Shown: in pieces, positions 1 to 64,000 of the stretch
Position numbering within the stretch: the first letter of the stretch is position 1
How the letters are laid out: each line of letters opens with the position of its first letter
Origin: Octopus vulgaris
Lineage: Eukaryota
DNA: 64,000 nucleotides
Direction of reading: 5' to 3'
Assembly: GCA_951406725.2 (NCBI GenBank)
Contig: OX597835.1
Span: 29,078,001 to 29,142,000 of the forward strand
Position numbers and translations under genes: made by a program
Notes under the pieces: generated by a model
What the model saw: the letters and a program-made list of their open reading frames with translations, nothing else
Databases searched by the model: none
Told to the model about the DNA's origin: nothing

Positions 1-196
1 AGTTAATCCAAACATGAAAGCACGAGAAAACACAACAACGCGAGGACTTGGAACAAATATAGTATTATTGGACGCTCAGGAAAGAAGGAAAGAAGGAGGG
101 TTTAACGCTTCGAGCGGAGCTCTTCGTCGGAAACATAGGAGAAGGGAAGACAGAAGGAAAAAAATCGCCAACGGTACACACGCGGTCACATTTTGA
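1..196 (-). mobile_element. Short (TA)n-associated element carrying a minimal hammerhead-like motif (100-134); same family as 51606-51787
   Basis: Reverse complement matches 51606-51787. Minus strand reads GTTT-CCGACGA-A-GAGC(tcc)GCTC-GAAG-CG-TT-AAAC. Followed by (TA)n. Confidence 0.7.
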
Positions 197-238
197 ATAT
201 ATATATATATGCATGGCAATTGAAAGACGGAAGATGGA

Positions 239-301
<63 letters not shown>

Positions 302-460
302 CAGATAGAGAGAGAGAAAGAGAGAGGAAGGAGAGATAGATAGATAGATATCCCATTTTGTCTGATTGTGTATAGAAGAATATATTAATGCATGCAATTC
401 CAACTAATTCTGATTTTCATGTTTTACTATTTGCAATTTTTACAATTTTACATTATTGAA

Positions 461-502
461 ATAAACTAGTGCTTTCAATCGTCACGCAGTCGTCAGGTTT
501 AT
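461..502 (-). ncRNA. Type I hammerhead ribozyme-like motif (degenerate stem II)
   Basis: Minus strand: ATAAAC-CTGACGA-ctgcgtgacgatt-GAAA-GCAC-TA-GTTTAT. 6-bp stem I, intact core, CUA triplet. Confidence 0.65.
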
Positions 503-537
503 GTAGTGACAGTCGTGTTCCACAATTGACAAATGTC

Positions 538-591
<54 letters not shown>

Positions 592-592
<1 letters not shown>

Positions 593-816
593 TTTATTCA
601 AGGCAGCAGAAAATTCAACAAAACCTGTTACTCTGAGTTTCCCGTTGCCGTTCGTCGGACAGTTTTTGCTAGAAAACTGTCCGACGAACGGCAACGGGAA
701 ACTCAGAGTAACAGGTTTTGTTGAATTTTCTGCTGCTTTGAATAAAGCATATTACTCTACCACTGGTATTTGAGTACTCTTTTTTCCACCTTGTTTCACA
801 TTTATGTGTTTACTCC

Positions 817-820
<4 letters not shown>
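592..820. mobile_element. (TA)n-flanked foldback element with 75-bp inverted arms, each carrying a hammerhead motif
   Basis: Arms 592-666 and 673-747 with one mismatch. Plus-strand HHR at 677-714. A deleted second copy lies at 38435-38575. Confidence 0.75.
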
Positions 821-880
<60 letters not shown>

Positions 881-2077
881 GAGAGAGGGAGAGGTGCATC
901 TTGGGGAAGTCATTGTCTAAATCGACCTGTATGGCGTCAAATGTGTCACGGTGTATCAAAATAATTTGAGCTGAAGAAACAGAACCGTAAAAGAAATATA
1001 TCGTGCAAGCAACAGACATATTTGCCCAATCCTGGCCAAAATCAAAATCATCGTTGTCCCTAATGTGACTTCACAGCAAATTCCATTCTCATGTCCAGCG
1101 CAAATAGATGCATCTTCCTATGTTCTTTTATTTTTAAAGTTGTTTTTCTTTGATGTTGTTTTTAAAATCTATTTAATTTTTTTCTTTTAAATCCTCTCCT
1201 TCAGAAGCACATACGTTGAAATCGATGGGAGCGACCATCGGATGTATGTATATAGAAAATTACTATTTTCTAATCTCACAACGTGAGATATTCAGCAACA
1301 GTACTTTGTAGTAAAGATTGTTTGCCAACATAACATGGCAGTCCAGGTTTAGGATGAATGTTGCAGTAATTTAGCCCAGCTGGCTATACGACACGATCTG
1401 TGTCCTTACATTTTCGAACAAGGGAATCTAGCATCCACACTCAGCTCAAAACAACATCTGTGTATCGTGATTTCTGTGCTGATGAAGAGAAATAACCCTG
1501 AAATCATTATACAAATTTAAGAAACAAACACTCATGACTTTTTTCTTTTAGAACTTTCTTGCATGAGATTGATGCTATGAAATTCCTCGCACTGAGCTCT
1601 ATCATTTAAGCTTAATTAAAATATAGTTTGTTTTAAAATAAAAGTTACTTATATTTAAATCCAATTTTTTGCGTTACTTATATTTTTTTTTACATGACAT
1701 TTCACCTCAAAACTTTTTTTACACAATTTTTTGTTGCATGGGAACAAAACTATAAAATTCTACACGCTTTCTTCTCTCATTGAAGCTTAGATAAATATAT
1801 TTTGCTTTTAAAATAAAAAAGTTATTTTGATCTCAACTTCACTGGTAGCGTTATTTACTCTCCTGTAACGTTGCTGCAAATTTTGATGTAAACTTTTTTC
1901 TGTTGGACGAAATCTCAATTTTTTATGCTAAAATGTAACTAGGGATCAGTCCACTTCAAAAATGTTAACAGTTTTCCGTTTGGGTAAGAACTGAATTAGA
2001 GACAAGCTCTGAAAGGTGCTACGTTTGAGTAAATTGCGGCTGTAAGAATATTATTCATCTACTACCGTAGTTGAATG

Positions 2078-2176
<99 letters not shown>

Positions 2177-2215
2177 CACACGCGCACACACACACAAACA
2201 CGCACATATATATAT

Positions 2216-3925
2216 ATGAGGGGATACCCCACCCGACAAAAAACTGGAAGTTTGCAATATTATTTTATTCACTTAATTTCATATGTTTACACATTTATCG
2301 CCTTCAAAGTATTTTCCATTCAAAGCAATGCATCGGCCCATTCGCGTTTACCACTGTTCGAAGCAGTCCCGGAACTCTTGCGAAGCGATGGTTTTTAACG
2401 CCTCCGTCGTTTTGTTCTTCACCTCTTCCACATCTGAAAATTCCCATGGCACTAGCTTTCGTCACCAGTGATGACCATCGAAAAAAATGTCCGGATCAAT
2501 TTGCAGCTGTTCTTTCGGTTTACGACATTTATTCTGTCATGAAAACTTTTGATCTTCCGCGAGCAAGTGAGGCACACATTTTGTTGCATCTCTTTTCATT
2601 CGCAATTTCTCGTTCTAAATTCGTTGGCAGGAGCTCCAAGACGCAGAAGTCATATCAACAAGTTCATCAATTGTTTGGTGACGGCCCTGCAAGATCAGTT
2701 CACGAATTTTCATGATGCTTTCATTTGTTCGGGTGGTCGACAGCCACCCTGAACGAGGTTGGTCTTCAAGCAACAAGCGATCCTTCCTAAAGTGTGAAAA
2801 CCACTCGTAAACCTGTGTTTTGCTCATGGCAGATTCCTTGTAAGCTATTGGGTTCGTGCATAATTATTGCAGCTTTTTTTTTCTACAAATTTTATAGGCG
2901 AAGGATTGGCTGTGTGGTAAGTAGCTTGCTTACCAACCACTTGGTTCCGGGTTCGGTCCTACTGCGTGGCACTTTAGGCAAGTGTCGTCTACTATAGCCT
3001 CGGGCTGACCAAAGCCTTGTGAGTGGATTTGGTAGACGGAAACTGAAAGAAGCCCGTCGTATATATATATATATGTATGTATCTGTGTTTCTGTTTGTGT
3101 GTCTGTTTGTCCCCCTAACATCGTTTGACAACCGATGCTGGTGTGTTTACATCCTCGTAATTTAGCGGTTCGGCAAAGAGACCGATAGAATAAGTACCAG
3201 GCTTACAAAGAATAAATTCTGGGGTCGATTTGATCGACTAAAGGTGGTACTCCAGCATGGCCACAGTCAAATTACTGAAACAAGTAAAAGAGTAAATGAG
3301 TAAGAGTATCAAAAACAATAACATGTAACAAGAAAAACTTTAAATGATTATTTCGGAGCATGTTCACCATCTACTTCAATTTCTGCTTTCTATTTGTTTG
3401 GTAGATGGTCAGATCGTTATTTAACCCTTTAGTTACTGCATTTATCTTGAGATGCTCTGTGTTTCTTTCGATTAATTTTTAAAATACGAAAGAATTTAGT
3501 AAAATTACTTAGTTATCATTAAGCTAGTGTTAGGATCACAAATTGTGACCAAGGTTTGGTGGAAGATTTTAATTCAAATATGACATTTGTACTCAGATCC
3601 AGAGCCGGCTTATATATAATTATTATTGTTCTTGTTGAATAAAATTTGTTGAAAAAAAGCCCCAATAATTATGCACCAACCTAATATTTCAAGCATGAGA
3701 TGTTTCGGCTGCCGTTTTCCCCAGCTGCAAACAGAATTTCACGGAAGCTTGCGGTTATTTCATTTCAACCATCGCAAAAGTCGTGGCAGTGTGAAACCCG
3801 ATGATGACACCGGTCGGGAGACTGATGCCAGAGGGTCGCATCAAGTGACTTCTAGCGGTGGAGGCCTGAACTTCAATGGGCTTGTCCCACAGAGAACATT
3901 TCCGGTTACATTTTGGCACGTCCTC
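2216..3925 (-). pseudogene. Decayed mariner transposon remnant interrupted by a SINE and a TTAA-type MITE fragment
   Basis: ORF 2615-2827 (MSKTQVYEWF...LEDQPRSG...TIDEL) resembles the mariner transposase HTH region. TA-bounded TIR-like ends at about 2216 and 3925. Confidence 0.65.
2897..3306 (+). mobile_element. tRNA-derived SINE family A
   Basis: A box TGGCTGTGTGG and B box GGTTCGGTCC, internal (TA)n, GAGTAAAA-type tail. More than 10 copies in the window. Confidence 0.85.
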
Positions 3926-3997
3926 ATATATATATGTATATATATGTATATATATATATACACATATATATATATATATTTATATATATATATACAT

Positions 3998-4058
<61 letters not shown>

Positions 4059-4234
4059 GATATATATTTATATACACATATATACATACATATATTTATA
4101 TATATATATATATATGTATATATATAAAGATGCATATTTATATATGTATAAATGTATACAGTTTCTATATATTTTGTACCAATCATAAAGAATTTTAGTC
4201 GGAATTATCGACCACATTATTTATTAATTTTTGT

Positions 4235-4523
4235 AAAGTTTGGTACTTATTCGATCAGAATCTTTTGCCGAGCTGCTAAATTACGGGAGGTAAATAACCG
4301 AACTCTAGATGTCAATCAGTGGTCTGGGGACAAACTCATGAGCAAAGTCAAACACACATAATACAGGCTTCTTTCAGCTTCCTTCTACCAAATCCATTCA
4401 CGAGGCTTTGGTCAGCCCGAAACTATAATGGAATGCACTTCTTCAAGGTGCTATGCAGTAGGACTGAACTTGGAATCGTGTGGTTGACAAGCAAATTTCC
4501 TACCATACACCCACGCCTGCGCC
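4235..4523 (-). mobile_element. SINE family A, diverged copy
   Basis: Similarity to the other family A copies. Confidence 0.7.
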
Positions 4524-4532
4524 TATATATGT

Positions 4533-4568
<36 letters not shown>

Positions 4569-5283
4569 GTATACACGTATACATTTATACATCTGTGTAT
4601 AAATCTATAGATGTTTAGATATACTATATAAATAATATATATGTATGTATTTATGTATGCATTTAAGTACGTAGCTACGTGTACGTACATATGTGCTGTG
4701 TACTGGGTGCTTTGCACATGTGCTATATTTTCGCCTTAAGTGCTTGCAGAATCTCCCGTTAGTCGCCAGGTGGTTTGCCATGTCAAAGATAGTTTCTGTT
4801 TTCTGACTTAGCAAAACCCAAAATTCTTTTGAGCACGTGACTTATCTATTATTGTTCAGCTCTCTTCCATACCAGCTGCCATCTCGGAATTTCGGTTCCG
4901 TTTGCCATTTGCGAAGAAGTTCTTTATATACAAGCATACATAAAGGCATAGATACATACATGCGTACTTACGTTCAGGCAAACTTAAGCACAGACACACA
5001 CACATACCTGCATATATGTGTGTATCTATGAATGATAATATATATAAACGTATATGTATTTATAAGTATGTATGTATATATGTTTGTATATATATATATA
5101 TGTGTGTGTGTATATTTATATATATATGTATATATATATATATATATATACAAACGTATATGTGTATATATGCACATGCATACATATACGTATTATTACA
5201 TAGCGTGTATATACATACATACATACATACATACATACATACATTCATACATTCATACATACATACATACATACATACATACA

Positions 5284-5317
<34 letters not shown>

Positions 5318-5371
5318 CATACATACATACATACATACATACATACATACATACATTCATACATACATACA

Positions 5372-5407
<36 letters not shown>

Positions 5408-5754
5408 TAAATCCAGCCCTTTCTTTCATGCCTGTAATTCTCAGCCTACGAACTGGGTCGGCCAAATTATTTATTTATTCATTTATCTATTTATTTCTGC
5501 CTTTGCTTATTTATTTCTTAGATAATCTCTTTAGAAATAAGGGTTTGGCCGTCACAGTTGCTCTTTGTTATAAAAGCTTTCTGTCAGCTTGTGTCTATTC
5601 TAGGATTTTTGGGTTTGGTTCCTCAGCCACAGGTGTGTGCTATCCACGTCACTGTCCTCCTTATCTAATTCGTACAAATATGTATACTTGTAAGAAATTA
5701 TGTGTTTATATAATACATATGTATGTATATTTCTATATGCATATGTGTGTGCAC

Positions 5755-5827
<73 letters not shown>

Positions 5828-5943
5828 CACACACACATGAATATATGCATATGTATAAAATTGCATACATACACACGTATATATGCATAAATATACTTGC
5901 ATATAGATAGAGAGATACAGAGTATGTATGAATACATACATAC

Positions 5944-5987
<44 letters not shown>

Positions 5988-6032
5988 GTATATAGATAGG
6001 GAGATACAGAGTATGTATAAATACATACATAC

Positions 6033-6092
<60 letters not shown>

Positions 6093-6235
6093 GAATATAT
6101 GTATATATAACAGTCATATACATGCATGAATACATACACACTCATACACGTATATGTATATGTACATGTATGTATATATACACATCTGTGTGTGTGCATG
6201 TGTTTACACACACACACACATATGCATATATGCAC

Positions 6236-6276
<41 letters not shown>

Positions 6277-6578
6277 GGTAGGTCTGTATGTATTTATGTA
6301 TAATATATATATATATATATGTATATGGCGTTTTTCTTTTGTTTAAATGTTGGCGACACTTGACATGAAATATTTCTTCATTCTCTAATTGTTCTAAACT
6401 ATTCGTGTTTTATTTTTAACCTTAGTTCCTCCCTTCTCGTTGATTCTTTCAGGAATTTCGTTACGGCCATTATTGCTCTTTGTCTCTCAATGAATTCTTC
6501 GAGAATTTACGTGAAGTGTTTCGTGCTATAAAGTCGATAAAACAATACATATTTCCAACAATTATGTTATGTAATTAT

Positions 6579-6625
<47 letters not shown>

Positions 6626-6747
6626 TACATCTATATGCATATATACGCATATATATACATGTATATATATACACGTATATATGTATATATATATTTATAT
6701 ATATATATATATAGGTATGTACTTATACATACATACATATATATATG

Positions 6748-6793
<46 letters not shown>

Positions 6794-6824
6794 TACCTAT
6801 ATATGTATATATATATATATATGC

Positions 6825-6874
<50 letters not shown>

Positions 6875-6996
6875 GTATATATGTACATATATATATAAAA
6901 ATTAGCGTCTGTGATACTCTTATGTGCTACAGATATTGAGAGAGATATTTATGTATGAATGTCTATGCATATTAATGTATGTACGTATATACAAAT

Positions 6997-7089
<93 letters not shown>

Positions 7090-7598
7090 TATGCATATAT
7101 TCATGCACATACACTCACACACACTCACATACACTTAAGCACACATAGATATATTCCGGGCCAATGCAGGACCCCTTTAAGAACAAACTGAATAAACATA
7201 GATTCTGTTTTAGCATACAATAGGTGCGCCATGTTACAACTTTAGTTAGCTATATGATGATTAAAAGAGAATGCAACGGAGAAGAGTATCAGTTTAACGT
7301 GTTCACACTAGTTTGGTGCTTTTTTTAATTGAAAGCGCAAAATAAATTGAAGCTACGCTCATGAGCAGAAATTCGTTTTAGTACGTATTCTATGTAAGCC
7401 TAGTACTTCTTCTGTCGATCTCTTTTGCAGAACTGCTAAGTTGCAGATGACGTAAACACCTCAACAGTAGTTGTCAAGCTGTGATGGGGGGACAAACAGA
7501 CATAACCAGTGAGATATGTATGTATGCATGTATGTATGTATGTATGTATGTATGTATGTATGTATGTATGTATGCATGTATGCATGTATGCATGTATG

Positions 7599-7629
<31 letters not shown>

Positions 7630-7899
7630 GTATGTATGTATGTATGGTATATGTATGTATGTATGTATGTATGTATGCATGCATGTATGCATGCATGTAT
7701 GTATGTATGCATGTATGTATGTATGTATGTATGTATGTATGTATAACAGAAAAAGAGAGAGATACACAGGGACGGAGAAAGAAGTTGTAAGGAAATGGCG
7801 TAAGGAAGTAAAACGTTGTGGACCGCAAGAAATGAAAAAAAGAAATTTTTGAAGACTGCTCACACGGACATCTCGCATCTACATAGATACACACACACA

Positions 7900-7967
<68 letters not shown>

Positions 7968-7974
7968 ATGGCAC

Positions 7975-8468
7975 GCAGATGTCGATGAATGGTTGAATGA
8001 CCAAATCCAAGCTTCTCTGCTAGTTCCTCAACAGTTACCATGGGATTTTGTTCCACCAGGGTTTGCAGGACGTCCTCTTCGAGTTCTAGAGATCTTCCAG
8101 GACGAAGCGCGTCTTGTAGGCTGTAATTTCCGGCTCAGAATTTCTGGAACCCCTGTTGACCCTGCCTTACGCTTATTGTCCGATCCACATATACTGCAAT
8201 AATATTCCTCGCACCTTCCATTGAATTGTTATCTTTATTGATCTCATAAAGCATAATGTGCCGAATATGCTCCTTTGTCAGTCCCATCATAGCTTTGAAA
8301 AACTGTTAAGATCGAACTGCACTCTTCAAAACTTGCACTAAGAATAAGTACAAGGTAAAATTAATATCTGCGTTAATAGCAAGTTGATAGAAGTGGTTTA
8401 TCCCGTCCCCCACCGACTTTTTGTTCATGCAATTAAAAAAACCACATTATCTATGGGATGACCCAATT
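7975..8468 (-). pseudogene. Mariner 5' remnant
   Basis: Translation EQNPMVTVEELAEKLGFGHSTIHRHL is a mariner HTH2. TIR-like end near 8445-8468. Confidence 0.7.
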
Positions 8469-8606
8469 TATAGATTTATTCACACACACTTACACACAGA
8501 TTCATACATTTGCACAGAAATGCAATTATACGAAGATCGACAAACCACGAAGTTCACCATAGACTAAACTGAATCTGTACTTCATGAATTGTAATTATAC
8601 TTAACG

Positions 8607-8671
<65 letters not shown>

Positions 8672-8709
8672 CTATCTATCTATCTATCAGAGACTGGAAG
8701 ACGCTCGTC

Positions 8710-8774
<65 letters not shown>

Positions 8775-8898
8775 ATATATATATATATATATGTTATAAT
8801 ATATATATATAAAAATTAAAAATTGCATAATACAGCAGCATTTTCGAACTTCATTTTTTACAAATATATATATATATATATGTGTATGTACATATATG

Positions 8899-8933
<35 letters not shown>

Positions 8934-9856
8934 GTATATATTTGTGTGTGTGTATATATATGCTCGTATGTATATATTTGTGTGTATATGTATCTGTGCT
9001 TGTTCCCCACCATCGCTTGACAACCGTTGCTGGTGTGTTTATGTTCCCGTAAATTAGCTGTTCGGTAAAAGTGACCGATAGAATAAATACCAGGCTTACA
9101 AAGAACAAGTCCTGCGATGGATTTCTTTCACAAACACACACACACGCACACACACACATACACACACATACATACATACATACATACATACATACATACA
9201 TACATACATACATACATACATACATACATACATAATTAAAACATTTTCCCCAGAAATATATATAGAGAGATTTGTACATTAGAAAGACGATTGTCTAAAG
9301 TATATAAATATATTCCGTTGTCCACTAAAGCATTGAAACAACATATTCTTAGCTGACTGCTAAGAATGCGTTATGTATGCAAATTACTCTCTCCGAGTTA
9401 CTGAATGTCTACTTAATAGAGCAGTTATGAGATAGCATTACTGTGGACGCGTAATGATAGGACAGAGTTGCTGGGGCGATTCCAAGACAGGATTGAAAGT
9501 AAGCTGATTCATCATTTTTCTATCCATTCAGGTATTGTATGCACAGAGAATGTGCTTAAATATCTCTGTTACTTACCATGTCGACTAAAATATATAGATA
9601 TATTCTGCTGTAAAGTATTTCATTGTAATGAAAACATACCAGTACTTATGCACACTCTCTTAACAACATTTTCCTTCATTCTTTACTTTTTTCTGGCGAA
9701 GGCGCTTCCGTCTGAAAAGTCAAAACTTTCTTCCTTGCTTTTTCTTTAAGCGTAAAACTAATACGATATTTTGTGAAAACGTTCCTTCTATGTTTTCCTC
9801 CTTGCATTCACATTACACCGATACAAATACATATTACTCACGCGCGTAATATATGT

Positions 9857-9911
<55 letters not shown>

Positions 9912-10169
9912 AAGTCAATCGCCACATCAAAGTGACTGTCCCATGTTACTGCTAGTTTAACCCCAGACACATCTTCCACCTGTTGGTTATCAGTGCGAAG
10001 CTGCGCCCTTTATATACAATATGTACATACACCTACCATCCCGAAGCAGACAACAGGATCGCGAAACTGACTCAGTTTCGAGCGGGTTGGCTGATGCTCA
10101 GTCGCGAGTACCTGGTCGCCAGAGCGACAACCAGAGTCCGCTCCAGCCAATGATATGCTGTAAACAATA

Positions 10170-10514
10170 CATTGTATTATTCGGCTGTACTATTCTTTAG
10201 TGATATGTGTCTTGTTACAGGAGCCACCGTAAGATGTTTTCATCCACCCCAAGGTACCTGTAACAATCCTCGTCAGATACAGGATTAACAGTTAAGTCAT
10301 TGACGGAGATGTTCTTAGCCTGTTTTCCCTCTTTTTGCAACTATATAACAATGTTTATCCTGACCAAACCCCAACCCTTTATCTTTTGAGAATGTTGTAA
10401 CCAGGCCAAGGCTTTTTTCATCTCATGCATATTCCTTGCATATAGTTTCAAGTCATCCACAAAGAAACAGTGTGTAATTTTGGTATTTCTGTTTCCTTGT
10501 GAACCAGTGAGATA
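10170..10514 (-). pseudogene. RLE-class (R4/Dong-like) non-LTR reverse transcriptase fragment
   Basis: Minus strand gives ITHCFFVDDLKLYA, then GFGQDK, then CYRYLGVDENI (RT motifs 5-7). The 5' break abuts (TACA)n. Confidence 0.75.
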
Positions 10515-10613
10515 TGTATGTATGCATGTATGTATGTATGTATGTATGTATGCATGTATGCATGTATGCATGTATGTATGTATGTATGTATGTAAGTATG
10601 TATGTATGTATGC

Positions 10614-10645
<32 letters not shown>

Positions 10646-11145
10646 TGTATGTATGCATGTATGTATGCATGCATGTATGTATGTATGTATGTATGTATGT
10701 ATGTATGCATGTATGTATGTATGTATGTATGTATGTATGTATGTATGTTTGTATGTATGCATGTATGTATAACAGAAAAAGAGAGAGATACACAGGGACG
10801 GAGAAAGAAGTTGTAAGGAAATGGCGTAAGGAAGTAAAACGTTGTGGACCGCAAGAAATGAAAAAAAGAAATTTTTGAAGACTGCTCACACGGACATCTC
10901 GCATCTACTTTGTAACTGGAAGATAGATAAGGAGTGAAGTAGGTAGAATCAACAGCTTTAACAGAAGGTTGTTTACTCATATTTTAGGCACGGGAATATC
11001 AAAAATAGCTGTTGATAAAAGAGAAAAGGTTAAATTTAATGTATTTGAGTGTAATGGTAAGTTCGTGTGTGTATGTGTGTGTGTGTGTGCACCACCATAT
11101 GTATTTGTATGTATATGCTATATATACCTATACATATATATGTGT

Positions 11146-11191
<46 letters not shown>

Positions 11192-11288
11192 CTGTGTCTG
11201 TATATATATATATATATATATGCACACACACATATATATATATATACAAATACATATATACATATATATGCATATAGTATATTGCCCA

Positions 11289-11326
<38 letters not shown>

Positions 11327-11507
11327 CATACATATATATATACATATGTATGTGTGTATGTATATGTGTGTGCTTATAGGTATGTATGTATATATGTATG
11401 TATGTTTGTATATATATATATGTGTGTGTATATATGTATCTATATACATACATACCCATATAGACATACAGAAAATGACGAAGATAAAACATACATGCAA
11501 TACATGT

Positions 11508-11547
<40 letters not shown>

Positions 11548-12947
11548 CACACTTAGATATTCGTGCATATAATTATATGAAATCCGGTTTAGTAAATATC
11601 AAAACGAGTTGGAATGGTTTGGTGTAAATATTTGTGTAGTGTGGTAAGTCTATCTGTATAGCTTCACTTGTTTTTGTTTGTTTGATTGTTTGTTTTATGT
11701 TGTTTTGCCGTGTATTGTCGAATAAAGAAACAAGAAAACACAACATGGCGGGAAAAAAACAGAAAGGAAGACATTAAGAAAAAATATAAATGAAAACAAA
11801 TATATAAAGAAAAAAAAAACAAAAACAAAATCGAAATAGAAAAATGAAAGAAATAAAAAAAAACAAATAAAACAAATAAACAAATAAACATTATCAAACA
11901 AAAGAAAGAGAAAAGGAAGAATTTTTTTAAAAGAAATTAAGGAAAAAAGAAAGAATATTAAAACAAACGGTTTTATGATAGTGTTTTTATCACTGTTTTA
12001 TTGCGCTTTTTTTAGTTTTATATTACGATGTTCTACAAATTTTGAAATTTTATTTTAATCTATTAATTTCTATTATTACTTATTATTTTTATATTCCGAT
12101 TTGTTTTTGTGTTGTTTTATTTCACTATATTTCGTCTACTTTGTTTTTTATACTTTATGCATTTTTTGTTGGGGTTTTCTCAGTAGCTTTTAAAATCTTT
12201 TTTTGTTTGCTATTAATATTTTTACTTAAATTTACTCTTCTAAATTTTATTTCGAAATTTACTACGTTTTATTTTTTACGATTTAATATTTCTATTTTTT
12301 TTTATATTTTCACATTTATTTTCACTGTACTAGTTTCTTTAATCTACTATTTTCATTTATCATAATTTATTTACTCTATCTTATTTTAAATTTCAGTATT
12401 TTTCATAAATTTATTTCCTAATTTTTTATTTGATATTTATTACTTATTCTAATTATATTTTACTATTTAGTAGTTTTTATCTTCTTTTTCTTTTATTGCT
12501 TTTTATATTTTACTATATCCTTTTTTTATTTCTCTTTTATTTTGCTTCTTTTTTATTCTTCTATTCCCAAGTGTGTTGTATGTGAAAGTGATACAAACAA
12601 AATTCTTTTGTTATGATGGTCTGAGAAATAAAAATAAAGAAAAGTAAAATGCAGTGAAATAACTTAAATGTCGAAAAAAAAAAGACCCGAACAAAAAGAA
12701 AGGCACACAGAGCCATCTTACGCACACCCCACACCAAACACACACAAGTATACACACACCCGGGCGCACATACACACATACACATACACACATCTCGTGA
12801 TTATATGACTCAGTGGGAATATATGTGTGTGTAAATGTCTATATGAAAGTGTATATATATATATATATATAGCTCTAACACAAACACACACACGCGAGCG
12901 CGCGCGCATACACACACGCACACATACACACACACACACGCACACAT

Positions 12948-12983
<36 letters not shown>

Positions 12984-12989
12984 TGATAG

Positions 12990-13312
12990 GAGCACTCCGT
13001 CGGTTACGACGACGAGGGTCCTAGCTGATACGAGCAACGGAACAGCCTGCCCGTGAAATTAATGTGCAAGTGACTGAACACACCTCAGATATGTGTACCC
13101 ATAACGCAGTTCTCAGAGAGATTCGCAGTGATACAGTATCTGACAAGGCTGACCCTTTTGAAATACAGGTATTCACTCATTTTTGCCAGCACAGTGGACT
13201 GGAGCAACATGAAAATAAAATATCTTGTCTAAGGACACAACGCATCGCTGAGTATTGAACTCACGACCTTACGTCCGTGAGCCGAATGCACTAACCACTG
13301 AACCACGTGCCT
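12990..13312 (-). mobile_element. tRNA-derived SINE family C (CORE-like central domain)
   Basis: tRNA head and TTGTGTCCTT..CAAGA.A.TTTATTT domain, shared with 32225-32575, 34640-34965 and 57975-58275. Confidence 0.75.
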
Positions 13313-13438
13313 TATATTGGTATATATTGAAGTATACACACGCACACACACACACACACACACACACGTATAAAGAAAAACTGATATAGGCAAGTATATA
13401 CCTATATGCATATATATATACTTGTATATACATATATG

Positions 13439-13491
<53 letters not shown>

Positions 13492-13619
13492 ATATATATT
13501 GTGTGTGTGCAAATATATGTGTGCGTGTGTGTTCGTAGGGAAAGAGAGATAAAGAAAGGTCCGTATTCAATATGCCCAATATAGGTTTTTATCTCATTAT
13601 AAACAGGAAAATGAGTAAG

Positions 13620-13660
13620 TTCTGACCAGTTTCAAATCTTATTATGCCTTCATCAGAAAA
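13620..13660 (-). ncRNA. Decayed minimal hammerhead-like motif
   Basis: Minus strand: TTTT-CTGATGA-AGG...TTT-GAAAC-TG-GTC-AGAA. Canonical core and GUC triplet, weak stems. Confidence 0.5.
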
Positions 13661-13864
13661 AGATTGCCCATCTACGTAGAGATAAGTAGCTTAAAGATAA
13701 GACTGTTGCTAATGTTATTGTTGTTGTCGATAGTGATGGTATTGATGCTGATGTTCATCTATATTGCTGTTGGTGTTGCTACAGGTGGTGGTGTTTGTGG
13801 TGGCAGTATTCTGGTGTATTAGGCTATCGTGTTGAGCAGGTCCATCATGCAATAAATATAATAA

Positions 13865-14213
13865 AACAAGAGCACTGAGACAGGCGCAAACCTCTGCGAA
13901 GGCAACACCAGAGTCCTCTCAACGATTAGCCAGAGATGAATTTTTAAAAATGAGAATATCTGCAATAAACTCGACTGCTGTCACAAACGAGAATACTAAA
14001 AATGAACCTGACCGCTCTCAAAAATTAAGTGAAAAAAAACCCAGAAAAATAATCCAGAATCCTTGTCCAGTAACGGATCGATCCCACGAGGCCGAACATC
14101 CCTGAAAATTTCATCCGAATCCTTCCTGTGGTTCTTGAGATATCTTGTTCGCGGACAAACAAAACAAAACAAACACCACTGCAAACAATACCTTTGCCTT
14201 TGCGAAAGCGATA
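13865..14213 (+). mobile_element. Non-autonomous Helentron/HINE-like element
   Basis: Starts AACAAGAGCAC with a short hairpin, has an AAATTTCAT..GAATCC core and (AAAC)n, and ends AACAATACC plus a hairpin. Confidence 0.5.
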
Positions 14214-14674
14214 ATGATAATGATAATGAAAGTAAAATGAGGATTACATTGTCCAGTATTAGTACCTGTTCTTAAGATGGTAGGATGATTTGTTTGCTAT
14301 TTTCAGCGCATAATGTGGTTGCCTAAATGTTCCATAAAACAATCTCGGTCGATGGTTTTGAATATAATAGCTCTAGTAATGGTGACTGCGTTGATAACCA
14401 TTCGTTGTTTAGTTCTAGGGCGGTTCATCCTCAGTAGACCTATGACAGAAAGCGCTCCATCTTTGACAATCTCACATGATTTTTTTTTTTGTTTCTTACA
14501 TATTTCCTCTTGTTTCACAATATCCACACTATCCTTTCTTTTTCGTGATGATAAGGTATGAGTTTTAGAGATATTCCTTTTCTATTTCTAGCGAATCAAA
14601 TAATTGAATAATGGGTTTTGACGCCGCCTTTTGTATAAAAAATGATTAAAAAATTTTTTTACATATTTCTGCAG

Positions 14675-15925
14675 AAACCTGAGCCAAAAATTTCATAGGC
14701 TAGCTATGAAGAAGTGACGATACGGCTGCTGGGAAATTTTGCATGCATCAATTTCAACTCTTTATTAATAACTGTATTATTTCTTTCCAGGTAAACTGAT
14801 TTTGACTGTTTAAGAAGACTTCAAAAGTAAGTAGTAGCGACTTCTCTTGAAAATGGATAAAATTTCGTACCGTGGCGTTATCAAACTAAAAAGGACTGTA
14901 GCCCCCAACGACATTCATGCTTGCATGATTGCCGTATTAGAAGATGATGCTCCAGCTTTATGAATCGTGCAAAAGTGGCCAGCTGAATTTAGGAAGGGAA
15001 AGGAGAGTCTTGAAGCTAGCTTAAGGTCTCCTTTGAGAGAGTAGAGAATATTCTGTACAATGAACTTTGTGTAACGAAGGTTTCTGCTCGGTGGGTGCCA
15101 CGGCCTCTGACACCTGATCAAAAGCGCACCAGGCTGATGACATCAAGGGAAATTCTGACACTGACGCAGGTCCAGCTGGTTTCTTTAAACGCTTTCGAAG
15201 CCAGGATGGAAGTTGGCCTCATCACTTTGAACCAGAGACAAAGAGGAATCCATGCAGTGGAAACACACCTTCGCGCCTGCTCCAGAGAAGGCCAAGATTG
15301 TATCATCTGCTGGGAAAGTGATGGCCTAAGTATTTTAGAATGCAAAAGGCATTGTATTTATTGTAATCAACGAGGTGGTTTGGCAAAAAATGTTCTGCGG
15401 TAATTAAAATGCATTTAATTATGTCCAATTAGATCTCATTCCCACCTAAATTTAAATCGAACTGATGTATTTGTGTGCAGGATGCTGGATTGTTAGTGTG
15501 CACACTGTAATGCAAATTAGAGTCAATCGTTTAGTCGAGTCCTAATTGTAGATTACATATATTTTCGCTGATGAAGCAAAAAATAACCAAATCGAAACAA
15601 GTCAACCGATTATGTTGACCTAAGCATTTGACTGCTTCTCTACTTATCGACCAGACATACATGAAATGCTTCAAACAATGTCAGAATTTCCCTTGATGTC
15701 ATCAACCTCCAGCCTCCAGCATCCTGCACACAAAAGGACTACATCATTAATGGAGGGTACTATGCCAACTTGCTGAAGCAGTTACGAAGGGCTATGCAGA
15801 CCAAAAGCCCAAGAAAATTGAGGAAGGGGCTGTTGTTTCATCAGGAAACTACTCCAGCTCACAAGTCCGTTGTTTCAATGGCAGCTGTAGGGGACTGTAG
15901 ATTTGAAGTGGTTGCCCTATCTGTT
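14675..15925 (+). pseudogene. Decayed mariner transposase interrupted by a pLTR-like insertion
   Basis: WVPRPLT motif at about 15092, AGKVMA at about 15308 and YYANLLKQLR...LLFHQETTPAH at 15758-15863. Confidence 0.8.
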
Positions 15926-16372
15926 CTTAAATTTGAAATACCTAAACAAAACAAAAAGAAAACGTTTTGTAATGCATTATGAATTAATGAATTAATTAAA
16001 GCTGATTGTTAGTGTGCACACTATAATGTAAATTAGAGTCAATCGTTTAGTCGAGTCCTAATTGTAAAATTACTTATATTTTCGTTGATGAAGGAGTAGC
16101 TGGACTAGAAACTAACCAAATCGAAACTAGTCAACCGATTATGTTGACCTAAGCATTTGACTGCTTCTCTACTTATCGACCAGACATACATGAAATGCTT
16201 CAAGCAATGTTAGAATTTCCCTTGATGTCATCAACCTCCAGCCTCCAGCCTCCTGCACACAAATACATCAGTTAGATTTAAATTCAGGTGGGAATGAAAT
16301 CTAATTGAACACAATTAAAGGCATTTTAATTACCGTAGAACATTTTTTGCCAAACCACCTCGTTGATTACAA
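15361..16372 (+). mobile_element. Penelope pLTR-like repeats: inverted segment plus two direct copies with hammerhead-like motifs
   Basis: 15490-15733 is repeated at 16006-16263. 15361-15489 is the reverse complement of 16244-16372. Motifs CTGATGA..CGAAACAAGTC and TTGATGA..CGAAACTAGTC. Confidence 0.65.
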
Positions 16373-17154
16373 GAACAATAGGAATGGGTTATGCAGCATT
16401 TTTATGAATTGAAATCGCAATGATAAATGAAAAGCATTGTAAAACCGAGAGGGGCTTGAAATGTGATTGCAGGATGAGATTACAAAAAAAAAAGCACTGC
16501 AATAGTGTACATTCATATTGCTACACTCTTTACAAATTCAGCGATAAAATCTCGCGATATTGATTTCGCTTTTCTATACTCTGAATTCAAATCAGATCGA
16601 GGTCAACTGTGCCTTATGTCTTTGCAGAGTGGGAAAATGTATCAATCCAGGGAGTTGTATAGACAAAACAGCTAGAACGTTGGAATGCCTGACTTGTGAC
16701 GAAGTTCCAGTTTTATCTGTTTTGAGTTCAAATACAGCTGTAGCCGTTTGTTTCGCCATGGTCTTTTGTATTATGCAAGCTGTATATTTTTTTAATTTTG
16801 GGCTCTTGGAATTATAAATTCAGGATCTCTCTAGTTTTACTTCTCTTTAACTTGGTCTTCTTTTTTTTATTTTCTGCCACTTTCTGCAATTTCTCGGTTT
16901 TCTTAGTTACTGAGGAATCGGAAGGTGTCAGAGTTATGTCCTTGTGTGTCTGAGCTTGCTCTTGCTCGCCTTTGTTTATATGAATCGTGTTATTTTATTT
17001 AGGACACCCACTTCACTGTGGTTCGGTCACCTTCGTGGGTGGTTATTGACGTTGTTTTAGTTTCTGGTAATAACAACAGCAACAAGAACAACTAAAGCAA
17101 TAAAAAACAAATAATTAACATCATAATGGTTTCAAATTTTGGCACAAGCCCAGC

Positions 17155-17218
<64 letters not shown>

Positions 17219-17759
17219 GTAATAATAAGAACAACAACACCAACAACGACAACACCAACACCAACATGATAACGATCAGTAATTGTTAACATACTTTAGC
17301 TCACGGTTGTCATGTGACGTATCTCCACACTGTATATAGTGTCCACAGCAGCTGCTGCGACACATATTTCCACCCCACCGTTACCATCACCATCACCATC
17401 TATATTACTCAAACACCTGTCAAATACGTTTCCCTTGTTATGGAGTTCATTTGTAGTAAGTTTGTTGATAATTTCCTTCTTCTAGAAGTAGTAGGCCTTG
17501 TTCTTCTTCAGCGATTTTCGACATTTTTCTCCATCCTGCAGCTGGCTGAAAATAGGTGCTAAAATAGAGTCACAATTATAAAAAATTTAAGAGTTTTATT
17601 GTGTAAAAAGTAGTAAATATCCAAGACATCTTTTCTAAAATGCTGTTCCTTTGGGTAAACTAAAAGAAAAACTAAAATTTAGGAAACACCCATTCTTGGA
17701 AGCACCGTTCTACAAACGCAAATTATCATCATGAAAACTGCAATCCGCTGTACATCATT

Positions 17760-18092
17760 ACAAAAGATGTGTCCTTATGTAGATAAATCGTTCGCCGATA
17801 GACATAGATGAATGGTAGTCTTTCGAGTCCAAGAAAGATGGCTCTGCAAGTTCTTTCTCGATGACCTGCACAAATGATTTGTTTATAGTGATCAAATGTT
17901 CGCGCTGCGTATTAGACAACACCCTCCATCGAATCGACGTTGCCTCAACAGGTGCACGATGTAGTACGCATGTCAGGTGTCGCAAAGATCGCCGAGCAAT
18001 GCAAGATGACGTATTTTGCTCCAGAATACAACGCACCAGCCGGTCTCGCGATTATGAGTGCAAGACCCTAACCACTAAGCCATACGCCCTCA
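17760..18092 (-). mobile_element. tRNA/CORE-type SINE, diverged
   Basis: tRNA-like head at 18040-18090 (TGGCTTAGTGGTTAGG) and a CORE-like segment. Confidence 0.55.
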
Positions 18093-18169
18093 CATACATA
18101 TATACAAATGTAAATATACATGTGTATACACATAAGTATGTATATATGTATATGTACGTATACATGTGT

Positions 18170-18219
<50 letters not shown>

Positions 18220-18309
18220 GTATGTATACATCTGCATGCATGTGTGTATAAACAACTTACTTTTGTATAGTTTCTGCATACCGCATATACATGTACATCT
18301 ATCTGTGTA

Positions 18310-18429
<120 letters not shown>

Positions 18430-18570
18430 ATCACGCACATACATATATATTACTACCATATATATATATCTACATATATAGTAATGGACGGGTGATATGG
18501 TAGCGGTGGCAGTGGCGGTGGTGGTGGCGGCAGAGATAATAGTAGTAGTAGTGGTGGTGATGGTGGTGGC

Positions 18571-18625
<55 letters not shown>

Positions 18626-18632
18626 ATAGTAA

Positions 18633-18673
<41 letters not shown>

Positions 18674-18758
18674 AGCCTGGCTAATTCAGAGCCATCCGGA
18701 ACGAGATGTGGAATGTCAAATAAAAACACTTGAAGCATGAGAGAAAATGAAAGACAAG

Positions 18759-18797
<39 letters not shown>

Positions 18798-19604
18798 ACA
18801 CAAAGTACAAACACCTCATATAAAATATCTAGACATACAAACTATCTACACACACACATACACGCATGCACACACATGTATATACGTATACATATATGCA
18901 TGCACAAACACACACACACACACATACACACATATATATATATATATATATCTATTGCGTGAGAGTGTGATGGGGGAGAGAGAGAGTGAATTAGAGCAAG
19001 ATAAACTGTAACAAATAGTCACACCATATATACACATATATAGACATACCCGTACAATCACCTTCTCGTGCATACATATGGTGCTGCTGTGCTGCGTTCT
19101 TTCCTTCGTTTTTTCTCTTATTTTCGTTCTTGTCTTCCTTCCTTCCCTCCCTTCTTCCTTTCTTCCTTCCTTGCACTTGTCCTTCCGTTCTGTCTTAATT
19201 TATTGGTCTAAGGAGCAGCATTGGTTCCTGTGGTCCGGGTGAGATCGTTGATCGATATGGGTAATGATATTTTTTGAACTGAAGTGATTGACAAAGAATG
19301 GGTAAGCGACTAAGAGAGAAGTAAGAGATAGCTAGACAGACAGATAGATAGATAGATAACTTTTTATTGTAGCCACACAGGGCTAAACACAGAATAAAAA
19401 TGGACGAAATACAATGTAGAATTTTTTCTTTTCGAGGTGGGATGGGTGGGGCACAAAAAAAAAACACGTTTGATCAATAGGCATCTGTGGGTTGTGTGGT
19501 GTATAAAAAGGCAATATATATATATATAATTGACCAAGGTCACCTCAGACAATTCGAAAAAGAACACATGAGTAAGTCGCCTTACTTCTCGTTGTCTCTT
19601 TTGG

Positions 19605-22600
19605 TTACAGATTTATGCTTAAAATAGTGTCGTCTTTCATACTGACCATTTTTGCCACTTTTACCCAATTTTTATTAAAACATTCGTTCGACAAAGCCTT
19701 CCTCTCTATTCTCATCCTCCTTTTCAAGTGGTACTTGAAAAAGTTGACGAGAGACTGACCAGAAAGGAAGGTGTTTGTTTGCAGTCCTTTCAAACGCGTC
19801 CACCACACACATTCTTTCGCCATAGCCATCAGCGTAACGAAAACCGTTTTCCCTTCCCGTTTAAAGGAAGGTGGTGGAACAATATTTACGATAAACTCGG
19901 CCGATAGGCGAGCCCGACCTACACGTGACAACAGCTGTTCGACGAAGGACCACAGCTCTGAAATATCTGGACACTGCACGAGTGCATGCAGAACGGTTTC
20001 GTCGCTCTGACCGCATCTCGGGCAGGTCGGTCCGGTGATGGTTTTCGAACCGTGTCTGTAGCTCTTCTCTCGAACAGGTAGTGCGTCTCGATAGCACTGC
20101 CAAGCCAGGGATTTCTGGAAGTTATCCATAGGCCCCGGCCCGAACGTCGTCCTGAACAGGCGGGTTAGGAATTTCTCGTCGACGCCCAGGTTTGCCCCGA
20201 GTGTGTCGTCGGACCTCCCCTCCACTAGTCCTCTATAGAACGCTTTAGTCATTTGTAAGTTGCACAAGTTTGACCCCGGTCGTTAATGAAGTTCCAGAGA
20301 TGTCGCAGTCTCAGCGCATGCCTGCGCATCATCAACCACGGCATGCCCAGTCCTCCATTCAACGGATGTTGACAGCAAATGGACTTCCTCACCATCGGAA
20401 CGCCACCCTTCCACAGGAAGCGGAAGAGTATGCGTTCCAGTTTGGTGATGGTGGCGTCGGGACAAGGTACGACGGTCAGGCGGTAATCGATGACGGATGC
20501 GATGTACGCGTTCGCCACCTCCGCCCGGCCTTTTAGAGACAGCTTTCTCTCGGCCCATGTTTGGCTGAGAGCGACCACTCTACTCGTGATCTCGTCCCAG
20601 TTCTTATCCATTTGGAGGTCCGGACTGAACCAGACTCCGAGCAATTTAACCGGTCCGTCCGTCCAGCGTCCCACTACTGAGCCGCAGTCGGACGGCATGG
20701 GCTTGCTTCTCCAGGTGCCGAGTAGCAAACCCACTGACTTTTCCGGGTTAATCTTTGCTCCCGTCACCGTTTCGTATTTTCATAGTGTCTCGCCTATCAT
20801 CTTGATGTGTTTGTCGCTCGACACTATGACGGTGACATCGTCTGCATATGCCGACACGCTCGTCTCGCAACCCAGTTCCCGTGGGATGCCCCTCAGTGTC
20901 GCCAGCTTCCGCAGTAGCGGCTCGAGAGTCAATACATACAGAAGCGCCGACAGGGGACACCCCTGACGGATCGAAGGCGTGATGTCAAACGGTTTCGACA
21001 GGTGACCCTTCACCCGAATCACCGATCTGATGCCGCTATACAAGGCAGCGATCCCACCGCGGAAGACGGGACCGAAGCCATCCGCCCTGAGGACGGCCGC
21101 CAAGTACCGATGGTCGACCCTATCGAAGGCTTTAGACTGATCCAAATTGATCAGCGCCCCACCCATGACAGGATCCTTAACTACCCTGTCCACAATGTAG
21201 CGCGTCAGATGGAGGTTGTCATGTATGATTCTGCCCGGCACGGCGCAAGTTTGCGCCCTGTCGACCAGTTTATCAATGACAAGCGCCAACCTCTCGGCTA
21301 TTACTTTGGCCAAAATTTTCAAATCTGCGTTGAGCAGAGTGATGGGCCTGAAATTATCCATAAAATTCCCCTTGTTTGGGTCTTTCTTCAGCAACGTCAC
21401 TGCACCTCGGCTTACGAAACCGGGGATTCTCCCGTTTTGTTGCCAGTTGCAGTAGACTGATGCCAAGAGGTCGCCAAACAAGTCTGGCATTTGACAATAC
21501 AGCTCGTAGGGTAAACCATCCAATCCAGGCGACTTATCCCTCGCGCAGCTCGCCATCGCATCCCGTACGTCAGCGGCTGTGATGGGACTTTCACAACACT
21601 TCGCTTCTCTTGCCGAGAGCCGCGGCAGGTCGGTCAGGTAGGCACTGAAATCCCGCGTTCCGACCCACCACTCACACCAAACAGTCGAGCAAAGTGTTGT
21701 TGAAGGGCCTCACACATCCTTTCGGGTTCGAGTAAACTGCATCCCTGTTGATCTATTAGAGACCGAATGGTTGATCTGTTGCCACGCTGCGCCTCCGCTA
21801 CCCGAGCCTCTCGCGTAGCTTCGATCCCTTCGTTCCTTAAGGCACGCATTTTAGCTCTGACGACGCAACCTTCGTGCTTGGCGTTGAGGTGTTGGTCGAG
21901 GGCCATCCTCGCAGCCAGCATGTTGGTTGCGCTGCCAGTGGTAAGTGCCTCTTCTAGTTTCTTAACCAGGTCTCCCTCTACTCTATTTCGATCTATCACT
22001 AATCCTTTGCTAAACCTAATTGATTCCGATTTTATTGCCATTTTCAGGGCGAACCACCAGTGGTTGTTAACGACGGCTTCCGTCAGCGCTCTCTTAATTA
22101 ACTCGCTAATCCGGTTCCTGTAAACCTGTCGCACTAAGAGCGACGTGTTCAGTTTCCACCTGCCTATGTGTTTTATCTAAGTCGAGCGTACACGTAACAA
22201 ATTTGCGATCTGTGTAGCTGACTATTTTAAATTGTGGACATCCTACACTATCCCTATCCGCTGTCCTGCATAGAATTCCATCTAGATAAGATCTCGACGA
22301 TCCGACGCGGTTTGTCCAAGTCCACGTTGGCACGTTCGGATGGTCGAGTTAGAACCTGTCAGACAAATGGAAACGTCTGAGTAGGTCTTTGAGGCACTTA
22401 CACCCCCTTCTATTCCTATCCATTACCACATAATCTAGATGCGTGTCCAAGGTAGCGTTCCAATCCCCTACTAACAGTAAAGGTCTAGACGTACCCAGGA
22501 AAACCTCTAGACGTCTGAAGAAATCCGCCCGACCCATTAAGGACGGTGCATAAACTGCCATCAAACGGAATGCACACCCATTTCTGCCATCCACGTCCAA

Positions 22601-22882
22601 GACAACCAGCCTACCCTCCGGGTCTAGGAATATTGCTCTTACTTTTACATTTAGACTCTTTCGAAAAAGCACCGCGGTACCTCCACCACCGATGTTCGGC
22701 AGACAGGGAGAAATATAATTGTCAAATTGATTGCCAAACATGGACGCGAGGGCCCGAGGCTTGCTGAGTCTGGTTTCACTGATAGCTACTATATCCACGT
22801 TTAGTGACTTGATGTTTAGAAGGTAACCTTGCTTCCAAGCCGACGCCAAGCCACGCGCATTCACACAACCTAATTTAAGCAT
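19605..22882 (-). pseudogene. LINE ORF2 (APE endonuclease, reverse transcriptase, C-terminal zinc motif), broken by at least 5 frameshifts
   Basis: Motifs NARGL, ISET, GDWN, SPGLDG, FRPITLLNAD, KAFDRVDH, QGCPLS, YADD and CPRC..ETVLHALVQC, spread over 6 ORF pieces. Confidence 0.92.
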
Positions 22883-22949
22883 AATTGACGTTTACGAAAA
22901 TTGTGTTTCACACATAAACATTGGAAGAGACAAGAGGCAAGAGGGAAGG

Positions 22950-24236
22950 TCACTTACTCATTTCGAAAGTTTCATTTTTTTCTTCTTCTTTTGTAGTATC
23001 TTTGATGAGGTGTTTGTATAGTTTTTTGGAGAGGTATCGTTGAAACCCGCCTACCGCATTTGGAAATATTGTTTTCAGTGTATGGCGTTGTGTTTGTGTT
23101 ATGTGTACAATTTTTATGTGCTTCGGTGTTGTGGTGCGCGGATGATTGTTTGTCTTAAAGTCATCTTCACAGATGTCCGTGTTGGATACAATGTAATCCA
23201 TTAATTTTTTATTGTCTGTGTCTATTGCAGTTAGTTGTGTGTGTGGTTTTGCGGGTTCATTGATTTTTTGATTGTCTAGGGGGATGCTGTCCAGAGTTAA
23301 ATATCTCCCTGCTTTACTTCCTTGTTTGGTGGGCTTTTTTGATCTTTTCCTTTTACCCCCTGTGGCTATTTGCCATTCCGTCGAACTTTCGTCGTCCGAC
23401 GTATCAGAAGGGGGTAAAGGCAAAGCATTTGTGTTAATATGTATGCTTGTAGAAATTGTTGATGTTTTGTGCGGTGTTTGTGTTGTTATGGTGTTAGTGT
23501 TAGAATTTGTCTTCTCGTCACTGTTTTCTGTCTTTTTAATTGTCGTCCTGGGTGTTGGTGTGGATCTATCTTTTGGTTCAGCATGATGATTTGGTTGCGT
23601 CGTCAACGGTGATTTTGTTGGTACTGTTTCTTTTCTTGGTGATGTTGTTGGGGTTTGTTCGCTGGTTTGTTGTTTTTCTTCTTGGCATTGTTCCATAATT
23701 GAGTGTGTTGGTGTTGGTGTTGGCAACAAGGGTTTTTTATTTGTTTTCTGATTTGTTCTTTCTTGTTTTTTCTGTGCTAGAGCGCACTTGGCAATTAAAT
23801 GCTCTGGGCTGCCACAGTTGTAGCATCTAGGCTTTTTGCCTTCTGCCACAACATATAGCCTTTGCCCATTTTCTAGGTGGATCCTATCGGGTAGGTTCTC
23901 GATAGAGGCCCCCTCAATCTGGATGGGCACTACTATTGTTTTTCCACCCCAATTGTCGTTTAGGTACACGGCGGTTTCTAAAATATTGATCTTTTTCAAA
24001 TGGTAACAGATTGCCCTTGTTATCCATTTGTTCGGGATCTCGGGGGGTACATTTTTAATAGTAATTCTACTCACTCTCTGGCCTTTGAAATAAGGTACCA
24101 TTTTGATATCATCATTTTCCAAAGACTCGGTAGAGTGAACTTTTGCCACTTCCTGGTTAGGGAAGCGGACCACTACTGTGTTAAACTGGGGACCCCAGTT
24201 TATATATTCTCTTTTTTCATTATGTTCTTTAAACAT
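22950..24236 (-). CDS. LINE ORF1 protein (gag-like, CX2CX4HX4C knuckle); N-terminus probably extends upstream across a frameshift
   Basis: 428-aa ORF containing CYNCGSPEHLIAKC, directly upstream of the APE domain. Confidence 0.8.
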   Translation of the reverse strand: MFKEHNEKREYINWGPQFNTVVVRFPNQEVAKVHSTESLENDDIKMVPYFKGQRVSRITIKNVPPEIPNKWITRAICYHLKKINILETAVYLNDNWGGKTIVVPIQIEGASIENLPDRIHLENGQRLYVVAEGKKPRCYNCGSPEHLIAKCALAQKKQERTNQKTNKKPLLPTPTPTHSIMEQCQEEKQQTSEQTPTTSPRKETVPTKSPLTTQPNHHAEPKDRSTPTPRTTIKKTENSDEKTNSNTNTITTQTPHKTSTISTSIHINTNALPLPPSDTSDDESSTEWQIATGGKRKRSKKPTKQGSKAGRYLTLDSIPLDNQKINEPAKPHTQLTAIDTDNKKLMDYIVSNTDICEDDFKTNNHPRTTTPKHIKIVHITQTQRHTLKTIFPNAVGGFQRYLSKKLYKHLIKDTTKEEEKNETFEMSK

Positions 24237-24980
24237 TTTTCTATATCCGTTTTTGTAATCTGTTCATTTTGTTTTTTGTTTTTTCTTTTAATTTTATATA
24301 TAATTGTCTTATTTTCTATTTGTTCCTTTATGTGTTGAGGTGTATGCAGCACTAAATCTTGCCCACGGGTTGTAAAGAGAGCTCTCGTTTCTATTAGCTC
24401 TTCATTTGTAAATGTTACTATTTCTTTCTTCTGACGCAGAGTGTCAGCGAAATTTACTGGTGTTGTTGATTTTTCACTATTAGATGGTTAATTTTTATTG
24501 TTGTTGTTGTTGTTGTTGTTGTTCTTAATAGTATTCGCGTGAGTTTCATTTTTATCATTTATGTTGGTCGTGGTGGTAGTGGTGGTGGTGGTGGAGGTGG
24601 TGGTGGTAGCAGTAGTAGTCTCGTTGTTGTTGTTGTTAGTGGTGGTGGTGGGGGTGGTGGTGACAGGGCTGTTACCGTAAGTGGTTGCAGCGTTCACTAC
24701 CACGTCATTCAGGTTTGCACTTTGCGTGCATACGTTCTTTTTTTCTCCTAGCGTTTCCAGACAAGGAAAATGCTGGTCCATAAAAGAACGTGACCAGCGT
24801 TCTACAATAAAATTTCTTGACATTTTTTAATGTCGAGAAGAAAATTACACAAATTGGAAAAGCACTCAAACGAAAGTTGGGTGCCTTACACACCTTATTT
24901 ACAAAAATGTACACAAAATATGGGCTATAAATAGTCAAAATAAACGATTACCTTCGGAGCCGAAGTGACAGCACATCCGT

Positions 24981-25185
<205 letters not shown>

Positions 25186-25189
25186 AAGT

Positions 25190-26185
25190 ACTTGAAGCCA
25201 ACGTGAATGATTACCAGGATCATCTATGTAAGTTTTAAACGCTAATAACATAAGCCACAGTATCCGATTCACAAAGGAATATAAACTACTCATTTTGGAT
25301 ATGTTAATCATAAAAAGATAGAGTAACATTGAAATCCAGATAAACTTCAAACCAACAGATTCACGCCAATATATGATTTATTCTATCTTCTGTCTAAAAC
25401 ATACGAAACTATAACACCTTGGGTAAGAAGGATTTGCACAACTGTATCCAAAACAGAAACCTGGTGGAAACGACTTCGTGTAGTTAAAATTATTTTTCCT
25501 GAAACCCAGTAACTTTAATCAATAACGAAATAGATCGAGCAAAAATGACAGATATCTAATTATTACTAAAATCAAGAAAGAATCCTAATACACTTAGTAC
25601 TTTACATTAATATAAAGACAAACAATCCAAGAAATGCTAAAGCATAAAGCACCATTCATTAAAATGTTCCTTTTTTGATGAACGACCCTTGAATGAGAAA
25701 GGCATTCGAGAAAGATACGCAATAATTAAAATTAAATGACGACCAACACCTTTAAAAGATTACCTACTAGCGGCAAATTACTCTCCAAATAAATAGTTCC
25801 AAATGTCCGAAAGTGTAACCACTCTAATTGTGGAGTTTGTATAAATCTCATTGAATGTTCGACATACGAAGTTATATCAGGTCAATAAAAGTCATTTCAG
25901 CTATGCATTAAGAAATCAAAAGTATGTTATGAAATGCAGTGGGTATAACGAAGACTGTAGGACAAACAGAATTAACTTAGAGGCGTAGAATGACGTTTCA
26001 ACGTCAACAAATACTGGGGTCCAGTACCAGTAAAATACACATTAATAAACAGAGGGAATTTGATGGAACAAGCAAAAATACCAACTATCAAATCTTTCTT
26101 TTATATGAATGCATCGGGAACACCACTCCCGATTAAGCAAACAAAATATGCTTATTGAGAATTATACGCTAAATTTAAATAATTC
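25190..26185 (+). pseudogene. Penelope-like element remnant (RT C-terminus, Cys motif, GIY-YIG endonuclease)
   Basis: Frame-broken translation: HSIRFTKE, ILDMLI, KPTDSRQY, RRICTTVS, KCNHSNCGVC, YVMKCSG..VGQT...RMTFQRQQI, terminal LNLN. Confidence 0.8.
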
Positions 26186-27604
26186 ATAACATGATAAAAG
26201 GGGAAAAGACGGTATTTTCGACTAAATAACCAGAAGCAACAAAAATAATAACAGTAAATCAAGAGTTGAGGTAACAGGTTTCCTCGGAGGGAAAAGTAAA
26301 TAAAAAACACAAGTAATGCTATGAAGCATTCATCGCCTGGAAGATCGGAAAACAAGTGACATCTTCTGAAAGTCAGCTAGCGGGAATGCTAGTCCACTGA
26401 AAGACAAAGGCAAGTGACCAGGACATTCTATAAACAAATGATGTCGATCAACCGGAATGCTCGACTACTTCGGATAAGATAAAGTGACCGGAAGAGATGA
26501 TAAACAAATGACGTAATCAGGCATTCAACCAACCAGAATGATTGGCCACAGACTGAGAAAAACAGGTGACGTCCTTGAGTAAACAGCTGAACAGAATTTA
26601 GACTCGCATCTTATGACCTACACCTACAAGGCAATATCAACTTGAAACATACTTCAAGTTCCACATTTGAACTAGAAAAATAACCAGCCAACGATCCTAC
26701 TTCACACAACACAATAGAGCTTGTAAAAAGTTTTTCTTTTTAAAATCTTCATCATGTTTTACTTCTAACTCACTGAATTGTTGTGAATCTTATTAAGCTT
26801 TCAAATTTATATCACGTATTTTTGCTATGGAATTTATCGAACGTTTCTTACTGGAAAGAAACTTGTTGAACACTTGAATTTTTATCATGTAACTTTGCTA
26901 CGAAATTTTTCAGCATGTTTTATCTCTATGAAGCTTTTTCTTGTATATTCTGTTTTCTTTCTTTTAATTTTCATCTTAAGTAAGTTTTATTTCTATTTAT
27001 CAATGAAAGGAAAAAAATGTTTAAGCCGGTATGGTTTTTAATATATAAAAATTGAAATTCCTTTTAGACCCAGTTGCATTTTCAGCCATACTATCATACA
27101 CATGCGCAGTGCACACACACTCACTCACACACATACACACACACACACACACATATTCTTCAGTGCCGTCAAGACAGATGGTGGAGGGCATGGAAGAAAG
27201 AATTTATCTGTTCTCAAACCGGAACTTTGGTCCAAATACTTGCGACGAAATGCACTTTTTAAAGGTACCGGTGAACCAAGTGGTAATGTTGAACCATAGT
27301 CAGGTTTGAACTTAAAACGCAAGGAACCGGAACGAACGCAACAAGACAGCACTTCCGATGCTTTAGTAAGCATGCTATTAAACTCAGGGTTGTCTTAACA
27401 GCATTACAGGCTCTCATGCAAAGCAATGCACTGGATCACCTATATTTATTTATTGGCAAGCGTCAACATTCATGAATTACATTTGGGCCCTTACGTTAGG
27501 GGGCCCCGGGGTAACTGCCCAAAGTGCCTATACACTGACTCCATTGCCCAAAATTCGTGAACTTTCAGTCGCTAAATGATGAAATCTAATATAGTACTCG
27601 ATGC

Positions 27605-27800
27605 AAGGCTGTGATCTGGCTGAATCGTTAACAAGCGGGGCAAAATCTTTAGCGCTATGTCGCCCGTCTTTACATTCTGAGTTCAAATTCGACTTTGCTT
27701 TTCATCATTCTGGAGTCGATAACATAAATACCAGTTGAGCACTGGGGTGGATTTAATCAAGCAAATCTCATCCCCAGAATTTCTGGCCTTCAAATATACT
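27605..27800 (+). mobile_element. tRNA-derived SINE family D (Nin/Deu-like domain)
   Basis: TTCTGAGTTCAAATTC...TTTCATC..GTCGAT..TACCAGTT motif shared with 46885-47100, 57750-57950, 58437-58835 and 63160-63545. Confidence 0.7.
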
Positions 27801-28254
27801 CGAAGTAAATTGAATTCAGAAATCCTCCACTCGTAAAAAAAAACAAAAAACGCAAAAAAAAAAAAAAAAACCAATCCTGAACTAACGACCGAATGGCATT
27901 TCATTCTTCGCTCAAATACTTCTGACAGTTCGTTATCTAGGGTGAAAAGAAACCGGATTAAAATTCTACTGACTGCTATGTATTATTTTAGTCCGGTACG
28001 TTTTTCCATTTGGCCAACAGTTTTCAATATGTAACGAACAGTTCAAAAAGTCGCCCGAGCAACGATTTATAAAGTTACAGGAGAGAACAGCTGATTACCT
28101 CGGTCGGGTTATTTCGGTAAGAGAGAAAGAAAGGGAGAGAGAGAGAGAGAGAGGGGGAGAGAGAGAGTGAGTGAGTGATGGGTGTTAGATTTAGGGTGGG
28201 TGTGAATATTAGAAAATGATGAGAGGATGTGACGTTCTGTCATCGCCTAAAACT

Positions 28255-28259
28255 TCTTC

Positions 28260-28291
<32 letters not shown>

Positions 28292-28399
28292 CTTCTTCTT
28301 CTTCTTCTTCTTCTTCATCTTCTTTTTCTTCATCGGCTTCTTCTTCAGCTTCTTCTCCTCTCATCATCATCATCATCATCGTCATCATCGTCGTCGTCG

Positions 28400-28446
<47 letters not shown>

Positions 28447-28462
28447 GTCGTCGTCGTCGTCG

Positions 28463-28494
<32 letters not shown>

Positions 28495-28507
28495 GTCGTC
28501 GTCGTCG

Positions 28508-28560
<53 letters not shown>

Positions 28561-28561
28561 G

Positions 28562-28602
<41 letters not shown>

Positions 28603-28640
28603 GTTGTCGTTATTGTCATCAGCATCACCATCATCATTGA
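28255..28640. repeat. (CTT)n and (CAT/CGT)n trinucleotide microsatellites
   Basis: Seen directly. They produce the poly-S, D, M and I pseudo-ORFs. Confidence 0.95.
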
Positions 28641-29104
28641 ATGTCCACTTTTCCATGTTTGCATAGGTCTGATGGAGATCTTTGAGGGAGATTTTTCTGC
28701 AGCAGCATGTTCTTCCTCTTGCCAACCCACACCTGTTTCTAAGTAAGGGTATATTTCCTTGTGGCAAGACACAATCGGCAGCAGATTTCAATCTCACTTC
28801 GTGGCATCTTAGGCAAGTGTCTTCTACTATAGCCTTGACAACCCGTAGACGTGGCAATATGGTAAGATGTTTGCTGAACCAGAGACCTGCAGATGTCAAT
28901 GTGTGTCTGTTTCATCTTATTCCCCATCACCGCTGTTGGTCATGTCTACTATAGTCAAGACACGTAATCTTGACCTGAATTCTTAACTGGAAACTGAAAG
29001 AGAGACCTGCTGTGTGTGTGTGTCTGTTTGTGCCTATGGCATTTCAAACTTAAAACATGGTCCTTATTTTAAAGGAAGACGCAGTTTCATTGAAGGGGAT
29101 TTTC

Positions 29105-29540
29105 TCTTTTACTCTTTTATTTGTTTCAGTCATTTAACTTCGGCCATGCTGGAGCACCGCCTTTAGTCGAGCAAATCGACCCCAGGACTTATTCTTTGTA
29201 AGCCTAGTGCTTATTCTATTGGTCTCTTTTCCCAAACCACTAAGTTACGGGGACATAAACACACCAGTGTCGGTTGTCAAAACGATGTTGAGGGGACAAA
29301 CACAAACACACAAACGTATACACACACATACATATACATATATACGACAGGCTTCCTTCAGTTTCCATCTACCAAATCCACTCACTCCTTCAGTTTCCAT
29401 CTACCAAATCCACTCACAAAGCCCCGGTCTGCCCGAGGCTATAGTAGAAGACACCTGCCCAAGGCGCCATACAGTGGGAATGAACCCAGAACCATGTGGT
29501 TGGTAAGCAAGCTACTTACCAAACAGCCATTCCTGTGCCT
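29105..29540 (-). mobile_element. SINE family A
   Basis: Full-length reverse copy with a small internal tandem duplication at 29355-29415. Confidence 0.85.
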
Positions 29541-29940
29541 GCAGGAGTTCTTCTCATTCTTAAACTTTCCTTAATAAACTGAAATGAATTAGAATTAATG
29601 TTGATGTTATTGTGTATGCTCATGTCACCTCTGATTGATCGGAACCGTGGCCTGCACGAAGTTAATTGAAAAACAAGTTGTAATCCACATGTATAATGTT
29701 CCAGATGTTTGTTCATAGGTAATGTATCAATTACCTAAGCTAGCAGTGAACCCTGCTGGATATTCCAGCATATGTTGGTTAGTAATCCTTCCTACTAAAG
29801 ACACAAGGCCTGAAATTTGGTAGGAAGAGGAATAATCAATTATAGTGACCCCAGTGCTCAACTGGTACTTACTTTATTGACTCTGAAAGGATGAAAGGGC
29901 AAAATTGACCTTGGTGGAATTTGAACTCAATTTAAAGATA

Positions 29941-30400
29941 GGTCCAGGTGTAGCAGTGTGGTAAGAAGTTTGCTTCACAACCACATGGTTCCAGGTTCAG
30001 TCCCACTGTATGGCACCTTGGGCAAGTGTCTTCTACTATAGTCTTGGACCGACCAAAGCCTTCTGAGTGGATTTGGTAGACAGAAACTGAAAAAAGCCTG
30101 ACACATATATGTGTATTCTAGGATGGAAAACGGACCTTAAAGGATGATGAATATGATGATGCTGATGAAGATGATGTCTTTGTGTCTGTGTTTTCCCCTA
30201 CCACCACTTGCCAACAGGTGTTGGTGTGTTTACATCCCCTTAGCTTAGTAGTTTAGTAAAAGACACTAATATAGTAGGTACCAAACTTAAAAAGTAAATA
30301 AGTATCAGGGTCAATTAGTTTGGCTATAATTGGTCAAGGTAGTGCCCCAGGATATGGCCACAGTCTATCATGATTGAAACATGTAAAAGATAAAACACAA
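29941..30400 (+). mobile_element. SINE family A, older copy
   Basis: Similarity to the other family A copies. Confidence 0.75.
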
Positions 30401-31484
30401 AGATGAGCAAAATACTGCTGTGCATTTTGTCCTGTGTGCTAATGATTCTGCCAGTTTGGCATCTCCTATTGTGGTTAATAATATGAGTTGGAATTTGAAC
30501 ATGTAATGTTTTACTTAATGTCCAATTTTTTTTTGGGGTCTGTTGTTGTTATTGATTACTTCTTGCTTCCAGGTAAACTCTGATGAAGTAGACTTATAAT
30601 CTAAAGGCACCTTAGCTGAGTCCCAAACTCAGCATGGTAAATGGCCATATTATTCAATGTCTTGTGTTCTTCCTTTTATTTTTTTCTTTATGATTCCAGC
30701 CTATCCAAGATAACAAAAGACAAATTTCTTTTTAAAATTGATCTAAATTAAAATCCTCCTTCAAAATTTCATTCAAGTTATATTCCCAACACCAGATTCA
30801 GAATGACAAAGTCGCCAGTGGTACGTAAAAGACAACATGTGATGATGATGGACGGCATTTCAACAAAGAATGTTAAAAAATTCGTTAATGTAGTGTGCAA
30901 TGAGAAGGTGGCTTGGCTGCTGTTTCTTTCGGGTTGAATGAGTACATAAACCTTTCTCATTGACTCACTCTCTCCACGGCTGAGTTTGTTTCATATGTTT
31001 GTTGTGTGTCTGTAGATTATAAAAACAGCCACAGAGGAGACAGGTAAGAAGATAGGTAAGTTCCTGACTTTAAGGGTATCATGAAAGTCCTGGCCTTCCG
31101 AGTTCTTTTACATGACTTAGAAAAATTGAAGAACTGCTCCAATAAGTGTGTGAATCTGAGAGGGGAATATATTGAATAGAATCATAATTAACTGATCTTC
31201 CTGTATTTATTTTTGCACAAAGTCAGGAACTTTTCAGCACCTCCTTATATATTATATTTATATATATATATATAAAATTTAATAAGGGTAGAAATTGATA
31301 TTAATCACTTAAAACCAGTGGCCCAGCATATTAAAAAAATCCGAAGATTAAAATATTTTTACATACAAAATTTAAAGGAATGACCATTTGAAAGATACAC
31401 AAAAATATAATTGGTTGGACTCCATGCATGCGAGACTCCGGTCTTCTAAATGTTTTGCATTCTTGTCCCAGTTTGTATTTCTTT

Positions 31485-31550
<66 letters not shown>

Positions 31551-31921
31551 ATATATATGTATATATATATGTATATATATATGTATATATATATGTATAT
31601 ATACATGTATATATATATGTATATATATATATATATATATATAATGTACACCTATCATTAGCAGTGTGTTCCCACCACAATATTTGGGGTTAAAGAAAAC
31701 CTGTTGAACGTACTGATATTTTGTATCATTTATTTTTTTTATCTTTTACTTGTTTCCGTCATTAGACTGTGACCATGCTGGGGCACCACCTTGAAAAATT
31801 TTATCTGAAATTACTGAGCCCAATACTTACTATGTTTTTATAAAGCCTGGAATTTATTTGTACATACGTGTATAAACTCATAGATAGATAGACTGACAGA
31901 CAGATAGATGGATAGATAGAT

Positions 31922-31952
<31 letters not shown>

Positions 31953-32050
31953 TTTTCCAGTTAGTCTATGCTCCTCATTTAATTTCTAAATATGATAACT
32001 CTTCGCTTGTCTTTTTATCCACCCTCTCGCTTTCTCTTTTTCCTTCTCTC

Positions 32051-32095
<45 letters not shown>

Positions 32096-32224
32096 CTCTC
32101 TTACTTTATATACGAAAACACTATATAAACCCCATACGGACACAGACTATGTGCCAATAGCTAGCTAGTCAAAACATGTTCTCCTGGGGCTTAAACAACA
32201 GTAACATGGTCCTTTATAGGACCA

Positions 32225-32575
32225 CCACATTCAATATAAGCTGAGACCCCCTTCTGTCACGACATTGACCATGGGATTGCACCTAGAAAATTACCCCGCA
32301 AGGCACAAGTCCGGGCAAGGTTGTTTATGGAAGACCAGCAGTCGCCCATGCATACCGGCTTCCCCTCTCAACGCCACCAATGTTATCCAAGAGGAAGGCA
32401 AGGGCTGATACAGCTTGGCAACTGTGGCGTCACAACTCATTTCTACAGCTGAGTGAACTGGAGCAACGTGAAATATAGTGTCTTGCTCAAGAACACAACA
32501 CACAACCCGGTCCGGGACCGAACTCACAACCTCACGATCATAAGCTCGACGCTCTAACCACTGAGCCATGCGCCT
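32225..32575 (-). mobile_element. SINE family C variant
   Basis: tRNA head GGCGCATGGCTCAGTGGTTAGAGC and a CORE-like segment. Confidence 0.8.
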
Positions 32576-32600
32576 TCATTCTCTATATATACTTACATCT

Positions 32601-32734
<134 letters not shown>

Positions 32735-33304
32735 TAGATTACCAAAAAGATAACTTGAAATGTTTCATAACCTGTTGTTCACTTCTCAGAGAAGACGTCT
32801 TAAAATCGTATCGTTCCCCGATCGATAGCAAAGAGCATTCATCTTCCATATAAACCAGTCAGAGTTTACCATGCTATTACCATAGTGTTTTACTTCACTT
32901 GAATATATGAGCTTCAGACAAATTGCCATTAATCAAACAATTATGCTTTATACGCTACATATTTGTTAAACAGACGGACTGGAAAGGTGAAAAGGCATTT
33001 GCGCTCTCCCTGGCCGCTTCTAAGACGGAATTTTTGCCTTCTCTAATATTTACTGCGTTAAATAAGTCTATATGATTTATTATCACAGGAGAAATAGTAC
33101 AGTAACTGGATTATCGATATATAATGATATAAAATAATACTGACTTCGATCTGCTCGATTAAAGTCGTTCAAGGTGGTGCCCCAGCATGGCTGCAGTGCA
33201 ATGATTGAAACAAGTAAAAGATAGAAGAAAGAACATACAATTAACATTCTTTTTGAATAGTCACAAGTCGACGGGATGGTCATAATGCTTAGTGGGATGT
33301 CCGG

Positions 33305-34040
33305 CGGCAGATACGGTTGATGAGTGGAGGGAGCAACGGTCGAGTCAAGGTAGAAAGATCTGGTCAGCAATGAATGGACAGCTAGTATCAGCCTACGAAG
33401 GAACATGTAACGAGTCAAAGGAGGAGAGGCTGGTGAGTCAAAGAACGAAGAGATATCGAGTCAGTGAAGGAAGAGCTTGCGAACCAAGGACAAAAAGATC
33501 TGGTCAGCAATGAATGGACAGCTAGTATCAGTCTACGAAGGAACATGTAACGAGTCAAAGGAGGAGAGGCTGGTGAGTCAAAGAATGAAGAGATAGCGAG
33601 TCAGTGAAGGAAGAGCTTGCGAACCAAGGACAAAAAGATCTGGTCAGCAATGAATGGACAGCTAGTATCAGCCTACGAAGGAACATGTAGCGAGCCAACG
33701 AAGGAAGAGCTATCGTGCAGACGAAACAAGCGCTAGCGAACCAACGAAGAAAGAAATAGAAAACGAAGGAAAAAATCAGATCTAATGCGGAATGAATGAG
33801 CAACTGGTCAGCCTACGAAGTAACATGCAGCGATTCAAAAAGAAAGCAGCTGGCGAGACAGCGAAGGCCAAATTAGCGAGCAGAAAACACCAAACGAGTC
33901 AAAATAGGAGCCACTAACGAGTCAATTGAAGGAGCTATTAATACGTCAACAAAGACGCCTCAAGCGAACCAATGAAGAAAGATCTGTCGAGCAATGAAGA
34001 AATATTTAGCGAACCAATGAAAGATAATCTAACTAGTCGT
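33305..34040. repeat. Minisatellite of degenerate ~23-bp monomers with a 140-bp higher-order repeat
   Basis: TGGTCAGCAATGAATGG recurs at 33361, 33501 and 33641. Monomer approximates GCGAGCCAACGAAGGAAGAGCTA. Confidence 0.85.
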
Positions 34041-34077
34041 CAACTGACCATATAAGTGATCGGATTATCTCTAAAAT

Positions 34078-34500
34078 CAGGAGTGGCTGTGTGGTAAGTA
34101 GCTTGCATACCAACCACATCGATGCGGGTTCGGTCCCATTGCGTGGCACATTGGGCTAGTGTCTTCTACTATAGCCTCGGGCCGACCAAAGCCTTGTGAG
34201 TGGATTTGGTAGACGGAAACTGAAAGAAGCCCGTCGTATATACGTATATGTATATATATATATACATATATATACGTGTGTGTGTGTTTGTGTGTCTGTG
34301 TTTGTCCCCCTCCCCCAACATCGCTTGACAACCGATGCTGGTGTGTTTACATCCCCGTAACTTAGCAGTTCGGCAAAAGAGACCGATATAATAAGTACTA
34401 GGCTTACAAAGAATAAGTCCTGGGGTCGACTAAAGGCGGTGCTCCAGCATGGCCGCAGTCAAATGACTGAAACAATTATAGGAATGAAAGAATAAAAGAG
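34078..34500 (+). mobile_element. SINE family A
   Basis: Full-length copy. Confidence 0.9.
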
Positions 34501-34639
34501 TAAACGTAATACATAAACGCTGCTTTAAAAACCGGCATGTCTTAGCCGGGGCATCTTTGATCAGAAGCTTGTTCACCAAGAGCTGGTCAATGGCTAAACA
34601 TCAGGAACAACCACAACGGCAACAGCCGCCAGCAATATA

Positions 34640-34965
34640 GGAGCCCTGCGTCGGTTACGACGACGAGGGTCCCAGCTGATCCGATCAACGGAACAGCCTG
34701 CTCGTGAAATTAACGTGCAAGTGGCTGAGCATTCCACAGACACGTGTGCCCTTAACGCAGTTCTCGAGGAGATTCAGTGTCACAGAGAGTGTGATAAGGC
34801 TGGCCCTTTTTGAAATAAAGGTTCTACTCATTTTTGTCAGCTGAGTAGACTGGAGCAACGTGAAATAAAGTGTCTTGCTCAAGGACACAACGAGTCGCCG
34901 GGAATCGAACTCATGACCTTACGATCGTGAGTCGAATGTTCCAACCTCTGAGCCACGCAGCTTCA
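34640..34965 (-). mobile_element. SINE family C
   Basis: Matches 12990-13312. Confidence 0.8.
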
Positions 34966-35154
34966 CCACCACCGCCATCGACACCGACACCGACACCGAC
35001 ACCGCCACCACCACCATCACAACAACAACAGCATGAGTAGCAGCAGTTGCGACAGAGGTAGCAATGGTAAAAACTGAGTGTTCCACTCAGTGATGGCTTA
35101 ACCAACAGGGCTCTCCCCCAAACGTCACTTTGTCTCAACAAAAGAAGTAGTGTC

Positions 35155-35339
35155 GAGAGACGAGGAGAGAGAGAGGGGGAGAAAGAGAGAGAAAGAGAGA
35201 GAGACAGATGGACGGCCAGAGAGGGAGAGACGGGGAGAGAGGGGAGAGATACATATATAGGGACTGAAAGACAGGCAGAGAGACATAGAGAGAGTGGGAG
35301 AAAGAGAGATAGAGATAAAGAGACAGAGAAAGGGAAAGG

Positions 35340-35374
<35 letters not shown>

Positions 35375-36048
35375 TGGACGGTCAGAGAGGGAAGACGGGG
35401 AGAGAGAGCGGAGAGACCAAGAGATGGACCGAAAAATGGGCAGAGAGAGAAATAGAGAGAGAGGGAGATGGAGAAAGAGAGAAATGGTTAGAAAGAGGGA
35501 GAGACAGATAGACAGACAATCAGTCAGACAGATGGACAGAGAGAGAGTGGGAGAGAGAGAGAACGTCAGATGGCCGGCCAGAGGGGGAAATATCGAGAGA
35601 GAGAGAGTGGGAGGGGGAGAAACAGATAGAGGGATCGAAAGACGTTCAGAGAGAGAGAAATAGAGACAGATAGACAGACACAGAGACAAAGACAGACAAA
35701 GAGACAGGCAGACTGACAGACAGACACAGAGAGAGAAAAACAGGCGGAGAGAGAGACACACACACACTCACACAGATACACGGGCAGATAGAGAAGGAGC
35801 GAATGAGAGAAAGAGGGGTGAAAGAGAAGAGCGAGGAAAAGGCAATGATAGAAAAATAGAGTTAAAACGTAGAGGAGAGAAAAGGGAGCGAAAGAAAGAG
35901 CAGGGGGAAAGTGTGTATGAAAGAGAAAAAGAAGGGGTGGATTGAGAGATGATGAAAGGTAGTGCTGAGAGAGAGAGGGAGAATGAGAAAGATAGTCAGA
36001 CCGACATATAGTCTCATAGTGAGAGACAGAGAAAGAGCAGTGGTGAGA

Positions 36049-36088
<40 letters not shown>

Positions 36089-36640
36089 GAGAAAAGAAAA
36101 TGACAACGAAAAAGCATAGTAAAAGAAATAGGGAGAAAATTACATACAGACAGAAACAGACAGTGAGAGAGGGAGAGAGGGAGAGAGAGGGAGAGAGAGA
36201 CATATAGTGAGCGACATAAAGAGAATGGCATAGAGAAAGAGAAAGAGAGAAATAGAGAAAGAGAAACAGCGACAGACACATCGGAGAGAGAGAGAGAGAG
36301 ATAATGACATAGAGAGAGATAGAGAGAAAAAGAAAAAGAAAGGTAGATAGTGACAGAGAGAAAATGGGAGAGAGAGAATGACATAGAGAAAAAGAGACAG
36401 ATGTAGAGGGAAGGAAAGAGATAGAGTGAGAGAGAATGACAGAGAATGAGAGAGGGAGAGAGAGAGATAGAGAGAAAAAGAAAAAGAAAGGGAGATAGTG
36501 ACAGAGAGAAAAATAGGAGAGAGAGAATGACAGAGAAAAAGAGACAGATGTAGAGGGAAGGAAAGAGATAGAGTGAAAGAAAGACAGAGAATCAGAGAGG
36601 GAGAGAGAGAGAGAGAATGAGAGAGGGAGAGAGAGAGAGT
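35155..36640. repeat. GA-rich low-complexity polypurine tract
   Basis: Seen directly. Contains an internal duplication around 36315-36575. Confidence 0.9.
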
Positions 36641-36835
36641 TGTTGCCAGAGAAAGATCGACTTTCTGTCTGTTGGTATAAGGTTCTCCTAAATTGTAATA
36701 GCTGTGGGCCCTTAAAAATGTGAGGAACAGCAGGTGAATTACAGGGAACAGAAGCAATGTGGAATGGTTCAGAAAGAAAGGGTGGTGGTGGTGGTGGTGA
36801 CTGGTTAGTGGCGGTGGGTGTTAAATAAGAGAGAA

Positions 36836-36867
<32 letters not shown>

Positions 36868-36974
36868 GAGAGGTAAATGTTATTCACAAAAACAAGTTAA
36901 TCTCGAAATAGATTTGGGAAAGTGCCAAGAAAATGGCAATTGTAACACGATCAGTGTAGCGCTGCCGCTTCTGG

Positions 36975-36994
36975 TGATGTTGCTGTTGTTGTTG

Positions 36995-37025
<31 letters not shown>

Positions 37026-37090
37026 CGCTGCCGCTGCTGCTGTTGTTGTTCTGGTTGCGCTGTTGTTATTGTTGCACTTGCTGTATGACT

Positions 37091-37141
<51 letters not shown>

Positions 37142-37258
37142 TTGGTGGTGGTAGTAGTAGTAGAAGTAGTAGTAATGGTGTAGTGGTGGTAGTAGTGTTA
37201 TGGTAGTAGTAGTAGTAGTAGTGATGGTGGTAGTAGTAGTAGTAGTAGTAGTAGCAGC

Positions 37259-37289
<31 letters not shown>

Positions 37290-37875
37290 ATGGTGTAGTG
37301 GTGGTAGTAGTAGTAGTAGTAGTAATGGTGTAGTGGTGGTAGTAGTGTTGTGGTAGTAGTAGTAGTGATGGTGGTAGTAGTAGTAGTAGTAATGGTATAG
37401 TGGTGGTAGTAGTGATGTGGTAGTAGTAGTAGTAGTAATGGTATAGTGGTGGTAGTAGTGATGTGGTAGTAGTAGTAGTGATGGTGGTAGTAGTAGTAGT
37501 AGTAGTTGCAGTAGTTGTAGTAGTTGTAGTAGTATTTATTGTCATTGTTCTTTTGGATGTAGTTACAATTGATGTTTTAGTAGTAGTAGTCGTAGTTGGT
37601 GTAGGTATTATAACAGTAACAGTTGTAATCGCGTTGTGGTTATTGTTGTTACGTGGTAGTATAGCAGTAGTCTATGTTATAGTTGTTATTATTGTTGTAG
37701 TGTTCTTGTTGTAGCAGTTGTGATAGTAGGTGATGTTGTTACTGTTGTTGTTGTCTGTGGTTATTGTTATATCCTGATGTTTTAACAATTGTTACTAACA
37801 CGACCGCCACCACCGCCACCACCACCGCCACCACCACCGCCACCACCGCCGCCGCCACAACCACCACTATCACTG
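36975..37875. repeat. (GTT)/(GCT)/(GTA)/(CAC) trinucleotide microsatellite block
   Basis: Seen directly in the sequence. Confidence 0.9.
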
Positions 37876-37971
37876 CTATTACGGTCACCACAATGACACC
37901 CGGAACATTACTATACACTCGTAACGAAACAACGGCCAATTCTATTTCCAACAGCAACAATAACTTTACCA

Positions 37972-38136
37972 GGCGCAGGCGTGGCTGTGTGGAAAGTAGC
38001 TTGCTTCCCAACCACATGGTTCCTGGTTCAGTTCTACTGTGTGGCACCTTGGACAAGTGTCTTCTACTATAGCGTCGGGCTGAACAAAGCTTTGTGAGTG
38101 GATTTCGTAGACGGAAACTGAAAGAAGCCCGTCGTA

Positions 38137-38185
<49 letters not shown>

Positions 38186-38369
38186 CACGCATTTTTTTTC
38201 TCTCCTTCTTTCTGTGTTTTTCTCTCTCTGTGTATCTTTCTGTTGAAGAGCGTAGGCTCGAAACGTTAAAGACTTGTTTTATTTATATTTCCTGAGCGCC
38301 ATACTAATACAATTGTTCGTTTGTTTTCCACCTGCCTTCGTCTTTTGTTTATTTTCATAAAGCTTCCCG

Positions 38370-38435
<66 letters not shown>

Positions 38436-38571
38436 TTTATTTAAAGCAGCAGAAAATTCAACAAAACCTGTTACTCTGAGTTTCACGTTGCCGTTCATCG
38501 GACAGTTTACTCTACCCCTAGTATTTGAGTACTCTGTTTTCCACCTTGTTTCACATTTATGTGTTTACTCC

Positions 38572-38636
<65 letters not shown>

Positions 38637-38728
38637 ATATGTTTGTGTGTCTGTGTTTGTCCCCCCAACATCGCTTGACAACCGACGCTGGTGTGTTTAC
38701 GTCCCCGAAACTAAGCTCATCGTATATA

Positions 38729-38766
<38 letters not shown>

Positions 38767-38985
38767 CATGTGTGTGTGTGTGCTTGTATGAGTTTGTGTG
38801 TCTGTGCTTGTACTTCCCCTTCGTCTGACATATTTACGTATCCGTAACTTAGCGGTTCGGCACAAACCGACCGATAGAATAAGTACTATGTTTATAAAGA
38901 ACAAGTCCTGGGGGGTCGATTTGTTCGACTAAAAGCGGTGCTCCAGCATGGCCGCAATCAAATGACTGGAACAAGTAAAAGAATA
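37972..38985 (+). mobile_element. SINE family A split by two hammerhead-bearing elements inserted in its internal (TA)n
   Basis: Head 37972-38135, tail 38640-38985, inserts at 38185-38370 and 38435-38575. Confidence 0.75.
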
Positions 38986-39117
38986 CACTAGCCAACCTTT
39001 CTACCAATGTCACAGGAACAAAAAGTAAGCCTCTACTCTGTCACTCAACTTGGTAGATATTATACATTAATCACCTACACATCACTCATCATTGTCATAA
39101 AAAGTCTTTAAAAAGCA

Positions 39118-39316
39118 TATGAGAGGGAGCTGAAACGTTCCTGGCTTTAAGGGTGTCGCGAAAGGCCTGGTTTGAGGGGCAACCTCCTCAGTTCTTTACA
39201 GGACTTCGAAAAAAATTAATATGAAGGAGGAATATGTTCAAAATAAAATCATAATTAATCGATCCTCCTGTATTTGCCTTTCCCGAAAGCCAGGAACTTG
39301 TCAACACACCCTCGTA
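39118..39316. mobile_element. ~200-bp mariner-derived MITE; other copies at 31055-31248, 41238-41433 and 42285-42480
   Basis: TIRs GAGGG.G.TGAAAAGTTCCTGGCTTT and AAAGCCAGGAACTT.TCA.CAC.CCTCG with TA flanks. Confidence 0.8.
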
Positions 39317-39496
39317 TATGTGTGCCTCTGTATATGCATGTATGTGTGTGTGTGTAAGTCTTTTGAGAAAATAGTTGACTTCTGCCCAGGTGTGGAAACT
39401 ATAGTGATATCCGTGGGGCAGCTGATGTTGGGGGTGGGTTGGATTGTTAATATGGCTGTTATTGTATGTGGGGAATAGTTTTATGAAACACCCATT

Positions 39497-39569
<73 letters not shown>

Positions 39570-39722
39570 GAGAGAGGGAGAGAGAGAAAGAGAGAGAGAG
39601 AAAGAGAGAGAAGATAAGAAATGGAGTAATAATTAACAACGATAAATTACAAGTTTATATATATATATATGGGTAAAAATGTCAAGGTAGAAAATGCTAA
39701 AATAACTTTAGAAATAACATTT

Positions 39723-39758
39723 CAGTACCGGTTTCAATCATTGAGACTTTTTCAACTG
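39723..39758 (-). ncRNA. Minimal type I hammerhead with U3-A8 core variant
   Basis: Minus strand: CAG-TTGAAAA-AGTC(tcaat)GATT-GAAA-CCGG-TA-CTG. Confidence 0.55.
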
Positions 39759-40076
39759 TAATTAAAGGAAAACAATTAACTTTAAGAAAATTTCAAAGAA
39801 AAGTTTTTTAAATGAGTATTTGTATAGTATTCAAATACATGGGGCATCTTCCTTGTTTCTGCCTGTCTCTCTCTCTCTTCTTTACTCTTGTGGGTTCGAG
39901 ATCGTTGTAAATTCTTGGCAACGAAGAAGAAGAAGAAGAAGAAGAAGAAGAAGAAGAAGAAGAAGAAGAAGAAGAAGAAGAATGTAATGCAGGCGCGCTA
40001 TGATAGTAGTAAGATGTTAAATGGTCAAGTGCCCTTAAAGTGACTTGTTGGGTATGGTAGTAGAGATTGAATTATA

Positions 40077-40500
40077 CAGGAGTGGCTGTGTGGTAAGTAG
40101 CTTGCTTACAAACCACATGGTTTCAGGTTCATTCCAACTGCGTGGCACCTTGGGCAAGTGTCTTCTACTATAGCCTCGGGCCGACGAAAGCCTTGTTAGT
40201 GGATTTAGTAGACGGAAACTGAGAGAAACTCGTCGTATATATGCATATATATATGTGTGTGTGTATGTATGTATGTGTGTGTATATGTTTGTGTGTCTTT
40301 GTTTGTCCCCCAACATCGCTTGACCACCGATGAGGGTGTGTTTACGTCCCCGTAACTTAGCGGTTCGGCAAAAGAGACCGATAGAATAAGTACTAGGCTT
40401 ACAAAAATAAGTCCTCGGGGTCCATTTGCTCGACTAAAGGCAGTGCTCCAGCATGGCCGCAGTCAAATGACTGAAACAAGTAAAAGAGTAAAGAATAAAA
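40077..40500 (+). mobile_element. SINE family A
   Basis: Full-length copy. Confidence 0.9.
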
Positions 40501-40501
40501 G

Positions 40502-40535
<34 letters not shown>

Positions 40536-41433
40536 AAACTATTCTGCACATACAATAACCTTCATACCAACAACCGAACGCACCTCCATCACTCCATCAT
40601 CAGCTGTCCCACGGATATCACAATGGTTTCGACACTTGGGCAGAAGTCAACTATTTTCTCAGAAGACTTATACACACACATACACCCATATACACATGCA
40701 CACATATACGAGGGAGTGTTGAAAAGTTCCTGGCTTTCGGGAAAGGCAAATACAGGAGGATCAATTAATTATGATTTTGTCGTTGATTTCTTGAAATTGT
40801 GGAGTAGATGAACAGCCGACAACGGGTGAAGGGTCGTTCTTTAAGTTACTTGTCTATTCTTGTTTTCCATTTGTTTCTCCCGTTGTTCGCATACTTAAGT
40901 TTGCCTCGTATTTCATGTTGTTTACGTTTTGTGACGTACTGTACCCATATATGCATATATATTTTATTTTTATTATATATATGTATATATATATATATAT
41001 GCATACATACATGCATACATACATACACACACATAGCGTGGCTGTGTGGTAAGAAGCATGCTCCCAAACCATATGATTTTGTTGGTGTGTTTAAGTCCCC
41101 ATAACTTAGCGATTCTGTTTAGAATGAATAAGTCCTGGGGTCGATTTCTTTGACTAAAAACCCTTTAAGTTGATCCCCCAGCATGGCCCCAGTCAAATGA
41201 TTGAAACAAGTCAAAGAATAAGAGAAAGAAATATATACACGAGGTGGGTGCTGAAAGCTCCTGGCTTTAAGGGCATCGCTAAAGGCCTTGTTGGAGTCCC
41301 AACCTTCGACGTTCTTTTACAATGCTTATAAAAACTGAAGGACTGCTGCAATATATGTCGAATAAATCATAATTAACTGATCCTCATCTATTTTCTTTTA
41401 TCCAAAGCAAGGAACGTTTCAGCACTTGCTCGT

Positions 41434-42275
41434 ATGTATGTAAGCATGTATGTATGTATGTATGTATGTATGTATGTATGTATGTATGTATGTATGCATA
41501 TAAGTATGTATGTATGTATGCGTGTATGTATATATGTATGCGTGTATGTATATATGTATGCATATAAGTATGTATGTATGAATGCATATAAGTATGTATG
41601 TATGTATGTATGCATGTATGTATGTATGCATGTATGTATGTATATATGTATGCATATAAGTATGTGTGTATGTATATATGTATTATGTATGTATGTATGC
41701 ATGCATGTATGTATGAGTGTATGTATGCATATAAGTATGTATGTATTTGTGTATGTATGTATGCATATAAATATGTATGTATGTATGTATGTATGTATGC
41801 ATGTATGCATATAAGTATGTATGTATGTATGCGTGTATGTATATATGTATGCATATAAGTATGTATGTATGAATGCATATAAGTATGTATGCATGTATGT
41901 ATGTATGTATGCATGTATGTATGTATGTATGCATGTATGTATATATGTATGCATATAAGTATGTGTGTATGTATATATGTATTATGTATGTATGTATGTA
42001 TGCATGCATGTATGTATGAGTGTATGTATGCATATAAGTATGTATGTATTTGTGTATGTATGTATGCATATAAATATGTATGTATGTATGTATGTATGCA
42101 TGTATGCATATAAGTATATATGTATGTATGTATGCATATAAGTATGTATGTATGTATGTATGCATGTATGCATATAAGTATGTATGTATGTATGTATGCA
42201 TATAAGTATGTATGTATGTATGTATGTATGTATGTATGTATGTATGTATGTATGTATGTATGTATGCATGTATGT
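41434..42275. repeat. Complex (TATG)n satellite with an internal ~290-bp duplication
   Basis: The block containing GAATGCATATAAG...GAGTG...TAAATATG occurs twice. Confidence 0.85.
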
Positions 42276-42492
42276 GCGGGGGAAGGAGGTGCTGAAAAGT
42301 TCCTGGCTTTAAGGGTGTCATGAAAAGCCTGGTTGGAGGCACAACCTTCCAACTTCATTTTAAGGACTTCTGCAGTAAGTGAATGAATTTGTGAGGGGAA
42401 TAATTTGCACAAAATCACAATTAACTGATCCGCCTGTATATTCTTTTACTCAAAGCCAGGAACTTTTCACCACACCTCCGTTTATTGACTGA

Positions 42493-42878
42493 CTAGCAGT
42501 ATCGCCCGGCGTTGCTCAGGTTTGTATGGGAAATAACTATAAAGCATTTTTAGAGAGTTATAGCCAAAAAATAGCAAAAAAATGGAAAGAAAATGATGGT
42601 AAATTTTTTTTTTGAGAGTTAAAAAAGGTGGAGTTGCGTCCCCTAGACGGTCTGTGGTTTGGGTTTCTGATTCTCGACCCCATGTCGAATTTATCGATTT
42701 TTTTCAGAACTGGGGAACTTTTCAAAATTTTCGCTGCGTTAGTTTTGAATTATGACATTGGGCTATGTGTGTGTCAAGTTTCATCAGAATCGGTTGAAAG
42801 CCGTGGTCAGGGTGAGGGTACAACCTAACAGACACACAGAAACACACACAGACAAACTGCCGTTTATATATAGAGAGA
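42493..42878 (-). mobile_element. Non-autonomous Helitron
   Basis: Minus strand starts TC(TCTCTATATATAAA), ends with a GC-rich hairpin and CTAG, and is inserted between A and T. Confidence 0.8.
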
Positions 42879-43132
42879 TTTTGTTCTAAATCAACGTTTC
42901 TTAACCATTTTCACCTATGGACCATTTTGGTACCTATTTTACTTGGATGGAACCTCGTAGACTTTCGATGTTAAAATACCCTTAAAGTTTTATATTTTTA
43001 TTATTAAATATTATTAAAAATAGTATTTTTATAAAAAAACTGTCAGTGGCTGTGTGGTTAGAAGTTTACTTCCTGACAACAAGACTAAAGCCTTGTCAAT
43101 AGATTTGGTAGATGGAAACTGAAAGAAGCTCG

Positions 43133-43168
<36 letters not shown>

Positions 43169-43299
43169 ATAAATTAAATAGCGAGATACTATTGAGAATC
43201 CAATAATATATTTATATCATATTAGCATAATATCATATAACATAAGCAATTATTAAAAAAAACCATAAAAGGCCAACAAATTGTTTCGACTCTCTTTTT

Positions 43300-43698
43300 C
43301 TCTTTTCTCTTTTTACTTGTTTCAGTCATTTTGACTGCGGCCATGCTGGTGCACCGCCTTTAATCGAGCAACTCGACCCCGGGACTTATTTTTTGTAAGC
43401 CCAGTACATATTCTATCGATCTCTTTTGCCGAACCGCAAAGTGACGGGGACATAAACACACCAGCATCGGTTGTCAAGCATTGCTAGGGGGACAAGCACA
43501 GACACACACACATACACGCACATACACATATATACATATATACGACGGGCTTCTTTCAGTTTCCGTCTACCAAATCCACTCACAAGGCTTTGGTCGGCCC
43601 GAGGCTATAGTAGAAGACACCTGCCCAAGTTGCCACGCAGTGGGACTGAACCCGGAACCATGTGGTTGGTAAACAAGCTACTTACCACACAGCCACTC
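43300..43698 (-). mobile_element. SINE family A
   Basis: Full-length reverse copy. Confidence 0.9.
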
Positions 43699-44109
43699 AG
43701 TTCTCTTATATATAAAGTCACTTCAGGTCATGATTTAAATATAGACGAAATTCCGTGTGAATATATTTATTCTTTTAAGAAACTGATATCCTTGGATCAG
43801 ATTCTTAAAAGAACACTCTCCGTTGTTCCTTCTATTTGCCGAAATGTGTAAGGACCATGTCGTGTCCCCACTTACATCGGCCTCCTCTCAGTCACACAAT
43901 ACGTCATGGCCTTAAAAAACCGAAAAACATGTTAGTGGTTTGTTTTCCATCATATTCTTTTTATTCCTTGACGAATCCACGATGACAGTTTAGACCTAAA
44001 ACTGAATATTTCTGGAGGAAACAGCTACGTGGGAAAGGCTATAAGGAATGAAACTAATTTCAAACGGTTAAGAGAAGGTAGTGAGGGATTTTCAACTCAT
44101 GAATATCTA

Positions 44110-44520
44110 CCTGTCTACCTAGCTACCCACCTATCTATCTAATTACCTACCTACCTACCTACCTACCTACCTACCTACCTACCTACCTACCTACCTACCT
44201 ACCTACCTACCTTACTACCTACCTACCTACCTACCTACCTACATGCCTGCCTACCTACCTACCTACCTACCTACCAACCAACTTACCTACCTACTTACCT
44301 ACCTACCTGCCTGCCTGCCTACCTACCTACCTACCTACCAACTTACCTACCTGCCTACCTACCTACCAACCTGCCTACCTACCTGCCTGCCTGCCTACCT
44401 ACCTACCTACCAACTTACCTACCTACCTACCAACCTGCCTACCTACCTACCTACCTACCTACCTACCTACCTACCTACCTACCTACCTACCTATCTACCT
44501 ACCTACCCACTTATCTGCCT
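44110..44520. repeat. (CCTA)n microsatellite
   Basis: Seen directly in the sequence. Confidence 0.95.
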
Positions 44521-44537
44521 ACTGTCATACATACATA

Positions 44538-45336
44538 TGCACAAATGGGAAAGAGATGCAGGAAAAGCAGTAAATGGGACAAAGGATGCATATTTGTGGG
44601 GTGCACACTGAAGATATCACCCACATCATAAGCAGTTGTCCGAAAATCTCATCGCGGTATTATCTACCGATGGGATATGAGGTTGTAGCTAGGACACTAT
44701 AATGAAATCCGTCGGAAGGAAAATACCGAGGACAAAGAAGTAAGAACCCAAAGTATGGTAGAAACCATAGCCCCTCACAATAAAAAGAAGTCCTGGTAGA
44801 ATGTCCCAGTGAAGACCTCAATAAAATGTAAGTACAACATACCTGATATAATGATTTGGGATTGAGAATAGAAACTGCGCAGCGGATGTTAATATAAAGC
44901 TGAAGATCGGTGAAAAAGAGACTACCTACACTGAACTATTGAGAAATCTATCCAGATTACAAGTGCAGATGTATACTTGTAATTGTTGTGGCACTGGGAT
45001 ATGTAGCACACTACCTAAAAAACAATCTTGAGAAATTAGGCTTCCCAAAAGCAGAAAGGAGAAAGCTAATTCGGAGATAACAGATCCAATCCATCACCGG
45101 AACTGTAAAAATCTGTAAAACTTTCCAGAAGTTTAAATATATATGAACATGTCTAGATATGCAACTATATGCATGAGAATGCATACATAAAACAAAACAT
45201 ACAAATCTGCACATATACATACATGCAAACAAAAATACCCTGTTTTGATGTTGAAATTCCAATGAAGGAGCCTTGGAACTAGGTTAGAAACCGGTTCTTT
45301 CTCTATTGGCAACAAATTTTGAAATAAAACTGAAAA
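44538..45336 (+). pseudogene. 3' end of an RLE-class (R4/Dong-like) non-LTR retrotransposon
   Basis: CGVHTEDITHIISSCPK (CCHC), NIPDIMIWD (PD motif), C-terminal GTVKICKTF. Flanked by (TACA)n. Confidence 0.8.
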
Positions 45337-45399
45337 TACATACATCGTATGGGAAGAAGTATGTCGAGACTGCTGACTCAAAGGAATACTGCTAGAGCC

Positions 45400-45760
45400 T
45401 AACAATAAAAACTGCCACCAAATTAAAACATAACTGGCTCAGCTTTGTTGTTTGGACTCACGCATGAAAATCACACTTTATAATACTTTGCGCACTTGAT
45501 GTCAATGTGGTGAGAAAAATGCATGAAAAGGCGGATAACAGCGGACCATTGAAGACAAGTTTGCAGATCCAGTATGCAAGATACCCGTTCAGCTTCATAC
45601 TCGTTATTGTTGGAACTACAAGTTCAATACCAGCCTGCCTGGATCAAATTGTAACTGAATTTGGATTGGTGAAGTAAAAACGTATCTCCTTAACTCATAA
45701 GTTACAAATGGCTACTATATCTGGAAACTTTAAAATTTGGTAAACGCTCTAAGGATACCG
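45400..45760 (+). pseudogene. Older RLE-class LINE 3' fragment
   Basis: YPFSFILVIVG...KLQMATISG.FKI resembles the C-terminus of the upstream copy. Confidence 0.5.
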
Positions 45761-45908
45761 AGGAGGACCACTTACACAGCAGACGATGACAATTTTCTTT
45801 TCATTACGAACTTGCCCCGGGAAGGTGGCCGGTCAAAAATATACTAAAAGTTAGGAGAATGAGTGAATATCTACCCACCCATCCATCCATACCACATTTA
45901 TATATATA

Positions 45909-46092
45909 GTTTTGTCAGTGAACAAGTCGCGGTTTCAAAGCGGCGAAAATATTTTGATAGAAATTAAACTTAAATGTGAAACTAACGGTTTTTGTGCGTT
46001 TTTAAATAGCTTACAAGCATCTTCCACACCGCAATTGTTTTTGTTTCAGCACACGATCTCAAATTAAGTCACTTGCTATGCAAGTACATCTC
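45909..46092 (+). mobile_element. (TA)n-flanked element with G3-C8 hammerhead variant; same family as 51320-51515
   Basis: TTTGTCA-GTGAACA-A-GTCGC..GCGGC-GAAA-ATAT-TT-TGATAGA. Confidence 0.7.
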
Positions 46093-46096
46093 GGGA

Positions 46097-46134
<38 letters not shown>

Positions 46135-46259
46135 AAATGTAATATGTGACAATTATTCGGTAGCCATGATAAAACTCCGAATAATTGTCACATTTTACAT
46201 TTACAGATAAATTCCTCTATTTACATAATACCGAGGTCTCTTTCATTCTTTTGTTGTTT

Positions 46260-46297
<38 letters not shown>

Positions 46298-46330
46298 GTC
46301 TCTCTGTCACTTTTGCTCTCTGTCTTTCTG

Positions 46331-46402
<72 letters not shown>

Positions 46403-46629
46403 CCTATCTACTTACCTATCTATCTATCCATCCATCTGACTATCTATCCAACTATCTATCTATCCAACTATCTATCTATTTCTCCTTCCTCCCCTCTCTC
46501 TCTGTCTCTCTCTCTTGATATCCTTTTTGATATGATGAGAGTGATATAGTAATTAGTATTCTTAGTGTGGTCGCATTGAACTTCCTCATCTAACGTACGG
46601 AAATTAATACATAGGCACAGCAGCACTCG

Positions 46630-46702
<73 letters not shown>

Positions 46703-47117
46703 TGTGCGCGCGCGTGTTTGTGTTCCTGTTTTATATTATAGTCTTTAACTAATTCGCTGCCACAAATCTGCGGGGAAATCCTACCTAATCAGTTATTATT
46801 TGAAACATGCAGCGTTTAATATGTTTAGTAAGTAATATTCATAGACAAATTTAAGCAAACATTCTACCGCGTCTCTCGGTTGAAGGCACCTGCTGGCAGA
46901 ATCGTTGGCGTGCCGGAAGAAATGCCTAGCGGCAATTGTACCGGATTTATATTCCGAGTTCAAATTTCGCCGACGTCGCCTACGCCTTTCATTCCTTCGG
47001 GGTCGATAAAATAAGTGCCAGTTGAGAGCTGGGATCGATGTAATCGTCTAACCCCTCTCCTTCAAATTTCAAAATTTGAGACCTTGCACCTATAGTAGAT
47101 ATATATATATATATAAT

Positions 47118-47429
47118 AAAATAGAAAATGGAACAAGAACGTAAGACATCCGGACAACTAGGTGATACAAAAGGGGACAAATAAACATCCAGACAGGCGA
47201 TACAAAAAAAAACAAAACACGGAGGGGTCATTCGAAGCCTTTTATCTTCAGTCAAGAACCGGATCATGCTCACAATTTCGGCTGATTAATCTTGAGATTG
47301 CTCTAATCTGGCCAGCGCCAAGAAAAAACTAAGCTAAGAGCATTAGATTCCTTGGAAAAAAGCATCGAATGTATACGAAAACAAGAACGGAAAAACAGAC
47401 GATGTTACACGAATATAAATACAAAATAA

Positions 47430-47524
<95 letters not shown>

Positions 47525-47933
47525 CCATAAGGCTTAATTTCCATACACGCCAGCTGAATTCAATTCGTTCCCAGTAGAAAGACGCCTGTTGTTACGTCCT
47601 GTTACTATTATTATTATTATTATTGTTTTTATTGTATTTTGTATTCATATTCGTGTAACATCTTGTGTTTTTCCGTCCTTGTTTCGTATACATTCGTTGC
47701 TTTTACCCCAGGAATCTAATGCTCTTAGCTTAGTTTTTCCTTGGGGCTGGCCAGATTGGAGCAATCTCAAGATTAATCAGCCGAAATTGTGAGGATGATC
47801 CGGTTCTTGACTGAAGATAAAAGGCTTCGAATGACCCGTCCGTGTTTTGTTTTGTATCGTCTATCTGGATGTTCTGTTGTCCCCTTTTGTATCACTTGGT
47901 TGTCCGGATGTTTTGCGTTCTTGTCCCATTTTG

Positions 47934-47940
<7 letters not shown>
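47118..47940. mobile_element. Two inverted copies of a ~320-bp element (47118-47435 minus, 47622-47940 plus) with (TA)n at the outer ends
   Basis: Direct reverse-complement match with scattered substitutions. Confidence 0.85.
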
Positions 47941-47985
<45 letters not shown>

Positions 47986-48012
47986 CGGCGTACGTACACT
48001 TTGTTCTCTTAT

Positions 48013-48090
<78 letters not shown>

Positions 48091-48111
48091 ATGTGTGTGT
48101 GTGTGTGTGAA

Positions 48112-48420
48112 GGCGCAATGGCCCAGTGGTTAGGGCAGCGGACTCGCGGTCGTCGGATCACGGTTTCGACTCCCAGACCGGGCATTGTGAGTGTTTATTG
48201 AGCTAAAACACCTAAAAGCTCCACGAGGCTCCGGCAGGAGATGGTGGCGGTCCCTGCTGTACTCTTTCGCCATAACTTTCTCTCACTCTTTCTTCTTTTG
48301 GTCTGCTCACTTAGCCAGCGGGATGGCGTCATTTGAAGGATAATACAATGCGAAGCGCATTGTGACCAGCGATGTGTAGCAAGCAACATCTGATAGCCTG
48401 GTCGGTCACGGTGATCACCC
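48112..48420 (+). mobile_element. tRNA-derived SINE family B; partial reverse copy at 52010-52158
   Basis: Head GGCGCAATGGCCCAGTGGTTAGGGCAGCGGAC and B box GGTTTCGACTCC. Confidence 0.8.
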
Positions 48421-48504
48421 TGATATATATATATATATATATATATATTGTATAAAAGGGCTTAGTAAAATAATTAATAACTAATTAATTTTACCCTCAA
48501 TTGT

Positions 48505-48550
<46 letters not shown>

Positions 48551-48660
48551 TACATGCATTAAAGACTTTTTCACTTCCCGAGCGTTATACTAATACATCT
48601 GTTTGTTGTCTACAGAATCGGTCTTCGTCTTTTGAATTTTTTTGTGAATTTTCCACCTAT

Positions 48661-50322
<1,662 letters not shown>

Positions 50323-50423
50323 ATATATATATATTAATAATAGAGTTTTTTATAAGTAAATTTTTATTTAGATTATATAGATTATTTATATCTTTAAAAT
50401 ATTGATTATATTTTAGGTTTTGA

Positions 50424-50477
50424 AACCACCTGAAGAATGTCTCATAGAAGTGCTGACACGAAACGATCGTAGTGGTT
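50424..50477 (+). ncRNA. Canonical-core type I hammerhead ribozyme with palindromic stem III, in a (TA)n-flanked ~330-bp element (50336-50663)
   Basis: AACCAC-CTGAAGA-aTGTC(13 nt)GACAc-GAAA-CGATCG-TA-GTGGTT. GUA triplet and ACGATCGT palindrome. Confidence 0.85.
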
Positions 50478-50660
50478 ATTTTAATTATATTTAATTTTAT
50501 AAATTTTTTTATGTATTGGCTTAAGTCTTTCTTTGTTTGATTTGCATAATAGTGGTTTTGTCTCTAATTAATATAATATAATATTTTACTATAAAATTGG
50601 ATTCAATCCTAAATCTGATTTTTCCCTGTAAATTTGGATTTATTCCCTAATATTTATTAT

Positions 50661-50703
<43 letters not shown>

Positions 50704-50715
50704 TGTATATATATA

Positions 50716-50819
<104 letters not shown>

Positions 50820-51254
50820 GTTTAAATATTTGTTGTGCAAGATTTTTTATGTGAAGTCGTGTGTTGAAACAGATTTCGTGTTATTTTGCTTCAGTTTTAT
50901 TTATTTTTTTACATTAATCTTAATCTTATTTCGGTCAGAGTTCTTTCGTCACACTCCTGTGACCGCATCAGTGGTCCTTTGTTTTCTTCTTTCTTATTTG
51001 TGTCTCTTCTTACTAACCGTCAGCCATTTTGTATTTCAAAATGGAAATACAAAATGGCTGACGGTTAGTAAGGAGAGACACAAAGAAAAAACAAAGGACC
51101 ACTGATGCGGCCACAGGAGTGTGACGAAAGTGCTCTGGCCGAAATAAGATTAAGATTAATGTAAAAAATAAATAACACTGAAGCAAAATAACACCAAATA
51201 TATAGTGCGTGTGTTTTTATTGGCTAAACTGGCAAAATGACCATTCCGAAATAT

Positions 51255-51260
<6 letters not shown>
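50820..51260. mobile_element. (TA)n-flanked foldback element with ~155-bp inverted arms, each carrying a hammerhead-like motif
   Basis: Arms 50878-51037 and 51044-51194. Motifs at 50933-50977 (minus) and 51096-51140 (plus). Confidence 0.7.
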
Positions 51261-51315
<55 letters not shown>

Positions 51316-51328
51316 TGCAGCACGGATT

Positions 51329-51378
51329 TTTGTCAGTGAACAGGTCGCGGATTTTAGCGACGAAAGTATTTTGACAAA
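51329..51378 (+). ncRNA. Type I hammerhead with G3-C8 covariant core
   Basis: TTTGTCA-GTGAACA-G-GTCGC(ggatttta)GCGAC-GAAA-GTAT-TT-TGACAAA. 7-bp stem I and 5-bp stem II. Confidence 0.75.
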
Positions 51379-51516
51379 TTAAACTTAAATGTTGAAGTGA
51401 ATCGAATGGCTTTTGTGTGTTTCTTAAATGGCTTATAAACACCTTCCACGCTGCAATTGTTTTCGTTTCAGCACACGATCTCAGATCGAATTACTTGCTA
51501 TGCGAGTACATCTCCG

Positions 51517-51586
<70 letters not shown>

Positions 51587-51652
51587 CATACATACATATA
51601 TATATGATTTTTTCCCTCTGTCTTCCTTTCTCTGGATCTTTCCTTCTCCTAT

Positions 51653-51687
51653 GATTCCGACGAAGAGCTCCGCTTGAAACGTTAAAC
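51653..51687 (+). ncRNA. Minimal hammerhead-like motif (U4C core, ACGT stem III)
   Basis: GATT-CCGACGA-A-GAGC(tcc)GCTT-GAAA-CG-TT-AAAC. Confidence 0.6.
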
Positions 51688-52213
51688 CCTCCTTCTTTCC
51701 TTCTTTCCTGAGCGTCTAATAATACTATATTTGTTCTACGTCCTCGCGTTGTTGTGTTTTTTTGTGCTTTCTTGTTTGGATTAACTATATATATATACAT
51801 ATACACACTCACACGCATATATTCTGTGCACTCCGTCGGTTACGACGATGTGGCTTCCAGTTGATCCGATCAACGGAACAGCCTGCTCGGGAAATTAACG
51901 TGCAAATAGCTCAGCACTCCACAGACACGTGTACCTTTTACGTAATTTTCAGGGAGATTCAGCATGACACAGAGTGTGACTAGGCTGGCCCTTCGAAATA
52001 CATGTACAACAGAAACAGGAAGAGTGAAAGTTGTGGTGAAAGAGTATAGCTGGGTTGGCCAACCCACCCCCTGCCGAAGCCTCGTGGAGCTTTATATGTT
52101 TTGGAAATCGAAACCGTGATTGCAGGTCCGCTGCCCTAACCACTGGGCAATTGCGCCTACATACATACATACATACATACATACATACATACATACATAC
52201 ATACATACATACA

Positions 52214-52245
<32 letters not shown>

Positions 52246-52471
52246 CACATACATACATATATACACACATACATACATACATTTATATATACATATATAT
52301 ATATAAGTTCAGCAAAAATTTAGATTCAAATGAATATGGTACTTAATTTAGATGCACCAGAATTCTGTATGGTGTTATCCATAAAAATCCATGGGGTGAT
52401 TATAATGAAAATAAGCAACAAGAATGACTCCGGAGTCATTCTTGTTGCTTATTTTGAGCATATATATATAT

Positions 52472-52502
<31 letters not shown>

Positions 52503-52893
52503 GGCGCAGGAGTGGGTGTGTGGTAAGTAGCTTGCTAACCAGCCACATGGTTCCGTGTTCAGTCCCACTGCGTGGCATCTTGGGCAAGTGTCTTCTGCTA
52601 TAGCTCCGGGCCGACCAATGCCTTGTGAGTGGATTTGGTAGACAGAAACTGAAAGAAGCCTGTTGTATATATGTATATGTATGTGTGTGTGTTTGTGTGT
52701 CTGTGTTTGTCCCCCTAGCATTGCTTGACAACCGATGCTGGTGTGTTTGCGTCCCCGTCACTTGGCGGTTCGGCAATAACTGGGCTTACAAAGAATATAT
52801 ATATATAAAAATCCCGGGGTCGATTTGCTCGACTGAAGGCGGTGCTCCAGCATGGCCGCAGTCAAATGACTGAAACAAGTAAAAGAGTAAAAG
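52503..52893 (+). mobile_element. SINE family A
   Basis: Full-length copy. Confidence 0.9.
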
Positions 52894-54123
52894 ATATATA
52901 TATATATATATATATTTACACATACATACAGTGTATGTATGTATGTACGTATGTATGTATGTGTGTATGTATGTATGTATGTATGTATGTATGTATGTAC
53001 GTATATATGTGCTCACGTCTTCGTGCTTGTGTCTGACTCCTACTACTGCTGGGCAACCGCTGTAAGTTCGTTTCACTTGCTGCAAGTTATCCGCTCGACA
53101 AAAGATCCCATAGAATATGTATTCAACTGAAAAATGTATCAGGTTCGATCTATTCCACGCAGTCTCTTGAAGGTTGAGCCAAATATCACCCGCTCTCCGA
53201 TGAATAGAGACCGTAAAAGTTAAAAGATAAGGTTATGGAAATTATAGTTGGCTAAACACATGACTCTTATACAAAGATTACTCGAAATTATATCCTTCAT
53301 TATCATCATATGTAACAGCTTATATCACAGGTCAAACGCTATCTTTAATATCGCATGTTAGCGCTGATATGTGTATGCGTTTCTTCGTGTGTGTGTGTGC
53401 GTGTGTGTGTGTGTGTATGAATTTGTGTGCATGCATTTGCATATGTGCGTTTGCTCGTATATATGTGTACCAGTTCAGTAAGTGTGTAAGCTTTATTTGT
53501 CTGTCTACAGGGGAACATTTATCTTACACGCATGCGCCAATGTACTTGGATGCGTGATTTTTCGAGAACCTTTCTTTGCTCTCCTTCTCACTTTCTCTCT
53601 TTCTTTCTCTCTCTCTCTCTCTCTCTCTCACACACGCACGCACTTGCACGCTCTCTTTCTCACCCACCAACTCTATTTCCCCTTTCCCCACTAACCACCA
53701 CAACCAACACCAACACCACTACCATCACTGTCACCACAGCTACTAGCACCACCACCGTCACCGCCGTCACCACCACCACCACCACCACCATCACCACCGC
53801 CGTCGCCACCGCCGCCACCGCCGCCACCACCTCCACCACCAGGTTACCTATCGTATTCTAAGTGTAACGCTATAAGCCTGAAGTAGCTTAAATCACCTTT
53901 TGATTCTGACAACCTCTTTTACATGCGGAATTTCTATAAACACACCAACACCCCCACCTTCATCTCTCTCACACCCAAATCTCTCTCCCCCTTTCTCGTT
54001 TTCCCTCAGCCTATATCTAAAACTCACTTTTCTTTTTCTTTGTGTATGCAAATATATGTGTATGTATGTATGCATGCATATCAATCTCTCTCACTCTCTC
54101 TCTCCACACACACACACACACAC

Positions 54124-54173
<50 letters not shown>

Positions 54174-54444
54174 GTTTATATACACATGTATATGCAGGTA
54201 CTTATAGATACACATATATCTATCTATCTGTATGTATGCATATATATGAGTAGATATGTGTATACACACACACGTGTGGTTTTTATATGTGTGTGTGCAT
54301 GTGTGTGCGTGTGTGTGTGCGTGTGTGTATATATATATATATGTATGTATATATATATATACACACTTACATAACCCAGTCTTTCCTAGTGTCCTGCATG
54401 TAGATATACCTAGATTCTGAAGAATAATCCTGTAACAGATGAAT

Positions 54445-54810
54445 ATGACATGATACGATATGATATGATATAAGAAATGATATGATATGATATTATATGA
54501 TATAAGATATGATATGATGTGATTTGATACGATATGATTTGATATAAGATAAGACATGATATGACCCGATATGATATGATAGGACATGATATAACAGGAT
54601 ATGAAATATATGTTATGATATATCGCATGTCATATCATATGATATATAAGATATGATATCATTTATGTATGTATATATGTATATATGTATTCATGTATGT
54701 ATGTATGTATGTATGTATGTATGTATGTATGTATGTATGTATGTATGTATGTATGTATGTATGTATATCTGCATGCATGTATGTATGTATATACGTATGT
54801 ATGTACGTAC
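54445..54810. repeat. (GATAT)n pentanucleotide and (TATG)n microsatellites
   Basis: Seen directly in the sequence. Confidence 0.9.
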
Positions 54811-54811
54811 G

Positions 54812-55060
54812 TTCATATCAGTTTTGAATTATTTTAATTCCTTCTTCGGAGAAGAATCTGGTTTCTAACAAAGATACAAGGCTCCGTCGTTGGCATGTAG
54901 ATAACGAAAACAATGTCATATTTTAAACTTAGGAAAAGTTTTGCATAATTTTACTGTTCCACTTACAGTTTGTTTGCAATGTGCGAGTCGGCTGATTTCT
55001 TTTCCTAAAATCCCAAGATTATCCAGATTAACAGTTAGGGATTTACTTATAAGACTAAAA
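54812..55060 (-). pseudogene. Short 3' fragment of an RLE-class LINE
   Basis: SGTVKLCKTFPKFKI* matches the C-terminus at about 45100, and the 3' UTR motif is shared. (TATG)n lies on both sides. Confidence 0.7.
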
Positions 55061-55103
55061 TATGTATGCGCAGGAGTGGCTGTGTGGTAAGTAGCTTGCT
55101 TAC

Positions 55104-57036
55104 TTCCGGTTACCCAGAATGCAACACTAGTTGTTACAGTGAGAAGACGCGAGTTTTGGCTCCGTGAATGGAAAAAGAACAAAAAGGAAAATTGTCAATT
55201 ATGTCTCGTTATAGCGAGAAAAAATATTGTTCTCATCACCATAACAGTGAATTGAGAATTTTTGTTTGAAAATTCTTTGGTGTGGCTTTTTTATCGCCAA
55301 ATAATTTTCAAATTCTAGAGGGCGTATCTCGCTAGAAAAAGTGGAATTTACCGAACTTCAAGAATAACCCCGACTATTGGATTACCTGTTGGAGTATTAA
55401 ACAAAGGATTCCCTGTCTGTTCTATTTGTGAGGTTTTTCTTATATTTTTCCCTTCTTCCATTTTTTCTTTCTTTCAAAATTTTGGTTCATTCTTTTCATT
55501 ATTTTAATTTCAGTTTCTCTTTTATTTTGTTTTACTTCTATTTTTATTTGGTTTTAATTTTTTGGCGGACTGTTTATTAAACTACTTTTGAACTGCTTTT
55601 TTGGACATGGCATAGAAGGAACTTAGAAAAAAGTTTTAAAAGCAGTGGTTAAAAGTTATGGATGAGAGGTCGGTGGTGGTTAGATCTTATTCTAAAGTTC
55701 TTGATTCCATCACCGTCTTCCCAAATCCATTTATAGAGAATGAACTGAAAAACTATTGGTCCTCTATGGAATACATATTCCATACGGTTGCTGTTTGACA
55801 ACCATCGTACTGCGGGAAGAAATTAATAAGAGCCTGGGTATCTGGGTTGCCTCCAGGCACCGAGGAGGGTTGGATTGAAGATACCACTGACGGGAACTGG
55901 GGGATAGCGGGCCGAGGCTCTTAAATGTAAGGGTATTGCCGGCGGTCGATTGGGAAGGGTCAAAAACGATTTTCACCCTGTGGACCCCATCGGCTGCAAC
56001 AGATCTGGTCTTTCCAGATTTTTTTTAAATGGCTGGCTGCAGGTATCCGGTGATACTTGAGGGACGTCCCCCTAAGTGTCACTCGTGCCTGCAGCCAGGC
56101 CACATTAAAAATAACTGCCCCCCAGAACCATGGTAAGGTCCTGGAACAGTCACTGGATGCCACTTCTCCTACATCCCAAGGAGAAGTGGATGTGGTTGCC
56201 TCCTCAACCCAAGAAGGATTAAAAAGGAAGAAGGCGGGCAACAATATTTGCCTGCCGAAGGACCCTAAGGCTTCGGGAGGTGGGGGAGATACTCCAGACA
56301 AAGCGGAAGAGCTCCACTCTCCCGAAGTCAGGAAGAAAAGAAAAGAAAGAAAGAAGAACGTGTCATCGCAGGAGGGAGATGATGTGCTGTCTGCATGTCC
56401 CGAAGTTGTGCCACCCGCGGTAGAAGAAACGCCCCCACCCTTAAAGATGATGAATTAATTATGTTTTTCTACAAGGGCGGGGAGGTGGAAAAATAGTAGA
56501 AGATCATAAAGAGACAGTAGATATGCCCTTCACACGAGATCCCAAATGGCCCCCCGCAGATAGCTGTGGAGGTCATAAGGTTTCCCTTGTGGGAAAGGCT
56601 TAAAGGATTTGGGGAGGATTGACGCATATGGCCGGGTGGCCCTTGCACGACTTACATGCCGTACATGAGTGAGACATGGGAAATGGCAGGATACAGGAAC
56701 TCAAGCGGCATTAAGATAATGATGAATATATCGATGGATATATTGATGAGTAGGAGGTGAAAAAACCTCGTTAGAGAGTTTGAAGCCTCATCTTATCGTA
56801 TTATTTGTAGTGGTTTATAACCTCAATTGTGTGTTTAAAAAAATATGTTAAGAAAGAGGTTTTAGTGCCTCCTTCTTGTAAAAGGTTTGAAACCTCATAT
56901 TGATTTAAAAAAAAAAAATATGTTTTCGAGAAAAATCCAAACGGCGGGTGTTGGGTTTCGTCTCTCATTTATTCATTTTATTTCATTATCATTCATTAAA
57001 ACTTTGTACTGTCTATATGACAAATTTTATGAAATA
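55104..57036 (+). mobile_element. ORF1-only (HAL1-like) non-autonomous L1/Tx1-related retroelement inserted in SINE A
   Basis: 15-bp TSD AAGTAGCTTGCTTAC (55089-55103 and 57037-57051). Decayed ORF with VILEGRPPKCHSCLQPGHIKNNCP. No RT recognised. Confidence 0.75.
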
Positions 57037-58436
57037 AAGTAGCTTGCTTACCAACCATATAATTTCGGGTTCAGTCTCACTGCGTGGCACCTTGGGCAAC
57101 AGTCTTCTACTTTATCCTCGTGCCGACCAAAGCCTTGTGAGTGGATTTGGTAGACGGAAACTGAAAGAAGCCCGTCGTATATATATATATATGTATGTAT
57201 GTGTGTGTTTATATGTTTGTGTGTCTGTGTTTGTCCCCTCAACATTGCTTGACAACCGATGCTGGTGTGTTTACATCCCCATAACTTAGCAGTTTGGCGA
57301 AGAAGACCGATAGAATAAGTACTAGGCTTACAAAGAATAAGTCCTGGGGTCGATTTGCTCGACTAAAAGGCGGAGCTCCAGCATGGCTACAGTCAAATGA
57401 CTGAAACAAGTAAAAGAGTATGTATGTATGTATGTATGTATGTATTTATGTATGTATGTATGTATGTATGTATTTATGTATGTATGTATGTATGTATGTA
57501 TGTATGCATGTATGTATGTATGTATGCATGTATGTATGTATGTATGCATGTATGTATGTATGTATGTATGTATTTATGTATGTATGTATGCATGTATGTA
57601 TGTATGCATGTATGTATGTATGTATGCATGTATGCATGCATCACTGATAACGTGACACATTTGGTATTTACCTGATACCAAACCGGCCCTAAATTCAGCA
57701 AAAGTATGTTTAAAGGCTAAGCACTATTCAATTATTTTACAGATAATTAAAGTGCCGGTCTGGCAGAATCGCTAGCACGCCAGATACAGTGTTTAGTGGT
57801 ATCTCGTCCATCTTCACGTTCAAATTCCACCGACACTGACCTTGCCTTTAATCTTTTTGGGGTCGATGAAATAAGTGCTATGTCGTTGTAATCGATTAGC
57901 CCCCATCTTCACCAAAATCTAAGGTCATGTGCCTTTAGTAGAAATAATTATTTTAGAGGTTGTTGTGACTACAGCTAACGGCTCCTCGCTTAGAGGCCAG
58001 AGTATTCAGCTCACGATCATGAGTTCGATTCTCGGCGGTGCGCTGTGTCCTTGAGGAAGGTACTTTACTTAGCGTTACTCCAGTTCACTCAGCTAGCAAA
58101 ACCCAATTTTACCTGTAGTTGAATGTGCGAGCCTTGTCCTGGTCGATGAATCTCCCTCACAACTACGTTGAGGGAACCAGTGTGTATAGAGTGCTTAGCC
58201 ATGTGCACTTTAATTTCACGAGCGGATTCTTCCGTTGATCGAATTACATAGAACGCTTGTCGTCGTAAATGTTGGAGATCCTTAAAATGACTGCACTTGC
58301 AACCCCAACCTTCTAGATGCTGGTGGTCGGGAATTTCTTAAAATCTGCTCTAATTTACAAGGATAAACTTCAAATTCCTGCAGCCCCAAACTTGTTTATT
58401 GGTACTTTATCCAGTATTTATAAACCCGTTTCATAA

Positions 58437-58835
58437 GGCGGTGAGCTGGCAGAAACGTTAGCACGCCAGGCGAAATGTTTAGCGGTATTTCGTCTGTCGT
58501 TACGTTCTGAGTTCAAATTCCGCCGAGGTCGACTTTGCCTTTCATCCTTTCAGAGGATTAAATAAGTACCAGTTACGCACTGGTGTCGATATAATCAACT
58601 TAATCTGTTTGTCTGTCCTTGTTTGTCCTCTCTGTGTTTAGCTCCTTGTGGGTAGTAAAGAAATAGGTATTTCGTCTGTCTTTACGTTCTGAGTTCGAAT
58701 TCTGCCGAGGTCGACTTTACCTTTCATCCTTTCGAGTTCGATAAATTAAATACCAGTTACGAACTGGGTCGATCTAATCGACTGGCTCCCTTCCCAAAAT
58801 TTCGGGCCTTGTGCCTAGAGTAGAAAAGAATATTT
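58437..58835 (+). mobile_element. Composite SINE family D (two units with different 3' tails)
   Basis: The body from GTATTTCGTCTGTC is duplicated. The same junction occurs at 63160-63545 (minus). Confidence 0.8.
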
Positions 58836-59812
58836 GTTTAATTTAGAAGAGTGTCTGGAAAATCAGTAATCCGGAATCGCTTAAGAAGGAAAGGTTTCGG
58901 AGATCGATATTGTACCTAGTTATCTGTACATTATTCAATGCAAACTGCTTATTCAAAATGGTAGAGCCTGTTTGGAGAGACACGTGTCTGCTGCTTCTAG
59001 CACATCAGCAGATCACACAAAGGTTACGTATTTACAGTTGAAGTTCTATGATTAAAGACATTCCAGAGTTGACCATCCCATTTAGTTTCAAGAATAGTGT
59101 ATCCAGAATATCCTCATTCAATGTATCCTACATTTTAGACGAGAATAGTGTATAATTTTGAGGGCATATTTAGCTAGTATTGCTAAAATCTCGAGCAACT
59201 ACGTATATATGCTTGGTTTCTGGCTTGTAGTTAATAAACTTCATATTTTGGTCCTCCATGTCTCTCCATTGGGAAGCGGGAAAGAACACGATATGAGGTT
59301 CCCCGCTGCAATCAGGAACCGTCAAGAACCAATTACTCATCACCCATCACCACTAGCAACCCCTATATACTACCATTACCCCTCCCTACTCCGGTTATAT
59401 GTGCTCAGCTGAGTCAGAAGAAATGAATAAATTAATTAACAACGCTGACCTTCTCTATCTGTCCCGCCCTTCCGGTTTCGAAGATAAAAATGGCGGTAGA
59501 GAGGAGTAGACGGCGGCATGCCTTAGACTGGCTACGGGCATGGCCTTTACACTTAAGAATGAATCATCCATGCATCATAGACGCAGTCACGTGTAGAAAC
59601 ACTTCTCTCTTTCTTTCTTTCTTTCTTTCTTTCTTTTCTCTCTCTCTTTCTCTCTCTCTCTTCCTCTTTTCTCTCTCTTTCTTTTTCTCTCTCCCCCTCC
59701 CTCTCACCCTCTCACTCTCTTCCCGCGTACACACACACACGTGCACAAACATAAGATCACTCACCAACATCTTACTCACACCCAAAAACCATATACACAC
59801 AAATAAATACAA

Positions 59813-59854
<42 letters not shown>

Positions 59855-60322
59855 GCACCGATATGTGCATTAATAACAAACGAATCGACTAAAATCTATA
59901 TTTAGGTGGGGGCGGAGTTAGAATACGTAATGCCCAATTTTATGCACTTACATCTATATATTCACACGTCTGTCTATGTGCCTGTGTGTGTGTGTGTAAC
60001 CGGTGTCGATGTGTTTACGTCCTGTAATGTAGCGGTTAGGGGAAAGAGACTGATAGTACAAGTACCAAGCTTTAAAAGAAATAATTACTGGGGTCGATTC
60101 TTTCGGGGTATTGCTCCAGCATGGATGTAGTCTAATGACTGAAACCAATAAAAGAATAAAATCTCTTGTCTTTCATTTATATAAATCACTGGGTTACATC
60201 TATAGTGGGGCACCACCTTGAAAGGGTTTCGGGTCGAATAAATCACACCAAACCGCTGAGTTACAGGAAACAAACCGTGACCGGTTGTTAGACTAGAGGA
60301 TGGCCAAATATAGATACAAAGA

Positions 60323-60355
<33 letters not shown>

Positions 60356-60674
60356 GCACATGCACACGCACATGCACAGACATATTCACACACACATATG
60401 TGTATATGCATGTACATGAAAGGGTTTCACTCAGCCTCTTTCGAAATTCACGCAAAAGGTTCGGTCGGTTTGAGTTTCTAGCAGAAGACACATACGGCAG
60501 GTGCTGCACGGTGGTACTAAACTCGAGACCATGTTTTTGCCAAGCGGGCTGCTTTATCACACGTCCACATACAGACGTGCACGTACTGACGAGCTTTTAA
60601 GCTAGAAACATGTCACCATTAATTACGAAAGAAATAGAAAACCGGTTTTATGAGTTATTATGCATGCGAATAAA

Positions 60675-61870
60675 TATTAGGCCATTACGAATGAAACGTC
60701 CGATTTTGAACTAAAAGTTTATTTTATTTTTATCTTAACAAAAAGCAATGCAGTTAATCAAAGTATGCACCTAAATTATCAACACAATTTTGCCATTTTA
60801 TTGGTTGCATATTTATACCAGTAGTGAAGAATTTTGGAGAACAAGAGGTAATAAAATTACGAAAGGTTGCTTTTGCATCTTCTTCAGATTTGAAGTGTTT
60901 TCCTTGCAAAAAGTTGTCTAATGCCTGGAAAACTTGAGTCAGTTGGTGTAAGGCCTGGTGAATATGGTGGATGACAGAGCAGTTCCAAGTTCAGTTCCTG
61001 TAACCTGAGTAGCGTTATTTGTGCAACATATCGTCTTGCATGAGAATTGGCCTGTCTCTATTGATCAATCTCGGTTGTTTAATTGCAAGTTCACTCATCA
61101 TTTCATCCAATTGGTTGATGTATACATCTGCTGTAATTGACTTACCAGGTCTCATGAAGCTGTAGTAGATGACACCAGTGCTGTACCACGAAACAGACAC
61201 CTTTAGCTTTTTTTGGTGAATATTCTTTTTGGATTATGTTTTGGAATTTGGTCTCTAGACAACCACTGTGCAGAACACTTGCTAGTATTCGAAAGAATCC
61301 ACTTTTCATCATACGTAATAATTCGATGCAAAAGTGGTTCACTTTTATGCCGTGACAGCAAAGAACAGCAAATTTCAAGACGACGTGTCATTTGATGCTT
61401 GTTTAGTTCGTGTGGTGACCACTTGTTCGGCTTCTTTACCTTGCCGATATGTTTCAGATGGTCCAATGCAGTTGGAATCGAAACATCAAACCTTATTGCT
61501 AACTCACGCGTAGTTTGAGATGTATCCGCTTCCACTACAGTTTCTAGCTCATTATCCATGTTGGCCTCAAGTCTACCACGGGGCTGATTTTCAAGAGTAA
61601 AGTCACCAGACCGGAACTTCCATCGACGTACAGTACTCTCATTCGCCACATCTTTGAACACCTCATTGATGTTTCGATCTGTCTGGGATGCATTGGTTCC
61701 ACGACGGGAACTCATATTCATAAACAAAACGAATTTTTTACGAATTTGGGTTAACAAAAATTGATTTTCAAGAGAAAACTCACAATTATAATAAGACACC
61801 ATGAATTGCATTTCGAAAAGAGATGATGTAAGTCTTCAATGTTGTAAAACAAAGAATTGTCAGGATAAAA
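60675..61870 (-). pseudogene. Decayed mariner (Mos1/Hsmar-type) transposon
   Basis: ORF 61203-61811 has HTH domains, WSPHEL and IITYDEKWI. Downstream QDD and HSPDL-like motifs are frameshifted. Confidence 0.85.
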
Positions 61871-61886
61871 CATTAGAGTTAACTAA

Positions 61887-62397
61887 TGTAGACCTCATAT
61901 GGTCTGACCACTAAGAAAAGATTATTCTCAAGAAAATTCAGCAAACGCCAGAACATAAGCGAACAAGACAAATGAAAAGATACAAAATATATTGATTAGT
62001 CACATAATTAATATTCAATGTTTTACCCTTATTATTTAAATTTAAGTAACCATGTTCTCTAACCAGTAGAATTCCCTGCAGAAAATTATTTACTGCAGAA
62101 TTATTTCAGGTATTTGGCGCGCCAAAACGAAGACATTTGAAATATACCCCCAAACATAATTGCTAGAACTATATTCACGTCCAGTCTCATGCGGTTATCT
62201 CGTGCATAGTTCTGCAAATCATATTTTGCTATGACGGTCACACTGATGAATTGCGGTCATTTACGTACGTACTATGTATTTGACTAACCATTATATTTTG
62301 TAACTTTTCATTTATCTTGCTCGCCTACGTTCAGGCGTTTACTTAATTTTCATGAGAACAATCTTTTCTTAGTGGTCAGACCATATGGGGTCTACAT
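61887..62397. mobile_element. MITE with ~125-bp terminal inverted repeats
   Basis: ATGTAGACCTCATATGGTCTGACCACTAAGAAAAGATT at the left end and its reverse complement at the right end. Confidence 0.8.
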
Positions 62398-62444
62398 CTA
62401 GCGTACTGGATGTCCACTTAGTGGCCATTTCTCTTATATGTATG

Positions 62445-62490
<46 letters not shown>

Positions 62491-62751
62491 TGTATGTATT
62501 TATTGAATGCAAATATGTGTATTCAATATTTAGATATATCACCACCACACCACCACCTCACCAAATGTCTTTCCTGAGACAGATGGTCATAAAAGGTGTG
62601 CTTTCCCGCATTCCGTAGCATACATAATTCCCTGTCAACGGGACTCATTTTTCGAAGTGTTCACTGGAGTGGAGCAACATGAAATAAAGTGTTTAGCTCA
62701 AGAATACAATACACCGCCTGATATATATATATATAATTATGATTATTATTA

Positions 62752-63010
62752 TTGAGTGAGAGAGCAGTTCATGCCATCAAAGTGACACTGAGGTAAAATA
62801 AATAAACGAATCCCAGTATACCCATCATGACTACCCGTCTGATAACGGTACACCAGACAAATGCATCATAACCATATGTGCACGACATAGTGATCTCATA
62901 TCAAGATAAACACCACATGACCTTGCAGGTGGGGCCCAGTTAGAATTTTCTTCTTGTCGAGTAACCCATCCCGCTCAAAAAGTCTCTGAATAAGGGTTGT
63001 TTAAGGATGG
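62752..63010 (-). mobile_element. Probable 3' end of a non-LTR element with a (TAA)n tail
   Basis: Complex sequence ending at (ATT)n on the plus strand. No coding motif seen. Confidence 0.35.
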
Positions 63011-63159
63011 TAAGTTTCTACTTTAAGGATGTTAAGTTTCTAATTTAAAACATTACAATCTCAAAATCTCAGATGTTCAAGGTTTATTTTTAAGGCATCA
63101 TATAATTTCTTGCGTGAATTTTAAAAATCCAACATTCTTTTCTCTATTTTTCTACATAT

Positions 63160-63545
63160 TGATTTTAAATTCTAGCATTAGGCCAGTAGTTTCGAGAAGG
63201 GATCTGATCGATTAAATCGAACCAGTGTTCAACCGAAGCAGAGGTTATCGATTCCGAAAGTATGAAAAGCAATGTTCAGCCTGGTAGCATTTGAACTCGC
63301 ATCGCAAATAGGGAGGAAATACCTATTTCTTTACTACCCACAAGGGGCTAAACGCAGAGAGGACAAACAAGGACAGACGGACGGATTAAGTCAAAGATAT
63401 CGACCCCAGTACGCAACTGGTACTTAATTTATCGACCTCGAAAGGATGAAAGGCAAATTCGACCTCGGCGGAATTTGAACTCAGAACATGAAGACTTACG
63501 AAATACTGCTAAGCATTTAGCCCGGTGTGCTAACGTTTCTGCTAG
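63160..63545 (-). mobile_element. Composite SINE family D
   Basis: Reverse copy with the same GAAATAG/GTATTTC junction as 58437-58835. Confidence 0.75.
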
Positions 63546-64000
63546 GAGTTCAAAATTAAACACGGACAACAAGTTGTGATGGTCTGAATTGATTATTTTA
63601 TCGAAACGAAACAGGATGGAGATAAGGGGAATAATACAGGGGTAATTTGAAATCGTGTGCAGGCTACACCGGAGGTTGTCTGAAATTGATTTCAGATTCC
63701 TAGGGGGGAAAGGGGTAACTTGAAATGGGGATGAGGTGGAAGTAAACTGAGATATTTACATCTGGTTCTAAACAAGGGATAAATAACCGGTGGCTAGTAG
63801 ATTGACAAGTTTTATGGTAACGAGCACCGAGAATTCGCTATATAGCGGACGAACAAAGAATGGGTAGGCGGAAACATCCGTAGCTCCCCTCTACTTCTAA
63901 TTTCCTCTACCAGCCATCATACCGTGCACAGGAATCGACGCTCCGTAAACTGTCCCCCAATCACAATTTTTCACTTAAACACACACACATACATATTACG

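Follow-up and report, generated by a model that had tools for sequence, protein, structure and literature searches.

We identified a motif on the plus strand of a 64-kb stretch of the Octopus vulgaris genome (64,000 nucleotides in all, hereafter the window) that is probably a self-cleaving hammerhead ribozyme of an unusual kind, the chain of which, as read from its sequence, would be open within the catalytic core, between A9 and G10.1. From 5' to 3', the parts of the motif are a stem II strand; strand b of a fourth helix, helix X; a stem III strand, the AUC triplet and a stem I strand; the linker UUAAU; a stem II strand, GAAA and a stem III strand; strand a of helix X; and a stem I strand followed by CUGAAGA. 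The motif lies in the right arm (47600-47958, plus strand) of an inverted pair, and a second copy lies in the left arm (47106-47464, minus strand), the two arms being 88% identical over 354 columns. The features of the motif are as follows:

47745-47749 (+): predicted 5' strand of stem II (G10.1 = 47745), 5/5 pairs with 47778-47782
47751-47758 (+): strand b of helix X, the predicted clamp between stems I and II, 7/8 pairs with 47796-47803
47761-47766 (+): stem III strand and AUC triplet, with the cut predicted at 47766/47767 by analogy with the hammerhead consensus
47767-47772 (+): stem I strand 3' of the predicted cut, 6/6 pairs with 47805-47810
47773-47777 (+): linker UUAAU, 5 nt, from stem I to stem II
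47778-47790 (+): block G, comprising the 3' strand of stem II, G12-A13-A14-A15.1 (47783-47786) and a stem III strand
47796-47803 (+): strand a of helix X
47805-47817 (+): stem I partner and CUGAAGA (C3 = 47811, N7 = 47815, A9 = 47817); predicted 3' end of the ribozyme
47818-47826 (+): variable 5-nt stretch and GGCU, drawn as the stem II strand in the initial annotation of this DNA and an alternative partner here
47245-47317 (-): left-arm copy of the motif, in which the upstream stem II has a C.C mismatch at 10.1-11.1

Every nucleotide of the hammerhead core (C3, U4, G5, A6, N7, G8 and A9; G12, A13, A14 and A15; U16 and H17; consensus from PMC3088659) was found in both copies, and the AUC triplet is one that cleaves fast (PMC1636495). 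The initial annotation had assembled a hammerhead from three segments, A (47761-47772), C (47779-47790) and B (47805-47826), and these read as it claimed; the non-cyclic strand order, the cut site and the short linker between stems I and II also stand as drawn. Stems I and III, given as 6 bp and 5 bp, form 6/6 and 5/5 pairs, with a G.U pair at the end of stem III, and both directly adjoin the core. As stated, the segments are identical in the inverted copy: the sole difference between the arms within 47761-47826 is at 47794, a position that falls between segments C and B. Across the whole window, no match to an Rfam family attained the gathering score.

Eckert, Friedrich, Weinberg and Weinberg (2023; PMC10085705) describe hammerheads as arrangements of three blocks: S contains the cut site, G contains GAAA, and C consists of CUGANGA together with its strands of stems I and II. 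The order A-C-B, which the initial annotation took for an undescribed topology, is that of their type SGC (HRIMA-1 and variants), which was published and demonstrated to cleave in that paper; in the parts of the paper available to us, type SGC was found only in metatranscriptomes. The initial annotation overlooked helix X, and the fold that it proposed is less unusual than the corrected one.

There is no connection of A9 to 10.1, either direct or through 1-2 nt: the chain is open at this point in the fold that we favour, and a 5-nt insert precedes GGCU in the alternative. In the right copy, the closing pair 10.1-11.1 beside G12 is G47745-C47782. This pair is broken in the left copy by the C.C mismatch, so that the left copy is probably impaired, and only the downstream GGCU remains there as an intact stem II partner. 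Downstream pairing is Watson-Crick at 4/4 positions in both copies; stacking energies are -10.9 kcal/mol for the upstream stem II versus -8.3 kcal/mol for the downstream one. The upstream pairing (GGCUG/CAGCC) had been listed in the initial annotation as a competitor of the ribozyme, which it probably is not, as the helix is conserved with covariation across those related elements that are covered below. It had also been proposed that substitutions in the left copy weaken the competing hairpins; two substitutions do exist, at 47745 and 47758, the latter of which converts a G.U pair of helix X to A-U.

When the right copy was folded with nested-folding programs, the four helices had pair probabilities of 0.00-0.11, z-scores were unremarkable, and the output contained no hammerhead fold. 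Such programs cannot draw pseudoknots, and 5/6 helix pairs cross in the four-helix fold, so that they are unable to judge it. Misfolding into competing structures is plausible. We rejected an inner hairpin (47753-58/47762-67) as the conserved fold, since it is broken by 2/4 family variants and, by eye, has no counterpart in Naiad_Amil or Naiad_Obim; it may be an inactive conformer.

Naiad 3' ends and variation within the repeat family

We compared the motif by eye with the 3' ends of 52 consensus sequences of Naiads, a group of Penelope-like elements (PLEs), from the supplement of PMC8557442, covering the last ~300 nt of each (about 600 nt for six), except for the end of the last record. The four helices of the window, in the same order and with links of 1-2 nt, were seen in 8/52 ends. 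These belong to five lineages (Obim/Ovul, Esco, Amil/Aacu/Anas, Chem-3 and Movir-2), and they include two octopus families and one squid family. In these eight, the partner of the strand that precedes GAAA lies upstream of block S and always begins with G at 10.1, and strand b, 1-2 bases beyond the stem II strand, pairs with the strand preceding the stem I partner of CUGANGA. Helix X is 5-10 bp long in the five lineages, and the linker UUAAU is identical in Naiad_Amil/Anas/Aacu and Naiad-2_Movir. Across the window and the five lineages, with Aacu (two mismatches) set aside, 141/143 tallied pairs form, mostly with 2-4 pair types per position and with U16.1-A15.1 invariant; the tally is a description rather than a test, because helix ends were picked by eye. 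The catalytic nucleotides are kept across the five lineages while the helices change, and the triplets (AUC, GUA, AUA and GUU) fit the NUH rule. Within 14 nt past A9, the best partner for stem II has 4 bp in the window, 5 bp (2 of them Watson-Crick) in Obim/Ovul and a single pair in each of the remaining four lineages. A stem II partner after CUGANGA is thus missing in 4/5 lineages, which makes a fold that opens between A9 and G10.1 the likely one.

Other layouts were seen by eye among the same Naiad ends. Six nematode Naiads (Nbra-1, -2, -3, Hcon, Hpol and Asuum; File S5) have what appears to be a complete type CSG layout with a long clamp helix formed by strands a and b, and four arthropod Naiads (Ptep, Smim, Dst-1 and Dst-4) have an apparent S, G, C order with a varied stem II. 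In five arthropod records (Naiad_Ptep, Smim, Dst-1, Dst-2 and Dst-4) the GAAA block lies ahead of CUGANGA, and block S was seen in 4/5, lying 230-250 nt upstream in Dst-1 and Dst-4; their stem II is short, inserted or a local hairpin. In the remaining 34/52 ends, over the lengths covered, no hammerhead was resolved by eye. Twister-like motifs were seen near the 3' end in Movir-1, Chem-1, Chem-2, Chem-4 and several bivalve and hemichordate Naiads, with no hammerhead seen there.

The repeat that carries the motif is present in sequencing runs of four organisms, at word shares of 0.20-0.38 (11 rows). We placed contigs from one run per organism on 413 bases (10,507, 11,286, 4,179 and 6,393 contigs), with 47526-47639 skipped as repeat. 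Summed depth peaked over 47736-47819 in 4/4 runs; in run X1, it was 2.0-3.1 million over this segment versus 0.19-0.70 million at 47652-47721 and 47834-47903, and the final 35 bases of the compared stretch were likewise of high depth. This suggests a copy number in the tens of thousands, a rough estimate from the ratio of peak depth to the depth of listed contigs, which is itself no copy number. Many contigs of the family lack 57-63 nt at 47848-47911, which corresponds to a single unit of a short sequence duplicated in tandem in the tail.

Variants were taken at a depth share of at least 4%, with 40/54 rows covered; the shares are of contig depth. Among the 40/54 rows, the variants within 47745-47817 were 47753 A>G, 47754 G>T, 47757 T>C, 47763 A>G, 47772 A>T, 47773 T>A, 47790 T>C, 47791 G>T, 47793 G>A, 47801 C>T and 47815 A>G. 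The only core change among these rows was at the free position N7 (47815 A>G, 4-10% of depth), and none of the variants in them fell within the upstream stem II or at an invariant position of the core. The variant 47790 T>C, at 96-99% of depth, changes the terminal G.U pair of stem III in the window to G-C, keeping the stem, and stem III is also preserved by 47763 A>G (9-19%). Helix X is repaired or kept by 47753 A>G (10-31%), 47757 T>C (27-57%) and 47801 C>T (9-11%). Without a matching change in the partner base, 47754 G>T (0.5-12%) and 47772 A>T (6-11%) each disrupt a pair; no such partner change was among the 40/54 rows. Overall, 5/7 helix variants within the family keep pairing, versus an expected proportion of 0.39, a difference that is not significant (P 0.09). 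The loose-end consensus at 47768 (X1 only) and that at 47789 (4/4 runs) have two compensatory stem I pairs, G at N7 and a perfect partner for strand b. They may represent a second subfamily with compensatory changes in stem I, a reading that joins two separate loose-end lines overlapping by 9 letters. In the downstream stretch, 47819-21 are variable, and the 10.1-11.1 pair drawn in the initial annotation is lost with 47823 G>A (4-10%).

It is possible, though unlikely, that the fold is derived from a hammerhead but does not cut, or cuts only with the protein of the element, and that the reverse transcriptase uses it as a signal for binding or templating. The interrupted core strand and the existence of competing folds are consistent with this reading, as is the precedent of one PLE the hammerhead of which cleaved only with protein, was dispensable for insertion in vitro and had no reads ending at its site (PMC11167929). 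However, five lineages keep the catalytic nucleotides while their helices change, N7 varies freely, and the triplets obey the NUH rule; in addition, the same region of other Naiads in the supplement apparently holds twister-like motifs.

A second alternative, which we consider improbable, is an active type SGC hammerhead as first drawn, with GGCU (47823-26) as its stem II strand after the 5-nt insert and the upstream strand as a decoy or a switch. In its favour are the four Watson-Crick pairs in both copies, the left copy retaining this form alone; a weak analogue in the Obim/Ovul consensus sequences; and the apparent use of a downstream partner by some of the arthropod Naiads compared. Nevertheless, this helix is the weaker of the two in stacking energy, 47823 G>A removes its closing pair, and its partner is lacking in most of the related lineages compared. 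The insert is also longer than the 1-2 nt that were the most known to Eckert et al. between A9 and stem II of type SGC, as stated in the parts of their paper available to us (PMC10085705). The pairing of GGCU with AGCC that the initial annotation drew does exist, but it is probably not the true stem II, and the open core remains our preferred reading.

The carrier element and its setting

The inverted pair is 355 bp and is embedded in (TA)n, with the 3' ends of both arms pointing outward into (TA)n. The locus consists of the following features:

47600-47940 (+): right arm, the 3' end fragment of a high-copy repeat, (TTA)n passing into (TA)n
47106-47464 (-): left arm, an inverted copy, 88% identical, its 3' end outward into (TA)n
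47430-47599 (no strand): centre, comprising a 76-nt unique spacer and the left-arm microsatellite (CAA)n(TAA)n
31445-31482 (+): 38-nt stub of the 3' end of the motif-bearing repeat, then (CA)n(TA)n (E 0.017)

The two arms are an old head-to-head, 5'-truncated insertion. They differ at 3/73 motif positions versus 40/281 positions elsewhere (Fisher p 0.016), which indicates selection only if the arms derive from different templates.

As far as sequence features can tell, the repeat is likely to be the 3' end of a Naiad-type PLE. Naiads (Craig et al., 2021; PMC8557442) are described as inserting into (TA)n, with a truncated copy in inverted orientation at the 5' end, and as having very abundant short 3' ends. 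The locus resembles them in its insertion into (TA)n, its inverted, 5'-truncated neighbour copy and its short 3' ends, as well as in the motif layout shared with 8/52 ends. The same text describes Naiads as lacking a canonical hammerhead, although some have "half cores" (noted as "HHR_core" or "HHR_half_core") from which GAAA is separated by 35-50 nt on one side or the other; it differs from our description in giving these half cores no fold, and the motifs of the window repeat were not found in its consensus files. Specifically, 0/5 exact 11-letter motifs of the repeat were found in the consensus files of PMC8557442, in which line breaks could mask a match. No open reading frame with an N-terminal GIY-YIG and a C-terminal RT was found by eye in 44500-50500, or in Pfam among the 24/82 open reading frames of the window that were scanned. 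Given that there is no linked open reading frame and no motif match, the repeat would at most represent a further Naiad family or a derivative that is non-autonomous. For a nearby RT remnant, the best named relative is from a cuttlefish (51% identity), which, like the microsatellite-rich DNA, points weakly to a cephalopod.

The window holds several other elements. A 168-nt near-perfect palindrome in (TA)n (587-752) has a type I hammerhead layout in each arm, with U4C (core at 681, plus strand, and 658, minus strand), and these layouts resemble those listed for Hydra-clade elements. An inverted pair at 50905-51168 has a type I hammerhead-like layout in each arm, with A9 changed to C (core at 51102, plus strand, and 50971, minus strand). 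A broken LINE-type retrotransposon (19605-24236, minus strand) retains zinc knuckle, endonuclease, RT and zf-RVT pieces, and 61203-61811 (minus strand) is a remnant of a Mos1-type transposase HTH. A MITE-like element (15358-16375) has 132-bp inverted ends (93%) flanking a 250-bp direct duplication (90%). There are also at least 8 near-full copies of a ~400-bp SINE-like interspersed repeat:

2893-3306, 29100-29540, 34078-34500, 40077-40501, 43294-43698, 48897-49315, 52499-52894 and 57037-57420: copies of the SINE-like repeat

The long inverted repeat with TA at both ends, in a window with mariner remnants, would also fit arms that are the terminal inverted repeats of a MITE-type DNA transposon inserted at TA, with the ribozyme motif as a passenger. 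We regard this as very unlikely: the lone 38-nt 3' stub on a microsatellite, the uneven depth along the arm and the layout shared with Naiads fit retroposed 3' ends, and the MITE reading bears on the carrier rather than on the fold.

Two descriptors were used to assess chance, one for the layout of the initial annotation and one for the open core, both composed after the motif was seen. The former matched both copies in the window and nothing on either strand of 150 dinucleotide-shuffled 64-kb windows; the latter matched only the right copy and, in the same 150 shuffles, gave 5 loose matches and 0 of equal quality. Pattern scans gave 0 matches in viral contigs and 0 in prokaryote genomes, and we discarded 56 matches in metagenomes as chance because they had no similarity to the repeat and none had more than 3 stem I pairs. 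Despite the post hoc descriptors and the loose open-core matches in 5/150 shuffles, a chance arrangement of short words is extremely improbable given that no shuffle equalled the motif in quality, the pattern of variation in the family and the recurrence in five lineages.

Relation to known hammerheads and proposed mechanism

The nearest functional likeness of the motif would be to the SGC and CSG hammerheads; it fails the criterion of an intact block C, for which reason we do not class it as SGC. With type SGC, as described in the available parts of PMC10085705, it shares the order of S, G and CUGANGA, a pseudoknotted core, a helix linking the far ends of stems I and II, and a short linker between these stems (typically 3 nt in SGC, with 0-8 in the descriptor, and 5 nt in the window); in that description, SGC ribozymes need a stem I-II interaction helix. 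Unlike SGC, in which block C is continuous, the motif has its stem II strand and strand b predicted 5' of all else. Type CSG, which that paper reports from two metagenomic sequences only, has the same circle of parts opened elsewhere and the same clamp helix, but its block C is intact and first. The three orders may be viewed as openings of one circle (S, G, strand a, stem I strand, CUGANGA, stem II strand, strand b): SGC opens before S, CSG before strand a, and the window motif between A9 and 10.1. That paper presents a scheme of six types that assumes uninterrupted blocks, a scheme in which a chain opened between A9 and G10.1 has no place, and its descriptors demand CUGAUGA(U)G directly before stem II, so that they would miss the window motif. 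Within the literature searched, the term "type-SGC" is confined to this one paper.

According to PMC4209133, positions 9 and 10.1 of PLE hammerheads are usually separated by one nucleotide, so that the A9-10.1 joint is flexible. With the type I and minimal hammerheads of PLEs and non-LTR retrozymes, as described in the available parts of PMC4209133 and bioRxiv 10.64898/2026.07.22.740005, the motif shares its position in a PLE terminal repeat and the occurrence of opposite-orientation copies a few hundred bases apart. Those hammerheads belong to the circular type I, they frequently have a tiny palindromic stem III and act as dimers, and retrozymes are tandem; by contrast, the motif has a 5-bp stem III, a non-circular order and inverted copies. 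We found no support for the suggestion in the initial annotation that it is an obligate dimer, as its 5-bp stem III has no palindromic loop. In the literature searched, in which subscription papers are poorly covered, we found neither a core-opened hammerhead nor permuted hammerheads from Naiads, and no experiment on a hammerhead working without the A9-10.1 bond.

We propose that helix X, which lies 1 nt from stem II and 1 nt from stem I, would clamp both stems in the manner of the SGC/CSG interaction helix, and would thereby replace the missing A9-10.1 bond. A9 would be kept in place by its usual pairing and stacking on G12 and G10.1-C11.1, a core geometry known from the crystal structure. 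The metal-binding phosphate of A9, we presume, sits 5' of the chain break of the motif. Cleavage in cis after C47766 is predicted for plus-strand transcripts, and the products would stay joined through helices II, X and III. By its position, the motif would take the place that a type I hammerhead has in other PLEs, within their terminal repeats, and it may there trim tandem read-through transcripts. Processing of tandem transcripts has been proposed for other PLE hammerheads in the available text of PMC8557442.

On balance, we lean slightly towards the view that the open A9/G10.1 core is active and adds a seventh layout to the natural hammerheads, one that is standard for the Naiads of cnidarians and cephalopods and present here in tens of thousands of copies, and that Naiads open one non-circular circle at different points (CSG in nematodes, SGC in arthropods and the core-opened form in cnidarians and cephalopods). 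If so, the openings in Naiads would show non-circular permutations arising through duplication of terminal repeats. The core-opened form, if it works, would break the assumption of the six-permutation scheme that the CUGANGA block is indivisible, and would mean that a helix clamp can substitute for a bond within the catalytic core. Non-circular hammerheads would also move from rare metatranscriptome contigs to high-copy animal genomes. The form in the window is likely to be the hammerhead that Naiad elements were reported to lack, and this would explain the apparent absence of hammerheads from Naiads, which are among the most abundant invertebrate retroelements: the descriptors would have been blind to this form.

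What the first reader, a model, noticed from the sequence alone, without database searches (positions are those of the whole stretch)
51329..51378. G3-C8 covariant hammerhead in two independent copies
Seen: the core reads GUGAACA instead of CUGANGA, which swaps the 3-8 tertiary pair to G3-C8. It sits inside a perfect 7-bp stem I and 5-bp stem II. The second copy (45911-45961) keeps the core, its stem changes are all G-U wobbles, and its stem III is the palindrome AAUAUU. Known: positions 3 and 8 form a Watson-Crick tertiary pair, and double swaps partly rescue activity. Inference: this is a natural variant family that standard CUGANGA searches would miss.
Basis: partly seen in the sequence, partly recalled or inferred. 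Interest (0 to 1): 0.72.

Follow-up and report, generated by a model that had tools for sequence, protein, structure and literature searches.

The report
Swapped-core hammerhead in octopus Penelope retrotransposon
Two copies of a short repeat, likely the end piece of an octopus Penelope-type jumping gene, carry a hammerhead-shaped RNA motif whose two paired core letters are swapped (G3-C8 instead of C3-G8), the swapped form dominates the whole repeat family, and it would be a natural variant missed by standard searches if it cuts RNA, which is untested.

Summary
Both copies (51329-51378, 45910-45962) form type I hammerhead folds with a G3-C8 core; 0 of 60 shuffles give two such hits. The copies are not independent origins: both head a ~190-nt repeat in (TA)n. 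Its last 93 nt encode residues 1-31 of an Octopus protein (27 of 31 identical) whose relatives are reverse transcriptase/GIY-YIG proteins of Neptune/Nematis type. So these are likely solo terminal repeats (pLTRs) left by 5'-truncated PLE insertions. Thousands of contigs from four sequencing runs show no listed variant (2% cut-off) at core positions 3-9a, and the palindrome AAUAUU is the family form. Cleavage is untested. It is probably weak, dimer- or protein-dependent, and a predicted G3-U17 wobble may dampen it. The engineered swap and natural U3-A8 are published; I found no natural G3-C8 in ten searches, but the main survey (Lunse 2017) was unreadable. This scan noted G3-C8 motifs behind PLE genes in two other genomes. 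Verdict: new variant of a known kind.

The parts
51317..51520 (+). Copy B of a high-copy repeat: likely a solo pseudo-LTR (3' end of a 5'-truncated Penelope-like element)
   Evidence: 81.6% identical to copy A over 190 nt; 12593, 10940, 4624 and 1300 contigs laid from 4 runs, covering 51317-51519
51329..51378 (+). Type I hammerhead-shaped motif, copy B: 7-bp stem I, 5-bp stem II, short stem III AGUAUU
   Evidence: sequence; descriptor hit, 0 of 60 shuffles reach 2 hits; fold z -3.0
51336..51343 (+). Core G3 U4 G5 A6 A7 C8 A9 plus extra G between positions 9 and 10.1
   Evidence: no variant listed at 2% in 4 of 4 runs; the extra nucleotide is a PLE hammerhead trait (PMC4209133)
51371..51372 (+). 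Predicted cleavage site after U17, 56 nt before the ATG
   Evidence: position by hammerhead numbering; cleavage not tested
51428..51520 (+). First 31 codons of the parent PLE ORF
   Evidence: 27 of 31 identical to residues 1-31 of P0008 (Octopus sinensis XP_029654200.2); homologues carry RT, CX2-5CxxC linker and C-terminal GIY-YIG-like motifs
51457..51462 (+). Second family 3' end (other copies stop here and run into (AT)n); the ~60 nt to 51520 would be the optional PLE tail
   Evidence: loose ends with AT-run consensus in X4, X3 and X13 (table 7)
51259..51316 (.). (TA)n tract on the 5' side of copy B, likely the insertion target
51519..51605 (.). (TA)n tract on the 3' side of copy B
45910..46098 (+). 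Copy A of the same repeat, between short (TA)n runs
45910..45962 (+). Hammerhead-shaped motif, copy A: core GUGAACAA, palindrome AAUAUU, three G-U wobbles
46006..46098 (+). First 31 codons of the parent ORF in copy A (start codon decayed to ATA)
   Evidence: tblastn of P0008 residues 1-31, 80.6% identity

Best explanation
The motif is a type I hammerhead fold with the core 3-8 pair reversed to G3-C8, lying at the head of a high-copy ~190-nt repeat that is likely the terminal repeat (pLTR) of an octopus Neptune/Nematis-type Penelope-like retrotransposon, and it is predicted to cut weakly, as a dimer or with help from the element's protein. Shown: the fold, the fixed core, and the ORF start 56 nt after the predicted cut site. 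Inferred mechanism: in tandem PLE transcripts two pLTR hammerheads would pair through the AAUAUU palindrome and cut after U17, releasing unit RNAs that begin just before the AUG. Copies are made by target-primed reverse transcription starting inside the ORF (about codon 11 or codon 31), downstream of the hammerhead, into (TA)n. Early truncation leaves solo pLTRs like the two here, which now decay mainly at CpG. The swap probably arose once in the master lineage and was tolerated because positions 3 and 8 need only pair.
For: Fold and chance test. PLE hammerhead traits present: extra nucleotide at 9/10.1, G10.1-C11.1, palindromic helix III (PMC4209133; 54 of 56 motifs in its Fig. S3 have the extra base, my count). 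Core fixed across runs labelled as three organisms. Non-CpG variants at 1 of 42 non-loop ribozyme positions, a pair-keeping U-G, against 16 of 112 downstream positions (Fisher p=0.04). Coding signal: 7 of 9 non-CpG A-versus-B differences at codon position 3 (p=0.008, frame chosen by eye). Peptide match to P0003 (E 1.7e-8) and P0008. P0009 and P0136 carry the same ORF into RT motifs. Of 83 longer homologues, 79 have the DKG-like motif, 74 the CX2-5CxxC linker, 62 a Y/F-V/I/A-DD motif and 50 a C-terminal YxGET motif. Two 3' ends, opposite-strand joints at the 5' edge and go-back joints match PLE structure (PMC8557442). In an anole PLE, C3G/G8C partly restores cleavage and cleavage needs the protein (PMC11167929). 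The two departures from the canonical core are exactly complementary, which suggests past selection on the pair (inference).
Against: No cleavage assay. ViennaRNA pairs G3 with U17, extending stem I, a possible analogue of the inactive C3-G17 state (PMC3884650). The open-core monomers lie 1.9 and 2.8 kcal/mol above the minimum, and the double-hammerhead dimers (-27.2, -22.0) above alternative dimers (-32.3, -34.0); the model scores no tertiary contacts. In the anole PLE the hammerhead is dispensable for insertion in vitro, and no RNA-seq ends map to the cut site. Uniformity in the family may only reflect recent spread from few masters. A C3-G8 subfamily could be under-laid because the block between the stretch's edge and loop II is short. 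The link from peptide to full RT-EN protein is a chain (P0008 to P0009/P0136 to P0012 and others); no contig holding both hammerhead and full ORF was seen. Pfam RVT_1 and GIY-YIG hits are below the curated cut-offs (4 of 13 proteins with any such hit). The ~60-nt tail is longer than the usual 30-40 bp.
Confidence: 0.65

Rival explanations
1. The motif is a hammerhead-derived structure in the same pLTR but no longer catalytic. It spread as a passenger, or as a protein-binding or structural hairpin, because PLE copying does not need cleavage.
For: Hammerhead mutants do not impair insertion in vitro (PMC11167929). PLE hammerheads cleave poorly even as dimers (PMC4209133). Predicted G3-U17 pairing. 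A distant relative (L004) and a neighbouring element carry core changes expected to be harmful.
Against: All other core positions are canonical and unvaried apart from CpG decay. The two changes are exactly compensatory, and the engineered double swap keeps partial activity.
Confidence: 0.2
2. The hammerhead cuts mainly to start translation: cleavage 56 nt before the AUG would create a 5'-OH leader that allows cap-independent translation of the PLE ORF from long read-through or tandem transcripts.
For: Cut site 56 nt upstream of the ORF start. In a chrysovirus 5' UTR a type I hammerhead must be catalytically intact for cap-independent translation (PMC13725137, section 15).
Against: No test here. 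In the anole PLE the cut falls 26 nt inside the ORF, so the geometry is not general. This reading is compatible with the best explanation rather than exclusive.
Confidence: 0.1
3. The repeat is a non-LTR retrozyme: a non-coding unit that spreads through circular RNA from tandem arrays.
For: Monomer size near the retrozyme range. One go-back joint 51448 to 51326 has depth 1587.5 in X3, against 47-129 for the other 11 rows shown in table 5c, hinting at a tandem derivative. Retrozymes are proposed PLE derivatives (bioRxiv 10.64898/2026.07.22.740005).
Against: Both window copies are solo. They run about 150 nt past the cut site, contain the ORF start, and are not cut-site-to-cut-site units. The hammerhead is of the minimal PLE type.
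Confidence: 0.04
4. The hammerhead resemblance is chance within a repeat.
For: No Rfam match. Monomer fold z-scores are only -2.1 to -3.0.
Against: 0 of 60 shuffles reach the observed count. The motif sits where PLE hammerheads sit and has three PLE-specific traits.
Confidence: 0.01

Closest known systems
[quoted passage not shown]
   Same: Type I topology, extra nucleotide between 9 and 10.1, G10.1-C11.1, palindromic short helix III, U17 common (24 of 56 in Fig. S3, my count), location in the pLTR, mostly solo truncated copies.
   Different: Core pair G3-C8; Fig. S3 has 53 C3-G8, 2 U3-A8, 1 U3-G8 and 0 G3 of 56 (my count). Stem I is longer (7-8 bp against 4-5 bp in the Schistosoma families), and the extra base is G where their consensus is H.
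Natural U3-A8 core covariants (Perreault 2011, PMC3088659; Schistosoma Cercyon PLEs, PMC4209133)
   Same: A natural compensatory change at the 3-8 tertiary pair.
   Different: U3-A8 needs two transitions through a U-G intermediate; G3-C8 reverses purine and pyrimidine and needs two transversions through a mismatch (inference).
PAc Poseidon hammerhead and its engineered C3G/G8C mutant (PMC11167929)
   Same: pLTR hammerhead next to the ORF start, pLTR reaching into the first codons, two 3' ends (tail), AT-rich target; the double swap partly restores cleavage.
   Different: There the swap is engineered and the clade is Penelope/Poseidon; the AUG lies inside the ribozyme, here 56 nt after the cut site.
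Neptune/Nematis EN+ PLE clades (PMC8557442)
   Same: RT followed by a CX2-5CxxC linker and C-terminal GIY-YIG; (TA)n targets; tandem and inverted structures.
   Different: Clade not fixed by a tree here; tail about 60 nt rather than 30-40.

Membership tests
Type I hammerhead ribozyme | Three-helix junction with open helix I | tested here: met
   7-8 bp stem I, 5 bp stem II, short stem III in both copies
Type I hammerhead ribozyme | Core U4 G5 A6 A9 G12 A13 A14 A15.1 U16.1 and H17 | tested here: met
   all present in 2 of 2 copies; only G12 shows a listed variant (CpG, 0.2-3.2% of depth)
Type I hammerhead ribozyme | C3 and G8 identity (CUGANGA) | tested here: not met
   G3 and C8 in both copies and in the family
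Type I hammerhead ribozyme | Watson-Crick complementarity of positions 3 and 8 | tested here: met
   G-C; that the pair forms in the folded RNA is not tested
Type I hammerhead ribozyme | Match to an Rfam hammerhead model | tested here: not met
   0 matches at gathering score in 64 kb; no hammerhead among 105 matches at E<=10 in 44500-52500
Type I hammerhead ribozyme | Self-cleavage after position 17 | not testable with these tools
   needs an RNA assay
PLE minimal hammerhead | Extra nucleotide between 9 and 10.1; G10.1-C11.1 | tested here: met
   G51343/A45925; G51344-C51361 (features from PMC4209133)
PLE minimal hammerhead | Palindromic 15.1-16.1 segment allowing dimers | tested here: met
   AATATT in copy A and over 99% of depth at 51366; copy B keeps it with two wobbles
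PLE minimal hammerhead | Cleavage as a dimer or with protein help | not testable with these tools
   folding energies do not favour the double hammerhead but omit tertiary contacts
Penelope-like element pLTR | Terminal repeat holds the start of an RT + GIY-YIG ORF | tested here: met
   31 codons match P0008; chain to full-length RT-EN proteins; Pfam scores below cut-off
Penelope-like element pLTR | Two alternative 3' ends (tail), tandem and inverted arrangements | tested here: inconclusive
   second end at 51457-62 and joints seen in contigs only; 15 of 31 joint rows and 24 of 662 loose-end rows were shown
Penelope-like element pLTR | Full-length element flanked by two such repeats | not testable with these tools
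   no genome held; no further parent ORF in the window; locus scans gave one distant relative
Neptune/Nematis clade | CX2-5CxxC linker before a C-terminal GIY-YIG; (TA)n targeting | tested here: met
   linker pattern in 74 of 83 homologues; (TA)n flanks in 2 of 2 copies; the octopus parent's own linker was not seen
Neptune/Nematis clade | Placement in an RT phylogeny | not tested
   no reference PLE set in hand
Non-LTR retrozyme | Non-coding tandem units with canonical type I hammerhead | tested here: not met
   solo copies with an ORF start; one abundant go-back joint in 1 of 4 runs
Non-LTR retrozyme | Circular RNA expression | not testable with these tools
   no run on record as RNA

The most novel reading that the evidence does not exclude
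This is an active natural G3-C8 hammerhead fixed in a whole PLE family across several octopus species. It is one case of a wider class of PLE hammerheads whose cores stray from CUGANGA (here G3-C8; a neighbour with C at 9; a relative with A at 5 and U15.1-A16.1) because the element's own protein helps them fold and cut, releasing an RNA that starts just before the AUG. Many PLEs scored as lacking a hammerhead would then carry hidden variants.
Probability: 0.22. Interest if true: 0.62.

Novelty: new variant of a known kind. Interest (0 to 1): 0.42.

Why it matters
If it cleaves, it is natural evidence that the hammerhead 3-8 tertiary pair can be fully reversed, beyond the known U3-A8 form. It would show that descriptor and Rfam surveys undercount PLE ribozymes, which bears on reports that some PLE clades lack hammerheads (searches used cuganga; PMC8557442). 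It also offers a natural test of the open question of what PLE hammerheads are for: a family that spread widely with a core expected to be slow. The surprise is moderate, since the engineered swap is known to retain partial activity.

Tried and rejected
Rfam: no hammerhead. Own-genome search: no genome held, so no copy count; summed contig depth (about 1.1-1.3 million at the core in X4, single contigs 14-80) is not a copy number, and only loosely suggests hundreds to tens of thousands of copies. Sequencing runs: no RNA holder listed; X7 is only guessed to be RNA, so nothing is concluded on expression or ends. Metagenome pattern scan: 3 of 3 hits lack stem II and GAAA and were rejected as chance. 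Relatives' loci: 1 distant PLE in genome contigs, none in viral contigs or in two more genome scans. Protein profile hits P0004-P0007 (4 of 5) are repeat-driven and were dropped. ESM Atlas and PDB gave nothing usable. Supplement of PMC8557442 holds neither the motif nor the peptide. I rejected the idea that the hammerhead is the 3' UTR of the decayed LINE upstream of copy A: copy B lacks that flank and the repeat has its own ORF start. An alternative core register (7-nt core with G10.1 one base earlier) breaks stem II. U17 as an adaptation to G3 is not supported, since U17 is common with C3-G8 too. Literature: ten searches found no natural G3-C8 report; Lunse et al. 2017 could not be read, so such variants may be described there.

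Full report
Observation. The sequence at 51329-51378 reads TTTGTCA GTGAACAG GTCGC GGATTTTA GCGAC GAA AGTATT T TGACAAA. This is a type I hammerhead layout: 7-bp stem I, 8-nt core, 5-bp stem II closed by G10.1-C11.1, GAA, a six-base stem III segment and U17. Positions 3 and 8 are G and C. The copy at 45910-45962 has the same core, the perfect palindrome AATATT, and three stem changes that all give G-U pairs. A descriptor that accepts any Watson-Crick 3-8 pair finds only these two motifs in the window, and 0 of 60 shuffles reach two hits at any of three stringencies. Rfam reports no hammerhead at gathering score or among 105 matches at E up to 10.

The surrounding element. The similarity between the copies runs about 190 nt (81.6%), and both sit between (TA)n runs. 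They are two insertions of one family, not two origins of the swap. The window is microsatellite-rich eukaryotic DNA, and no genome is held. Twenty of 24 listed sequencing runs, under four organism labels, hold half or more of the stretch's words. Laying four runs on 51317-51519 at 80% likeness placed 12593, 10940, 4624 and 1300 contigs. No variant is listed at the 2% cut-off for 51317-51346, which covers the 5' strand of stem I and core positions 3-9a, nor for A13, A14, A15.1, U16.1 or U17. Four stem II or G12 positions vary only by CpG-type changes (0.2-4.5% of depth). Position 51366 is A in over 99% of depth, so the family palindrome is AAUAUU. A C3-G8 subfamily could be under-laid, because the window copy's loop II differs from the family's and shortens the block that must align. 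However, contigs anchored 3' of that loop have GTGAACAG in their unaligned part (34 in X3, 39 in X13), which does not depend on matching the core. Non-CpG variants fall at 1 of 42 non-loop ribozyme positions (a pair-keeping U-G) and 16 of 112 downstream positions (p=0.04; three positions private to the window copy left out). This is modest support, open to mapping bias.

What the repeat is. The 3' half holds a frame open in both copies, with 7 of 9 non-CpG differences at third codon positions. A profile of the two peptides hit P0003, an uncharacterised Octopus bimaculoides protein, at residues 1-24 (E 1.7e-8; the other 4 of 5 hits were repeat artefacts). P0008 (Octopus sinensis) matches all 31 residues (27 identical). 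P0009 and P0136 (Octopus vulgaris) extend the same ORF into reverse-transcriptase motifs. Searching with P0009 gave 83 longer homologues: 79 have a DKG-like motif, 74 a CX2-5CxxC linker, 62 the RT catalytic pattern and 50 a C-terminal YxGET motif. Pfam finds RVT_1 or GIY-YIG only below cut-off, in 4 of 13 proteins scanned counting P0011, P0014 and P0074 for RT and P0014 for GIY-YIG as the hits (3 distinct proteins). A C-terminal endonuclease with that linker marks the Neptune and Nematis clades, and the linker has been hypothesised to mediate microsatellite bias (PMC8557442, passages). In the anole PLE the pLTR likewise reaches into the ORF, reverse transcription starts at two internal sites, and AT-rich DNA is cut (PMC11167929, main-text section read whole). 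Here other family members stop at 51457-62 and run into (AT)n, while the window copies end at codon 31; opposite-strand and go-back joints also appear (partial tables). I infer that the two copies are solo pLTRs from 5'-truncated insertions of an octopus PLE. No contig with both hammerhead and full ORF was seen, and the window holds no more of the ORF.

How it probably works. PLE hammerheads have an extra base at 9/10.1, G10.1-C11.1 and a palindromic helix III, are thought to act as dimers, and cleave poorly in vitro (PMC4209133, results and discussion plus supplement parts 1-2 of 3). All three traits are here. Single C3G or G8C changes abolish cleavage and the double change partly restores it, also in the anole PLE, where cleavage needs the protein. 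The most likely reading is a weak, dimer- or protein-assisted ribozyme that trims tandem transcripts after U17, 56 nt before the AUG. Against this: nothing was assayed. ViennaRNA pairs G3 with U17, resembling the inactive C3-G17 state; one paper notes G3-C8 works better with G17 than C17 (PMC3884650, passage, data not shown there). The double-hammerhead dimer scores above alternative dimers. The anole hammerhead is dispensable for insertion in vitro. A dead relic is therefore a real rival (0.2). A translation role, as in a chrysovirus UTR (PMC13725137, section 15), and a retrozyme reading (PMC7229834 passages; bioRxiv 10.64898/2026.07.22.740005 parts 1-2 of 5) are weaker.

Comparison and novelty. 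Natural U3-A8 covariants are published (PMC3088659 passages; PMC4209133). In Fig. S3 of the latter I count 53 C3-G8, 2 U3-A8, 1 U3-G8 and no G3 among 56 motifs. Ten library searches found no natural G3-C8. The library lacks most subscription papers, and Lunse et al. 2017, the large survey of short-stem-III hammerheads, was seen only as a citation in PMC6765202. The octopus repeat annotation PMC13282606 (passages; supplement not read) lists recently active Penelope families and did not come up for 'hammerhead' (0 occurrences). Unchecked notes of this scan describe G3-C8 motifs behind PLE reverse transcriptases in two other genomes; I did not test them. The motif works like a PLE hammerhead by anatomy, fails the C3/G8 identity test, and is unproven as a catalyst: a new variant of a known kind, interest 0.42.

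Noticed in passing
window 50873-51199 (arms; motifs at 51102-51140 + and 50971-50933 -): An inverted duplication (88.7% over 336 nt) directly 5' of copy B carries a second hammerhead-like motif in each arm: core CUGAUGCG (C3-G8 but C at position 9), 6-bp stem II, near-palindromic stem III. It looks like an inverted, truncated pLTR pair of another PLE family.
   Followed up: partly
L004:2536-2576: A distant PLE relative (34% identity, in a MAG contig, probably eukaryotic carry-over) has a hammerhead-like motif about 230 nt after its stop codon with core CUAAGGAG (A at position 5), U15.1-A16.1 and a palindromic UGAUCA segment; single copy, may be decayed.
   Followed up: partly
window 44590-45140 and about 45500-45750 (+): Two decayed C-terminal fragments that resemble restriction-like-endonuclease LINEs of the R4/Dong type (resemblance recalled, from translations) lie upstream of copy A.
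   Followed up: no
family joint 51448 to 51326 in run X3: A go-back joint with four bases between has depth 1587.5, far above the other joints shown, suggesting a tandem ~125-nt derivative that would place hammerheads in cis for dimer formation.
   Followed up: no
protein P0008 (XP_029654200.2): The annotated Octopus sinensis model joins the PLE N-terminus to a methyltransferase domain (Pfam PrmA/Methyltransf): a chimeric gene model or a real exonisation.
   Followed up: no
window 19605-22891 (-) and 61203-61835 (-): A broken endonuclease/RT LINE (L1/Tx1-like by recall) and a mariner-like transposase fragment appear in the ORF list.
   Followed up: no
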